Program-made: the position numbers and the translations under genes
Assembly (NCBI GenBank): GCA_019120125.1
Contig: DWVR01000051.1
Location: forward strand, 5,618 to 69,617
DNA length: 64,000 bases
Direction: 5' to 3'
DNA from: Candidatus Phocaeicola excrementigallinarum
GTDB lineage: Bacteria > Bacteroidota > Bacteroidia > Bacteroidales > Bacteroidaceae
The notes under the pieces: generated by a model
What the model saw: the letters and a program-made list of their open reading frames with translations, nothing else
Databases searched by the model: none
Told to the model about the DNA's origin: nothing
Shown here: one piece after another, positions 1-64,000 of the stretch
Layout of the letters: each line of letters opens with the position of its first letter
Numbering within the stretch: position 1 is the stretch's first letter

Positions 1-252
1 CTGAGTAAAGGCTTCCAGCTTTTCGGCAAAAGCTCGCACGGCTTCCTGACCAACGAGGCTGCAATGATTGCCGTGGAAACGCGTACCTCATCGCCCGTCA
101 GAATCAGCCGTGACCCGGAAACTTTGCAGCATGTGAATGTGGAAGGTCTGTTCCCCTGCGGAGAAGGTGCCGGATATGCCGGAGGGATCGTCTCGGCAGG
201 CATCGACGGAGAGCGCTGCGCGGAAGCGGCGTATGAGTTTTTAAGAAGATAG
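1..252 (+). CDS. C-terminal end of an FAD-dependent oxidoreductase-like protein (5' end outside window)
   Basis: Frame 1 is open from base 1 to the stop at 250-252. The tail ...LFPCGEGAGYAGGIVSAGIDGERCAEA resembles the C-terminus of COG2509-type FAD-dependent dehydrogenases. Confidence 0.55.
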   Translation: MSKGFQLFGKSSHGFLTNEAAMIAVETRTSSPVRISRDPETLQHVNVEGLFPCGEGAGYAGGIVSAGIDGERCAEAAYEFLRR

Positions 253-260
253 AGAAGCCC

Positions 261-845
261 ATGAAACCAACCTCACCGGAAATAGCGATTATCGAACAGA
301 ATACGTTGACGGCGCTCGGACTGCAGACCATCCTTGAGGAACTGATTCCGGAGGCGGTCATCCGTACGTTCCAGACATTCGCCCAACTTATCGACGACAC
401 GCCCGACATGTACGCACACTACTTCGTGTCGGCCAACATCTATTTCGCGCATACGGCCTTCTTTCTGGAACGGAAGCCTAAAAGCATCGTGCTCACAACA
501 GGGGAACAGCCGCCGCTGAACGGCATCCCTACCCTCAATGTCTGTTTTCCCCAGGACAAGCTCGTGAAATCAATCATGCGGCTGAGAGAGACGGGACACG
601 GAAACATGCGCCATCCCACGCCGGAGACACAGACAGAAAACGAACTGACTCCACGAGAAATCGAGGTGCTGGTGCTCGTGACCAGGGGACTCATCAACAA
701 GGAGATCGCCGAAAAGCTACACATCGGTCTCACCACGGTCATCTCCCACCGGAAGAACATTACCGAAAAACTGGGCATCAAATCGGTTTCGGGACTGGCC
801 GTCTATGCCGTGATGCACGGATACGTGGATGCCGACAGCATCTGA
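261..845 (+). CDS. LuxR-family HTH transcriptional regulator with receiver-like N-terminal domain lacking the usual acidic residues
   Basis: 194 aa. C-terminal LTPREIEVLVLVTRGLINKEIAEKLHIGLTTVISHRKNI is a classic LuxR/GerE HTH. The N-terminal fold-like region has EQ and S where DD and the phospho-Asp are expected (by-eye alignment). Starts 8 nt after the previous stop. Confidence 0.8.
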   Translation: MKPTSPEIAIIEQNTLTALGLQTILEELIPEAVIRTFQTFAQLIDDTPDMYAHYFVSANIYFAHTAFFLERKPKSIVLTTGEQPPLNGIPTLNVCFPQDKLVKSIMRLRETGHGNMRHPTPETQTENELTPREIEVLVLVTRGLINKEIAEKLHIGLTTVISHRKNITEKLGIKSVSGLAVYAVMHGYVDADSI

Positions 846-934
846 GTCTCGCCTTATCCTCATAAATTAGGATTGCGGGAACGGAAAAGATGCTGTTATT
901 TTGCAGCCGGAAAAAACAAACTAAAACGACAGGA

Positions 935-3310
935 ATGAAAAGACATCAGATACTGGCTGGACTGATACTGGCTGCCGTATGCCCGGCAATGGCCGACAAC
1001 GTGAATACATACCCTCTATTGCCAAACGACACGACAAAGGTGATTGACATCGAGGAGGTGGTGGTCATCGCCACTCCCAAGGAGAATACCCGGCTCAGGC
1101 AGCAGCCTGTTTCCTCAACCTCCCTCTCGCAGGAGGATATGCGGAACAATGCCGTGACTTCGGTCAAATCGCTCTCGTCGCTCGTGCCCAACCTTTTCAT
1201 TCCCGACTACGGGTCGAAGCTGACTACCTCGGTCTACATCCGGGGAATCGGCTCGCGGATCAACACACCGGCCATCGGACTGTATGTGGACAATATCCCG
1301 TTCATTGACAAGTCGGCCTTCGACTTCAACTATGCCGACGTGGAACGCATCGACGTGATGCGTGGCCCGCAGGGTACGCTCTACGGACGCAACACCATGG
1401 GAGGACTGATCCGTATCTTCACCAAATCACCGTTCACCTACCAGGGCACCGACCTCCGGCTGAGTGCCGCCACCTACAACAACTACCAGGCCTCCGTGAC
1501 GCACTACCACCGCATCAGTCCCCGGTTCGCCTTCTCGGCAGGTGCCTTCTATAACCATAAGGGAGGATTCTTCAAGAACAGCTACAACGACAAACGCATT
1601 GACACTGACAACGAGTTCGGAGGACGGATGCGCGCCATCTGGCTTCCGACGGAGAACCTGAAACTTGACTTTACCGTCAACTACGAATATACGAACCAGG
1701 GAGGCTACCCCTACGAATATACCGGAAGGACAGACGGGAACACGGAGGACAGGGCGGACTACATCGGAAAAATCTCCTACGACAATCCGTGCGGCTACAA
1801 GCGCAACCTGATCAATTCCGGCTTCAATCTGGAATATCAGGGCAGGGACTTCACACTGAGCAGTGTGACAGGCTTCCAGTATCTCTACGACCAGATGGAT
1901 CTGGACCAGGACTTCACCGAACAGAACATCTACACGATGATGCAGAAACAGAACTCGAAAACGCTGAGCGAGGAAATCGTGATGAAATCGAAACCGGGAG
2001 GCCGCTGGCAATGGGCCACCGGCGTGAGCGGATTCTACCAGTGGCTGGACACGGAAGCTCCTGTCACTTTCCAACACGATGGGGTGAAGTCTATGATTGA
2101 GGACAATGTGAACTCCATCTTCCCGAACGGAAACCCGGCCGCACCTACCCTGCACCTGACAGTAAACAATCCGACCCTGACCGTGCCGGGCAGCTTCGAC
2201 ACACCTACCCTCAACGGTGCCGTCTACCACCAGTCGACCATCAATGACCTGCTTGCAGAGGGATTGTCGCTTACCGTAGGGCTCCGCCTCGACTATGAGA
2301 AAATCCGAATGCGCTACAACTCCAGTGCCGACATGGACTTCGATTTCCTGTTCGGAATGGGACCGGTACAGCTTACCAGCGAAAACCTGCACGCCATCAG
2401 CTCGTTCATCGGAAAAGAATCAACCGACTATGTCCAGCTGCTGCCCAAATTCGCGCTGGAATACGCATGGAATCCGCAAAACAACGTGTACGCAAGCGTC
2501 ACGAAAGGATACCGCTCGGGAGGCTACAACATCCAGATGTTCTCCGACTTGATACAGACCTCACTGAAAAACTCCATGATTGACGCGCTGGCCGCCGACC
2601 CGAACTTCAGCCGCTTCGCCCAGATGTTCGAGGGATTCAAGGACCCTTCGCCGTCCATCAAGGACGCCACGCTCTACAAGCCCGAATATTCGTGGAACTA
2701 TGAGGTGGGAACCCACCTGACGCTGTTCGGCGGAAAGCTTCAGGCTGACCTGGCCGCGTTCTACATGGACACGCACGACCAGCAAATCTCACGCTTCGCC
2801 GAAAGCGGACTGGGACGGGTGACCGTAAACGCCGGAAAGAGCCGCAGCATCGGAGCGGAAATCAGCCTGCGCTCTCAGATTACGGATGCATTCAGCCTGT
2901 ACGGCAACTACGGATACACTTACGCCACCTTCACCGACTACATGCTGAGCGATACGGAGGACTATAACGGGAATTATGTACCGTTCGTCCCCAAGCACAC
3001 GTTTACCTTGGGCGGACAATATGTTTTCAATCTCCGCAAAGGTGCATGGCTCGACAACATTACGGTCAACGCCAACTACCGGGCGGCAGGGCGCATCTAC
3101 TGGACGGAACAGAACAACGCCAGCCAGCCGCTTTACGGCGTGCTCAACGGACGTGTCAGCCTGAACAAAGGACACGCGCAAATCGGCCTTTGGATCAATA
3201 ATGCCCTGAACAAGGATTATCAGGCATTCTATTTCGAGACCATGAACCGCGGTTTCGCCCAACAGGGCCGTCCCCTCCAAGTGGGCATCGACCTGCGCTG
3301 CCGGTTCTGA
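935..3310 (+). CDS. TonB-dependent outer-membrane receptor (siderophore/metal-type, about 791 aa)
   Basis: Signal peptide MKRHQILAGLILAAVCPAMA, plug region (IRGIGSR, DVMRGPQGTLYGRNTMGG), long beta-barrel ending in ...GIDLRCRF. The ATG at 935 is preferred over the ORF-track start at 890. Confidence 0.9.
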   Translation: MKRHQILAGLILAAVCPAMADNVNTYPLLPNDTTKVIDIEEVVVIATPKENTRLRQQPVSSTSLSQEDMRNNAVTSVKSLSSLVPNLFIPDYGSKLTTSVYIRGIGSRINTPAIGLYVDNIPFIDKSAFDFNYADVERIDVMRGPQGTLYGRNTMGGLIRIFTKSPFTYQGTDLRLSAATYNNYQASVTHYHRISPRFAFSAGAFYNHKGGFFKNSYNDKRIDTDNEFGGRMRAIWLPTENLKLDFTVNYEYTNQGGYPYEYTGRTDGNTEDRADYIGKISYDNPCGYKRNLINSGFNLEYQGRDFTLSSVTGFQYLYDQMDLDQDFTEQNIYTMMQKQNSKTLSEEIVMKSKPGGRWQWATGVSGFYQWLDTEAPVTFQHDGVKSMIEDNVNSIFPNGNPAAPTLHLTVNNPTLTVPGSFDTPTLNGAVYHQSTINDLLAEGLSLTVGLRLDYEKIRMRYNSSADMDFDFLFGMGPVQLTSENLHAISSFIGKESTDYVQLLPKFALEYAWNPQNNVYASVTKGYRSGGYNIQMFSDLIQTSLKNSMIDALAADPNFSRFAQMFEGFKDPSPSIKDATLYKPEYSWNYEVGTHLTLFGGKLQADLAAFYMDTHDQQISRFAESGLGRVTVNAGKSRSIGAEISLRSQITDAFSLYGNYGYTYATFTDYMLSDTEDYNGNYVPFVPKHTFTLGGQYVFNLRKGAWLDNITVNANYRAAGRIYWTEQNNASQPLYGVLNGRVSLNKGHAQIGLWINNALNKDYQAFYFETMNRGFAQQGRPLQVGIDLRCRF

Positions 3311-3369
3311 CACCTCCAGAAAGCGCAGATTGTTTCACACAAAAGAATGGTAATATGTGACATATTTAT

Positions 3370-3377
3370 TATTTTTG
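3370..3377 (+). promoter_or_regulatory. Bacteroides-type -7 box TATTTTTG upstream of cstA
   Basis: Matches the TAnnTTTG consensus, 28 nt before the ATG at 3405. Confidence 0.35.
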
Positions 3378-3404
3378 CACCGTTTTAACGTCAAATTTAA
3401 TGAT

Positions 3405-4832
3405 ATGATTACATTTACTATCGCTTTAGCCTTGCTTCTGACAGGCTATTGGGCATACGGCAGCTTCATCAACCGCATCTTCGCCCCCGACCCGAGCCGC
3501 AAGACTCCGGCCATCACAAAAGCCGACGGAGTGGATTACATTCCGCTCCCTACGTGGAAAATATTCATGATCCAGTTCCTGAACATTGCGGGACTGGGAC
3601 CGATCTTCGGTGCCATCATGGGCGCACAGTTCGGCACGGCGTCTTATATCTGGATTGTGGCCGGCACGATATTCGCCGGAGCCGTCCATGATTTCCTTTC
3701 CGGCACGCTCTCGCTCCGCCACGACGGAGAAAGCCTTCCGGAACAGATAGGTCGCTTTCTGGGCCTGCGGACAAAGAAAGTGGCATGTGTGTTCACCATG
3801 ATCCTGATGGTGCTGGTAGGGGCCGTATTCGTTTCCGGTCCGGCCGAGCTGCTGGCAGGAATGACCCCCGAGTACCTTGATGTCTATTTCTGGATGGCGG
3901 TAATATTCATCTACTATATACTCGCCACCATGCTTCCCATCGACCAGATTATCGGACGCATCTATCCGCTCTTTGCCGTGGCCCTGCTGTTCATGGCCGT
4001 CGGCATTCTGGTGATGCTCTACGTGAAAGCTCCCGACCTGCCTGAAATGTGGAACGGATTCGGCACGAAATATGAAAAGAATCCCATCTTCCCGATGATG
4101 TTCATCTCCATTGCCTGCGGAGCCATCAGCGGTTTCCATGCTACACAGTCGCCTCTGATGGCACGGTGCATCACGAACGAGAAGCACTGCCGCCCGATAT
4201 TCTACGGAGCCATGGTGACCGAAGGCATCGTGGCGCTCATCTGGGCCGCGGCGGCCACCTGGTTTTTCCAAGAAAACGGTATTGTGGACAAGACGACAGG
4301 AATCGCCTACTCCGGCGCCAAGGTAGCGACCGACATCTCGATAGAATGGCTCGGAAGTTTCGGAGGGATACTGGCGATTCTGGGTATCGTGGCCGCTCCC
4401 ATCACCAGCGGTGACACGGCACTCCGTTCCGCACGGTTGATTGTAGCCGATTTCTTCCACATCGAGCAACGGAGCATCCGCAAACGCCTGCTGATATGCA
4501 TTCCCATCTTTCTGGTTACCATGGGACTGCTTGTGTACAGCTTCAGCGATGCTGACGGATTCAAGATTATCTGGAGATACTTCGCATGGTGCAACCAGAC
4601 GCTGGCCGTGTTCACTCTATGGGCCATCACCGTCTGGATGGTACAGGCCAGAAAGAATTATTGGCTGACACTCATCCCGGCGCTGTTCATGACGAGCGTA
4701 TGCAGCACCTACATCGTGATTGCTCCTGAAGGACTGAGTCTGCCGCCGGCAGTGGCCTATCCTATCGGCATTATATGCACGGTGATAGCCGCGGTATGGT
4801 TCTTCCTGTGGTTCAGAAAACAGGCAAAATAA
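3405..4832 (+). CDS. cstA: Carbon starvation protein A (peptide/pyruvate transporter family)
   Basis: About 475 aa polytopic membrane protein with CstA-like motifs (FGAIMGAQFG, ACGAISGFHATQSP). The internal ATG at 3405 is preferred to the GTG at 3357. Confidence 0.85.
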   Translation: MITFTIALALLLTGYWAYGSFINRIFAPDPSRKTPAITKADGVDYIPLPTWKIFMIQFLNIAGLGPIFGAIMGAQFGTASYIWIVAGTIFAGAVHDFLSGTLSLRHDGESLPEQIGRFLGLRTKKVACVFTMILMVLVGAVFVSGPAELLAGMTPEYLDVYFWMAVIFIYYILATMLPIDQIIGRIYPLFAVALLFMAVGILVMLYVKAPDLPEMWNGFGTKYEKNPIFPMMFISIACGAISGFHATQSPLMARCITNEKHCRPIFYGAMVTEGIVALIWAAAATWFFQENGIVDKTTGIAYSGAKVATDISIEWLGSFGGILAILGIVAAPITSGDTALRSARLIVADFFHIEQRSIRKRLLICIPIFLVTMGLLVYSFSDADGFKIIWRYFAWCNQTLAVFTLWAITVWMVQARKNYWLTLIPALFMTSVCSTYIVIAPEGLSLPPAVAYPIGIICTVIAAVWFFLWFRKQAK

Positions 4833-4846
4833 ATGAAAGACTAAGC

Positions 4847-4923
4847 ACAAAGACGCGGAGGAACGGGGTATACATTATTGAGGAATCAGCCTCATATAAA
4901 ACCCCGTACCTCCGCGTCTTTGT
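4847..4923. terminator. Long hairpin between convergent cstA and prfC (23-bp stem, 1 mismatch, 31-nt loop)
   Basis: ACAAAGACGCGGAGGAACGGGGT (4847-4869) pairs with ACCCCGTACCTCCGCGTCTTTGT (4901-4923). Confidence 0.55.
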
Positions 4924-4940
4924 ATTCTGACGAACAGGAC

Positions 4941-6512
4941 CTAGAATTCACTGGTGAAATGGAACCTGATGTGCTTGAAATCGTTCTGAGCCATCTGCAA
5001 CACATAATTGCTGTCGGCCAGAAACACATCGCGTCCCTCACGGTCTTTGGCCATATACTGATATTTGCGCTTCTTGAAAGCTTCCAGCTCGGCCGGATCA
5101 TCACTCTCAATCCAACATGCCTTATACAGGCTCACCGGTTCCCAACGGCACTTGGCGTTGTATTCATTCTCCAGACGGTACTGGATGACCTCAAACTGCA
5201 GCTGCCCGACTGTACCGATGATCTTGCGCCCGTTGAACTGATTGACAAACAACTGGGCCACACCCTCGTCCATCAGCTGGTCGATTCCCTTGTTCAACTG
5301 CTTTGTCTTCATCGGATCGGCATTCTCGATATACTTGAACATCTCCGGAGAAAAGCTGGGCAGTCCCTTGAAATGCAACACTTCGCCTTCGGTCAGTGTA
5401 TCGCCGATCTTGAACACGCCGTTGTCCGGCAAACCGATGATGTCGCCCGCCCAAGCCTCATCTACCGTTGTCTTGCGCTGGGCCATGAACTGAGTGGGAG
5501 AAGAAAAACGCATGGTCTTGTTGTGGCGCACATGAAGATACGGTGTGTTGCGGGCAAACTTACCTGAGCAGACCTTACAAAAGGCTACGCACGAACGGTG
5601 GTTGGGGTCAATGTTCGCGGTAATCTTGAACACGAAACCGGTAAACTTCGGTTCTTCCGGCATCACAATGCGCTCCTCCGCCTGCACGGGACGGGGACTC
5701 GGCGCGATTTCCACAAAGCAGTCCAACAGTTCCTGTACACCGAAATTGTTCAATGCCGAACCGAAGAACACGGGAGCGAGCTCTCCTTTCAGATAATCGT
5801 CCACGTCAAACTCCGGATATACCCCTTCGATAAGCTCCAATTCGTTTCTGAGTTTCTCGGCAAGCGGCGTTCCGATGTGGTTGTCAAGATCCTCCGTATG
5901 GATATCCACTTCCACCTTCTCCGTCACCACCTGTTTGGAAGGCTGGAAAAGGTTCAGTTTCTTTTCGTAAATGTTATACACGCCTCTGAAACGGGGACCG
6001 CTTTCGATAGGCCATGTCAGCGGGCGCACATTAATCACAAGTTCATTCTCAAGTTCGTCCAACAAATCGAACGGGTCTTTCGCCTCGCGGTCCATCTTGT
6101 TGACAAAGATGATGACCGGAGTGTTGCGCATACGGCACACCTCCATCAGCTTGCGTGTCTGAGTCTCCACACCCTTCGCACCGTCCACCACAATAATGAC
6201 ACTGTCCACAGCCGTCAGCGTGCGGTAAGTGTCTTCCGCAAAGTCCTGATGTCCCGGTGTGTCCAGAATATTCACCTTATAGTCACGGTAATCAAATTCC
6301 ATCACGGAAGTAGTTACCGAGATACCACGCTGTTTTTCAATGTCCATCCAGTCGGAAGTGGCCGTCTTTCTGATCTTGTTCGATTTCACCGCTCCGGCCA
6401 CCTGTATCTGACCGCCGAAAAGCAAGAGTTTTTCCGTCAACGAAGTCTTACCGGCATCCGGATGCGCGATAATAGCAAAAGTCCTTCTTCTTTCTATTTC
6501 CTGATTCGCCAT
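4941..6512 (-). CDS. prfC: Peptide chain release factor 3
   Basis: 523 aa. N-terminus [35 protein letters not shown] and NKMD GTPase motifs typical of RF3. Confidence 0.95.
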
Positions 6513-6539
6513 ATGTTTATTGTTGTTCTTTTTCAGTTT

Positions 6540-7397
6540 TCAACTCTCAAGCCGGGAGATGCAATCCTTCAGGCTGTCCACCCAATAAGGTATCTCCACT
6601 TCATACACCTGCTTGATTTTTGTCTTGTCGAGCACGGAATAATGAGGACGTGTGGCACGTGTCGGGTAATCTTCCGTGTGCAACGGACGTACCTTGCATG
6701 TACCGATACCCGCCAGCTTATGAATCATCTTCGTGAAATCGTACCAGGAACATACCCCCTCGTTGCTGAAATGATAAATGCCCGGCACAATGCCTTTGTT
6801 CAGAGCCACATAGATGACAGCTGCCAGATCACGCGCATAAGTAGGGGTACCAATCTGGTCGAAAATCACTCCCAACGTATCTTTCTCACGGCCCAGACGA
6901 AGCATGGTCTTCACGAAATTGTTGCCGAATGTGGAATACAGCCAGGCCGTACGGATAACCATCGTGTCCGGACAATATTTCATCGCCTCCTGCTCGCCCG
7001 CCAGCTTGGTTGTGCCATACACGGAATTGGGAGAAGTGGACTGCTCTTCCCCGTAAGGGACGTGTGCCGTCCCGTCGAACACATAATCCGTGGATATCTG
7101 CACCAGACAGCCTCCCCGGCTCTGGACCGCCTTGGCCAGATAACCCGGAGCCAGATGATTCAGACGGTCACACAGCTCCACGTTGTCTTCCGCCTTGTCC
7201 ACCGCCGTATAGGCGGCACAGTTCACAATCACATCAATCTGATGTTCCGTCACATACCGCATGACCGCCTGCTCATCGCAGATATCCAGTTCGGTCACAT
7301 CGGTAAAGAAATAATTGAAAGCCTTGTTCTCTTCGGCCTGCAAACGCATCTCGTTACCCAACTGTCCGTTTGCGCCGGTAACTAACACATTTTTCAT
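6540..7397 (-). CDS. rfbD: dTDP-4-dehydrorhamnose reductase
   Basis: 285 aa. VTGANGQLG Rossmann motif, STDYVFDG, YGTTKLAGE catalytic YxxxK region. Confidence 0.9.
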   Translation of the reverse strand: MKNVLVTGANGQLGNEMRLQAEENKAFNYFFTDVTELDICDEQAVMRYVTEHQIDVIVNCAAYTAVDKAEDNVELCDRLNHLAPGYLAKAVQSRGGCLVQISTDYVFDGTAHVPYGEEQSTSPNSVYGTTKLAGEQEAMKYCPDTMVIRTAWLYSTFGNNFVKTMLRLGREKDTLGVIFDQIGTPTYARDLAAVIYVALNKGIVPGIYHFSNEGVCSWYDFTKMIHKLAGIGTCKVRPLHTEDYPTRATRPHYSVLDKTKIKQVYEVEIPYWVDSLKDCISRLES

Positions 7398-7398
7398 A

Positions 7399-7944
7399 TC
7401 AGTCTAAATCTAATTCTCCTTCCTTTTCCTTTATATAATATCCAGCCAGCATGGCCAGCAGGTCACCGATGGTCTTGATGGCCTTCCGGGTGGCTTCGCT
7501 CACCTCCTTTTTCTGGAGTTTCAGCAGCAGTATTCCGTACATGGCCTCAAAACAGGTCTCCAGCTCCGGTTCTTCCCTGTCGGCTCCCTTGGCACGCAGT
7601 TCCACAATGAAAGGCAGCGCCTTGTAGTAGGCCGCACTATAGTAAGGGAACTTGGGTGAGCGCAACAGGCGCAGGTGCAGATCGGTGAGCCAGATGATGA
7701 TGTTTCTGTTGATCTGCAAGTGACCTTTCTCCATCACACCCTCGTCGTGCATCATCTGGATCAGGTCCTCATACCACCGGGCCATCTCCGTTTTCTGCTC
7801 ATCCGACAGGGGATAAGGGTCGATGACCGTCTTGCGGATTCTTTCCATATCGAATCCGTTGGCACGTATCAAGTCTTCAATCTGCCACATATACAGCAGA
7901 TACTCCGCAATGTTCTTCTGTTTTAACTGTTGAGAGATATACAT
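7399..7944 (-). CDS. Conserved hypothetical protein (DUF4924-like)
   Basis: 181-aa ORF, 1-nt gap to rfbD and 6 nt after the LysE gene. The family name is recalled from Bacteroides synteny, not verified. Confidence 0.65.
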   Translation of the reverse strand: MYISQQLKQKNIAEYLLYMWQIEDLIRANGFDMERIRKTVIDPYPLSDEQKTEMARWYEDLIQMMHDEGVMEKGHLQINRNIIIWLTDLHLRLLRSPKFPYYSAAYYKALPFIVELRAKGADREEPELETCFEAMYGILLLKLQKKEVSEATRKAIKTIGDLLAMLAGYYIKEKEGELDLD

Positions 7945-7950
7945 AGTTGG

Positions 7951-8610
7951 TTACGAAAATGATCTTCCGGTGGCCGCCAGCACAAAACCTACCAGCGCGG
8001 CAATCACGACCACGACCCCGATGATACGGTTCAAGACCCAGATGCCGCGCACATTGAAGCGCGCCCGTACCTTGTTGACAAAATAAGTGATGCTGAACCA
8101 CCAGCTTACGGCTCCCAGAATGATGGCCAGATAGCCCACCAGCTGGAATCCGATGGGACTGCCCGGCATAACAAACGAGAAGCGGGCAAAAAGTCCGATG
8201 AACAGGAAGATGATCAGCGGGTTGGAGAATGTGACAAGGAAAGCAGTGACAAAATTGTGCAGATAAGTGCCCCGCTTTCCCGATGACGGGCGGAGCGCCT
8301 TCACGGGGTTGCTCCGGAATGTATAGATGCCGAAGGCAAACAGCATGATGCTGCCCACCACCTGCAGGAATATCTGGTGCTTCAGAATCAGCTCGTCCAT
8401 GAAACTCATGCCGTAGCCTGTCAGCAGCGCGTAGCAGATGTCACTCAGAGCCGCGCCCAGTCCGGTCACAAAACCGAACCACCGTCCTTTGTTCAACGTC
8501 CGCTGGATACAAAGCACACCCACAGGGCCCAACGGAGCAGATACCACCACGCCCACGATAAACCCTTTTATCAACAAATCCAGTACGGTTACGTGTTCTA
8601 TCCAATTCAT
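7951..8610 (-). CDS. LysE-family amino-acid exporter
   Basis: 219 aa, about 6 TM segments, N-terminal GPVGVLCIQRTL motif typical of LysE/RhtB translocators. Confidence 0.85.
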   Translation of the reverse strand: MNWIEHVTVLDLLIKGFIVGVVVSAPLGPVGVLCIQRTLNKGRWFGFVTGLGAALSDICYALLTGYGMSFMDELILKHQIFLQVVGSIMLFAFGIYTFRSNPVKALRPSSGKRGTYLHNFVTAFLVTFSNPLIIFLFIGLFARFSFVMPGSPIGFQLVGYLAIILGAVSWWFSITYFVNKVRARFNVRGIWVLNRIIGVVVVIAALVGFVLAATGRSFS

Positions 8611-8703
8611 AGTGCAAAGATGCCACTTTTTTACGAAAGTACCTACAAAACCAGATGGGAAATGGACTAAAAACCTTATAAACGCCGCATATTCTTTCTA
8701 TTT

Positions 8704-9858
8704 TTATTGCACAAAACGGACACATACCGCACGGCTCACCGGAATATCCCGCCAGGTATCTTTCAACAGGCCGGTTTCAGGATTCCGTTCAAACACCTGT
8801 ATAAGGTCATCGTCACGGCAGGCCACAAGGAGATATTTCCCGTTGGGCGTGATACCGAAATTACGCGGATGCCTTCCCGTAAGCTGATAGCCGACTTTCG
8901 TAAGAAGGCCTTCGCCATCCACCTTGAAAATAGCAATCCCGTCATGCTTCAGACGATTGCTCGCATAAAGGAATTTTCCGTCGGGACTCAAATGGATATC
9001 CGCACTTCCACGAGCATGTACCTCGTCGGCCTCGACCACTTGCCTGCGGACAAGGCGACCATTCCGATAATCGAACACAACAATATCTCCGGACAACTCG
9101 CCAAGCAGGTAAAGCCGTTTCCCGTCGGGCGAGAAAGTAAAATGACGCGGTCCTGAACCCGGCTCTACCGACACCGAATCGCAAAGCTCCAAACTGTCGC
9201 CCCCGCCGGATACGCTGAAACACATTAGCCGGTCTCCGCTGAAATCGCTGGCTATCACCATCCGGCCGTCGGGAGTGAACGTCGAACAATGGACATGAGG
9301 CGTTGTCTGCCGAAGAGAGTCAACCCCTTTAGCCGTACCATGAAACGACTCCCGAACATTCTCCAAACTTCCGTCCTTCTTCAGTGGAATGAGCGAGAGG
9401 GTTCCGCCCTCATAATCGGCGCTCAACAATATTTTCCCATTAGTGGACAGATGACAAGGCGCCATCCCTGTGCTCGCCTTATTCAGAAAACTCAACTTCC
9501 CCGAATCCTTCGAGAAGGCATACGCACTCACCCCATCGGTCGAATCATTGTTCTCACTTACCGCATACGCACGGCCCGCATCGGCGGAAACAATCACAAA
9601 AGACGGATTGGAAGCATACGTGGAATCGATTAATGCAGCTTTACCCGTCGCCTGATTGAAATGGTAAACATAAATTCCTTCGCTTCCTCCCCCGGTATAG
9701 GTACCAACCAACATGGTCAGTTCATCCGCCTTCCCTTCCGTCGAGGAGGCATATGAACCCATCAATCCGCATACGCCTGCGGCAAACAAGATTCGCACAC
9801 AAGCCGAAAATAATCCCGACATCATAAAATCCTTATCTTTTAAAAGCCTATTCTTCAC
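8704..9858 (-). CDS. Lactonase-family 7-bladed beta-propeller protein (6-phosphogluconolactonase-like), secreted
   Basis: 384 aa with signal peptide. Repeated ...SPDGKFLY / FTPDGR / FSPDGKRLY blade motifs characteristic of the PF10282 lactonase family. Confidence 0.8.
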   Translation of the reverse strand: MKNRLLKDKDFMMSGLFSACVRILFAAGVCGLMGSYASSTEGKADELTMLVGTYTGGGSEGIYVYHFNQATGKAALIDSTYASNPSFVIVSADAGRAYAVSENNDSTDGVSAYAFSKDSGKLSFLNKASTGMAPCHLSTNGKILLSADYEGGTLSLIPLKKDGSLENVRESFHGTAKGVDSLRQTTPHVHCSTFTPDGRMVIASDFSGDRLMCFSVSGGGDSLELCDSVSVEPGSGPRHFTFSPDGKRLYLLGELSGDIVVFDYRNGRLVRRQVVEADEVHARGSADIHLSPDGKFLYASNRLKHDGIAIFKVDGEGLLTKVGYQLTGRHPRNFGITPNGKYLLVACRDDDLIQVFERNPETGLLKDTWRDIPVSRAVCVRFVQ

Positions 9859-10225
9859 ACAATCGTTCTCCTACATTGGACTCTATTGGACAACACGTCC
9901 TCCAATCGTTGCCTTTTGCCGTCGAAATTCTCATTTCTATACTATATGATGTGTCATCTGAGTTCTCGTGTTTATCTTTACAAAGATAAGAGATTTCCAC
10001 CGAATTATCTCCGATTCCGGGACAAGTTGCTAATCGAACAGAATTTTTATTCAGAACGATTGTTAAAAGCCGTATTTTTATCATTCAAGGACAGCCTTAT
10101 ATTATGTCAAAAAGAAGCAATACAAGCAATATACCTATCATAACATCTTATTTTTAGCGGATATTACGACTTTCCCTCAATGTTTTCCACTCAACATGGA
10201 GACAGCCAGTTAACGAATACAAAAG

Positions 10226-10262
10226 GCTTACCCCCTCCAGACGCCTTCTGGAAGGGGTAAGC
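10226..10262 (-). terminator. GC-rich hairpin plus T-run on the minus strand (16-bp stem with one G-U, 5-nt loop)
   Basis: Minus strand reads GCTTACCCCTTCCAGA-AGGCG-TCTGGAGGGGGTAAGC followed by CTTTTGTATT. It lies downstream of the PUL and of repeat array A. A related hairpin occurs at 48271-48299. Confidence 0.45.
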
Positions 10263-10277
10263 GCAAGATATTTTCAG

Positions 10278-10404
10278 AAAAACATGGTATTTTTTGCCAA
10301 AAAACACCGAGACATTTTAAAAAAACGTCTCGGCATTTTGACCAAAACATTTAGGCGTTTCGATTCAAACGTCTAAATGCTTCCATTGAAATGTCTAAGA
10401 GTTT
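10278..10404. repeat. Array A: six degenerate A4-N10-T4 units at about 22-bp period
   Basis: Units start near 10278, 10299, 10319, 10344, 10367 and 10389 (e.g. AAAACGTCTCGGCATTTT, AAAACATTTAGGCGTTT, AAACGTCTAAATGCTT, AAATGTCTAAGAGTTT). It shares words of at least 10 nt with array B. Confidence 0.6.
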
Positions 10405-10641
10405 GGATCTAAATAGCGAAAAGCAATGATTTTTTCTCTAAAAATTCCAGGAAAACGGACAGTTCGCGCCTGTCATATTGACCATATTTTCACAAATATA
10501 CAGTCTTTACATCCGCTTTATCCATATAATCGCATAAGTTTAACACAATTTACGCATATACGCTTACCTCGTGATTTCTCCAATTCCTCCAAAACTCTCA
10601 AACTTACGACCGACTTATCTTCGGCCGCAAACATGGCGGGT

Positions 10642-10866
10642 TTAGGCCTCCCGAATTAACATTTTGTCAAAATTGACATTTTGATATGCCGCTATCCGGC
10701 AAGCATATTTATTCATTAAATAAAAGGCTTCATACGTTTCTAAAAAATCATCCTGAGCAGTGCGTGGAAACGGCCCCATAATGCCACTTACATTTTCATC
10801 AGCATATTTGTTCCGAAATCCTCCGCAACACTCAGGATGACAAACAATATTCTCTTTTCGAGACAA
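10642..10866 (-). CDS. Hypothetical small Cys-containing protein (74 aa), doubtful
   Basis: ORF 32 nt downstream of GH3 on the same strand. I recognise no motif (CHPECCGG...). It may be non-coding. Confidence 0.2.
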   Translation of the reverse strand: MSRKENIVCHPECCGGFRNKYADENVSGIMGPFPRTAQDDFLETYEAFYLMNKYACRIAAYQNVNFDKMLIREA

Positions 10867-10898
10867 CCTTACTCCATTACTATCCGCATAGTCAGCCC

Positions 10899-13223
10899 TT
10901 ATTTGTTGACATTATCCCACCGGTAAGTTTCAGTGCATGTCAGATTTATCATCTTGTCTCCCGCCTGCATTCTGAAATCACCTTTTTCAAGAATCCACTT
11001 TCCGTCTGCTCCGACAAAAGCCAGATCGCTGCCTTTCAGTCTGAACGATACCGTTTTAGTTTCTCCGGGTTGCAATTCTACTTTCTGAAAAGCCCTCAGC
11101 CGACGGCTCTCAGGCGTAAGAGAGGCCACCATATCTCTGCTGAACAGCATCACCGCCTCTTTCCCGGCCCTTTCTCCCGTATTGGTCACATTCACGGAAA
11201 GTTCTATCTCATCCTGAGCTTTAAAACTATTTGACGAAGCTTTGAAATCCGAATATTCAAAAGTCGTATAACTCAACCCGTATCCGAACGGCCATTGCAC
11301 AGAAATCACCGCGTCATAATCGTAAGCTCCTTCCATTTTATCCATTTCTTCACTCACCCTGTAGTCATAGACCGTAAGCGACGCCTGATCCTTAGGATAA
11401 GTATAAGGCATCTTGGCACTGGGATTGGCATCGCCCGACAAAATATTCGCAAGGGCATTCGCACCGTAATTGCCGGGCAGCAAGATGTTGACGACCGCAT
11501 CCGCCAGAGGTTCGATGTCGCTGATAATACGCGGACGTCCTTCATTCAGAATAAGGACAATGGGCTTGCCCGTCCCGGAAAGAGCCTTGACAAGTTCCCT
11601 TTGGTTAACGGAAAGAGCCAGGTCCGTAAGATTTCCCGGCGTTTCACAATAGGAGTTCTCCCCGACACACGCAAGAATCACATCCACATCCTTAGCTGCC
11701 TCCACCGCCTTGCCTATTTCCGGAGCATTCTCTTCATAATATTTCCCTTCCGGAACATAAGTCACGCCCTGTTCGAGCACCACATTCTCTTTCCCGAATT
11801 TGTTGCATACGGCTTCATAAATCGTATTATACTTTCCGGCGAAGCGATCAGCAAGATGTCCCTGCCACGAATAGCTCCATCCTCCGTTAAGGCAACGCAT
11901 GGAATTGGCATTAGGTCCCGTCACAAGAATCCTGATTCCTTTTTTCAGCGGCAGGACATCATTCTTGTTCTTCAACAGAATCTCCGATTCCTCGGCTGCC
12001 CGCAACGCCAGTTCGGCATGTTCCTCCGAACCGAATTTCGGATAATCCTTCAGATAGGTATTCGGCCTGTCAAAAAGCCCCAGACGGTATTTCAGACGAA
12101 GTACCCGGCGGACCGCATCATCAATCCTGCTCATCGAAACTCTTCCCTCTTCCACCAGTTCCTTGAGCAATGTACAGTAATTCAGGTCGTATGGTTCCAT
12201 TGCCATGTCAATGCCGGCGTTGATGGCTATTTCGATCGCTTCTTTCTTGTCTGCAGCCACATGCTCCCGTGTGTACAGGTTATTGATGTCAGCCCAGTCC
12301 GTAACGAGCATTCCGTCCCAGCCAAGACCTTCCTTGAGCCATCCGGTCAGCAGTTCTTTATTTGCATGAACCGGGATTCCGTTGATGCTTCCGCTGTTGA
12401 CCATGATAGTCAAAGCCCCGGCTTCGACACAAGCCTTGAACGGAGCAAAACATTTTTCGCGCAATTCAGAAACCGGAATATAGGCAGGCGTACGGTCTTT
12501 GCCCGTCCTTGCCTGTCCATAACCCATATAATGCTTCACAGACACCGCCACATGGTTGGCAGAAATATGATTTGGGTCATCCCCTTGAAAACCGCGGACA
12601 GCCTGACTTCCCATGACGGCATTGACCAGACAGTCTTCACCATAGCTCTCCCACACGCGCGACCATCGCGGGTCGCGTGCCAAGTCCACAGTCGGCGAAT
12701 AGGTCCACGGGCAATTACCCGCACGGGTCTCGTATGCCGTCACAGTAGCCGCATCGTATGCAAGTTGCGGGTTGAACGAAGCTCCCATATTGATGTTCTG
12801 CGGAAACAAAGTGCCTCCCAGAGTATAGGTTGTCCCGTGATTCTGGTCCAGCCCGTAAATGCACGGGATGCCTATTTCCTTCATCGAAAGTTCTTGTATC
12901 CGTCCAATCCACTTCTCCCATGTCTCCGGGGTCTGGGCCACCGGTCCGGGAGCATTCAATATCGAACCGACCTTATATTGCGAAATGGCTGTATGAAGTT
13001 TTTTTTCATCAAGCTGGAATTTACCATCCTTCCATTCTCCGATTACATCAATAGACAATTCTGTCATTTGTCCGATTTTTTCTTCGAGCGTCATCCGGCT
13101 GAGAGTCTTTTCCACCGCAGCCTCCAGCTTATCGTCTTTAGGAGCCGCCCCCGACATTACCTGCGGAAAACAAGCTATGCCGGATGCAGCCAATAATACA
13201 ATTTTTTTAAATGAATAGTGCAT
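10899..13223 (-). CDS. Glycoside hydrolase family 3 beta-glucosidase (PUL member)
   Basis: 774 aa, signal peptide, GH3 motifs ([17 protein letters not shown] nucleophile region) and a C-terminal fibronectin-like domain. Confidence 0.9.
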
Positions 13224-13229
13224 AGTGTG

Positions 13230-14486
13230 TTATTTAATGGTTATAAAATCTACATAGAATCCATGTCCGGTACATAAGAACCCGTCTTCCGCCTGAATCA
13301 TGTCAAGCACTTCCTGAGTGAGAACCACCTCCAAAATTCCATCAGCGCTTACATCTGTCTTTGTAGTACCGGGGAGCGGTGTCCACCAGCCAGAAGTAGG
13401 CTGTATCTGATGGTATTCGTCTCCAGGCTCAATCGAATAATGTACAGACAGTACGGCTCCCGCCGTGACTCCGCTGAAAAGTTCTTTGCCCAGGCTGAAT
13501 GTCTTGTTAGGGTCTCCGTCAGGCAAATCCCAAGAGACATAATGATGGCCAGACCAAAGTGTCTGTTCTGAGGAAACCGTTACGGTGGCCTGCTGTACTA
13601 TTTCCTTATTAATATAGAATGTGACTGCGTTCCCGTCATTCATCGTTCCTGTCAACGTATATTCCCCATCGGCCAATTCCGGACACGTAAACAAAATCTC
13701 AGTGGCCGTCTGTTCTGTAAATTCCGTAATGGTTTTGTCACCTATCGTGAACGAAGCGATTTTGTCGAGGTTGATTCCCGTCATAGTCCATGCCGCAGCA
13801 GATGTAATACGGTCCGCCCCGGAAGTGACGAGCGACGTCGAACTTACCGTAACTTTATTCGCTCCATACTCGTTCCCCTCCGCATCAATGAGAGTCAGCC
13901 TCTGTTCTCCTTCCGCTACGTTTTCAGGAACAAGATAAGTGATATGGGGAGTTCCTGTGTCGGATGAAAAGTTCACATCATCAATCACCATTTCTCCTAT
14001 TTTAAGGCTTTTTACCTTATCAAGATTATCACCGTACAGCACCGCTTCATTACCCGGAGCAATAATCCGTTCAAAACTCTGTTCCGTAGCCCACGGGTCC
14101 CCGTCGAGCGGGTTAACCTGAACAATGCCTTCACGGAAGGTTGATTTACCTTCCACAGTAGTAACCGTTACTTTCATATTATACGAACCGGCCGGCAAAG
14201 CCATATCAATACTGTTTCCCTGCGTCACTTCATTCCCGTCAATATACCATACTACGTCAGTGTACTCTGAAGGAGTGACCGTCAATGTCATTGAAAAGTT
14301 TGCGTCACGGTTTATATTAGCCACAACCGGAAGTGATCCGTCATCATTCCTGTCCGGGAACACCGGCGAAAGAATATGCGGTTCGTCATTGGGTCCCGCA
14401 GTTGAAAATGGTTCCTCCTCACTACAGGAGAAAAGCAATGTGCCGGACAACGACATTGCGAATAATATTCTGAATATTGCTTTCAT
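13230..14486 (-). CDS. Surface glycan-binding lipoprotein (SusE/F-position, Ig/IPT-like repeats)
   Basis: 418 aa, lipoprotein signal (LLFSCSEEE), tandem Ig-like segments, located immediately after SusD as SGBP-B genes are in beta-glucan PULs. Confidence 0.7.
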   Translation of the reverse strand: MKAIFRILFAMSLSGTLLFSCSEEEPFSTAGPNDEPHILSPVFPDRNDDGSLPVVANINRDANFSMTLTVTPSEYTDVVWYIDGNEVTQGNSIDMALPAGSYNMKVTVTTVEGKSTFREGIVQVNPLDGDPWATEQSFERIIAPGNEAVLYGDNLDKVKSLKIGEMVIDDVNFSSDTGTPHITYLVPENVAEGEQRLTLIDAEGNEYGANKVTVSSTSLVTSGADRITSAAAWTMTGINLDKIASFTIGDKTITEFTEQTATEILFTCPELADGEYTLTGTMNDGNAVTFYINKEIVQQATVTVSSEQTLWSGHHYVSWDLPDGDPNKTFSLGKELFSGVTAGAVLSVHYSIEPGDEYHQIQPTSGWWTPLPGTTKTDVSADGILEVVLTQEVLDMIQAEDGFLCTGHGFYVDFITIK

Positions 14487-14518
14487 CTTTGTTGTTTCTT
14501 TTATAAGTTAACGGATTC

Positions 14519-16195
14519 TTATTCAATGTCCCACCATACATGGATGTGCCAATTATCAGTGCCACCCATGCGTTCGATCGCTTCGTCGTAACCGGTCTTG
14601 TTGTACGAGGACTCAAGAGTGGGGTAACAGAGCCTTACCGGAATTTCACTTCCGCCTGTCAGATACTGACCGAAGCCATATTCTGCCGGCGATTTCAACT
14701 TGGGATACCCGGAACGACGCACATTAGCCCAACATTCTGCCGGATTAGTGAAATGAAGAATCCAGGCCTGGGTATTGATGCTTTCCTTTTTCTGTTCGTC
14801 GGTGTGCCCGATATCATTGTTTGCCTTAAACGTATTGAAATCATCGTCCGAAATTCTGCTATAACCATAGTTGTCGGTCAAAAAATCCATTGCGGCACGT
14901 ACTCCTTGCCAATACAAGTCCTCAACCGCTCCTTTTCCGACATTCCAGCCTTTCAGGGTTGCCTCGGCAAGAAGCAGGTTGACCTCAGCATAGGTGATTA
15001 TAACTCCCGGATTATCCCCTTGCAAGAAATTATTCGCCAGCTTCGGTTCTGTTTCCCGTGCCATAGTCGTCTCGACAGACGGATTCGTTTCAGCTATTCC
15101 AGCCATTATGTCACTGTCATAACCCGTCGGCCACGGCTCCCAGGAATATGCCCCCGGTTCGCAAGGATTCATTGTAACCCCCTTTTCTATGATTTCGTCA
15201 GTCAGATCAATCCTGTTGTCAGTACTGGTCGAACTCATAAGTCCGTCATAGTAAAACCGCGCTATCAGAAAAGTCCGGGGATCACCCGAATCATGCAGTT
15301 CGTTGAAGAATGTTGAGCAAAGATAACTGGGATTGTTGGATGGGTCGTTCCCGAAAAGTAATTGTGAAAGGGTATTTCCTCTGTAATCCGAATAGGCATC
15401 CTGACCGAAGCTGAAAGAAATGTCCATGTATTGAATCAACGCGTCATCAGAAATATCGGTAAACACACCGCCATCCGCGGCAAGCGCTTTTTCAAATTCC
15501 TGACGTGCCTTGTCGGGCGCGACATCCGATATGCGCATGGCAAAACGGAGTCTGAGCGAGTTTGCCAGTTTTTTCCATTTGTCAATGTCACCATTATAAA
15601 TCACATCCCCGGTAATATCATCTTTCGCCGGATCCAAAGCCATCCCTGCCGCTTCTAATTCCGCAAAGAAATCAGTGTAAATATCTTCCTGCAGGTCATA
15701 ATGCGGATTGTATTTTTCATCAATATACCCCAGCCCGGCTTCACTGTAAGGAGCATCGCCATATACATCGGTTATTAATGACATAATATAAACGCGGTAA
15801 ATGCGAAGTGCCGCATTGATATTTGTCTTGGAATCATCCTGCGATGTACGGTATATGCCATCCGTGAGATTCTTTATCGCTTTAGGATAAAACGAAGTCC
15901 ACATCCGGCTCATCTCATTGTTGTCGATCGTATGACGGCCGCCATAATTGGTCGTATTCCAACAACCCATCAGCTGCTGAGTGAAAGCATAAAGATAATT
16001 ACGGTAAATTTCTATCATACCCAAATCACCATACGTCTGGAGTTCGGCCGTGGTAAGTTGTGCATTGGGATCCAGACTGCTCGCCTTCGACGGGTCAGTA
16101 TTCAGGTCTTCCATATAACTGTCGCTGCATGAGCAGGTAATTCCAGCCAATACCGTTGCCAATGCAAATATATATTTTTTTATTAACTGTTTCAT
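14519..16195 (-). CDS. SusD/RagB-family nutrient-binding lipoprotein
   Basis: 558 aa, lipobox (GITCSCS), TPR-like SusD architecture, 16 nt after SusC. Confidence 0.9.
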   Translation of the reverse strand: MKQLIKKYIFALATVLAGITCSCSDSYMEDLNTDPSKASSLDPNAQLTTAELQTYGDLGMIEIYRNYLYAFTQQLMGCWNTTNYGGRHTIDNNEMSRMWTSFYPKAIKNLTDGIYRTSQDDSKTNINAALRIYRVYIMSLITDVYGDAPYSEAGLGYIDEKYNPHYDLQEDIYTDFFAELEAAGMALDPAKDDITGDVIYNGDIDKWKKLANSLRLRFAMRISDVAPDKARQEFEKALAADGGVFTDISDDALIQYMDISFSFGQDAYSDYRGNTLSQLLFGNDPSNNPSYLCSTFFNELHDSGDPRTFLIARFYYDGLMSSTSTDNRIDLTDEIIEKGVTMNPCEPGAYSWEPWPTGYDSDIMAGIAETNPSVETTMARETEPKLANNFLQGDNPGVIITYAEVNLLLAEATLKGWNVGKGAVEDLYWQGVRAAMDFLTDNYGYSRISDDDFNTFKANNDIGHTDEQKKESINTQAWILHFTNPAECWANVRRSGYPKLKSPAEYGFGQYLTGGSEIPVRLCYPTLESSYNKTGYDEAIERMGGTDNWHIHVWWDIE

Positions 16196-16211
16196 TGGTG
16201 CATCAGATTAA

Positions 16212-19200
16212 TTAGAATTTAATATACAAGTTGAAGCCATAGCTCCGTCTTGACGGCAACGAACCGTATTCAAGTCCCATACCTGTCGTATTGTTATAGT
16301 TTGAATCCGGGTCAATGTTCGGAATATTCTTCCAAACGATAAAAGGATTGCGGGCTACAAAAGAGATAGACATGTCCTCAATAAATTTTCCCAACCATTT
16401 TCTCGGGAACTGATACGACAGGACTATTTCCCGGCACTTTACATAAGAGTTATCATAAATGAACATCGACGGGGCATTACGGCATACGCTCATCCAATAA
16501 TCTTCCGGATTGATAATTATATCGTTCGGACGATAAGTTCCATCACCATTGTCGATGACACCAGGAGCGATGAATCCGCCGGTCGGCGTCCAATTGGCAG
16601 ATCCCTTAGGTATGCCTGCCGCTTGCCGCTGTTCTTCAGACTTATACCATTCTTCACGACCTTGTAAGGTTGCCATGCTTTTTCCGGATTCGTATGCAGC
16701 CCGGGCTGACATGGAATATAGGTCGGCTCCCACCTTCACGTCAAATAATGCCGACAAAGAAATGTTCTTGTAATGAAAAGCAGTACTGATACCACCGGTC
16801 CAGTCCCATGAAGCATTGCCTAACACATGATTGCTTTTATCGTATTGCGGCAAACCGGTCTGAGGATCAATCAAGACATCACCGTTTGCATTTCTTACAA
16901 AGTCCGGACCCACAATCGCCCCGAAATTCTCACCCACTTTAGCTGCAATCTGTACGTCCAGCCATGCTGCCTTTTCCAGTTCAAACATGTCCATGCCTTC
17001 AACCAACTTCTTCACTTTATTACTGTTCTTGGCAAAATTGAAATTCAAATCCCATGAAAAGTCTCCCACTTGTACCGGACGGGTATTCAATGATATTTCA
17101 ATTCCCTGGTTCTGAATTTCTCCCGCGTTGATCAGACGATAAGGATAACCCGTTGTCCAACTGCTTGCTATTCCCATAATCTGGTCTTTACTGATTTGGT
17201 TATAATAAGTGAAATCAAGTCCGATACGATTGTTCAGGAACTTGGTTTCAAAGCCCACTTCAAACGAATTGGTCCTTGTCGGCTTCAAGTTCTTGTTAGG
17301 TATGGTTTCATTGCTGATATACCCGATAGTATAGCCGGGATATGAAAATTTTGATTTGGTATATACCAGTCCCAGCTGATAAGGGTCCGTATCGCTCCCG
17401 ACCTGTGCCCACGAAAGACGCACTTTGCCATAAGGAAGCGCATTTTTGTTTTTAACCAGTTCTGAAAAGACAAAACTTCCGGATACCGACGGATATACAT
17501 AGATGTTATTGTTCAAAGGCAAAGTCGATGACTTGTCACCCCGCAGCGTAGCGTCCAGATAGATAAGACTTCTCCAGCCTACATTCACGGCTCCGAATAT
17601 GGAATTGATTTGTTTCCTATACGTTGTATTCTCTACACTGGTATCATTAAAACTCATCAATGCGACCACATCGCGAATCTGCATATCTTTAGCTGTCAGA
17701 ATTGTCGTTTTGTTGTCCACCTTATAAATGTTCCCGCCAAAAGTGCCGGTAAAATCAAAGTCACCCCAACGATTATTATAGATAGCCAAAAGTTCAAAGT
17801 TATACATCTTGTTTTCAAAGTTGCTTTGTTGCAAATAACCGGATTCATAACCCGGAGTGGTAGGAGCTTTAAAGTCCTGGAAGGTAAACCAGTTAAATTC
17901 AGTTCCTGCCGTACCTTTGATTTTCAGATGTTCATTGATATTCCAAGTAGCTGCTGCACGAAAACGGAACAAATCCTTTTTAGAATCGTTCGAGTTCTTA
18001 TATACATCCCAATATGGATTTACGTTATAGGGATCCATGCCATTCCAATTGGCATAATCTCCGTTTTCATCCTGATAGGTCTTCAGCCATTCCTGGTCGT
18101 AGGTCGTGGCCAACGTCATCAGGTTCTTTCCGATATTCGACTTGCTGTCTCCCAAAGCCGGACGATTCTTTACTCCTTCATGCGTATAGTTGGCAGAAAA
18201 ATCCAAATCTACCTTCCCAAGACTGGAATTAGCCCTCAAATTAAAAATATCGCGGCTCATATTCGTATTGGGTACGATATCCTTGTTTCTCATATCCGTA
18301 AACGTGAACCGAAGTCCTGTATTCTTTACATTAGATGAAACGGTAACCGTATTGTTGGCAGTCAATCCGGTACGAAAGAAACCCGACGTATTGTCCGGAA
18401 TAATCAGATACGGCCGTTCCACTCCGTCGAAATATTTCAGCATATTGCCACCGTCAGCTTTCGGCCCCCAGCTTTTGTTTGTGTTTGATATGGCATCAAT
18501 GCTATAGCTTCCATTACTTCCCATACCATAAACCTGCTGTATGTCATTCCATTTTGACAGCTGCTTGTCGATAGTCAATGTACCGTTATATTCAACCGAA
18601 TATTTTTCTTTTCCGCCAGCTTTTTTGGTAGTAATCAGGATGACGCCATGACTGGCACGGCTTCCGTACAAGGCTGAAGCAGCAGGACCTTTCAACACAG
18701 ACATGCTTTCGATGTCATCCGGATTAATGCTGGAGATACCGTCTCCGAGATCATAGCCTCCGGATGCCCCCGCACTGCCGAAATTCGTATTATCCAAAGG
18801 TACACCGTCGACCACGTACAACGGTTGGTTGTTTCCTGTCATTTCTGTGCTTCCTCGCAATATGACGCGGGTTGACCCGGAAGGACCGCCGGCTGTCTGG
18901 CTCACTACGAGTCCGGCCACACGTCCTGCCATCGAATTGATGACATTAGTCTCTTTAGCTTTGTCAAGCACATCTCCTTTGACTTCATCTAATCCGTATC
19001 CTAATGCTTTCCGGTCTCTTTTAATACCCAAAGCAGTGACCACCACTTCGTCAAGCAACTGCGAATTTTCTTCCAATGTGATATTCATAGGAGCCGTTGT
19101 GGCCTTTACCTCCACATCCTTTGCTCCAACATAGCTGATAACAAGAGTAGCGCCTTTTTTCACGGTCAAAGTAAATTTCCCGTCAAGATCCGTCACAGTC

Positions 19201-19403
19201 CCGTTAGTGGTGCCCTTCTCAACAACATTCGCCCCGATTACAGCGCCCTCGGAATCCGTCACTGTTCCGGAAACTTTAACGGTCTGTTGGAGCGGCGATT
19301 GCGCCGGGACATTACCCGTGTCTGCATATACCATACTCATGGCTGGAAAGCCACAAAACAAAGTACAGCATAGCGTGATTTTTGAAAACATCTTTGTGTT
19401 CAT
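16212..19403 (-). CDS. SusC-family TonB-dependent transporter
   Basis: 1063 aa. N-terminal carboxypeptidase-regulatory-like domain (VSGTVTDSEGAVIGANV), plug (ITTKKAG, VLKGPAASALYGSRASHGVILITTK), C-terminal ...GFNLYIKF. Confidence 0.95.
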   Translation of the reverse strand: MNTKMFSKITLCCTLFCGFPAMSMVYADTGNVPAQSPLQQTVKVSGTVTDSEGAVIGANVVEKGTTNGTVTDLDGKFTLTVKKGATLVISYVGAKDVEVKATTAPMNITLEENSQLLDEVVVTALGIKRDRKALGYGLDEVKGDVLDKAKETNVINSMAGRVAGLVVSQTAGGPSGSTRVILRGSTEMTGNNQPLYVVDGVPLDNTNFGSAGASGGYDLGDGISSINPDDIESMSVLKGPAASALYGSRASHGVILITTKKAGGKEKYSVEYNGTLTIDKQLSKWNDIQQVYGMGSNGSYSIDAISNTNKSWGPKADGGNMLKYFDGVERPYLIIPDNTSGFFRTGLTANNTVTVSSNVKNTGLRFTFTDMRNKDIVPNTNMSRDIFNLRANSSLGKVDLDFSANYTHEGVKNRPALGDSKSNIGKNLMTLATTYDQEWLKTYQDENGDYANWNGMDPYNVNPYWDVYKNSNDSKKDLFRFRAAATWNINEHLKIKGTAGTEFNWFTFQDFKAPTTPGYESGYLQQSNFENKMYNFELLAIYNNRWGDFDFTGTFGGNIYKVDNKTTILTAKDMQIRDVVALMSFNDTSVENTTYRKQINSIFGAVNVGWRSLIYLDATLRGDKSSTLPLNNNIYVYPSVSGSFVFSELVKNKNALPYGKVRLSWAQVGSDTDPYQLGLVYTKSKFSYPGYTIGYISNETIPNKNLKPTRTNSFEVGFETKFLNNRIGLDFTYYNQISKDQIMGIASSWTTGYPYRLINAGEIQNQGIEISLNTRPVQVGDFSWDLNFNFAKNSNKVKKLVEGMDMFELEKAAWLDVQIAAKVGENFGAIVGPDFVRNANGDVLIDPQTGLPQYDKSNHVLGNASWDWTGGISTAFHYKNISLSALFDVKVGADLYSMSARAAYESGKSMATLQGREEWYKSEEQRQAAGIPKGSANWTPTGGFIAPGVIDNGDGTYRPNDIIINPEDYWMSVCRNAPSMFIYDNSYVKCREIVLSYQFPRKWLGKFIEDMSISFVARNPFIVWKNIPNIDPDSNYNNTTGMGLEYGSLPSRRSYGFNLYIKF

Positions 19404-19417
19404 GAGTCATAGATTAA

Positions 19418-20248
19418 TTATTGGTGAATGAATTTTATCCAGTCGACGTACATCGTAGCTTTCTGTCCTTCTTGAAGGGCAGTAACTGCATTGATATCAG
19501 TAATACCGGTGAAAGTTCCTCCCACTGCAAGATTGAACAGAATAAAAAAATTGTCATGAAAATAGGGATTATCCTTGATGTCAAACGAATGAAATACGAC
19601 ATCATCGATACGAATTTCTACATCCGATTCATTCCAGACAAGAGTATAAGTATGATATTTCCCATCCTGAAGATTATGTACAAAAGAAGTGGCATAATAT
19701 TCCTGCTCATGCGATGACGTATCTTTCCCGAAATGAAGTGCGGTGTTGACTCTTGTGGAAGTTGTGCCGCTTTTTATACCTTCGGCATCCCCCATCTCCA
19801 TAATGTCAATCTCACCGTTCGCAGGCCATTCTTTTCCGTTATCGCCCATCATCCAGAAAGCCGGCCACAGGCCGTTTCCCGTTTGGGGCAATCTGATACT
19901 TGCAATCAAAGTCCCATACCTGAAGTTCTTTTTTCCCTTCGAGTTGATTCTTCCCGAAACGATATGACCGTCTTTCCGCTCTGCGGTAATCATCAGTACG
20001 GATTTATCCCCATCCATCCCTACGCTGACTTGTGCCGGATCATAAGACTGAAGTTCTTGGTTAGTCCATCCTGCTTCGTGTGTTTCTTTTGTCCATACAT
20101 TCTCGTCGAAAGACCTGAACTCATCATAAAATGTCACATTTTCTTCTCCATCCGTAACCGACAGTTCGGTTCCTTTCAGGTCAGAAGAACATGCCGCCAG
20201 GGTTCCGTAAAGAAAAACGAGAACCGTGCATACCTTCCTGTTTCTCAT
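19418..20248 (-). CDS. Glycoside hydrolase family 16 endo-beta-glucanase (laminarinase/licheninase-like) lipoprotein
   Basis: 276 aa, lipobox LAACSS, catalytic GEIDIME (ExDxxE) motif, WPAFWM. Confidence 0.9.
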   Translation of the reverse strand: MRNRKVCTVLVFLYGTLAACSSDLKGTELSVTDGEENVTFYDEFRSFDENVWTKETHEAGWTNQELQSYDPAQVSVGMDGDKSVLMITAERKDGHIVSGRINSKGKKNFRYGTLIASIRLPQTGNGLWPAFWMMGDNGKEWPANGEIDIMEMGDAEGIKSGTTSTRVNTALHFGKDTSSHEQEYYATSFVHNLQDGKYHTYTLVWNESDVEIRIDDVVFHSFDIKDNPYFHDNFFILFNLAVGGTFTGITDINAVTALQEGQKATMYVDWIKFIHQ

Positions 20249-20315
20249 TCTGTTCTTTTTTAAGGTTAATACTTATTGAATTTTCTGTATCCTTGCGGAT
20301 TTCTTCAAAACAGTT

Positions 20316-20323
20316 CAAAGGTA
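20316..20323 (-). promoter_or_regulatory. Candidate PUL operon -7 box (minus strand TACCTTTG)
   Basis: TAnnTTTG match about 68 nt upstream of the GH16 ATG at 20248. Confidence 0.3.
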
Positions 20324-20474
20324 GTGCACTATCGCATTTCATGCGGTTTGATTTCCGATATTTAGAGTTTGACATCTGTTATATCATGTAACCTACTGAA
20401 TTATAAAGGATTTTAAATAGGTTTGTTTCCTGTCATATCTGCTATAAAACCCAGCTTTCAAACGGACTATACCG

Positions 20475-23400
20475 TCATTCCCCGGTAAATTTGCTGGGTT
20501 GTATTCCGAAGTGTCTCTTAAACACAGTACTGAAATATTTCACATTTATAAAACCAGTCGCCTCCGCCACATCCGCAACTGACTGTCCTTGCCTCAACAA
20601 ATCGGCCGCTTTTTCCAATCGTATGATCCGGATAAATTCTTGCGGGGCTTTACCTGTCAGCGATTTAAGCCGACTATAAAACAATGTCCTGCTCATAGCC
20701 ATTTCACGGCATAATGTATCTATGCTAAACGTAGTACTGGCGATGTTATCGGACACGATGTCAGTAGCTTTCTTTACGAATAGCCGGTCGGTATCAGACA
20801 ATTCATTCTTACTGATATCCGCTTCGTCGTCCATATTAGCCTGCTCTTTATTTCCAATCCGACTGACGACCTGATTCAGTACATATTCACGCAAACGCTT
20901 CCGGTTGTCAAGCAGTCCCTGCACTTTCAGTTTCAGTATTTCCGTATTGAACGGTTTGGTCAGATAATCATCCGCCCCTTTTTGGAATCCTTCAACAATG
21001 GCATCATGGCTGGTCTTTGCCGTAAGCAAAATGATAGGAATACCGGCGGTGTCCGGATTTTCCTTGAACGTCCTACAGAAATCATCCCCCTGAAGGCCAG
21101 GCATCATGACATCCGATATTATCAGGTCAGGATATTCAGACTCCATATAAGTCAAGGCATCATCAGCCGACGGCATCTCCACCACGTTGAAATCCGACGA
21201 AAGTATCATGTTCAGATAATGTCGCAAATCATCATTGTCCTCTACAACGAGAATGGTTTCATCCTTCTTTCCCCCTTCTCCTGCCGGAGACATGACCTCA
21301 TAAGGCAAGACTTCATTCCACACATTATTAAATGCCGACTGGCGTGAAGTAGGCTGAGGCTCAGCATATATTCTGTTGAACGAAACGATGAAACAAGTGC
21401 CGACACCTTCTTCTGATGAGAACTCTACACTTCCATGCAGCAGTCTGACCATTCTTTTCACCTGAAGAAGGCCGAATCCCATTCCCGTTTCCTGTGATTT
21501 TCTGGCGTTTTCGGCCCGATAGACATCCGAAAGAATATACTTATGCCCTTTCCGCGGAATGCCTATGCCCGTATCCTCTATTCTGACAACCGCTTTCTTT
21601 TCATTACCGGTTACAATGATACTTATTCTTCCGCCCTTTTGAGTGTATTTGCAGGCATTTGATATCAAGTTGTCAAAAATTATCTCAAGCATCCGTTGGG
21701 TCGCTTTTACGCATACTGCTTCCTGTGGCAATGACAGTTCCAGCGATATTCCCTTTTTCTCGCAAGCGGCCTGAAAACATTCCGCCTCCTCTTCCAACAT
21801 TTTGCCCAAATCGATTGAGATAGTCCTTTCCTTGCGAAAATGTGTATCAATCTTTTCAAATTCGAGCAATTGGGAAGTGATTGAATGCAATCTTCTGATA
21901 TTTGCATGTGCAAGATCCAAAAGATAGTTCACGCTTTCAGGAAGGTTCTTTTCCTTGCGGATGTCCTCCAACGGCCCCATCACCAAAGTAATCGGAGTAC
22001 GGATGTCGTGGGCGGCATTGATAAAGAATTTAATTTTCCCCTCAGAATACTTTTGCTGCAACTGATACCATTTATAACGGAATATGAAATAGCACAGCAT
22101 TCCGAATAAAACGGCATACGTCACCCACGCCCACCACGAATTCCACCACGGACGGGCTACAGTTATCGGCAGACTGGCTTCGCTGATGATTTTCCCTGTG
22201 CTTTTGCTGATATTGCAAATTCTGAATACGTAATCACCGGGGGAAACATTTTTATAACGTGCAGTTTCTTCTGCCGACAGTTCACTCCACCCGTTGTCAT
22301 AATTTTCCAATATATATTTATAAACGATGTCATCCTGATAACAGAAATTTATCGATTCAAAATTGATGCTAAATGTATTCTGATTATATTTCAGCCTCAT
22401 ATCCTTTTCTTTGGACAGCATTCTGAACATCTTTTCCGCAATTTGAAGATTGCCGTCAGACTGGTTGTCGACAGTAAATTTCGTCAACCTTAGGGGAGCC
22501 GTATAATCCGCCTCGGATATTTCATCAGGAAAAATCTTGACGGCCCCGGTAGAACTTCCGAACAAAAGGCTTCCCGAACCGGACATCATGCACGCCGATT
22601 TGTTATATTCCGCTTCAATCCCTTTGATATAATTGAGATTCCATATTTCAGACCCATCCAAAACGGCAATGCCATTTCCCGTACTTATCCACAAACGTCC
22701 GTCTATATCAGTAAGCAGACCGAATATGTCATTTGAAGGCAAACCGTCTTTGACCGTAAGCTGCCTCACTATCTTTTTTTCCTTCATGTCGTAGAGGAAA
22801 AGTCCTCCCCCTTCGGTGCCGAGCCATACCGTATTGTCACCGTTGAAAAGCATAGGCACTATATAGACACTGACATTAAGTTCTGCCAGTTCCTGCACCG
22901 TGCAAAGCGGCTGACTTTGCCCGTTGTCTTGTCGATTATACAGAAGCCATCGCCTGTTGCCGCCGCAATGCTATCGCCGCCGATGCATTCGATGGAAAAC
23001 ACAAGGCTGATTCCGAAAGTATTCTTCAGTTTCCAGTTTTTATCGAGGCACATCAAATCGCCATCAATGCTTCCTATCCAATAGTCCCCGTCACGGTCTC
23101 TCCGGATGGAAAAGATATAATTGGAAGTCAGTCCGGCAGAATGTTTGGTCAACTGTTTTACAAGCATTCCGTTCCGGTCCAGGACTTCGATGCCTTTCCC
23201 ATAAGTCCCCACCATCATTTCTCCGTTTTCACCTGGACACAACGAAACGCAGACTTCATTATGAAGCAAATGCCGCCACTTATCATCACTGTTCTTGAGA
23301 ATGCTGATGCCGTTTTCAGTGGCAAACCATAAATCCCCGTCAACGTTTTCCGCTATGGCGTTCACATTGTCGTTAACAATCGAATTAGGATTTCCCTTTT

Positions 23401-24442
23401 CATGCGTATAGACTTGCGCCAACGCTTTGGAAAAGGTAAACGCGGTAACGCCTCCGGTATAGCTGCCGGCCCACAGATTACCAAACCTGTCTTTCAGCAA
23501 GGCATAAATGCCATTGCTCACAAGAGAAACATTGTCGCCCCTGTCTTCCGTATCGACAAGCGTCCGCATAGTCCCGTCATCATAGTCGAACGAAAATATC
23601 CCGTCGCCGTCAACTCCAACAATCAACGTATCGTCATCGAATTTTATAATCGAACGAATCGGGTTGTTTATCCCGGACCTTCTGTTTCCGCCATCTTTAA
23701 TATGGGTGAATTTTCCGGATGTAAGGTCTTTCACCCACAGGCCATTATTGAATGTTCCTATAAAAAGACACTTTTTATCCCCGTCATAATATAATGTCTG
23801 AATGCTTTTTTCCTCCAGCTGGCTAAGGATACTCCTTCCGGTGTTTACGTCGATGATTTTCAAGCCTTCGGTAGTTCCCACATAAAGAGAATCCCCGACC
23901 GGAACTATATCGTTTACATTTATGCCGGGCATATATATTTGCGCCTTCCCATTTTCGGATGCCCTGTACAGTCCCTGTGTAAGTCCGAAGAAGAAATGTC
24001 CGTTTTCCGATTTGCAGAATTTATTGAGCGTAATATTCCCTGAAATGTCATCCAACAACCGTCTTACCAATTCAAAACTGTCATGGATTTCCGAATAACA
24101 ATAAATTTTTCCAGTGTTATCGTAGGCCCACAAACTACTGTCCGGCAGGCAATCAATCCGGATAATCCGCGCAGCCAAGTCTCCGTAATAAAAATCTCCG
24201 GGAAGTTGGTATGCCTTGATTTTATGCCCGTTATAGCGGTCTATACCGGCCTTAGTACTAATCCAAATAGCGTTACACTTGTCTTCGGCAATCGCATACA
24301 CCCGTTGGCTGCTCAGCCCGTCAGCATACCCCAAATGCTTGATAAGAGATACGGAAGGCGATGCCGTTGTCTTACTGTAAACCACACCTGCTCCGCATAA
24401 GAATAGAATCAGCGTACAGACAATCTTTATTATGTTTTTCAT
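20475..24442 (-). pseudogene. Hybrid two-component system sensor/regulator (HTCS), interrupted by a frameshift near 22896-22905
   Basis: Two overlapping ORFs make up one HTCS. 24442-22859 carries the signal/TM segment plus Reg_prop beta-propeller repeats. 22898-20475 carries more propeller repeats, Y_Y_Y, TM, HisKA (AAHDIRTPITL), HATPase, receiver (ILVVEDNDD) and an AraC HTH. The stop at 22859-22861 is in one frame and reading continues in the adjacent frame. Confidence 0.8.
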
Positions 24443-24471
24443 GGCCAGCAATAATTGTTTTGTTCTCTTCG

Positions 24472-24479
24472 CAAAAATA
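24472..24479 (-). promoter_or_regulatory. Candidate HTCS -7 box (minus strand TATTTTTG)
   Basis: TAnnTTTG match 30 nt upstream of the ATG at 24442 (MKNIIKIVCTLILF...). Confidence 0.35.
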
Positions 24480-24770
24480 TAAAAAAGACTATTCGCGCAA
24501 TCATTTTCTGAGAAATTAAACTTTACCCTTTGCCAATTCACGTATCTGTCATTTAAAACAAATCTAATAATCTTTGTTCGTTTCAGAAAAATCGTTATTG
24601 AAGTCACGTCCGAAAGGATGATTGAACCCGCCTTTGCCTTCGATAAAAAAGCGATAGGTTTTCGTCCCACCGGGCCTCCCCACATTGTCCGGGAATCGTC
24701 CGGGAAGGAAAAACCGCCAGAATCTCTCAACAAAACAACATTGATAATCAATCAGTTATTCCTTCTTAAA

Positions 24771-24877
24771 AAAACGTCTAAGTCTTTTCCTTAAAACGCC
24801 TAAATGTTTTACCGAAAACTCTTAGGCGTTTTAGTCAAAATGCTTAGGCGTTTTAATCAAAACTCCTAAGAGTTTTT
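24771..24877. repeat. Array B: five 18-bp A4-N10-T4 units with exact 22-bp period
   Basis: Units at 24771, 24793, 24815, 24837 and 24859: AAAACGTCTAAGTCTTTT, AAAACGCCTAAATGTTTT, AAAACTCTTAGGCGTTTT, AAAATGCTTAGGCGTTTT, AAAACTCCTAAGAGTTTT. Spacers are 4 bp. The central tetranucleotide is CTAA or its complement TTAG. Confidence 0.7.
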
Positions 24878-24883
24878 CCTGCC

Positions 24884-25408
24884 TCATTTAATTATGTGTA
24901 CCTTATTGTCTGTCTTAACCCCGTTGAGTAGCACCGTTGTTTCCTGTTGCGGCTCGTGATTCTTCCACCAAAAACGGTGGCTGACAGTAATGACATCCTG
25001 CGGCAAGCCCTCGCCCCAGTCAATCGTCACATCCGTGGCATCGAGGTTTGTATCGCCCGCAAACTCTCCAAAAGTCAGCATATACGGTCCGTCCGTTTGT
25101 TTATGGAGCACCAATCCGTGAAACACGGGCAAAATGGCCCTGCCCGACACGCTGCCTGCCACAGAGTTTGTGTCCACTTCCATCTCATAAGTCTTGCCTT
25201 CAAAAGTGGCCGTAATAACATTCCCTACCAAATTATTCTCCGCCTCCGGATCCAGTAAATCGTTTCCTTCCGCATCGGCCACGGTAATAAGAATATTGTA
25301 TGGGGCAATATCCCAAATCATACCGGGTTCGGGTCCATCACCGTCACCGCACGAGCTGAAGCACAGTGCCAGAAGCAGAAAAAGGAAAAAGCTCTTCATT
25401 GTCTTCAT
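24884..25408 (-). CDS. Hypothetical lipoprotein
   Basis: 174 aa, lipobox LCFSSCG. No recognisable domain. Confidence 0.6.
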   Translation of the reverse strand: MKTMKSFFLFLLLALCFSSCGDGDGPEPGMIWDIAPYNILITVADAEGNDLLDPEAENNLVGNVITATFEGKTYEMEVDTNSVAGSVSGRAILPVFHGLVLHKQTDGPYMLTFGEFAGDTNLDATDVTIDWGEGLPQDVITVSHRFWWKNHEPQQETTVLLNGVKTDNKVHIIK

Positions 25409-25537
25409 TTTACTTTAATTTAAAAAGTGATACATCTTATTTCCAATAATAGCAACAATTATTAGAATATCAAACGATTTCAACAAGAATTTCATTACAT
25501 TATGCAGATTATATTCGTTTGTTACGCCATTTTTCAG

Positions 25538-25545
25538 TAAATTTG
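25538..25545 (+). promoter_or_regulatory. Candidate -7 box TAAATTTG upstream of purL
   Basis: TAnnTTTG match with TTTG at 25518-25521. ATG at 25594. Confidence 0.35.
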
Positions 25546-25593
25546 CCCCATATTTTATGTGCATCGAAAAATTCTTTAACTATACAAAGCGCT

Positions 25594-28500
25594 ATGATTC
25601 TATTTTTCAGAACTCCGTCCCACAGTGTGATTGCAACGGAATGCAGTCAGGAACTGAACGCTGAAGACATCAAAAAGTTATGCTGGCTCTATGGCGATGC
25701 CGTAGTGGAAAGCGAAGAGAACCTGAAAGGCTGGTTCGTCGGACCACGCCGCGAAATGATTACTCCGTGGAGTACGAACGCCGTGGAAATCACACAAAAC
25801 ATGGGTCTCAAGGAAATCCGACGCATCGAGGAATACTTCCCGGTGAAAGACGAGAATGCCGACCACGACCCGATGCTGCAACGCATGTATCACGGGCTGG
25901 ATCAGAAAATCTTTACCGTGAACATCAAACCACAGCCTATCATCTATATTGATAATCTGGAAGAATACAATGAAAAGGAAGGCCTGGCCCTTTCACGCGA
26001 AGAAATGGACTATCTGCTGAAAGTGGAAAAGGACCTCGGACGCAAACTGACCGACTCTGAAGTGTTCGGCTTCGCGCAAATCAACTCAGAACACTGCCGC
26101 CACAAAATCTTCGGCGGTACATTCATCATCGACGGGAAAGAAATGGAATCGTCGCTGTTCCAGATGATTAAGAAAACAACTAAAGAAAACCCGAACAAAA
26201 TCATCTCCGCATATAAGGACAATGTGGCATTCGCCGAAGGTCCGGTAGTGGAACAATTCGCACCGAAAGACCATTCCACATCCGACTATTTCGTCATCAA
26301 AGATATCAAGACCGTCATCTCACTGAAAGCGGAGACACACAATTTCCCCACTACGGTGGAACCGTTCAATGGTGCATCTACTGGTACTGGAGGTGAAATC
26401 CGTGACCGTATGGGCGGCGGTAAGGGTTCTTGGCCGATTGCCGGAACCGCTGTCTACATGACCGCTTATCCACGCACCGAAGAAGGGCGCGAATGGGAGG
26501 ACATCCTGCCCGTGCGCAAATGGCTGTACCAGACTCCGGAACAGATTTTGATTAAGGCTTCGAACGGAGCTTCCGATTTCGGAAACAAATTCGGCCAACC
26601 GCTGATCTGCGGTTCGGTGCTGACTTTCGAACATCAGGAGAATGGTGAGAAATATGCCTACGACAAGGTAATCATGCTGGCAGGCGGTGTAGGCTATGGC
26701 ACAAAACGCGACTGTCTGAAAGGTACTCCCGAAGCAGGCGACGAAATCGTCGTGTTAGGTGGCGACAACTACCGCATCGGCCTGGGAGGAGGCTCCGTAT
26801 CGTCGGTCGACACCGGACGCTATTCTTCGGGAATCGAACTAAACGCTGTGCAGCGCGCGAATGCGGAAATGCAGAAACGCGCATACAACGTAGTCCGCGC
26901 GCTGTGTGAGGAGGACCAGAATCCGATTGTATCCATCCACGACCACGGTTCGGCAGGCCACGTAAACTGTCTATCGGAACTGGTGGAGGACTGCGGAGGA
27001 CTGATCCATATGGACAAACTACCCATCGGCGACGAGACCTTGTCGGCCAAGGAAATCATCGCCAACGAGTCACAGGAACGCATGGGTCTGCTGATTGAAG
27101 AGGAATCGCTGGAACATGTACAGAAAATCGCCGAACGCGAACGCGCTCCGATGTACGTGGTGGGCGAGACAACCGGCGACCACCGCTTTGCTTTCGAACA
27201 GGCCGACGGAGTACGCCCGTTCGACCTGGCAGTGGACCAGATGTTCGGTTCCTCACCGAAGACATATATGGTGGACAAGACCGTGGAACGTCATTACGAG
27301 AACGTGACCTACGAACCCGCCAGACTGAACGAATACCTGAACCGTGTGCTCCAGCTGGAGGCCGTGGCCTGCAAGGACTGGCTGACCAACAAGGTAGACC
27401 GCTCCGTGACCGGAAAGATCGCCCGCCAGCAATGTCAGGGAGAACTCCAGTTGCCGTTGAGCGACTGTGGTGTGGTGGCTCTTGACTACCGCGGCGAAAA
27501 AGGTATCGCCACAGCACTGGGACATGCGCCCCAGGCCGCACTGGCCAATCCGGCCGCAGGTTCGGTGCTCGCCGTATCCGAAGCTCTGACCAACATCGTA
27601 TGGGCTCCGCTGGCCGACGGCATGGACAGTCTGTCACTCTCCGCCAACTGGATGTGGCCCTGCCGCTCACAGGAAGGTGAGGATGCTCGCCTGTACACTG
27701 CCGTAAAGGCATTGTCCGACTTCTGCTGTGCGCTGCAAATCAATGTGCCGACCGGAAAGGACTCCCTCTCAATGACACAAAAATATCCGAACGGAGAAAA
27801 AATCATCAGCCCGGGAACGGTCATCGTTTCCGCAGGAGGTGAGGTTTCCGACATCAAGAAAGTGGTCTCTCCGGTCATGGTGAATAATCCGAAAACCACC
27901 TTCTACCATATCGACTTCAGTTTCGACCAGCTCCGTCTGGGAGGCTCCGCATTCGCACAGTCTCTTAACAAAGTGGGTGATGATGTGCCTACCGTACAGA
28001 ATCCGGAATACTTCCGCGACGCGTTCATGGCTGTTCAGGAACTGGTAAACAAAGGACTGATTCTGGCAGGACACGACATCTCCGCAGGAGGCCTCATCAC
28101 GACACTGCTTGAAATGTGTTTCGCAAACACTGAAGGCGGTATGGAGATCAGCCTCGACAAGTTCAAATGCGATGACATCGTAAAGATTCTCTTTGCCGAA
28201 AATCCGGGTATCGTCATCCAGATTGCCGACAAACACAAGCATGAGGTGAAGAAGATTCTGGAAGACGCGGGTGTGGGTTACGTGAAACTGGGCACACCGA
28301 GCGAAGAACGCCATATTCTTGTCACTCACGAAGGTGCCACCTATCAGTTCGGCATCGACTACCTGCGCGACGTATGGTACTCATCATCCTATCTGCTCGA
28401 CCGCAAGCAGAGCATGAACGGATGCGCGCAGAAGCGTTTCGAGAACTACAAGAAACAACCGCTGGAGTTCGCCTTCAATCCGGCATTCACCGGCAAGCTC

Positions 28501-29301
28501 TCTCAGTTCGGCCTGAATCCTGACCGCCGTACACCGAGCGGAATCAAGGCAGCCATCATCCGTGAGAAAGGAACAAACGGTGAACGCGAAATGGCCTATA
28601 TGCTCTATCTGGCCGGCTTCGACGTGAAAGACGTGACCATGACTGACTTGGTGAGCGGACGCGAGACACTGGAAGATATCCACATGATCGTGTTCTGTGG
28701 CGGATTCTCCAACTCCGACGTACTGGGCTCTGCCAAGGGATGGGCAGGAAGCTTCCTTTTCAACCCCAAGGCAAAAACGGCTCTCGACAACTTCTACGCA
28801 CGCAAGGACACCTTGTCACTGGGTGTATGCAACGGATGCCAGCTGATGATGGAACTCGGACTCATTACCCCGGAAGACGAGAAGAAGGGCAAGATGCTGC
28901 ACAACGACTCCCACAAATTCGAGTCAGCTTTCGTGGGCGTGACCGTTCCGATGAACCGTAGCGTGATGTTCGGCTCGTTGAGCGGCTCGAAACTGGGTAT
29001 CTGGGTAGCTCACGGAGAAGGCAAGTTCTCCCTGCCGTATGAGGAGGACCATTACAACGTGGTACTGAAATATTCGTACGATGAATATCCCGGCAACCCG
29101 AACGGTTCGGACTACAGTGTGGCAGGTATCGCCAGCCAGGACGGACGCCATCTGGCCATGATGCCTCATCTGGAACGTGCCTGCTTCCCATGGGAAAATG
29201 CATTCTATCCGGCCGGCCGTATACACGAAGACCAGATCACTCCGTGGATGGAAGCTTTCGTAAACGCACGCAAATGGGTAGAGGAACAGCTTAAGAAATA
29301 A
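25594..29301 (+). CDS. purL: Phosphoribosylformylglycinamidine synthase (single-chain large PurL)
   Basis: About 1235 aa. AIR-synthase-related duplicated domains (ETHNFPT, GTGGEIRD) and a C-terminal glutamine amidotransferase (GVCNGCQLM, HGEG). The internal ATG at 25594 is preferred. Confidence 0.95.
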   Translation: MILFFRTPSHSVIATECSQELNAEDIKKLCWLYGDAVVESEENLKGWFVGPRREMITPWSTNAVEITQNMGLKEIRRIEEYFPVKDENADHDPMLQRMYHGLDQKIFTVNIKPQPIIYIDNLEEYNEKEGLALSREEMDYLLKVEKDLGRKLTDSEVFGFAQINSEHCRHKIFGGTFIIDGKEMESSLFQMIKKTTKENPNKIISAYKDNVAFAEGPVVEQFAPKDHSTSDYFVIKDIKTVISLKAETHNFPTTVEPFNGASTGTGGEIRDRMGGGKGSWPIAGTAVYMTAYPRTEEGREWEDILPVRKWLYQTPEQILIKASNGASDFGNKFGQPLICGSVLTFEHQENGEKYAYDKVIMLAGGVGYGTKRDCLKGTPEAGDEIVVLGGDNYRIGLGGGSVSSVDTGRYSSGIELNAVQRANAEMQKRAYNVVRALCEEDQNPIVSIHDHGSAGHVNCLSELVEDCGGLIHMDKLPIGDETLSAKEIIANESQERMGLLIEEESLEHVQKIAERERAPMYVVGETTGDHRFAFEQADGVRPFDLAVDQMFGSSPKTYMVDKTVERHYENVTYEPARLNEYLNRVLQLEAVACKDWLTNKVDRSVTGKIARQQCQGELQLPLSDCGVVALDYRGEKGIATALGHAPQAALANPAAGSVLAVSEALTNIVWAPLADGMDSLSLSANWMWPCRSQEGEDARLYTAVKALSDFCCALQINVPTGKDSLSMTQKYPNGEKIISPGTVIVSAGGEVSDIKKVVSPVMVNNPKTTFYHIDFSFDQLRLGGSAFAQSLNKVGDDVPTVQNPEYFRDAFMAVQELVNKGLILAGHDISAGGLITTLLEMCFANTEGGMEISLDKFKCDDIVKILFAENPGIVIQIADKHKHEVKKILEDAGVGYVKLGTPSEERHILVTHEGATYQFGIDYLRDVWYSSSYLLDRKQSMNGCAQKRFENYKKQPLEFAFNPAFTGKLSQFGLNPDRRTPSGIKAAIIREKGTNGEREMAYMLYLAGFDVKDVTMTDLVSGRETLEDIHMIVFCGGFSNSDVLGSAKGWAGSFLFNPKAKTALDNFYARKDTLSLGVCNGCQLMMELGLITPEDEKKGKMLHNDSHKFESAFVGVTVPMNRSVMFGSLSGSKLGIWVAHGEGKFSLPYEEDHYNVVLKYSYDEYPGNPNGSDYSVAGIASQDGRHLAMMPHLERACFPWENAFYPAGRIHEDQITPWMEAFVNARKWVEEQLKK

Positions 29302-29320
29302 ATTTCTTTTTCGCGGAATC

Positions 29321-29362
29321 AAGGTCGGGAATGAATACAAAAAGTTCCCGACCTTTTGTTTT
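29321..29362 (+). terminator. Intrinsic terminator after purL
   Basis: AAGGTCGGGAA (29321-29331) pairs with TTCCCGACCTT (29345-29355), followed by TTGTTTT. Confidence 0.65.
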
Positions 29363-29426
29363 ATGTAAAAAATAATGTACTTTTGCTTTCGCACAAGAAA
29401 GAAAAACACTTAAAAAGAATATAAAG

Positions 29427-30446
29427 ATGAAAGAAATTGACTGGTCTAATCTGTCATTCGGTTACATGAAGACAGATTACAACGTACGATGCTATTATCG
29501 TGACGGAAAATGGGGAGAGCTGGAGCTCTGCTCGGAAGAGACATTGAACATCCACATGGCGGCTACGTGTCTGCACTACGGACAGGAAGCTTTTGAAGGA
29601 CTGAAAGCTTATCGCGGCAAGGACGGCAAGATCCGCATTTTCCGTTCTGAAGCGAACGCGGAACGTCTGCAAAGCACTTGCCGCGGCATCCTGATGCCGG
29701 AACTTCCTACCGAAACATTCTGCGAAGCGGTGAAGAAAGTGGTGAAGGCCAACGAACGCTTCATCCCGCCTTACGAAAGCGGCGCGTCGCTCTATATCCG
29801 TCCGCTGCTGATAGGAACAGGCGCTCAGGTAGGTGTCCATCCTGCCAATGAATATCTGTTTGTGGTATTCGTCACTCCGGTAGGTCCGTATTTCAAGGGC
29901 GGTTTCGCAACCAATCCGTATGTCATCATCCGCCAGTTCGACCGTGCGGCTCCGCTGGGAACCGGCACATTCAAAGTGGGCGGAAACTATGCGGCAAGTC
30001 TCCGTGCCAACAAGATGGCCCACGACGCAGGCTATGCCAGCGAATTTTATCTGGATGCCAAGGAAAAGAAATATATCGACGAATGCGGCGCAGCCAACTT
30101 CTTCGGCATCAAGGACAACACTTACATCACTCCGCTGTCCACTTCCATCCTCCCGTCAATCACCAACCGGAGCCTGATGCAGCTGGCTGAAGACATGGGA
30201 CTGAAAGTGGAACGCCGCCCGATTCCGGAAGAAGAACTGATGACTTTCGAGGAAGCGGGTGCCTGTGGAACGGCTGCTGTCATCAGTCCGATCGAACGTA
30301 TCGACGATCTGGAAAACCATAAGTCGTATGTCATCGCCAAAGACGGCAAACCGGGGCCCATCAGCGAGAAACTGTACAACAAACTGCGCGCCATCCAATA
30401 CGGTGACGAGGCCGATCCGTACGGATGGGTGACTGTGCTTGACTAA
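29427..30446 (+). CDS. ilvE: Branched-chain amino acid aminotransferase
   Basis: 339 aa. Class IV aminotransferase motifs (EGLKAYR, KVGGNYAASL, ECGAANFF). Confidence 0.9.
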   Translation: MKEIDWSNLSFGYMKTDYNVRCYYRDGKWGELELCSEETLNIHMAATCLHYGQEAFEGLKAYRGKDGKIRIFRSEANAERLQSTCRGILMPELPTETFCEAVKKVVKANERFIPPYESGASLYIRPLLIGTGAQVGVHPANEYLFVVFVTPVGPYFKGGFATNPYVIIRQFDRAAPLGTGTFKVGGNYAASLRANKMAHDAGYASEFYLDAKEKKYIDECGAANFFGIKDNTYITPLSTSILPSITNRSLMQLAEDMGLKVERRPIPEEELMTFEEAGACGTAAVISPIERIDDLENHKSYVIAKDGKPGPISEKLYNKLRAIQYGDEADPYGWVTVLD

Positions 30447-30452
30447 TCATAA

Positions 30453-34592
<4,140 letters not shown>

Positions 34593-34650
34593 TCGAGGGG
34601 GGTCAATTATATGATGAGTATATAAGCTCCGAATCGTTGGAAACAAAATA

Positions 34651-34693
34651 GGAAGTCTTAAAATCGAAAACTTATTCTCATTTTAAGACTTCC
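34651..34693. terminator. Bidirectional hairpin (perfect 14-bp stem, 15-nt loop)
   Basis: GGAAGTCTTAAAAT (34651-34664) pairs with ATTTTAAGACTTCC (34680-34693), between convergent ORFs. Confidence 0.65.
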
Positions 34694-34705
34694 TATGCCG
34701 TTTTC

Positions 34706-34957
34706 TTAGAATTCAATGACTAATGATTTACGGGGAGAAAGAGTCAGGCTCTGAGAAAAATCAATTGTCTTTCCGGTAGAAAGCTCTTTGCCGGTCTTTG
34801 AATCCTTGGTCAGCGGCTTGTAGTATTCGGCTGTCAACGTCTGTTCATAGTCTGTGCTGTTCAACACAATCATTCCTGTCTTGCCGTCACGCATACGGGC
34901 ATACATGTATATTCCCTGCTGGGGAATATGATACTTTACAGTCTTACTTTCAGTCAT
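34706..34957 (-). pseudogene. Orphan fragment resembling the C-terminal beta-sandwich domain of GH13 cyclomaltodextrinase/neopullulanase
   Basis: 83 aa from the ATG at 34957. GIYMYARMRDGKTGMIVLNSTDYEQTL...SPRKSLVIEF resembles the Cyc-maltodext_C tail. No catalytic domain lies upstream. Confidence 0.4.
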
Positions 34958-35101
34958 AGTTTGTTTAGTTTGGTTTTGCGCCGCAAATATAAACGTTCTT
35001 TCCACGATGCGCACCGGCCAAATGTCAGAAAAACAGCCGTCCACCTGTTTTCGTGACTTATATCAAAGGTTACAGCTGAAACAGTCGGCGACATATACGA
35101 A

Positions 35102-35151
35102 AACCGCCGGACTACATGAAAGTGTTTTTACTTCCCTGCAGTCCGGTGGTT
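35102..35151 (-). terminator. Possible purT terminator hairpin (12-bp stem, 1 mismatch, long loop)
   Basis: AACCGCCGGACT (35102-35113) pairs with AGTCCGGTGGTT (35140-35151). The U-run on the minus strand is weak. Confidence 0.3.
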
Positions 35152-35190
35152 CCCGTATTTATATCAGACAACTGATTGTCAGTCAACCAA

Positions 35191-36360
35191 TCAATAAACC
35201 TCAATTTTTGCGGCAAGCGACTTGCATTTTTCGCGCAACGCGTTCAAATCACCTCCCACCTTATCATAACAAACCACCACACCCATACGACGGTTCAGAC
35301 GCGTGGTCGGTTTGCCGAAAATACGCAGATAAGTGTCAGGCTGCGAACATACCAGTTCTTCCCCTTTATAACGTGGGGCTTCCTTGCTGGCAATCGGCGA
35401 AAGAATCACCGCACTGGCACCGATGTGCTCCTGAGTGATACCCGGTATAGGCAATCCCAACACCGCATACAGATGAAGCTCGAACTCATTGAGATTCTGT
35501 GTGTTTGCCAGTGTAACCATGCCCGTATCATGCGGACGAGGAGAAAGTTCGGAGAAATAGACACCGTTGTCATGGCTCAGGAAGAACTCTACCCCCCAGA
35601 TTCCATACCCGGTCAACGCTTCGGTCACCTTGGCGGCCATACGTTGCGCCTCGGCCAAATGTTCGGGAGCGATGCGTGCCGGCTGGAAACTTTCACGATA
35701 GTCGCCACCCTTCTGCACATGTCCGATAGGCGGACAGAACAGCGTGGGACCATTCTTCTGGGTAACTGTCAGCAACGTTATCTCACTGTCAAAATGAATG
35801 AATTCCTCCACAATCAGTTCCTTGATGTCACCACGGCTGCCGTTGCATCCGTAATCCCAGGAATATTGCAGGTCTTCCGGTCCCTTCGCCACCGACTGTC
35901 CCTTGCCCGATGAAGACATCAACGGCTTGATGACACACGGATAGCCGATTTTTTCGGCGGCCTCCTTCAGTTCTTCAAATGAGGTGGCATAGAAATATTT
36001 CGCGGTTTTCAGTCCCAGTTCCTTGGCTGCCAGGTCGCGTATCGCCTTGCGGTTCATCGTATAGTTCACCGCACGCGCGCTCGGGACCACCTGAATACCT
36101 TCTTTCTCAAGATGATAGAGGCGTTCAGTACGGATAGCCTCTATTTCCGGAACAATGATGTCAGGATGGTATTTTGCCACCACTCTGTCCAATGCTTCTC
36201 CGTCAAGCATACTGAATACCTCGCAGGCATCCGCCACCTGCATGGCCGGTGCGCCTTCATACGAATCACATGCAATCACGTATTGTCCCAGACGTTTGGC
36301 GGCAATAACGAACTCTTTGCCCAACTCGCCGGAACCCAGCAAAAGTATCTTCTTAGTCAT
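35191..36360 (-). CDS. purT: Formate-dependent phosphoribosylglycinamide formyltransferase (GAR transformylase 2)
   Basis: 389 aa from [20 protein letters not shown]-grasp motifs, PurT-like C-terminus RRMGVVV. Confidence 0.9.
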
Positions 36361-36387
36361 AATGGTTTGATTTAATAGGTATATCCG

Positions 36388-36395
36388 CAAAGATA
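36388..36395 (-). promoter_or_regulatory. Candidate purT -7 box (minus strand TATCTTTG)
   Basis: TAnnTTTG match 28 nt upstream of the ATG at 36360. Confidence 0.35.
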
Positions 36396-36445
36396 ACGCT
36401 TTTTATTTGATTTATCAGAATCTTTGCCGAGAAAGCGGAGAAGTT

Positions 36446-37243
36446 TTATTCGACCTCCTCCTGGGCACGCGCCAGTGTCATCAAAGGCGAGCCGTTTTCA
36501 TCGAGCAAGACAATGGTATCTTCCTCATCACCGCTATCGAAACCACGCACTTTCTCGATGGCCTGCAGAATGTCGCGCTCCACCTGCATGTCGGGACAAG
36601 CCATCATGGTCGAGATCATCTGAGAAAACCGCAGTGAGGCAGGCTTCCCTTCCTCCTGTGAGAAACTGCCGTTGATGGTATTGCAGCCCGCGTTTCCATG
36701 CACCCGCTTTTCTTCCAGATTGAAGGTCAGTTCCGGCTCGCGGTCCATCTTTCCGATAACCACGACTCCCACACTGGCAATCCTCCATCTTCCGGCCAGG
36801 TCATCTATCGTAACGGCAGGCTTCACACGCTTCTGCAAAGTCATCACCTGCCTGCCTTCCGCGTCTTGCAGTTCCACCGTATCTCCCGTCTGCGCAAAGC
36901 CCGCCACTTTGTCCAATGCGTCAAGCACACTCTGCTCCAGACTCATGTCAGGACACATCATCCGTGTTGTAGCCACCTGCGCAAAACTGATTTTCCCGGC
37001 TTCCAGCGAATCCACATGGTAAGCTCCCATCAGGCGGTTGCATCCGGCATGACCGTACACACGGTTCGTCGTCTGGTCAAAACCGATATAAGGAGCGTCC
37101 TCACCAGAGACCGCCTGGCCCTTCACGTTCACAATATTCCATTCACCGGAAAAATCAGTTACCGCAACGGCTTTCTTATTTGTCCCACAACTTACCGTAA
37201 CCAATGCTATAAACACACTTGCCAAAATTGTCATTCCTTTCAT
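36446..37243 (-). CDS. META-domain (HslJ-like) lipoprotein, two tandem META domains
   Basis: 265 aa, lipobox VTVSCG. Two copies of the GCNxxxGxY/F...MMCPDM pattern. Confidence 0.8.
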   Translation of the reverse strand: MKGMTILASVFIALVTVSCGTNKKAVAVTDFSGEWNIVNVKGQAVSGEDAPYIGFDQTTNRVYGHAGCNRLMGAYHVDSLEAGKISFAQVATTRMMCPDMSLEQSVLDALDKVAGFAQTGDTVELQDAEGRQVMTLQKRVKPAVTIDDLAGRWRIASVGVVVIGKMDREPELTFNLEEKRVHGNAGCNTINGSFSQEEGKPASLRFSQMISTMMACPDMQVERDILQAIEKVRGFDSGDEEDTIVLLDENGSPLMTLARAQEEVE

Positions 37244-37354
37244 TTTCCTTTATTTTTTAAGACCTTTGATTAAAGAACATTTTTCAAAAAGATTTGTTCA
37301 CCTACAAAAATACGGATATATTCCCAATACTGCATGAGGTTTGGAATTATTTCT

Positions 37355-37362
37355 TATCTTTG
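37355..37362 (+). promoter_or_regulatory. Candidate -7 box TATCTTTG upstream of the dehydrogenase-bcp-recA cluster
   Basis: TAnnTTTG match 48 nt before the ATG at 37410. Confidence 0.35.
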
Positions 37363-37409
37363 CATATTGAACGGTAATGTTTACCGGGCATAAAACATGA
37401 ATTATCAGA

Positions 37410-38603
37410 ATGAGTAAAGTATTGATCATCGGTGCAGGCGGTGTAGGTACCGTTGTTGCACACAAAGTGGCTCAGCATCCCGAAGTTTTCACCGAAATTA
37501 TGATTGCCAGCCGCACCCAGTCAAAATGTGACGCGATTGTGAAGGCAATCGGTAACCCTGCCATCAAGACCGCCAAAGTGGACGCGGACAATGTAGACGA
37601 GCTGGTGGCTTTATTCAACAGCTTCAAGCCCGAGATTGTCATCAACGTGGCTCTTCCCTATCAGGACCTGACCATCATGGAAGCCTGCCTCAAGAGCGGA
37701 GTGAACTATCTGGACACGGCCAACTATGAGCCGAAGGATGTAGCCCACTTCGAATACAGCTGGCAATGGGCCTACAAGAAACGCTTCGAAGAAGCTGGAC
37801 TGACCGCCATCCTCGGATGCGGATTCGACCCGGGAGTAAGTGGTGTCTACACTGCATATGCGGCCAAGCATCATTTTGACGAAATACAGTATCTTGACAT
37901 TGTGGACTGCAATGCCGGAAACCATCATAAAGCATTCGCCACCAACTTCAACCCGGAAATCAACATCCGCGAGATCACTCAGAACGGACGCTATTACGAA
38001 GACGGGAAATGGGTGACCACCCAACCGCTGGAAATCCATAAGGCACTGACCTATCCGAACATCGGTCCGCGCGACTCCTACCTGCTCTATCATGAAGAGC
38101 TGGAATCACTGGTAAAGAATTTCCCGAGCATCAAGCGCGCACGGTTCTGGATGACTTTCGGACAGGAATATCTGACCCACCTGCGTGTGATTCAGGACAT
38201 CGGCATGGCCAGCATCGAACCGATCAATTACAACGGCATGGAAATCGTTCCATTGCAGTTCCTGAAAGCGGTGCTGCCGAATCCGCAGGACTTAGGAGAG
38301 AATTACGAAGGCGAGACTTCCATCGGATGCCGTATCCGCGGTGTCAAGGACGGTAAGGAACGCACCTACTACGTTTACAACAACTGTTCCCACCAGGCCG
38401 CCTACAAGGAAACCGGTATGCAGGGCGTAAGCTACACCACCGGAGTGCCGGCCATGATCGGTGCGATGATGTTCCTGAAAGGCTTGTGGAAACGTCCGGG
38501 TGTATGGAACGTGGAAGAGTTCGATCCGGATCCGTTCATGGATGAGCTGAACAAGAACGGTCTGCCCTGGCACGAAGTGTTCGACGGAGATCTGGAACTG
38601 TAA
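37410..38603 (+). CDS. Saccharopine dehydrogenase-family protein (carboxynorspermidine/carboxyspermidine dehydrogenase-like)
   Basis: 397 aa. VLIIGAGGVGTVVAHK Rossmann motif. Length and C-terminus are typical of CANSDH/CASDH polyamine enzymes. Confidence 0.8.
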   Translation: MSKVLIIGAGGVGTVVAHKVAQHPEVFTEIMIASRTQSKCDAIVKAIGNPAIKTAKVDADNVDELVALFNSFKPEIVINVALPYQDLTIMEACLKSGVNYLDTANYEPKDVAHFEYSWQWAYKKRFEEAGLTAILGCGFDPGVSGVYTAYAAKHHFDEIQYLDIVDCNAGNHHKAFATNFNPEINIREITQNGRYYEDGKWVTTQPLEIHKALTYPNIGPRDSYLLYHEELESLVKNFPSIKRARFWMTFGQEYLTHLRVIQDIGMASIEPINYNGMEIVPLQFLKAVLPNPQDLGENYEGETSIGCRIRGVKDGKERTYYVYNNCSHQAAYKETGMQGVSYTTGVPAMIGAMMFLKGLWKRPGVWNVEEFDPDPFMDELNKNGLPWHEVFDGDLEL

Positions 38604-38680
38604 TCCAGCGGGCAACGGACAATTAATAATGAACGACACGCCAACCATTAATTTTTAACTGTAAATTATCAACTGACAAC

Positions 38681-39130
38681 ATGAATGTAGGAGACAAAGC
38701 CCCCGAATTTCTCGGACTGAACGAGAAAGGGGAAGAAATACGTCTGAGCGACTACAAAGGCAAAAAAGTAGTGCTCTACTTTTATCCGAAGGACATGACA
38801 TCGGGCTGTACCGCCCAGGCATGCAACCTGCGTGACAACTATAGTGAACTGCGCAGTGCGGGCTATGAGGTTATCGGAGTGAGCATCAACGATGCCAAGT
38901 CGCACCAGAAATTCATCGAGAAAAACCAGCTCCCTTTCACGCTGATTGCCGACACCGACCATAAATTGACCGAAGAGTTCGGCGCATGGGGAGAAAAAAG
39001 TATGTGCGGACGCAAATACATGGGAACTTTCCGCACCACTTTCATCATTAACGAAGAAGGTATCATCGAACGCGTCATCACCCCGAAAGAAGTGAAGACA
39101 AAAGATCATGCCGCACAAATCCTGAAATAA
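38681..39130 (+). CDS. bcp: Thioredoxin-dependent thiol peroxidase (bacterioferritin comigratory protein)
   Basis: 149 aa. [16 protein letters not shown] peroxiredoxin active site. Confidence 0.9.
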
Positions 39131-39140
39131 TAAGACAACA

Positions 39141-40190
39141 ATGGCAAAAAAAGACGAACTGGAATTTGAGGGGGGAGTGGAAAACACTCCGAAACCCAAT
39201 AACAGCGAAAAGCTGAAGGCCCTGCAGGCCGCCATGGATAAAATCGAGAAAAGTTTCGGGAAAGGCTCGATCATGAAAATGGGTGATGATCATGTGCAGG
39301 AAGTGGAAGTAATCCCTACAGGCTCCATCGCACTGAACGCGGCACTGGGAGTGGGCGGCTACCCACGTGGACGTATCATCGAAATCTACGGACCGGAATC
39401 TTCCGGTAAGACCACACTGGCCATCCATGCCATCGCCGAGGCACAGAAAACGGGAGGTATCGCGGCTTTCATCGATGCGGAACATGCATTCGACCGTTTC
39501 TATGCGGCAAAACTGGGTGTGGATATAGACAACCTGTGGATCTCACAGCCGGACAACGGTGAGCAGGCACTCGAAATCGCGGAACAACTGATCCGCTCTT
39601 CGGCCATTGACATCATTGTCATCGACTCAGTAGCCGCACTGACCCCGAAAGCGGAAATCGAAGGAGACATGGGTGACAACAAGGTAGGTCTGCAGGCACG
39701 TCTGATGTCACAGGCACTGCGCAAGCTGACTTCCGCCATCAGCAAGACCAACACCACCTGCATCTTCATCAACCAGCTGCGTGAGAAAATCGGTGTGATG
39801 TTCGGCAACCCCGAGACCACGACAGGCGGTAATGCGCTGAAATTCTATGCATCCGTACGACTGGATATCCGCCGTACCTCACAACTGAAAGACGGCGATG
39901 AGGTCATCGGCAATCAGGTACGCGTGAAAGTGGTGAAAAACAAGGTGGCTCCCCCATTCCGTAAGGCTGAATTCGACATCATGTTCGGTGAAGGAATCTC
40001 ACATAGCGGAGAGATCATCGACCTAGGTTCCGAACTGGGCATCATCAAGAAAAGCGGCTCATGGTACAGCTACAACGACACCAAGCTGGGTCAAGGACGC
40101 GATGCCGCCAAACAGTGTATCCAGGATAACCCGGAACTGGCCGACGAGCTGGAGTCTCTTATCTTCAATGCACTGAAAGACAAAGAATAA
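39141..40190 (+). CDS. recA: Recombinase A
   Basis: 349 aa. GPESSGKTT Walker [38 protein letters not shown]. Confidence 0.97.
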
Positions 40191-40222
40191 CCCATTCACT
40201 CCCAACAGACTGAAAAAATCGT

Positions 40223-40261
40223 AAAAGCCATGTCAGAGATTTTGTCTGACATGGCTTTTTT
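40223..40261 (+). terminator. Intrinsic terminator after recA
   Basis: AAAAGCCATGTCAGA (40223-40237) pairs with TCTGACATGGCTTTT (40245-40259) plus further T residues. Confidence 0.75.
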
Positions 40262-40405
40262 ACTTTCCGATAAAGACCTTCCAATAATTTCCACGCCATT
40301 TTCACGACACATCGGAAGCATTTTCTTTTAAAGAAATTAGAATAAGAGAAAATAATATCCTATATTTACAAACCAAAATAGAAACCTTTATAAAACGAAT
40401 GTATT

Positions 40406-41380
40406 ATGAGACTGAAACCATTGTTCACCATAGCCCTCTGTTTTTCCGCCATCACCGCATTTGCCCAAAACGCCACCAGAATCCCTTTCCGGTTTGCGAC
40501 AAGGGCAGAGGCGCAAATGCTGATTACGGATATTGACGACTACACAAAAGGCTGGAACCAGTTCGACATAAACGTACGACTTCAAAGCGACCAAGGCCGG
40601 AAATCCAAGCTGCTGGCCTATGCCATGAACCAGACATTGAACTGGAGCGACAAAGACAAAGAACGCATCTCAAAAAGTATAAAGACACTCGACAATGAAA
40701 TCAGGAAACAAAAGTTAGATATCGACTTTCCAAAAGAACTGATATTCGTGAAAACAACCATGAAGGAAGAAGGAAATGTCGATGCATACACACGGAAAAA
40801 CTGGATCGCGATGGGAGAAAGCGCGCTTGGCACCATGAGCGATGCGGACCTCACATCTTTAATCGCACATGAGATTTTCCATATTCTCAGCCGAAGCGAC
40901 AAGGACTTCAAGAAAAGCGCCTACAGCACCATTGGGTTTACCGTGCTGGACAGAGACATCCTGTTTCCTGCCGACATCATCGAAAAAAGGATCTCAAATC
41001 CTGACATAGACAGGTATGACAGCTACATCAACCTGACAGTCAACGGACAGAAACAGAACTGCACCATGATGACATACACCGATTCCCCTTTTGACCCACA
41101 GGCTGGAAAAACCCTGTCCGATTATCTCCAGACAGGTCTGGTGCCATTGAATGAGAACTTCATCCCTGTACAACAGAATGGGGAAACCGTCATATACAGT
41201 ATCGGCCAGACAACTGACTTTTATGAACAAGTAGGAAAGAACACAAACCATACCATCAATCCTGAAGAGATTTTGGCTGAGAATTTCTCTTTCCTGCTGA
41301 CAGGGAAAAAAGATCTTCAGTCACCCGGAATCATAAACAAACTGAGGGAAGCACTGAAACAAAACGACAAGAAAAAATAA
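40406..41380 (+). CDS. Secreted hypothetical protein with HExxH zinc-metallopeptidase-like motif
   Basis: 324 aa, signal peptide (ITAFAQ), single HEIFH motif (LIAHEIFHILS). Family not recognised. Confidence 0.6.
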   Translation: MRLKPLFTIALCFSAITAFAQNATRIPFRFATRAEAQMLITDIDDYTKGWNQFDINVRLQSDQGRKSKLLAYAMNQTLNWSDKDKERISKSIKTLDNEIRKQKLDIDFPKELIFVKTTMKEEGNVDAYTRKNWIAMGESALGTMSDADLTSLIAHEIFHILSRSDKDFKKSAYSTIGFTVLDRDILFPADIIEKRISNPDIDRYDSYINLTVNGQKQNCTMMTYTDSPFDPQAGKTLSDYLQTGLVPLNENFIPVQQNGETVIYSIGQTTDFYEQVGKNTNHTINPEEILAENFSFLLTGKKDLQSPGIINKLREALKQNDKKK

Positions 41381-41406
41381 GAACATCCGGCACAGACAGA
41401 AGAATA

Positions 41407-41479
41407 AAAAAACGGATGCAGACTCTAAGGAACCGGTAAAAACACCTGAAGGATCCTTTTAAGTCTGCATCCGTTTTTT
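41407..41479. terminator. Bidirectional hairpin (perfect 18-bp stem, 37-nt loop) between convergent genes
   Basis: AAAAAACGGATGCAGACT (41407-41424) pairs with AGTCTGCATCCGTTTTTT (41462-41479). Confidence 0.6.
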
Positions 41480-41485
41480 CAAGCC

Positions 41486-42298
41486 TTATCTTTTTGACTG
41501 CCTGTAATCTTTCTCGATGGCAAGCGTAATCCAGTTGGCCAAGGCCTGACGATTGTCGGCTATCACCAGACGTTTCTGGTCGCGTGCATTCTGGATATTG
41601 CCCACTTCCAGAAAGACAGCCACAGGAGTTGTCTTACGAAGCACGAACAGATTGCGCCCGCTCACCGTGCCGTCAAACCCCCGGTTAGGCTGGTGACGGT
41701 TATATTTCGCACGAAACGTACGCTGTATTTCCCTGGCCAGCCGCTTTCCCTTGGAACTTCCCGGCGCATGATAGAAGAACACATCGGTCTGGTCTCCCCT
41801 CGCACGACTGTCCACATGGATAAAGACAGCCCGCTTATAATTGCTCTTATCTTTTCCGTACAACCGGTTGATTGCGTCACACCGTTGCTGAAGCCGTGCC
41901 ACCTGATTCAGCGGAATCGCCTTTCCCATACATGTCTCCCGCTTGCTGTTGTTCAGAATCGCCTGATTGCGGATTCCGTCTTTCGCATCCTGTATGATGA
42001 AATGCACTTTCGCACCACGTCGGAGCAACTCACGCCCCAGCCTGAGAATAATGTCGTAGGCATATTCATCTTCATGAAGCTCTTTTCCGCGATACTTCCC
42101 GATACAACCCGGATCAGGGCCTCCATGACCGCTTACCAGATAGAACACCGCACCTTTCAGTGAGTTGGAAGTCTTTCCGTAAGCCGCGTAACGCTTTCCG
42201 AACAGAGGCTCATAGTTGCTTTTTTTCTTCTGCGCGGAAAGCGGAAACGCTATCAGGAAGCACAGCATGAATGCCAGTCCACATTTCAATCCTTTCAT
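41486..42298 (-). CDS. N-acetylmuramoyl-L-alanine amidase (Amidase_3 family)
   Basis: 270 aa, signal peptide. SGHGGPDPG...EDEYAYDI...HVDS pattern of zinc amidases. Confidence 0.8.
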   Translation of the reverse strand: MKGLKCGLAFMLCFLIAFPLSAQKKKSNYEPLFGKRYAAYGKTSNSLKGAVFYLVSGHGGPDPGCIGKYRGKELHEDEYAYDIILRLGRELLRRGAKVHFIIQDAKDGIRNQAILNNSKRETCMGKAIPLNQVARLQQRCDAINRLYGKDKSNYKRAVFIHVDSRARGDQTDVFFYHAPGSSKGKRLAREIQRTFRAKYNRHQPNRGFDGTVSGRNLFVLRKTTPVAVFLEVGNIQNARDQKRLVIADNRQALANWITLAIEKDYRQSKR

Positions 42299-42828
42299 TT
42301 CAGAAGCTCGTCAATTTTCTTACACAAGGATGCGAATTCCTCTTCATTGTACAAACGAGTCATCAACACAATCTTCCCATCTTTGTCCACCAATACATTG
42401 CGGGTGATTCCGGCATTACGTTCAGCATATTTGGCAAAGATGTCCGCTCCCGGGTCCAATCCCAAAGGATAAGTCACCCCCGTCTGCTTGGCGAAAGCTT
42501 TCACACGCTCCAAAGGCTCGTCGCGGTCAATCCCGTATAAGGCAAACGACGCGTTGTCCTTATGCTTCTGCCAGATATCCTTCTCGATAAAAGGCATCTC
42601 CTTCCGGCATACGCCACACCAGCTGGCCGTGAACTGAAGCATCACCACCTTTCCGCGCAGGTCGGACAATTTCACGGTCTGTCCGTCAGTCAATGTCATC
42701 TCAAAATCAGGAGCCATATCCCCTACTTTCACGATATATCCAGCCGCATCGGGAGTCGGAACGTTCTGTGCGGACAATCCGATACAGAAACAGGCCATCA
42801 AGGCCGCAATAAACATACATTTTTTCAT
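42295..42828 (-). CDS. TlpA-family thiol:disulfide oxidoreductase (thioredoxin-like, secreted)
   Basis: 177 aa from MKKCMFIAALMA. WCGVC active site. The stop overlaps the amidase start (ATGA). Confidence 0.85.
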   Translation of the reverse strand: MKKCMFIAALMACFCIGLSAQNVPTPDAAGYIVKVGDMAPDFEMTLTDGQTVKLSDLRGKVVMLQFTASWCGVCRKEMPFIEKDIWQKHKDNASFALYGIDRDEPLERVKAFAKQTGVTYPLGLDPGADIFAKYAERNAGITRNVLVDKDGKIVLMTRLYNEEEFASLCKKIDELLK

Positions 42829-43000
42829 AACGCAAACTATTTGATTTTCCTGCCAAAGATACAAAAAACTTTCGCAACTCATTGATAAACGAACGGCATA
42901 CAAAAGAAAAAACACCCCGGAAAATCCATGTATGCACTTCATGTTTGTTTATATTTGCAGCTTATCCGTAATATTTTGTTCATTTTTTCAACAAATTGCA

Positions 43001-43008
43001 TTATATTT
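43001..43008 (+). promoter_or_regulatory. Candidate -7 box TATATTTG upstream of the XRE/cupin regulator
   Basis: TAnnTTTG match. It favours the ATG at 43067 over upstream starts. Confidence 0.3.
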
Positions 43009-43066
43009 GCAAACAATGGAAAGTGACACTTTCCGTTTACAATTAACAGACCAAAAACACACCATT

Positions 43067-43651
43067 ATGGATTACACAAACATTATCGGCGAAAAAATCA
43101 AATCGCTGCGGACAACAAAAGAAATAACTATAGACGAATTGGCGGAAAGTACCGGACTGACCTCCGAACAGATCAACCGCATTGAAGACAATGTGGACAT
43201 CCCTTCTCTGGCACCACTCATCAAAATAGCAAGGGCGCTGGGTGTACGGCTGGGAACTTTCCTTGATGACCAGGCCAACGAAGACGGACCGGTGGTATGC
43301 AGGAAAGGTGATGCGGACGACACCATCAGTTTCTCGAACAACGCGTCCGACGCACGCCAGCACATGCACTACCATTCCTTGTCAAAGGCCAAAAGCGACC
43401 GACACATGGACCCGTTCATCATCGACATAGATGAAAACGGAGAGACACAGTTCAGCCTCTCTGCCCACGAAGGGGAAGAGTTCATCATGGTACTTCAGGG
43501 AAAACTCGAAGTGGAATACGGGAAAAACAAATATGTGCTCAGCGAAGGCGACACCATCTACTACGACTCAATCATTCCCCACCATGTCCACGCCTACGAA
43601 GGCAAGGCCGCACGCATTCTGGCCGTAGTCTATACTCCCATCGAACTCTAA
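43067..43651 (+). CDS. XRE-family HTH regulator with C-terminal cupin domain
   Basis: 194 aa from MDYTNIIGEKIKSLR. HTH_3 N-terminus and a cupin_2-like C-terminus (GEEFIMVLQG...GDTIYYDS..PHHV). An alternative start is at 43016. Confidence 0.8.
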   Translation: MDYTNIIGEKIKSLRTTKEITIDELAESTGLTSEQINRIEDNVDIPSLAPLIKIARALGVRLGTFLDDQANEDGPVVCRKGDADDTISFSNNASDARQHMHYHSLSKAKSDRHMDPFIIDIDENGETQFSLSAHEGEEFIMVLQGKLEVEYGKNKYVLSEGDTIYYDSIIPHHVHAYEGKAARILAVVYTPIEL

Positions 43652-43663
43652 AACCGAAAGATC

Positions 43664-45316
43664 ATGCCGCAACTATACGAAAGGACATTGGGAGACTGGC
43701 TGGAGCATTGGGCCGAGACCACTCCCGACAAAGAATATCTGGTGTACTCCGACCGCAACCTGAGGTTCACCTGGAAACAGTTCAACCAACGTGTGGACAA
43801 CATGGCGAAAGGTCTGCTGGCCATCGGGGTAAAAAAAGGAACACATGTAGGTATCTGGGCAGGCAATGTGCCCGACTGGCTGACCTTCCTCTACGCCTGT
43901 GCCAAAATCGGTGCGGTGGCCGTAACGGTCAACACCAACTACAAACAGGCGGAACTGGAATACCTGTGTGAGAACTCCGACATGCACACACTCTGCATAG
44001 TCAACGGTGAGAAGGACAGCAACTATGTGGAAATGACCTACACGATGCTTCCCGAACTGAAGAAGTTTGAACGCGGACGGATGAAAAGCAAACGTTTCCC
44101 TCACATGCGGAACGTCATTTATATCGGCCAGGAGAAATACCGCGGAATGTACAACACAGCCGAAATCCTTCTCCTCGGAAACAACATCGACGATGAGGAG
44201 CTGACCAAGGCCAAGAAGGAAGTAAGCTGTCATGACACGGTCAACATGCAGTACACCTCCGGAACCACCGGATTCCCGAAAGGAGTGATGCTCACCCACT
44301 ACAACATTGCGAACAACGGTTTCCTGACGGGCGAGCACATGAAGTTCACGTCCGATGACAAGCTCTGCGTGTGTGTGCCGCTCTTCCATTGCTTCGGCGT
44401 AGTGCTGGCCACAATGAACTGTCTCACCCACGGATGTACGGAGGTGATGGTGGAACGTTTCGACCCGCTGCTGGTGCTGGCCTCCGTCCATAAGGAACGC
44501 TGCACGGCTCTCTACGGTGTGCCCACCATGTTCATCGCCGAACTGAACCATCCCATGTTCTCCATGTTCGACCTGAGCTGTCTGCGCACAGGCATCATGG
44601 CTGGATCGCTTTGCCCCGTGGAACTGATGAAGCAGGTGGAAGAAAAGATGTTCATGAAGGTGACCAGCGTATACGGACTGACGGAAGCCTCTCCGGGAAT
44701 GACCCACAGCCGCATTGATGATGATCCTGAAGTGCGCTACAACACCGTAGGCCACGAATTCGAGTTTACGGAAGTGAAGGTGATTGATCCGGAAACCGGT
44801 GAGGAATGCCCGGTAGGCGTGCAAGGCGAGATGTGCAACCGTGGCTACAACACCATGAAGGGCTACTATAAGAATCCGGAAGCTACGGCCGAGGTCATCG
44901 ATGAGAACGGATTCCTGCATTCAGGTGACTTGGGCGTGAAGGACGAGAACGGCAACTTCCGCATCACGGGCCGCATCAAGGACATGATTATCCGCGGAGG
45001 AGAGAACATCTATCCGCGTGAGATCGAGGAATTCCTCTACCAGATGCCGGGCATCAAGGATGTACAGGTGGCCGGTGTTCCTTCAAAGAAATACGGCGAG
45101 GCCGTAGGAGCGTTCATCATCCTCCATGAGGGCTATACGATGAACGAGTTCGACGTGCGCGAGTTCTGCCAGGGCAAGATTGCGCGATACAAGATTCCGA
45201 AATACATCTTCTTTGTCAAGGAATTCCCCATGACGGGAAGCGGAAAGATTCAGAAGTTCAAGCTGAAGGACCTGAGCCTGCAACTCTGCAAGGAACAAGG
45301 AATCGAAATCATCTGA
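43664..45316 (+). CDS. AMP-binding acyl-CoA ligase (fatty-acid/aryl-acid CoA ligase family)
   Basis: 550 aa. [19 protein letters not shown]-binding signature, [28 protein letters not shown]. Confidence 0.9.
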
Positions 45317-45336
45317 TCCACACAGTCCCGGAGACA

Positions 45337-45386
45337 GAGGCACGGAGACACGGAGAGGCAACGACCACTCCGTGTCTCCGTGCCTC
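45337..45386. terminator. Perfect 19-bp hairpin (12-nt loop) between convergent genes; member of a repeated hairpin family
   Basis: GAGGCACGGAGACACGGAG (45337-45355) pairs with CTCCGTGTCTCCGTGCCTC (45368-45386). Confidence 0.7.
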
Positions 45387-45394
45387 TTGTGTTT

Positions 45395-47632
45395 CTATTC
45401 CACGACAAACCGATGCTCGTATGACTGCACGCCCGAGGAAGTAAACACATCCACCATCAACCGGTAGCTTCCTTTCTCCGAGGCTATCCATGCCTTTTCC
45501 TCTGAAGGTTCCGCCGACAGAGACAATCCCATGGGAGTGTACATCGTACCTTTCGACGACAGATCCGCCTTATCCGTATAATTGCGTGTCTTTACCAGTA
45601 TGGCACCGTTAACGGCTCCCCATGTATAGGCGTTCGTCTGCCACGGGCGGAGCAGTTCCACCGTCTCAACCTCTTCCGTAGGCATATGGAGTACGAAATC
45701 ATATTGATCCTGTTCGATTCTTGTCCCGTCCAGCAAAATGGGCAACGAGTTGGATACGTTAAGGACAGAAGGACCACGTGTACTGGTTACAGAAGTATTT
45801 ACAACGCCCGGAATAATGTTTCCCTTATCATCTGTCACAACCGATTTGGTTATGATTATACCCGGCATATCTTTCAGTATATCCTCCACCGTCCGGTAGT
45901 TCCATTTCTCAATCTCTTCACGGTCCGCAAAATTCATGCTATAGAACTTGTTGGTCGGTTCCGGCGGACCATCAGAACGCATACGGGCCGATACGGTAAC
46001 ATCAGGAAGCCTCAGATGACGCATGCCGTCACGGTCGGCCATATATTCCATCTCCCCACTGCCGAACGACACCTCCGACCCGGCGTAATAAGGCGACGGC
46101 ACGCGATAAGGATTCCGGTTCACCACGGCCGGATAAGTTTCGTCATCCATACGAATCTCGGCAAAGTCAGGCTTCCCTTTTGCCGTGACGGCCTGCAGGA
46201 AAAACGAGTCTCCCTCGCGGAAGTCATCCACCGCCATGCGGAACCTCCCGTCCCCGTCTATCGGAGCGTCGTACACCAGATCGTTCCCAGTGTGATACGC
46301 CACCAGCGTACCTCCCACAAAAGGCCGCTTTTTCCTGTTCACTATCCGACCGCCGAATGTCATTTCCTGCTCAGGAAGATATGCGTAGACCGCCGTATCC
46401 TTCTCCACCGCATCCTTGAGGAGGAAACGGCCGAACGTGGCGGTGCTCAACCAGGTCTTCAGGTCATTGCCCCGCTCCACCGCATCGTCACTCACATAAA
46501 GAGAATACGGGAAGCGCAACGGGGACGTATAGTCCGACAGGAAATCGAGAGAGGCCTCAGCATGGGATGCCAGCAGGTCGTTGTCCGCCACCACACGGGC
46601 CATCACCTTACCGTTCTCCGGGAACGGGGCGAAACAATAGCGCAGCGTGTCGCCCGTCCGGAGGGTATCGGGAGCGGACAATCCGCCCGTCAGATGATAT
46701 TTTCCCGAAACCGTATATTCCGACACGATGTCCAGCCTCTTGTCCGTAAGAAAAAGGGTCACGACCTCGGGTTCCTTGTCAAGTGACACAATCGCCCTCT
46801 GTCTGACGGTCTCCAGCCTGCTCAATCCGTTTTTTCTGTCGTACAGATACAGGCGGTAGTCCGCGTCCGAAACCTTCCCGCCAAATATCTCATAGCTCAG
46901 CCTGCCTCCGCTGAGGTTGCCCTGAATCTTGATTCCGGAGGTGGTTTCCGGCAACTCCACGCGCAGGCTCTCCCCATCGCAATTCCCCACAAGGAAATAG
47001 CGTGCGCCAGGCTGCGGAATGAAGTTCAGCCGTGCCAGTCCGGAGACGGAGGTCCGGATTGTGGAAAGCGTATCACCTTTCTCGTCCTGCAGATACAGGT
47101 CCGCCTCCACAGGAAGGGTCAGCGCATCGGTCAGCTGCACCGCCACCGACTGCATGCTGCCCGCCACGAGTCGTCCTCCCGAAGGCGCGACCACGCAACG
47201 GATTCCTTTTCCCCTACCATTACTAAGGTCAGGAAACCGCTTGCCTATCAGCACGGGCTGCACGGGAAAGCTCTCCGGGGAGAAATTACGCATCAGCCGG
47301 GTATAGGCCCGAAGATAATACACGTCGGCCGGCCACTCATAGTCCGTAACCAGCCGTGCGTGGAAATATCCTTTCCCCTTGCACGACAGCTTCTGCCGCA
47401 CCAGCACGGAATCGGCTCCGTTGAAAAGCTCCACATACAGGTATCTGCTGTACGGCCTCAAGTCCTGTTCCGACATGCAGGCCACACGCCCTTCCACCTC
47501 TACCGTATCTCCGGGCATGTATTCATGCCTGTCGGCACTCAGAAAGATCTGTTCCGAACGGAAATCCTCAGGGAGCTGTGCGGAGGCGCACACGGCGGAG
47601 AGCAAAAGAGAAAAACATGCAATCCATTTCAT
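45395..47632 (-). CDS. Secreted hypothetical protein, MG2/carboxypeptidase-regulatory-like N-terminus and plug-like C-terminal segment, no barrel
   Basis: 745 aa, signal peptide (SAVCASAQ). The C-terminal VEDILKDMPGIIITKS...TSTRGPSV resembles a TonB-receptor plug. No beta-barrel follows. Confidence 0.65.
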   Translation of the reverse strand: MKWIACFSLLLSAVCASAQLPEDFRSEQIFLSADRHEYMPGDTVEVEGRVACMSEQDLRPYSRYLYVELFNGADSVLVRQKLSCKGKGYFHARLVTDYEWPADVYYLRAYTRLMRNFSPESFPVQPVLIGKRFPDLSNGRGKGIRCVVAPSGGRLVAGSMQSVAVQLTDALTLPVEADLYLQDEKGDTLSTIRTSVSGLARLNFIPQPGARYFLVGNCDGESLRVELPETTSGIKIQGNLSGGRLSYEIFGGKVSDADYRLYLYDRKNGLSRLETVRQRAIVSLDKEPEVVTLFLTDKRLDIVSEYTVSGKYHLTGGLSAPDTLRTGDTLRYCFAPFPENGKVMARVVADNDLLASHAEASLDFLSDYTSPLRFPYSLYVSDDAVERGNDLKTWLSTATFGRFLLKDAVEKDTAVYAYLPEQEMTFGGRIVNRKKRPFVGGTLVAYHTGNDLVYDAPIDGDGRFRMAVDDFREGDSFFLQAVTAKGKPDFAEIRMDDETYPAVVNRNPYRVPSPYYAGSEVSFGSGEMEYMADRDGMRHLRLPDVTVSARMRSDGPPEPTNKFYSMNFADREEIEKWNYRTVEDILKDMPGIIITKSVVTDDKGNIIPGVVNTSVTSTRGPSVLNVSNSLPILLDGTRIEQDQYDFVLHMPTEEVETVELLRPWQTNAYTWGAVNGAILVKTRNYTDKADLSSKGTMYTPMGLSLSAEPSEEKAWIASEKGSYRLMVDVFTSSGVQSYEHRFVVE

Positions 47633-48164
47633 AAATCATTTATTTAAGATTACTATAACCTGATAATAGCATTGCGCATACTCATCATACCTAGGATCCG
47701 TCGTATATAGTCCCCATCCTTTGTTCCATTTTTTCACTAGAATATCGACAGGAAACCGGGTGTTTTGCCCATCATAAGACAAACAAAAAACAAATACGCG
47801 TTTCATAATAATATTTTAAAATTTTTCCAATATACATATTTTTTCCACACCAACAAAGATTTTTACTCACAATGATCAAAATGTCAAAATGACAATCCGG
47901 AGCATTGAGAATCGCTCATTCCCGATCAAAATCCGGACAGAACCAAATACAAGAATCTCAAGACTTATCACTAAATCAATCTATCACACAAAAACAATTT
48001 ATGCAGACAAAAAGTAAGCACAAAAGAAAAACAAGAAACAAACAGAGAAACACACATCCTTTTTATCACATTTTATCATTTCCAAAGAACCACTTCCCGA
48101 CAGAATTCCAGAGAAAAAACAAGGCTTCTCACCCACTGAAAACACAGATTCCGGCATCTGAGCC

Positions 48165-48249
48165 GGAACATCAGGACGTTTTATCCGAAATATCAGGATG
48201 TCTTCAGGCAAACATCAAGGTGTTTTTCGAGAAACAACAAGGCGTTTTC
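48165..48249. repeat. Array C: four degenerate units at about 22-bp period, related to arrays A/B
   Basis: GGAACATCAGGACGTTTTA, GAAATATCAGGATGTCTTCA, CAAACATCAAGGTGTTTTT, GAAACAACAAGGCGTTTTC (starts 48165, 48187, 48209, 48231). Confidence 0.55.
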
Positions 48250-48270
48250 AGACAATCATCTTCCCCACCA

Positions 48271-48299
48271 ACCCCCTCCACAAGCCTTCTGGACGGGGT
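48271..48299 (+). other. GC-rich hairpin related to the one at 10226-10262
   Basis: ACCCCCTCCA-CAAGCCTTC-TGGACGGGGT (9 of 10 pairs), followed by ...CACTTTTATT. The minus strand of 10226-10262 aligns with it position by position. Confidence 0.4.
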
Positions 48300-48528
48300 C
48301 AGTCATTCACTTTTATTAAGAAACCACTTCCAGATGCGACAAAATTGCGGAAGCACATGTTTTCACAAAAGGCGAATCCAATGTTTTTTGACAGAGAAAG
48401 TCCCATTTTCGCTTCATTCTGACAATCCGGACAAGACCATTCCACAAAATGCCGGACAGAATATTTTCTCTATTTCCATTGTTTTTCCTATCTTTCGGCA
48501 CAAAACCAATTTTTAAACAAAACAGTAT

Positions 48529-49542
48529 ATGAAAAACATTTTCGGAATGATTTCCCTGCTCTTCGGCTGCTTCCTCATGGCCTGCCAGCCGCAGGACAAG
48601 GCAGGGACGATTGTGGCGGCCTACGTCACATCACAAGGCGAGTCGCTTCCCGACCCGTCAGTGCTCACCCACATCAACTACGCTTTCGGGCATGTGGACT
48701 CTACTTTCGACAAGGTGCGGATTGACCGCGAGGAACGCTTGCGCGAAATCGTGGCACTGAAAAAGAATTATCCGGAACTGAAAGTCTCCCTCTCCATCGG
48801 AGGCTGGGGAAGCGGAAACTTCAGCGAGATGGCAGCCGACGAACAGAAACGCCTTTCGTTTGCCAAGGACTGCGGACGCATCGTAAAAGACTTCAACCTT
48901 GACGGAATCGACATCGACTGGGAATATCCTACCAGCGACGCGGCCGGCATCTCCTGCTCGCCAGACGACACGGAAAACTACACGCTCCTGATGCGCGACA
49001 TCCGCGAGGCCATCGGCAAGGACAAGCTGCTGACACTCGCCTCGTCCTACCGCGCGCGCTTCATCGACTTCCGCGCCATCGCGCCTTATATTGATTTCGT
49101 AAACATCATGGCCTACGACATGGGCAAGCCGCCTTACCACAACGCGGCCCTCTATCCTTCTGAAATGACCCGGAAGGGAGCTTCGTGCGAGGAATCGCTG
49201 GAGGCACATATCGCGGCGGGTGTTCCGGTGGAAAAGATCGTGCTCGGCATCCCGTTCTACGGACACGGAGCCGATTCCATCCTGCCGTATTATGTGGACT
49301 ACAAGAACATCGACACACTGAGAAACTACACCGCCTGCTGGGATTCCACCGCACAGGTGCCTTACGCCACGGACTCTACCGGCATGATGGTCTGCACTTA
49401 CGAAGATCCACGCTCCATCGCCCTCAAGTGCGACTTCATCCACGAGAAGAAACTTCTCGGCGTAATGTATTGGGAATATAACACCGACAACTCCAAAGGC
49501 GACCTCCGGCGCGCCACTTTCGACGGGATGATGAAGAAATGA
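48529..49542 (+). CDS. Glycoside hydrolase family 18 lipoprotein (chitinase/endo-beta-N-acetylglucosaminidase-like)
   Basis: 337 aa, lipobox FLMACQ, catalytic DGIDIDWEYP motif. Confidence 0.85.
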   Translation: MKNIFGMISLLFGCFLMACQPQDKAGTIVAAYVTSQGESLPDPSVLTHINYAFGHVDSTFDKVRIDREERLREIVALKKNYPELKVSLSIGGWGSGNFSEMAADEQKRLSFAKDCGRIVKDFNLDGIDIDWEYPTSDAAGISCSPDDTENYTLLMRDIREAIGKDKLLTLASSYRARFIDFRAIAPYIDFVNIMAYDMGKPPYHNAALYPSEMTRKGASCEESLEAHIAAGVPVEKIVLGIPFYGHGADSILPYYVDYKNIDTLRNYTACWDSTAQVPYATDSTGMMVCTYEDPRSIALKCDFIHEKKLLGVMYWEYNTDNSKGDLRRATFDGMMKK

Positions 49543-49578
49543 CCGCCCGTAAACGGAACGTGCCGTAATTGGAACATA

Positions 49579-49661
49579 AAACACGGAGGCACAGAGACAC
49601 AGAGAAAATATGCTTGTGAATCACCAATATAAAAACTCTGTGTCTCTGTGCCTCCGTGTTT
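49579..49661. terminator. Perfect 26-bp hairpin (31-nt loop) between convergent genes; same family as 45337-45386
   Basis: AAACACGGAGGCACAGAGACACAGAG (49579-49604) pairs with CTCTGTGTCTCTGTGCCTCCGTGTTT (49636-49661). Confidence 0.7.
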
Positions 49662-49692
49662 CAAATCATTTTGGCACACTTTCGTCTGTCTT

Positions 49693-50400
49693 TTAATTCT
49701 TCTCCACTTTCACCAGCAAGGTCTTTCCCTCCTGCTCGCCGTCCATATTGAACGATTCGGATTTCACCAGACCGATTCCCTCGGCATACCATTCATTGAC
49801 ACGGACCGTCGTGGTTTTCAACACAATCTTAGTCCGCTTCAGATAGGAAATCTTCACGCAGTTGAACTTGCCGGCACGGGTATGGACCAGTTCCGTTCCC
49901 ATATACGAAGCACCGGATATGGTCACCTCGTTTTTCAGCATATTCCTTATCCACTGGAATTTCCGGTCGGGCAGGTTCTCTCCGGCCTGTGCCCCGTCCT
50001 TGATGGAGAATGAATTGTCACCCTTGAATTTCAGCTTTTCCAACAGCCCCAGACGTGCGCCCGTATCATAGCGGTCCGGATCGGAATCAGAATCAATATA
50101 CGGGCCATACATCAGGTCCTCCGTACATACCGTATTCGTTCCGTCGTACATCCAGTCAAACAAAGTATAGCTGGTGTTGTTCTTGGTCTTGGTCGTGACA
50201 ATCTTGTCGTAATAGCTGGCCTTGACCGTGTTTCCCTCCTTCACAACATTCCTTACGGTAATCTCCTCGTCGGACACACTCTGTCCCACCTCGTCGTAGT
50301 TCACATAGTGCAGCCTCGCACCTTCCACCGTACAGAAATATTGCGCCTGAGCAGCATGGCCCGCAAACAGACAGGCCACAAAAAACATAAACTTCTTCAT
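49693..50400 (-). CDS. Secreted hypothetical protein
   Basis: 235 aa, signal peptide (AGHAAQAQ). No recognised domain. Confidence 0.6.
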   Translation of the reverse strand: MKKFMFFVACLFAGHAAQAQYFCTVEGARLHYVNYDEVGQSVSDEEITVRNVVKEGNTVKASYYDKIVTTKTKNNTSYTLFDWMYDGTNTVCTEDLMYGPYIDSDSDPDRYDTGARLGLLEKLKFKGDNSFSIKDGAQAGENLPDRKFQWIRNMLKNEVTISGASYMGTELVHTRAGKFNCVKISYLKRTKIVLKTTTVRVNEWYAEGIGLVKSESFNMDGEQEGKTLLVKVEKN

Positions 50401-50461
50401 AGTGCTAACCGTTTCTTTAATAAAATGTGACGCAAACTTACGAATTTCTTTCTTTTCTGGC

Positions 50462-50469
50462 TATCTTTG
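50462..50469 (+). promoter_or_regulatory. Candidate -7 box TATCTTTG upstream of the TPR gene
   Basis: TAnnTTTG match 33 nt before the ATG at 50502. Confidence 0.35.
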
Positions 50470-50501
50470 CGGTTGAAAAACATTTAAATCAACTTATTAT
50501 T

Positions 50502-51461
50502 ATGGGTTTATTATCAAGTTTATTCGGAGAAAAGAAACCGGACGATAACCGGACCCCGCAAGAAAAGCAGGACCAGAAAAACTTCGACATACTCAAATAC
50601 GACGGAATCCGCGCGCGCAACATGGGCAGACTGGACTATGCCATCAGATGCTTTGAACAGGCCATCGGCCTGAACGACGAGCCTGAGACACTGGGACTCC
50701 TCGCACATGCCTATCTGCAGGCCAACCGCACGGACGACGCACGGCTTACATTGGACCGCCTGGTGCGACAGAACCCTTCGGACCTCCACGCCCTGCTCTC
50801 TCTGGCCGGCGTATGCTACATGCAGGAAGATTATGCGACCATGAAAGAAGTATGCCAGAAAGCCATCGCACAGGATGACAAGAACGCACAGGCTTATTTC
50901 CTGGCTGCACGGGCTGAAAGAGGATTGAAAAACGACCTGAACGCTATCGTAATGCTTACAAAAGCGCTCGCACAAAACGAGACTTTCACACAAGCCTACC
51001 AGCTGCGCGCCGAAGTGCTGTGGGACATGCGGCAGGCACATGAGGCGACGGACGACCTGAACCATATTCTTTCGCTCAATCCGGACGATGAGGACGCGCT
51101 GCTGCTGAAAGGAAGAATCGAGGCAGCCACAGGCCATGCGGACGAAGCGGAAACCTGTTTCAACAGGACTCTGGAAGTGAACCCTTTCAACGAGACCGCT
51201 TACCTGCTGAAAGGGGAAATATTATGCGGACTGAAAAAGGCGGAAGAGGCCGAAACGCTCTATACGGAAGCCATCGACCTGATGCCTGACAAGGCCGTAT
51301 TCTATCAGGAACGGGGCCGCGTCCGTCTGCTCAACGGCAACAAGGAAGGTGCCGCCGAGGACATGAAAAAGGCCATCGAAATAGCCCCTGAGAAAGAGGG
51401 ACAGATTACCGGAAACTTCAGCAACTTCGGGAAAGACGGCATACAGACAGGCATCTACTGA
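50502..51461 (+). CDS. Tetratricopeptide-repeat protein
   Basis: 319 aa from MGLLSSLFGEKK. Repeated 34-residue A..Y/F...A...P patterns. Confidence 0.8.
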   Translation: MGLLSSLFGEKKPDDNRTPQEKQDQKNFDILKYDGIRARNMGRLDYAIRCFEQAIGLNDEPETLGLLAHAYLQANRTDDARLTLDRLVRQNPSDLHALLSLAGVCYMQEDYATMKEVCQKAIAQDDKNAQAYFLAARAERGLKNDLNAIVMLTKALAQNETFTQAYQLRAEVLWDMRQAHEATDDLNHILSLNPDDEDALLLKGRIEAATGHADEAETCFNRTLEVNPFNETAYLLKGEILCGLKKAEEAETLYTEAIDLMPDKAVFYQERGRVRLLNGNKEGAAEDMKKAIEIAPEKEGQITGNFSNFGKDGIQTGIY

Positions 51462-51524
51462 AAGGCAAAAGGCCTGGGATGAAACGAAAAAACAAGGAAT
51501 ATCAAAGAAAAATTCAAGAAAACA

Positions 51525-51554
51525 TTTGTTTTTTCAAGAAAAGTATTACATTTG
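51525..51554 (+). promoter_or_regulatory. Candidate promoter of the aromatic operon leader (-33 TTTG, -7 TACATTTG)
   Basis: TTTG at 51525-51528 and TACATTTG at 51547-51554 (18-nt gap), 34 nt upstream of the leader ATG. Confidence 0.45.
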
Positions 51555-51587
51555 CATCCGAAATGATAACAAAATAACAACAAACGT

Positions 51588-51677
51588 ATGAAAACATTTG
51601 CTACATACTTCTTCTTTTTCTTTTATTACTTTTACTTTAGCAATGAAGTGAAGCGGGAGTTTGTATGTGTACGTTAA
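51588..51677 (+). CDS. Putative Phe/Tyr-rich leader peptide (29 aa) of the aromatic amino-acid biosynthesis operon
   Basis: Hand translation gives MKTFATYFFFFFYYFYFSNEVKREFVCVR-stop, with 11 consecutive aromatic codons at 51606-51638. It is below the ORF-track size cutoff and sits between a promoter-like box and a terminator. Confidence 0.6.
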   Translation: MKTFATYFFFFFYYFYFSNEVKREFVCVR

Positions 51678-51715
51678 AAACAAAATGAACTGAACAAAAA
51701 CGAATAAGAATAACG

Positions 51716-51751
51716 AAATCCCGCTTCCGAACGAAGTCGGGATTTTTTTTT
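51716..51751 (+). terminator. Attenuator terminator 17 nt upstream of pheA
   Basis: AAATCCCGCTTC-CGAAC-GAAG(T)CGGGATTT (8+4 bp, one bulge) running into a T9 tract ending at 51751. The 5' arm is complementary to 51650-51658. Confidence 0.7.
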
Positions 51752-51768
51752 AGACTAAAGCAAACAAG

Positions 51769-52611
51769 ATGAAAAAAATAGCGATACAAGGAATCGTGGG
51801 GTCATATCACGACATTGCCGCCCACAAGTATTTCAAGGATGAGGAAATCGAACTGGTCTGCTGCAACACGTTCGAGGAGGTGTTCGATGCCATGAAGAAA
51901 GACAACAACATTATCGGAATGATCGCCATCGAGAATACCATCGCGGGAAGCCTGCTCCACAACTACGAGCTGCTCCGTGACAGTGGGGCCACCATCCTCG
52001 GCGAGCACAAGCTCCGCATCAGCCACAGCATCATGTGTCTGCCGGGCGAGGACTGGAGCACACTGACCGAAGTCAACTCCCACCCCGTGGCTCTGGCACA
52101 ATGCCGGGACTTCCTCCAGCACCGCCCCCAACTGAAAGTAGTGGAAACGGAAGACACGGCCGCCAGCGCCCGAGACATCAAGGAGAAAGGGCTGAAAGGA
52201 CATGCCGCCATCTGCTCGAAATATGCCGCCGAACTCTACGGCATGAAGATCCTGCAGGAAGGCATCGAGACCAACAAACACAACTTCACCCGCTTTCTCG
52301 TGGTGTGCGACCCGTGGATAGCCGACGACCTGAAGGTCCGCTCCAGACTGAACAAGGCGAGCATCGTATTCTCGCTTCCGCACAGCGAGGGAAGTCTTTC
52401 AAAAGTATTGTCCATCTTTTCATTCTACAACATCAACCTGACCAAGATACAGTCGTTGCCCATCATCGGACGGGAATGGGAATACATGTTCTACGTGGAC
52501 GTGATGTTCGACGACTACCTGAGATACAAACAGTCCATCGACGCAGTAACCCCATTGACAAAAGCACTTAAAATATTAGGAGAATATGCAGAAGGAGAAT
52601 CAACCATATAA
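51769..52611 (+). CDS. pheA: Prephenate dehydratase
   Basis: 280 aa. PDT domain (IAIQGIVGSYHD, TRFLVV) plus ACT domain (SIVFSLPHSEGSLSKVL). Confidence 0.9.
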   Translation: MKKIAIQGIVGSYHDIAAHKYFKDEEIELVCCNTFEEVFDAMKKDNNIIGMIAIENTIAGSLLHNYELLRDSGATILGEHKLRISHSIMCLPGEDWSTLTEVNSHPVALAQCRDFLQHRPQLKVVETEDTAASARDIKEKGLKGHAAICSKYAAELYGMKILQEGIETNKHNFTRFLVVCDPWIADDLKVRSRLNKASIVFSLPHSEGSLSKVLSIFSFYNINLTKIQSLPIIGREWEYMFYVDVMFDDYLRYKQSIDAVTPLTKALKILGEYAEGESTI

Positions 52612-53770
52612 GATTGAGCCGGCCGACAGGTTGGCCAACGTGAGCGAATACTATTTCAGCCGGAAACTGAAAGAAGTGGCCCGCATGAACGCGGAAGGAA
52701 AGAATGTAATCAGTCTCGGAATAGGAAGCCCTGACCTGCCCCCCTCGGAAGAGACCATCAAGGTGTTGTGCGAGAACGCGCAGAAGCCGGACGCGCACGG
52801 ATACCAGCCTACTGTAGGCATTCCGGAACTCCGGCAGGCCATGGCAAAATGGTATAAACGATGGTATGATGTCGACCTGGACCCGAATACGGAAATCCAG
52901 CCGCTCATCGGTTCGAAAGAGGGCATCCTGCATGTCACTCTGGCTTTCGTGAACGTGGGCGACCAGGTGCTGGTGCCGAATCCGGGATACCCCACCTACA
53001 CTTCACTCAACAAGATCCTGGGGAGCGAGATCGTGAACTACGACTTGCGGGAGGACAACCACTGGCAACCGGACTTCGACCAATTGGAGAAGATGGACCT
53101 GAGCCGCGTGAAGCTGATGTGGACCAACTATCCGAACATGCCTACCGGAGCCAACGCTACGATGGAACTGTATGAAAAGCTGGTCGACTTCGCACGCCGC
53201 CATAACATTGTTATCGTCAATGACAACCCCTACAGCTTCATCCTCAACCGGAAACCACTCAGCATACTGAACGTGCCGGGCGCCAAGGAATGCTGCATCG
53301 AGTTCAATTCGATGAGCAAGAGCCATAACATGCCGGGCTGGCGTGTGGCTCTGGCGGCCACCAACGCGCAGTTCATCCAATGGATCGTGAAAATCAAGAG
53401 CAACATCGACTCCGGCACTTTCCGCCCCATCCAGCTGGCCGCCGCACAAGCCTATGACAACAGTGCGGAATGGCACGAGGAAGCGAACGTAAACGTGTAC
53501 GGCAGACGCCGCAGGCTGGCCGAGGAAATCATGCGGACACTGGGATGCACGTTCGACCCCGAGCAGGTGGGCATGTTCCTCTGGGGGCGTATCCCCGACA
53601 CGTATGCCGACGTAGAGGAACTGACGGAAAAAGTGCTGCACGAGGCCCGCGTGTTCATCACTCCGGGATTCATCTTCGGGAGCAACGGAAAACGGTACAT
53701 CCGTATCTCGCTATGTGCCAAGGAAGAAAAACTGGCCGAGGCACTTGAACGGATCAGAAAAATCATGTAA
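52586..53770 (+). CDS. Class I/II PLP-dependent aminotransferase (aromatic/prephenate aminotransferase candidate)
   Basis: 394 aa. NPGYPTY, SMSKSHNMPGWRVA PLP-lysine motif. The start overlaps the pheA end by 26 nt. Confidence 0.85.
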   Translation: MQKENQPYKIEPADRLANVSEYYFSRKLKEVARMNAEGKNVISLGIGSPDLPPSEETIKVLCENAQKPDAHGYQPTVGIPELRQAMAKWYKRWYDVDLDPNTEIQPLIGSKEGILHVTLAFVNVGDQVLVPNPGYPTYTSLNKILGSEIVNYDLREDNHWQPDFDQLEKMDLSRVKLMWTNYPNMPTGANATMELYEKLVDFARRHNIVIVNDNPYSFILNRKPLSILNVPGAKECCIEFNSMSKSHNMPGWRVALAATNAQFIQWIVKIKSNIDSGTFRPIQLAAAQAYDNSAEWHEEANVNVYGRRRRLAEEIMRTLGCTFDPEQVGMFLWGRIPDTYADVEELTEKVLHEARVFITPGFIFGSNGKRYIRISLCAKEEKLAEALERIRKIM

Positions 53771-53798
53771 CGGAATATCAATCTAAAAAACTAATCAT

Positions 53799-54866
53799 AT
53801 GGAACTCGAATTGCAACCCATCGAATTGGAAGGTGTATCAAAAGAACGGCCTTTGGTCATTGCAGGCCCCTGCAGTGCCGAAACAGAAGAACAGGTGATG
53901 ACAACCGCCAGACAACTGGCCGACAAAGGTGTCAAGATTTTCCGTGCAGGCATCTGGAAACCGCGCACCAAACCGGGAGGATTCGAAGGAATCGGTGTGG
54001 ACGGACTGGCCTGGCTGAAAGAAGTGAAGCAGGAAACGGGAATGTATGTCACCACCGAAGTGGCTACGGCCAAACACGTGTATGAAAGTCTGAAAGCCGG
54101 CATCGACATTCTTTGGATCGGAGCACGTACCACTGCCAATCCGTTTGCAGTGCAGGAAATCGCCGATGCGCTGAAAGGAGTGGACATTCCGGTCCTGGTC
54201 AAGAACCCGGTCAATCCGGATCTGGAACTGTGGATAGGCGCACTGGAACGCATCAACAACGCGGGACTGAAACGCATCGGAGCCATCCACCGCGGATTCT
54301 CTTCGTACGACAAGAAGATCTACCGCAACCTGCCACAATGGCATATCCCCATCGAGTTGCGCCGCCGCATCCCGGCACTGCCGATTCTGTGCGACCCGAG
54401 CCACATCGGAGGGAAGCGTGAGCTGATAGCACCCCTCTGCCAGCAGGCCATGGACCTGGGGTTCGACGGTCTGATTGTGGAATCGCACTGCAATCCGGAC
54501 GCGGCATGGAGCGACGCCGCACAACAGGTTACTCCGGACATCCTCGACTATATCCTGAACCTGCTGGTCATCCGCTCGGAACACCAGAGCACGGAAAACC
54601 TGAACGACCTGCGCCGCCAGATTGACGAATGCGACAACGAGCTGATGGACATTCTGGCAAAACGTATGCGCGTATGCCGCGAAATCGGTACATTCAAGAA
54701 AGAGCACAACATGACCATCCTGCAGACCGGACGATACAACGAGATTCTGGACAAACGCGGCGCGCAAGGCGCGCTTTGTGGCATGGACTCCGACTTCGTG
54801 AAACAGGTATTCGAGCTGATTCATGAAGAAAGTGTGCGCCAGCAAATGGAAATCATCAATAAGTAA
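53799..54866 (+). CDS. Bifunctional 3-deoxy-7-phosphoheptulonate (DAHP) synthase / chorismate mutase type II
   Basis: 355 aa. N-terminal type I-beta DAHPS (VIAGPCSAE, CDPSH) and a C-terminal CM_2 segment (LRRQIDECDNELMDILAKRMRV). Confidence 0.9.
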   Translation: MELELQPIELEGVSKERPLVIAGPCSAETEEQVMTTARQLADKGVKIFRAGIWKPRTKPGGFEGIGVDGLAWLKEVKQETGMYVTTEVATAKHVYESLKAGIDILWIGARTTANPFAVQEIADALKGVDIPVLVKNPVNPDLELWIGALERINNAGLKRIGAIHRGFSSYDKKIYRNLPQWHIPIELRRRIPALPILCDPSHIGGKRELIAPLCQQAMDLGFDGLIVESHCNPDAAWSDAAQQVTPDILDYILNLLVIRSEHQSTENLNDLRRQIDECDNELMDILAKRMRVCREIGTFKKEHNMTILQTGRYNEILDKRGAQGALCGMDSDFVKQVFELIHEESVRQQMEIINK

Positions 54867-54922
54867 CATCCAACCGGTGAATGACCCATTCGGTCATTCA
54901 CTCTTAATCATCAACTGTTGAA

Positions 54923-55696
54923 ATGAGAATACTGATCCTGGGAGCCGGGAAAATGGGCTCCTTCTTTACCGACGTGCTGAGCTTCGAGCACGAAGTGGCC
55001 GTATATGACATCAATCCGCAGCGCCTGCGGTTCATGTACAACTGTTACCGTTTTACGGAAATCGAGGAAATCGAGAAATTCAAGCCCGAACTGGTCATCA
55101 ACGCCGCTACGGTAAAATATACGCTCGATGCGTTCCGGCAGGTGCTCCCCGTGCTGCCGAAGGACTGCATCATCAGCGACATCGCTTCCGTGAAGACCAA
55201 CCTGAAAGAGTTTTACGAGAACTGCGGGTTCCGCTACGTGTCGACCCACCCGATGTTCGGACCGACTTTCGCCAATCTGGACAAACTGAGCGAGGAAAAT
55301 GCCATCATCATCAAAGAGGGAGACCATCTGGGACGCATTTTCTTCAAGGACCTTTACCAGCGTCTGGGGCTGAACATCTTTGAATATACGTTCGAGGAGC
55401 ATGACGAGACAGTGGCCTACTCGCTGTCCATCCCCTTTGTCTCCACTTTCGTGTTCGCCGCAGTGATGAAGCATCAGGACGCGCCGGGAACCACTTTCAA
55501 GCGCCACATGTCGATTGCCCGGGGAGTGCTCAGCGAGGACGACTACCTGCTGCAGGAAATACTCTTCAATCCGCGCACACCGGCACAAGTGGAAGGAATC
55601 CGTACGGAACTGAACGAACTGCTGGACATCATCAGTCGCAAGGATACGGAAGGGATACATGCCTATCTTGGCAAGATTCGCAGTCACATAAAATGA
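54923..55696 (+). CDS. tyrA: Prephenate dehydrogenase
   Basis: 257 aa. MRILILGAGKMGSF Rossmann motif, SVK...HPMFGP motif. Confidence 0.8.
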   Translation: MRILILGAGKMGSFFTDVLSFEHEVAVYDINPQRLRFMYNCYRFTEIEEIEKFKPELVINAATVKYTLDAFRQVLPVLPKDCIISDIASVKTNLKEFYENCGFRYVSTHPMFGPTFANLDKLSEENAIIIKEGDHLGRIFFKDLYQRLGLNIFEYTFEEHDETVAYSLSIPFVSTFVFAAVMKHQDAPGTTFKRHMSIARGVLSEDDYLLQEILFNPRTPAQVEGIRTELNELLDIISRKDTEGIHAYLGKIRSHIK

Positions 55697-55710
55697 TACG
55701 AACAAAAAAA

Positions 55711-55743
55711 CAGGCGTGCCCTCCCGAGGAAAAGACACGCCTG
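55711..55743. terminator. Short hairpin between convergent genes (8-bp stem flanked by A- and T-runs)
   Basis: CAGGCGTG (55711-55718) pairs with CACGCCTG (55736-55743). It is preceded by AAAAAAA and followed by CTTTT. Confidence 0.4.
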
Positions 55744-55759
55744 CTTTTATCGTATCGAC

Positions 55760-56320
55760 CTAGAATCTATATCCTACTCCGATTGAGAAGTTCATATTCT
55801 TCGGATGATCTGTCGAAACGATCTGTTCCAACGGAGAAATAAAACCGTGCTGTGCTGCAAAATTAACCAAATAGTGGTCAGACAGTTCAAAGCCCACTCC
55901 CCACTGGAAACCGAAATCTCCACGTTTCCAACCGTCGAATACCTTCGACTCATAATCATCATGTTTATTCTTTCCTCCCAGCCCGATTGCCACATAAGGA
56001 CCCGCATTGATTACGAACCGGGCATTCTCTGTGAGAGTAATCTTATAGGCAGCCAAAATAGGAATATCCATATAAACAGGACGCACTTTCCATCCACCGT
56101 TCTTATAGCCTCTCGATGTGAACATCAGTCCCGGCTGGAACGCCCAACTTTCATTGAATTCATAATCCATGCCCGCCCCCAACGTAAATCCAGGCAAGGC
56201 TTTCACGTCCCGCTGAGTCATGTTGCTGAAATTCAAACCCAACTTCACATCCCATCTCCATTGGGAGAAACCCACTAAGGCAACCATCGCCAAAACGCAT
56301 GTCAACAATAGTTTTCTCAT
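55760..56320 (-). CDS. Small outer-membrane beta-barrel (porin/Opa-like family) protein
   Basis: 186 aa, signal peptide, alternating amphipathic beta-strands, C-terminal ...SIGVGYRF. Confidence 0.75.
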   Translation of the reverse strand: MRKLLLTCVLAMVALVGFSQWRWDVKLGLNFSNMTQRDVKALPGFTLGAGMDYEFNESWAFQPGLMFTSRGYKNGGWKVRPVYMDIPILAAYKITLTENARFVINAGPYVAIGLGGKNKHDDYESKVFDGWKRGDFGFQWGVGFELSDHYLVNFAAQHGFISPLEQIVSTDHPKNMNFSIGVGYRF

Positions 56321-56538
56321 AGCCGTAAAGTGTTTTCAGGCGGGCTTCCGTGACACCTGATTCTGAAAATCCTGACGGAAAGGACGGAAGCTTCTCTCCC
56401 TTTTCCTGAAAAAAGGCAGACTACCTCTCCGTAAATCTCCTTACCACAAAATTACAAAATATCCGCAAAAAAGCAAACATGCAAAGGCTTGATTTCAAAC
56501 GGGGAAAGGACAGGAAAAACACCTTGACGTTTTCCGTG

Positions 56539-58038
56539 TCAGAGTTTCAGCTTCTTGGATACCGGTTTCGACTCATTGTGCAGACGGTCGAGCGCCGTCA
56601 CCACATAACGGTATTTTGTCTTTCCGTCCTCGTACGGAAGCTTATAGAACTCATTGCGCGTGATGGCCACGATACGTGTGGCATCGTCCAGATTCACTTT
56701 CTCCTTGCGCAGGAAACGGTACACCACATAATGTGTGGCCTCGTCCATCACAGTCTTTGCCTTCGGAGCCGACCAGAAAAGGATATACCCGTCTTCCGTC
56801 CACACCGGTTTGAGCTTGCGCACCTTTCCGGGAGCCTTGTCATCGATAAAAGGCGATGCGGGCCACAGCGCGGGGAACTTGTGATATTTGTCAGCCAACA
56901 TATCCCGATAGTTCCCCTTATTCTCCACCACAGCGGCCGCATACCACAGACAGCTTCCCTGTACTGTAGGCAACGAACGCTGTAACTTGAACTTGGCAGG
57001 AGTCTGGTTCTGTCCCGCATTCTTCGGATCAGGCTTTGTCACCGTACGCATCACGTCCTGCCCGATGTACAGCGGACGCGCGGACGCGTTCCTGGCCCAC
57101 CAACGGACCAGCGTATCATAGTCAGCGGCCGGATGCCCGATCTCCCAATAAATCTGAGGTATGTTGTAGTCCACCCATCCGTTGTTCACCCACAACAGCA
57201 CATCTGCGTACAAATCGTCGTAGTTCTGAAGGCCGTTCGTGTCACTCCCGTTCGGATTGCTTTTCTTGTTCCGGTAAATTCCGAAAGGCGATACCCCGAA
57301 CTTCACCCACGGCTTCGTGTCACGTACCGTCTCATGGATCTCCTTGATCAGCACATTCACGTTGTCACGTCTCCAGTCGCCACGGTCGGTAAATCCCCTC
57401 CCGTATGCAGCAAAGCTCAAGTCGTCGGGGAACTTCTCGCCCGGATTGGGATAAGGATAGAAATAATCGTCCATGTGGATGGCATCGATGTCGTAACGGC
57501 TCACAATGTCGCGCACAATCTTGCAGATGTACTTGCGCGACTCTGGCAGACCCGGGTCAAAATAAAGCTGTCCCGCATATTCCACGAACCATTCGGGATG
57601 CGTGTTGTACGGATGAAGAGGCGACAGCGCGGTCGTGCCCTTCGTTTTCGCCCGGTAAGGATTGATCCACGCGTGAATCTCCATGCCGCGCTTGTGGCAT
57701 TCTTCCACCATGAACTGCAAGGGATCCCACACCGGAGACGGTGCCTTTCCCTGCACTCCCGTCAGGAAACGGCTCCACGGCTCATAGGGAGATTTGTACA
57801 ATGCATCCGCCTCAGCCCTCACCTGAAAGATGATGGCATTCACACCCGCGCCTTTCAGATTGTCAAGCTGTTCCGTCAATGTTTTCCTCATCTGCCCGGC
57901 AGGCATTCCCTGAAACTGCCCGTTCACACACTGGATCCATGCCCCGCGGAACTCGCGCTTGGGATACATTTCTTGGGCATACGCCGTATGGATGCCCAAC
58001 AGTATCACCCACACGGCCAACAAGTTTTTCAGTCTCAT
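56539..58038 (-). CDS. GHL10/YddW-like (UPF0748, family-10-like glycosyl hydrolase) protein
   Basis: About 499 aa from MRLKNLL. EFRGAWI start of the TIM-barrel-like domain, IHAWINPY, HMDDYFYP. The start at 58038 fits the promoter box at 58082-58089. The ORF-track start is 58074. Confidence 0.8.
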   Translation of the reverse strand: MRLKNLLAVWVILLGIHTAYAQEMYPKREFRGAWIQCVNGQFQGMPAGQMRKTLTEQLDNLKGAGVNAIIFQVRAEADALYKSPYEPWSRFLTGVQGKAPSPVWDPLQFMVEECHKRGMEIHAWINPYRAKTKGTTALSPLHPYNTHPEWFVEYAGQLYFDPGLPESRKYICKIVRDIVSRYDIDAIHMDDYFYPYPNPGEKFPDDLSFAAYGRGFTDRGDWRRDNVNVLIKEIHETVRDTKPWVKFGVSPFGIYRNKKSNPNGSDTNGLQNYDDLYADVLLWVNNGWVDYNIPQIYWEIGHPAADYDTLVRWWARNASARPLYIGQDVMRTVTKPDPKNAGQNQTPAKFKLQRSLPTVQGSCLWYAAAVVENKGNYRDMLADKYHKFPALWPASPFIDDKAPGKVRKLKPVWTEDGYILFWSAPKAKTVMDEATHYVVYRFLRKEKVNLDDATRIVAITRNEFYKLPYEDGKTKYRYVVTALDRLHNESKPVSKKLKL

Positions 58039-58081
58039 TTTTTCTGTTATTTCCGATTTGTTTACATTCTTCAAACGTTCG

Positions 58082-58089
58082 CAAAGATA
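58082..58089 (-). promoter_or_regulatory. Candidate -7 box (minus strand TATCTTTG) for the GHL10-like gene
   Basis: TAnnTTTG match 44 nt upstream of the ATG at 58038. Confidence 0.3.
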
Positions 58090-58122
58090 GCCAAAATACA
58101 GAAGAATCTAACAAAAAGTCGT

Positions 58123-58130
58123 TATCTTTG
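58123..58130 (+). promoter_or_regulatory. Candidate -7 box TATCTTTG upstream of uvrA
   Basis: TAnnTTTG match 25 nt before the ATG at 58155. Confidence 0.4.
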
Positions 58131-58154
58131 CGCGTCCAACCAATCAAGAAAAAC

Positions 58155-60932
58155 ATGTCGGAGAGTAAGTGCATAAGTATCAAAGGAGCAAAGGTCAACA
58201 ACCTGAAGAATATCGACGTCGACATTCCGCGTGACAACCTGGTGGTCATCACCGGGTTATCGGGTTCCGGCAAGTCGTCACTGGCGTTCGACACGCTTTA
58301 TGCCGAAGGACAGCGGCGCTACGTGGAAAGTCTTTCCTCGTACGCGCGCCAGTTTCTGGGACGTATGGGCAAGCCGGAATGCGACTTCATCAAAGGCATT
58401 CCACCTGCCATCGCCATCGAACAGAAGGTCATCAGCCGTAATCCGCGCTCCACGGTAGGCACCTCAACGGAAATCTATGAATATCTCCGCCTGCTTTTCG
58501 CGCGGATCGGAAAGACCTACTCCCCGATAAGCGGCAGACTGGTGAAGAAGGACAGTCCGGAGGACATCGTCAACTGCATGCTGGCCCATCCTGAAGGAAT
58601 GCGCTACACCGTGCTCACGCCGATCCTTCCACGGGACGGGCGCTCCTACGAGGAACAGCTCGACATGGACCTGAAGCAGGGATTCACCCGGCTGGAAGTA
58701 AACGGCGAGATTGTCCGCATTGAGGACTACACCTATAATGAGAAAGACACAATCTACCTGTTGATCGACCGCATGACCTGCGATGACAGCAAGGATTCCA
58801 TCAGTCGTCTGACCGACTCGGCCGAAACGGCGATGTACGAAGGTGACGGCACCTGCCTGCTGCGCTTCTATCTGCCTGACCGTACCACGGAACTGCATTC
58901 CTTCAGCACCAAGTTCGAAGCCGACGGCATGAAGTTTGAAGAACCGAGCGACCAGATGTTCTCGTTCAACTCACCCATCGGCGCCTGCCCCACCTGCGAA
59001 GGATTCGGAAAAATCATCGGAATAGACGAGCATCTGGTCGTTCCGAACAGGGCGTTGAGTGTATACGACGGCGCGGTGCTTTGCTGGCGCGGAGAAAAGA
59101 TGGGCGAATGGCTCAACGAGTTCCTGCGTGAGGCTCCCGCACACGACTTCCCCATATTCACCCCGTACTACGAGCTGACCCAGGAACAGAAAGACTACCT
59201 GTGGCACGGCCCACGCGAAAAAGCCTGCATCGACTCTTTCTTCAAGATGCTTGAAGAGAACCAATACAAAATCCAATACCGTGTCATGCTGGCCCGCTAT
59301 AGGGGAAAGACCCTCTGCCCCACCTGCCACGGAAGCCGGCTGAAAAAAGAGGCGGACTATGTGCGCGTGGGTGGGAAAAACATTTCTGAACTGGTGGAAA
59401 TGCCCATATACCAGCTGAAAGAGTTCTTCCGTACGATAGACCTGGACGAGCACGACCGCACGGTCGCGAAGCGCTTGCTGGACGAAATAAACAACCGGCT
59501 TGGCTTCCTTGACAATGTGGGACTGAGCTACCTGACTCTCAACCGCCTCAGCAACACTTTGTCCGGAGGAGAAAGCCAGCGGATCAATCTGGCCACATCG
59601 CTGGGCAGCAGCCTGGTGGGTTCACTCTACATCCTTGACGAACCGAGCATCGGACTCCACAGCCGCGACACTGCCCGCCTCATCAAAGTGTTGCGCCAGT
59701 TGCAACAGCTTGGGAACACAGTGGTTGTGGTGGAACACGACGAGGAAATCATCCGCGCCGCCGACTACATCATCGACATCGGTCCAAAAGCCGGGAGACT
59801 GGGAGGAAAGATCGTCTATCAGGGCGACATGAAAGATCTGAGGCCGGGCAGCGACAGCTATACGGTGAAATATCTGTTGGGAGAAGAGACCATCAGACGC
59901 CCCAAGACACACCGGGCATGGAACAACTACATCGAGATAAGGGGAGCGAGAGAAAACAACCTGAAAGGTATTGACGTACGCTTTCCGCTCAATGTGATGA
60001 CCGTAGTGACCGGCGTCAGCGGTTCCGGCAAAAGCACGCTGGTACGCGACATCTTCTACAAGGCACTGAAACGCGAATACAGCGAGGTGAGCGACCGTCC
60101 GGGAGAGTTCCTCTCCATCGGCGGTGACATCAAGCAGGTGAACGACATTGAGTTCGTGGACCAGAATCCGATCGGAAAATCATCACGAAGCAATCCGGTG
60201 ACATACATCAAAGCCTACGACGAGATCCGCAAACTGCTGGCCGACCAGCCGCTGGCGAGACAGATGGGCTACACGGCAGGCCATTTCTCGTTCAACACCG
60301 AAGGCGGACGGTGCGAGGAATGCAAGGGAGAAGGCACCATTACGGTCGAGATGCAGTTCATGGCCGATCTCGTGCTGGAATGTGAGTCATGCCACGGAAA
60401 ACGTTTCAAGAAAGAGACACTGGAAGTGAGATTCGAAGGAAAGAATGTGTACGACATATTGGAAATGACAGTCGACCAGGCCATCGAGTTCTTCTCAGAG
60501 CATAACCAGAAAAAAATCGCGAAAAAGCTCCAGCCCCTGCAGGATGTCGGTCTGGGCTACATCAAATTGGGACAGTCATCGTCCACACTGTCGGGAGGAG
60601 AGAACCAGCGCGTGAAACTGGCTTATTTCCTGAGCATCGAAAAGGCGAAGCCCACCATCTTCGTATTCGACGAACCGACCACAGGCCTTCATTTCCATGA
60701 CATCAGGAAACTTCTCCACGTATTCGACGCGCTCATCAGTCGCGGACATACCATCGTCATCATTGAACACAACATGGATGTCATCAAATGCGCGGACTAT
60801 GTCATCGACCTGGGACCGGAAGGAGGAGAAATGGGAGGAAATCTGGTCGTGGCCGGCACACCGGAAGAGGTGGCCGCCTGCGCGGTGTCTTACACGGGAC
60901 AATTCCTTAAAGAGAAACTGACAGAAGGATAA
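58155..60932 (+). CDS. uvrA: Excinuclease ABC subunit A
   Basis: 925 aa from MSESKCISIKGAKVNNLKNIDVDIPR. GLSGSGKSSLAFDTLYAEGQRRY, zinc-finger CxxC pairs, second ABC domain GVSGSGKST, LSGGE signatures. Confidence 0.95.
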   Translation: MSESKCISIKGAKVNNLKNIDVDIPRDNLVVITGLSGSGKSSLAFDTLYAEGQRRYVESLSSYARQFLGRMGKPECDFIKGIPPAIAIEQKVISRNPRSTVGTSTEIYEYLRLLFARIGKTYSPISGRLVKKDSPEDIVNCMLAHPEGMRYTVLTPILPRDGRSYEEQLDMDLKQGFTRLEVNGEIVRIEDYTYNEKDTIYLLIDRMTCDDSKDSISRLTDSAETAMYEGDGTCLLRFYLPDRTTELHSFSTKFEADGMKFEEPSDQMFSFNSPIGACPTCEGFGKIIGIDEHLVVPNRALSVYDGAVLCWRGEKMGEWLNEFLREAPAHDFPIFTPYYELTQEQKDYLWHGPREKACIDSFFKMLEENQYKIQYRVMLARYRGKTLCPTCHGSRLKKEADYVRVGGKNISELVEMPIYQLKEFFRTIDLDEHDRTVAKRLLDEINNRLGFLDNVGLSYLTLNRLSNTLSGGESQRINLATSLGSSLVGSLYILDEPSIGLHSRDTARLIKVLRQLQQLGNTVVVVEHDEEIIRAADYIIDIGPKAGRLGGKIVYQGDMKDLRPGSDSYTVKYLLGEETIRRPKTHRAWNNYIEIRGARENNLKGIDVRFPLNVMTVVTGVSGSGKSTLVRDIFYKALKREYSEVSDRPGEFLSIGGDIKQVNDIEFVDQNPIGKSSRSNPVTYIKAYDEIRKLLADQPLARQMGYTAGHFSFNTEGGRCEECKGEGTITVEMQFMADLVLECESCHGKRFKKETLEVRFEGKNVYDILEMTVDQAIEFFSEHNQKKIAKKLQPLQDVGLGYIKLGQSSSTLSGGENQRVKLAYFLSIEKAKPTIFVFDEPTTGLHFHDIRKLLHVFDALISRGHTIVIIEHNMDVIKCADYVIDLGPEGGEMGGNLVVAGTPEEVAACAVSYTGQFLKEKLTEG

Positions 60933-60948
60933 ACGGAAAAACCACACC

Positions 60949-62376
60949 ATGTATATTGACAAGATACAACAGCTTTACCGGCAATATGCGGGACATCTTC
61001 CACAAACAGTGGAAGAATTGCCCGGCGCCGGCTCCAACCGGAAGTATTTCCGGATAAAAGATTCCACGGACTGCATCGGAGTATACGGTACTTCCATAGA
61101 AGAAAACGATGCGTTCCTCTATCTTTCAACACATTTCCGGAACAAAAGACTCCCGGTGCCCGAAGTGTACGCCATATCAGGCGACCGCCTCTGCTATCTT
61201 CAGGAGGATCTGGGTGACACCCAACTGTTCCAGCTCATCCAGCAAGCGCGGCAAACAGAATACGATGATAATCTGATGCACCTGCTTGAACAGACCATCC
61301 GCCAATTGCCACGTTTCCAGTTTGAAGGAAGCGAAGGAATGGATTTCAACAAATGCTATCCTCCTGTACCCTTTAACCGGAGAAGCGTTTTATGGGACCT
61401 GAATTACTTCAAATATTGTTTTCTGAAAACCACTGGTGTGGAATTTCAAGAAAACACTTTGGAGAACGATTTTGAACGGATGTGCGACATTCTGCTCGCT
61501 GAACCATCCGACCACACTTTCATGTACCGCGACTTCCAAAGCCGCAATGTCATGATAAAGGAGGGAACTCCTTATTTCATCGACTTTCAGGGAGGACGGA
61601 AAGGTCCTTTCCATTACGATGTAGCTTCGTTCCTTTGGCAGGCAAAAGCCAATTTTCCCGACACGGTACGCCAACATCTGATTGATGTCTATCTGGACGC
61701 GCTCCAGTCCTTCAAGCCGATGGATAAGGAAACATTCAGCGCGCGTCTCCGCCATTTCGTACTGTTCCGTACCCTTCAGGTGTTGGGCGCATACGGTTTC
61801 AGAGGCTATTTTGAACAAAAGACCCATTTCATCCAAAGCGTACCATTTGCCATAGAAAACCTACGGAGACTTCTGGAAAACGATTTCAAAGAGTATCCTT
61901 ATCTGTGCGGACTCCTGTGCCAGATGACCGAGCTTCCGCAATTCATTTATGAAAGGAACAAAAAGAGACTTACCGTTACGGTCATGAGCTTTTCCTACAA
62001 AAAAGGAATTCCCGAAGACGAAAGCGGAAACGGAGGAGGATATGTGTTCGACTGCCGGGCCGTACACAATCCGGGACGCTATGAACAATACAAGTCACTG
62101 ACCGGACTTGACGGACCCGTCATCCGCTTTCTGGAAGAGGACGGCGAGATCACCACTTTCCTGACACACGTGGACGCACTGGCAGACGCGCATGTGGACC
62201 GTTACATCGAACGGGGATTCAGCCATCTGTCCATATATTTCGGATGCACAGGAGGCCAGCACCGTTCTGTCTACTCCGCCCAGCATGTGGCAGAACACCT
62301 GCACCGGAAATTCAATGTCAACGTACGGTTGATACACCGCGAACAACACATAGAACAGTACTTCAAATCCAAATAA
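60949..62376 (+). CDS. Fusion protein: AmgK-like sugar/aminoglycoside-type phosphotransferase N-domain plus RapZ C-terminal-like domain
   Basis: 475 aa. N-terminal GSNRKYFRI, YRDFQSRNVMI, YFIDFQGG kinase motifs. C-terminal MSFSYKKGIP...YVFDCRAVHNPGRY...LTGLDGPV...GCTGGQHRSVY matches the RapZ (YhbJ) C-domain pattern. Confidence 0.75.
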   Translation: MYIDKIQQLYRQYAGHLPQTVEELPGAGSNRKYFRIKDSTDCIGVYGTSIEENDAFLYLSTHFRNKRLPVPEVYAISGDRLCYLQEDLGDTQLFQLIQQARQTEYDDNLMHLLEQTIRQLPRFQFEGSEGMDFNKCYPPVPFNRRSVLWDLNYFKYCFLKTTGVEFQENTLENDFERMCDILLAEPSDHTFMYRDFQSRNVMIKEGTPYFIDFQGGRKGPFHYDVASFLWQAKANFPDTVRQHLIDVYLDALQSFKPMDKETFSARLRHFVLFRTLQVLGAYGFRGYFEQKTHFIQSVPFAIENLRRLLENDFKEYPYLCGLLCQMTELPQFIYERNKKRLTVTVMSFSYKKGIPEDESGNGGGYVFDCRAVHNPGRYEQYKSLTGLDGPVIRFLEEDGEITTFLTHVDALADAHVDRYIERGFSHLSIYFGCTGGQHRSVYSAQHVAEHLHRKFNVNVRLIHREQHIEQYFKSK

Positions 62377-62382
62377 GTCATT

Positions 62383-63120
62383 ATGAAAGCCATGATATTC
62401 GCCGCCGGACTGGGGACCCGGCTGAAACCCCTCACCGACCATACACCGAAAGCATTGGTATGCGTGGCGGGACGGCCAATGCTGGAACATGTCATCCTGA
62501 AACTGAAAGCGGAAGGATTTACGGAAATTGTGGTCAACATCCACCACTTCGGACAACAGATCATTGATTTTCTGGAAGCGAACCGACACTTCGGCCTGAA
62601 CATCCATATCAGTGACGAGCGTGACCAGCTGCTGGACACTGGAGGAGGCATCAGAAAAGCATCCATGTTTTTCCAGGGAAATGAACCGTTCCTTGTACAC
62701 AATGTGGACATCCTTTCAAACATGGACCTGAAAGCACTCTACCAGCACCATCTTGATGAAAAGAACGATGCTACCTTGCTGGTCAGCGAACGCATCACCA
62801 CCCGCTACCTGATGTTCGACGATACAGGCCGGTTGCAAGGGTGGCTCAACACAAAGACAGGAGAGACCAAGCCGGAAGGATTCATCTACAGGCCCGGACA
62901 ATACAAGGAATATGCTTTCAGTGGAATCCATGTACTCTCGCCATCCATATTCCACTATATGAAAGGACGCTGGACCGGAAAATTCTCCATCATGGATTTT
63001 TACCTGCAAAACTGCCACAAAGCCATGCTAAAAAGCTGCTTTTCCCCCGACCTCCGGTTGATTGACATCGGCAAGCCCGATACTCTGGCACAAGCTGAAA
63101 GATTCATCAATACCATGTGA
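62383..63120 (+). CDS. Sugar-1-phosphate nucleotidyltransferase (MurU-like)
   Basis: 245 aa. MIFAAGLGTRLKPLTDHTPKALV nucleotidyltransferase signature. Starts 6 nt after the kinase gene. Confidence 0.75.
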   Translation: MKAMIFAAGLGTRLKPLTDHTPKALVCVAGRPMLEHVILKLKAEGFTEIVVNIHHFGQQIIDFLEANRHFGLNIHISDERDQLLDTGGGIRKASMFFQGNEPFLVHNVDILSNMDLKALYQHHLDEKNDATLLVSERITTRYLMFDDTGRLQGWLNTKTGETKPEGFIYRPGQYKEYAFSGIHVLSPSIFHYMKGRWTGKFSIMDFYLQNCHKAMLKSCFSPDLRLIDIGKPDTLAQAERFINTM

Positions 63121-64000
63121 CCGAGCTACCCGTATTGCTTCGCTGGTCCCACTTCAGGGCGTCGGTCAGCATACTTGAGTTGGCACGGATGGAAAAGTTG
63201 TATGAAGTGAACGGACCGAATACCAGACCACAGCTCATGTTGAAACAATGAAGGTCACGCGTGATGTTGAGAGTAGTCATCGACATCTCCTTCGAAGTGA
63301 AATCGTAACCCGTGGAATAAGTCATGTTCCAACGGCTGCCGATCTTGAAGTTGCCCGACACGTTCAACGAATGAGTCAGCGAATACGGATAACGCATCTT
63401 CTTGATGTTGATTTTCTTGGACCGGTCCTCCCTGATACTGTAACTATAACTCAGATTAATGCTCCATGGAAACTTGAATGCCAGATAACCGTCAGAGTCA
63501 AGTGTCGCCTGTTCGGTCTTCCGCATATTCGACTTGTTCTCCTCTCCGGCATATTCATCATCCTCCTCTTCGTCCTCATTCCCTCCGTCCTTATTCTTGT
63601 CATCCTTATCCTTCTCGTCCTTCTTGCCGAAGAGTTTCTTGAATGTATCGTTGTTCAAAGCATAAGAGAATGAGCCGCTATACCCTTGGAAACGGCCGAA
63701 ACGTCCGTACGACCATTCTGTACGGTCACCGACCACCACGTTCCCGTTCTCGTCAAACTCATAAGCGTATGTGGCAAACGAGGCGTTCATGTTGAACGTA
63801 TAACTTTTGGTAAGTTTCAGGCGAAGGTTCATACTCAGATCGCTCCATCGCTTGTTGGCCACATCATACGACAACGAGGCTCCCAACTGGTCAATCAGAC
63901 TGATTTTCTTATAACCGGTAGAGTCCTTGTCCGACTTCATCTTCATCTCAATGTTGTTGTCCACCGAGAAAGAGATATTCTGCGACATACCCTTACCCGG
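63107..64000 (-). CDS. C-terminal part of a large outer-membrane beta-barrel protein (possibly LptD-like); 5' end outside window
   Basis: The frame is open to the window edge. Beta-strand-rich sequence with an acidic insert (KDEKDKDDKNKDGGNEDEEEDDEY). The LptD assignment is a recollection of Bacteroides synteny only. The 3' end overlaps the convergent gene by 14 nt. Confidence 0.55.
   Translation of the reverse strand, partial: PGKGMSQNISFSVDNNIEMKMKSDKDSTGYKKISLIDQLGASLSYDVANKRWSDLSMNLRLKLTKSYTFNMNASFATYAYEFDENGNVVVGDRTEWSYGRFGRFQGYSGSFSYALNNDTFKKLFGKKDEKDKDDKNKDGGNEDEEEDDEYAGEENKSNMRKTEQATLDSDGYLAFKFPWSINLSYSYSIREDRSKKINIKKMRYPYSLTHSLNVSGNFKIGSRWNMTYSTGYDFTSKEMSMTTLNITRDLHCFNMSCGLVFGPFTSYNFSIRANSSMLTDALKWDQRSNTGSSVTWY

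Follow-up and report, generated by a model that had tools for sequence, protein, structure and literature searches.

A conserved leader with the predicted design of a Phe/Tyr attenuator precedes the pheA operon in gut Bacteroidales

The pheA operon of Candidatus Phocaeicola excrementigallinarum, encoding enzymes of aromatic amino-acid biosynthesis, is preceded by a short region with a striking run of aromatic codons, which raises the question of whether this region governs transcription of the operon and by what mechanism. The locus was studied in a 64,000-nucleotide stretch of contig DWVR01000051.1 (hereafter the window). A first-pass annotation had proposed ribosome-mediated attenuation through a Phe/Tyr-rich leader peptide; all positions that it gave agree with the sequence, and the proposed mechanism was supported, as each element that it had named and that was open to computational testing passed. 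The region very probably represents a classical ribosome-mediated transcription attenuator of the pheA-aminotransferase-DAHP synthase/chorismate mutase-prephenate dehydrogenase operon, sensing both Phe and Tyr. This reading is based on the anatomy of the region (Table 1), its conservation, covariation in both RNA helices, a fixed spacing between the aromatic run and segment 2, and thermodynamic switching.

Table 1 Features of the pheA leader region and the downstream operon (window coordinates)
Feature	Position	Strand	Details
-33 element TTTG, Bacteroidetes-type	51525..51528	+	read in sequence
-7 element TAnnTTTG, Bacteroidetes-type	51547..51554	+	TACATTTG; read in sequence
Leader ORF, 29 codons	51588..51677	+	ATG 51588, TAA 51675-51677; product MKTFATYFFFFFYYFYFSNEVKREFVCVR
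Segment 1, 11 aromatic codons, presumed ribosome stalling zone	51606..51638	+	7 Phe, 4 Tyr
Segment 2, antiterminator 5' strand	51650..51663	+	GAAGCGGGA G UUUG
Segment 3, strand common to antiterminator (with segment 2) and terminator (with segment 4)	51714..51727	+	
Intrinsic terminator hairpin, segments 3:4	51716..51745	+	12 pairs, bulged U51737, loop CGAAC
Terminator U-tract, 9 T	51743..51751	+	
pheA, prephenate dehydratase with ACT domain; first regulated gene	51769..52611	+	PF00800 1.3e-55; NCBIfam NF008865
Class I/II aminotransferase	52586..53770	+	PF00155 2.2e-60; 26-nt overlap with pheA
Bifunctional DAHP synthase/chorismate mutase	53799..54866	+	PF00793 4.2e-41; PF01817 1.3e-24
Prephenate dehydrogenase (Tyr branch), last operon gene	54923..55696	+	PF02153 6.5e-10; NF006409 3.4e-17, below cut-off
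Terminator-like hairpin, 20 pairs	55706..55748	.	operon end; common to convergent outer-membrane beta-barrel gene

The leader ORF and its 11-codon run were found exactly where they had first been placed, with the codons TAC TTC TTC TTT TTC TTT TAT TAC TTT TAC TTT. This is the sole run of five or more Phe/Tyr codons in the six frames of the 64-kb window. The longest such run in 300 Markov simulations of the window never exceeded six codons, and a run of ten was never attained in 20000 simulations with the local composition (31% GC). The aromatic-codon run together with the architecture surrounding it is far from chance. Scans of the window for runs of His, Trp, Leu, Ile/Val, Thr and other codons gave no credible further leader-like short ORF, and a covariance-model scan of the window found the element only once, the next-best match being the antisense terminator strand (17.8 bits). 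The gene families downstream were confirmed to cover both Phe and Tyr synthesis, as had been claimed, and this operon content fits a mixed Phe/Tyr sensor. The Bacteroides-type promoter pair is likewise present as described, and the sequence suggests that transcription would start near 51560, about 28 nt 5' of the leader ATG. Of 110 non-redundant upstream regions of relatives, 107 have the -7 motif in the 80 nt preceding the leader start codon (chance 0.03 per 80 nt), usually with its end 26–30 nt from the ATG, and 104 of these 107 also carried TTTG or TTG 12–30 nt 5' of the motif.

When the regions upstream of pheA orthologues were compared, the run proved to be conserved and compensatory changes were found in both helices. 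The leader arrangement was present 5' of pheA at 157 of 170 related loci, 143 with a leader and terminator unit identified heuristically and 14 recovered by a covariance model; the carriers were Phocaeicola (P. vulgatus among them), Parabacteroides/Tannerellaceae, Coprobacter and Bacteroidales metagenome contigs. At least 12 related loci lacked the element altogether, and a search for pheA loci among viral contigs returned one irrelevant match (27% identity). The leader ORF was present in all 77 Phocaeicola-group genomes whose sequence reached far enough upstream, and it was also found at Parabacteroides-type and Coprobacter loci and at most of 80 metagenome loci, where PheA is about 50–60% identical to that of the window. 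Two architectural sub-types were observed, as well as a tandem version in Coprobacter. The comparative set comprised 124 non-redundant units, from which the alignment and the covariance model were built; at least two Phe and at least two Tyr codons occurred in 120 of them, and the median run was six Phe and four Tyr codons, each amino acid using both of its synonymous codons.

The leader ORFs of the relatives are 17–32 residues long and encode 100 distinct peptides, in which the tract keeps a T-[T/A]-[T/C] periodicity in frame with an ATG 3–9 codons 5' and free of in-frame stops. Substitutions within the run are nearly all Phe to Tyr, the reverse, or synonymous. These patterns speak against a real RNA switch with an untranslated ORF, in which the aromatic 'codons' would be a mere pyrimidine tract pairing with segment 2 and a protein, tRNA or small molecule would bind the U-rich tract or segment 2. 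The run is indeed able to pair with the purine-rich segment 2; Tyr codons (UAU/UAC), however, weaken such pairing, the distance from the run to segment 2 resembles a ribosome footprint, and T-box, riboswitch and Bacteroid-trp models gave no match at E up to 10 in positions 50500-52500 nor at gathering level in the window. Taken with the strict periodicity across the 100 peptides, this makes an untranslated switch quite improbable. Even less probable is that the ORF is the gene of a small hydrophobic protein with a function of its own, co-transcribed with pheA. The peptide is conserved, and of nine peptides looked up exactly, two are present in the protein collection as unnamed gene calls. Against this, length and C-terminus vary freely, with a tail of 2 to 15 residues after the run, the stop codon falls on either side of segment 2, and the conserved 'tail' residues coincide with that RNA segment. 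Conservation of the run itself is limited to the aromatic class, and at every carrier locus the ORF sits between promoter and terminator 5' of pheA.

Ribosome-mediated attenuation further calls for mutually exclusive RNA structures. The intrinsic terminator claimed at the first reading was verified on the sequence, its T-run ending 17 nt before the pheA ATG, and a terminator is found in all 124 non-redundant units. The antiterminator pairing had been given as nine nucleotides; the exact complementarity of GAAGCGGGA (51650-51658) to TCCCGCTTC (51719-51727) stood, but the helix is longer than described, as one mismatch is followed by four more pairs (51660-51663 with 51714-51717), an extension that has comparative support too. 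Folding of the window's leader RNA reproduced the switch between the exclusive structures upon masking: the minimum free energy (MFE) structure of the free RNA combined the 1:2 hairpin with the terminator (-37.1 kcal/mol), masking of the run gave the antiterminator with loss of the terminator (-21.5 kcal/mol), and masking of segment 2 gave the terminator (-16.1 kcal/mol). An outer extension of the 1:2 hairpin seen in the window MFE (51599-51608 with 51663-51671), spanning most of the ORF, was rejected as not conserved (59.2% of cells paired vs 58.6% in shuffles).

Across the 124 units, the segment 2:3 duplex had a median energy of -16.6 kcal/mol, compared to -7.2 for dinucleotide shuffles; of 100 shuffles per unit, none reached the native value in 77% of units and no more than five did so in 98%. 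In a MAFFT alignment, which is not structure-fitted, 90.3% of the antiterminator cells were paired, vs 33–52% with the partner slid. Both-side changes were found in eight of its nine pairs (73 cells), which none of 500 shuffles matched, the counts being without phylogeny correction. Versions of the helix include AAGCGGGA:UCCCGCUU, GAGCGGGA:UCCCGCUC, GAGCAGGA:UCCUGCU, AGGCAGGA:UCCUGCC, GAACGGG:CCCGUUC and AAGGUGGGA:UCCCACCUU. For the six basal pairs of the terminator, 99.7% of cells were paired and five pairs showed both-side changes, again uncorrected for phylogeny.

In full-length units the terminator was the equilibrium structure in 124 of 124, which would also be expected if it dampened transcription constitutively and in part, or gave rise to a stable small RNA, unlinked to amino-acid supply and with an antiterminator that plays no role. 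Attenuator-derived small RNAs are described elsewhere in bacteria, such as rnTrpL of Sinorhizobium. Under that explanation, however, the 2:3 helix would be functionless, and yet it is kept by compensatory changes and the aromatic ORF is conserved along with it; moreover, read-through of a similarly designed Flavobacterium element depends on conditions (PMC9723704). We regard a dampener or small-RNA source as the sole function as highly improbable, and a trans-acting role of the released leader RNA would come on top of attenuation.

With the run masked and segment 4 present, the terminator was still the MFE structure in 89 of the 124 units, while the antiterminator was favoured in only 34, the window included. 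Switching at equilibrium was set aside on this count, and the switch must be kinetic because the terminator stays the equilibrium structure in most run-masked units. The kinetic reading is supported by nascent RNA without segment 4, in which, once the run was masked, an upstream sequence captured the 5' arm of the terminator in 116 of 124 units. The switch of the E. coli trp attenuator is kinetic as well. Pairing between segments 1 and 2 as an anti-antiterminator was found in 82% of cells vs 55–64% in slid registers, and in nascent RNA at equilibrium it failed to out-compete 2:3 in 91 of 124 units. The 1:2 hairpin is moderately supported, and no more than that, given that pairing between U-rich and purine-rich tracts is promiscuous.

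The spacing of the segments agrees with a ribosome as the sensor. Segment 2 starts 12 nt past the aromatic run in the window and 8–13 nt past it in 115 of the 124 units, whereas the stop codon may lie up to 37 nt downstream or up to 7 nt upstream of the segment 2 start; the distance is fixed relative to the run and not to the stop codon. Segment 2 is located within the ORF or directly at its stop codon, where, given the ribosome footprint size known in general, it would be free with a stalled ribosome and covered by a passing one.

The proposed attenuator would operate as follows. Once transcription has started from the TTTG/TAnnTTTG promoter, the leader would be translated by a ribosome while RNA polymerase moves on, so that the peptide would report how well both Phe-tRNA and Tyr-tRNA are supplied. 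If neither amino acid is limiting, the translating ribosome would pass the 11 aromatic codons and cover segment 2; in the long-tail version seen in the window, the run vacated in its wake could then pair with segment 2 again. As segment 2 would then be occupied, segment 3 would pair with segment 4, and the terminator would release an attenuated transcript of about 190 nt with its 3' end at the U-tract (51751). If either amino acid were scarce, the ribosome would probably stall within 51606-51638, its footprint covering segment 1 and leaving segment 2 free to capture segment 3 once made; no terminator would form and the operon would be transcribed. Translation of the ORF, stalling, coupling of transcription to translation, the position of the 3' end and a response to Phe and Tyr are predictions of the model. 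Bacteroidota do not, to our knowledge, use Shine-Dalgarno-based initiation, and we know of no demonstration of transcription-translation coupling in the phylum.

Leaders that respond to several amino acids are familiar from enterobacteria, where the thr leader (Thr and Ile) and the ilvGMEDA leader (Leu/Val/Ile) are multivalent attenuators: termination is relieved when any of the encoded amino acids runs short, and the mixture of codons reflects what the operon makes. The element studied here similarly combines codons for more than one amino acid in one peptide, but the amino acids differ and there is no homology (Thr_leader 21.1 bits vs threshold 55). Comparative-genomic attenuator predictions for Bacteroidetes/Chlorobi, reportedly made by Vitreschak et al. 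in 2004 and by Lopatovskaya et al. in 2010 (reference 7 of PMC4833913), are of the same class and concern the same phylum. No gathering-level Rfam match was found across the whole window, and Rfam membership was rejected, since the weak matches to Phe_leader, Thr_leader, mir-1244 and Yfr10 were all below threshold; RF01859 Phe_leader scored 24.4 bits (E=0.32), under its gathering threshold of 55 bits. The E. coli/gamma-proteobacterial pheL-pheA attenuator (RF01859; Gurvich et al. 2011, PMC3082878) is similar in having, directly 5' of pheA, a short Phe-rich leader peptide and a four-segment RNA whose antiterminator and terminator exclude each other. Unlike pheL-pheA, with which it shares no detectable homology, the present element mixes Phe with Tyr codons (about 6+4), precedes an operon that additionally serves Tyr synthesis and encodes the enzyme of the common pathway, and is transcribed from a predicted Bacteroidetes promoter and lacks a Shine-Dalgarno sequence. 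The Bacteroid-trp leader (Weinberg et al. 2010, PMC2864571) is also a predicted Bacteroidetes-specific attenuator 5' of an aromatic (Trp) operon, but has Trp codons, another operon and another RNA.

A close counterpart is the pheA leader element of Flavobacterium psychrophilum, annotated from the transcriptome in 2021 (Table S7; PMC9723704), where a 171-nt 5' transcribed region was mapped; its authors report that it is read through in certain conditions and that expression peaks in minimal medium, which lends the attenuator reading independent, if indirect, support. This element belongs to the same phylum, precedes pheA followed by an aminotransferase, encodes the aromatic leader peptide MNTNNTFYSNNSFYFYWNIGRDCYMVI, and has the same terminator core, AAUCCCG...CGGGAUU with a U-tract, and the same segment 2:3 logic, its GGGA-containing segment 2 being complementary to the terminator 5' arm. 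In its published sequence, segment 2 (AGGAAGGGAUUG) starts 5 nt past the run, and in the same folding analysis masking of the run caused the antiterminator to replace the terminator. Its run, FYFYW, is shorter, interrupted and includes Trp, and the species is from the order Flavobacteriales; the annotation appears in a supplement only, unaccompanied by any comparative or covariation analysis, and Rfam has no entry for it. The element of the window shows the same design, and the two appear homologous as judged by architecture and core motifs rather than by a scored search. For Bacteroides/Phocaeicola, no experimental test of the pheA leader was found in the literature, so that the caution first expressed about the experimental status in Bacteroidetes holds, and for B. 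thetaiotaomicron only generic remarks were found (PMC7366714).

The pheA leader is predicted from these comparisons to be a conserved attenuator of textbook type that is new to gut Bacteroidales curation, with the same design already annotated in a flavobacterium; the mechanism being a textbook one, a specialist would be interested and not surprised. Annotations of the leader ORF are very rare and the element falls outside every Rfam family; the alignment of 124 sequences with its covariance model could seed such a family. On balance we lean towards a dual-input attenuator, responding to Phe or Tyr, being common to Bacteroidota from gut Bacteroidales to Flavobacterium, in a phylum without Shine-Dalgarno initiation, and occurring as two in series in Coprobacter. 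The mixed Phe/Tyr design, the two sub-types and the Coprobacter tandem offer natural variants in which to study the readout of ribosome position where initiation does without Shine-Dalgarno sequences. If the reading is true, the element would provide direct and genetically tractable evidence of transcription-translation coupling in Bacteroidota, and could be put to use as a naturally occurring, amino-acid-responsive switch in engineered gut Bacteroides/Phocaeicola. Control of aromatic amino-acid biosynthesis in these abundant gut Bacteroidales appears to lie with an uncurated RNA/peptide switch.

The leader ORF, aromatic codon run, promoter pair, complementary segments and terminator proposed upstream of pheA in the first-pass annotation were all found to be correctly placed by sequence reading and the ORF list. 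No other run of at least five Phe/Tyr codons occurs in the window in any of its six frames; 300 Markov simulations of the window gave no run longer than six, and with the local AT-rich composition no run of ten or more arose in 20,000 simulations. The aromatic run is not a product of chance. It contains U-rich slippery stretches, and similar U-rich runs in Escherichia coli pheL are reported to give high-level incidental frameshifting (PMC3082878). Exact matches in a 15-billion-protein collection were found for two of the nine leader peptides looked up (the window's among the nine), both as unnamed ENA gene calls, and annotation pipelines systematically miss the leader ORF.

Features of the pheA leader and operon (window coordinates; L-numbers denote related pheA loci in their own coordinates)
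Feature	Position	Description
Promoter element	51525-51528	TTTG (sequence reading)
Promoter element	51547-51554	TACATTTG (sequence reading)
Leader ORF	51588-51677	encodes MKTFATYFFFFFYYFYFSNEVKREFVCVR; sequence reading of 51300-51900 and ORF list
Aromatic run (segment 1)	51606-51638	TAC TTC TTC TTT TTC TTT TAT TAC TTT TAC TTT; 7 Phe + 4 Tyr
Slippery stretches in run	51609-51626	UUC UUC UUU UUC UUU U
Complementary pair	51650-51658; 51719-51727	GAAGCGGGA; TCCCGCTTC; exact complement
Antiterminator extension	51660-51663; 51714-51717	4 bp
Terminator hairpin	51716-51745	12 pairs, bulged U at 51737, loop CGAAC
T-run	to 51751	nine T; 17 nt 5' of pheA ATG
pheA	from ATG 51769	prephenate dehydratase + ACT
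Class I/II aminotransferase gene		overlaps pheA by 26 nt (52586-52611)
DAHP synthase fused to chorismate mutase		3' of aminotransferase
Prephenate dehydrogenase gene		last gene of pheA operon
Terminator-like hairpin	55706-55748	large, 20 pairs; closes operon
Outer-membrane beta-barrel gene	55760-56320	minus strand; convergent with prephenate dehydrogenase gene
Coprobacter tandem units	L082:1208-1335; L082:1352-1484	upstream of pheA
LysR-family regulator genes	L081:311-1237; L086:324-1250; L089:299-1225; L085:1-608	directly upstream of leader, same strand; Parabacteroides-type loci

The window PheA shares 99% identity with that of an uncultured 'Bacteroides' MAG and 85–93% with those of Phocaeicola species. 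In the Phocaeicola group, sampled at one genome for each species, 80 loci were recovered (PheA 75–99% identical), and a Phe/Tyr-rich leader ORF was present in all 77 with sufficient upstream DNA. Among contigs with PheA 63–71% identical, Parabacteroides/Tannerellaceae-type loci carry the leader MNRFSFTYFFYYFYFSRVKAGVCM, while a scan of metagenomes that took as anchor a PheA with only 53% identity to that of the window yielded 80 more loci, most with a Phe/Tyr leader (e.g. MTRFYAYYFSYFYFARN, MKNFDFAYYFYFYFYFGEK, MRLYGFAYYFFYFFFYSKGRSGMACN). Altogether, the leader ORF and aromatic run proved conserved in relatives, the element being found in 157 of 170 loci: 143 by a heuristic for leader ORF plus terminator and 14 by a covariance model (R1) derived from the unit alignment, of which eight were complete and outside the seed and six were cut by contig ends. 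It was absent from 10 of the 170 loci despite ample upstream DNA, and in three the upstream region was too short to judge; two other Bacteroidales loci, one behind frr (L090) and one from Rikenellaceae, also lacked it. As some Bacteroidales pheA genes are leaderless (L090, L091, L099, L108, L110, L117, L124, L126, L128, L135, L164), several lineages have lost the attenuator or never acquired it. Some leaderless pheA genes lie directly after another gene, as at L090, and others have a promoter motif right before the ATG (L117, L126).

The 124 non-redundant units, each one leader ORF with its terminator, encode 100 distinct peptides of 17–32 residues. Their runs have a median of six Phe and four Tyr codons, with at least two of each in 120 units, and use TTT, TTC, TAT and TAC but never Trp codons. 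The codon periodicity and class-conserving substitutions of the run disfavour an RNA switch in which the ORF goes untranslated, and a free-standing small protein is likewise disfavoured, as the peptide tail varies freely. Of 110 non-redundant upstream regions, 107 have a TAnnTTTG promoter element in the 80 nt that precede the leader ATG (chance expectation 0.03).

For each unit, segment 2, the 5' strand of the antiterminator, was sought as the best partner of the terminator 5' arm (segment 3) between run and terminator. The median 2:3 duplex energy was −16.6 kcal/mol compared to −7.2 for dinucleotide shuffles; in 77% of units 0/100 shuffles matched the real duplex, and in 98% at most 5/100. 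Segment 2 starts 8–13 nt after the run in 115/124 units, whereas the position of the stop codon relative to that start ranges from 7 nt upstream to 37 nt downstream; the placement of segment 2 therefore follows the regulatory codons and not the peptide end.

Pairing was scored on the 124 units as aligned by MAFFT without fitting to any structure, with counts that ignore phylogeny: the 9-bp antiterminator was paired in 90.3% of cells (33–52% when slid) with both-side changes at 8/9 pairs (73 cells; 0/500 shuffles), its 4-bp extension in 76.7% with changes at 4/4 (53 cells; covariation score 0.38 vs ≤0.15 slid), and the six basal terminator pairs in 99.7% (18–51% slid) with changes at 5/6 (35 cells), in line with the compensatory changes looked for in both helices. 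The putative anti-antiterminator helix between run and segment 2 (1:2) was paired in 82% of cells (55–64% slid), with weak both-side changes at 8/16; an outer extension of it was unsupported (59.2% vs 58.6% shuffled). The many antiterminator versions across named genera (AAGCGGGA:UCCCGCUU, GAGCGGGA:UCCCGCUC, GAGCAGGA:UCCUGCU, AGGCAGGA:UCCUGCC, GAACGGG:CCCGUUC, AAGGUGGGA:UCCCACCUU) argue for repeated compensation even so. A terminator acting as constitutive dampener or sRNA source is disfavoured, since the selected 2:3 helix would then be functionless.

The predicted mutually exclusive structures were recovered on folding. The free window RNA folded into the 1:2 hairpin plus terminator (−37.1 kcal/mol); masking the run, which mimics a stalled ribosome, replaced the terminator with the antiterminator (−21.5), and masking run and segment 2 restored the terminator (−16.1). 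The terminator was part of the minimum free energy structure in 124/124 full-length units. When segment 4, the terminator partner of segment 3, was present and the run was masked, the antiterminator was the equilibrium winner in only 34/124 units, but in nascent RNA that does not yet contain segment 4 the terminator 5' arm was captured by segment 2 in 116/124; the switch is therefore kinetic. The enterobacterial trp attenuator is likewise understood as a kinetic switch.

Run-to-segment 2 spacing is equal in two leader sub-types. In short leaders of 17–19 residues (L067, L074, L078, L095, L127 and others) segment 2 lies 0–7 nt past the stop codon and would be covered directly by a ribosome at termination. 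In long-tail leaders (24–32 residues, the window's included) segment 2 lies 14–37 nt within the ORF; once the ribosome has passed, the freed run could re-pair with it.

Coprobacter (PheA 63–71% identical) carries two complete leader and terminator units in tandem (L082, L083, L084, L087), encoding MMNTFGFTYFYFYFYFKRK and MRTFHRFYFYFFYYFMNT, each with its own covarying 2:3 pair (GAACGGGG:CCCGUUC and AAGGUGGGA:UCCCACCUU). Both were recovered by R1, and by eye the promoter motif precedes the first only. With two such leader-peptide attenuators in series, the response would be sharper. The LysR-family gene in Parabacteroides-type loci may be a second control layer or an unrelated neighbour.

The gene content downstream agreed with the first-pass annotation, comprising Phe- and Tyr-branch enzymes, DAHP synthase/chorismate mutase and an aminotransferase. 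A mixed Phe/Tyr sensor fits this operon, as both amino acids and the common-pathway entry enzyme are made from it. The best-supported mechanism is ribosome-mediated attenuation of the classical type, in which the leader would sense both Phe and Tyr; for it we infer ORF translation, ribosome stalling, coupling, the transcript 3' end and a physiological response. The attenuator interpretation put forward earlier is supported by the anatomy of the element, its conservation, covariation in its helices, the spacing of segment 2 and a thermodynamically plausible switch. The pheA/aminotransferase overlap, in different frames, also occurs in Parabacteroides and Coprobacter loci, which suggests translational coupling of the two genes. 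The hairpin between the prephenate dehydrogenase and beta-barrel genes is probably a bidirectional terminator.

Comparative attenuator predictions for Bacteroidetes were reportedly made by Vitreschak in 2004 and Lopatovskaya in 2010. An Rfam scan of the whole window returned no family at gathering score, and the element falls outside Phe_leader (24.4 bits vs 55). The closest described relative is the Flavobacterium psychrophilum pheA leader listed in supplementary Table S7 of Guerin et al. 2021 (PMC9723704), which according to the authors shows read-through under specific conditions, with operon expression maximal in minimal medium. Analysed identically, that sequence has the terminator core AAUCCCG...CGGGAUU with U-tract and the 2:3 competition, both as in the window. 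Bacteroid-trp is a predicted Trp counterpart within the phylum (PMC2864571), and for B. thetaiotaomicron the literature search found a generic remark only, on sORFs 'reminiscent of leader peptides' (PMC7366714). The pheA leader is thus a real, strongly conserved predicted attenuator and an uncurated instance of a known mechanism, in which the Coprobacter tandem and the predicted bivalent Phe/Tyr sensing, phylum-wide reach and working without Shine-Dalgarno initiation are noteworthy.
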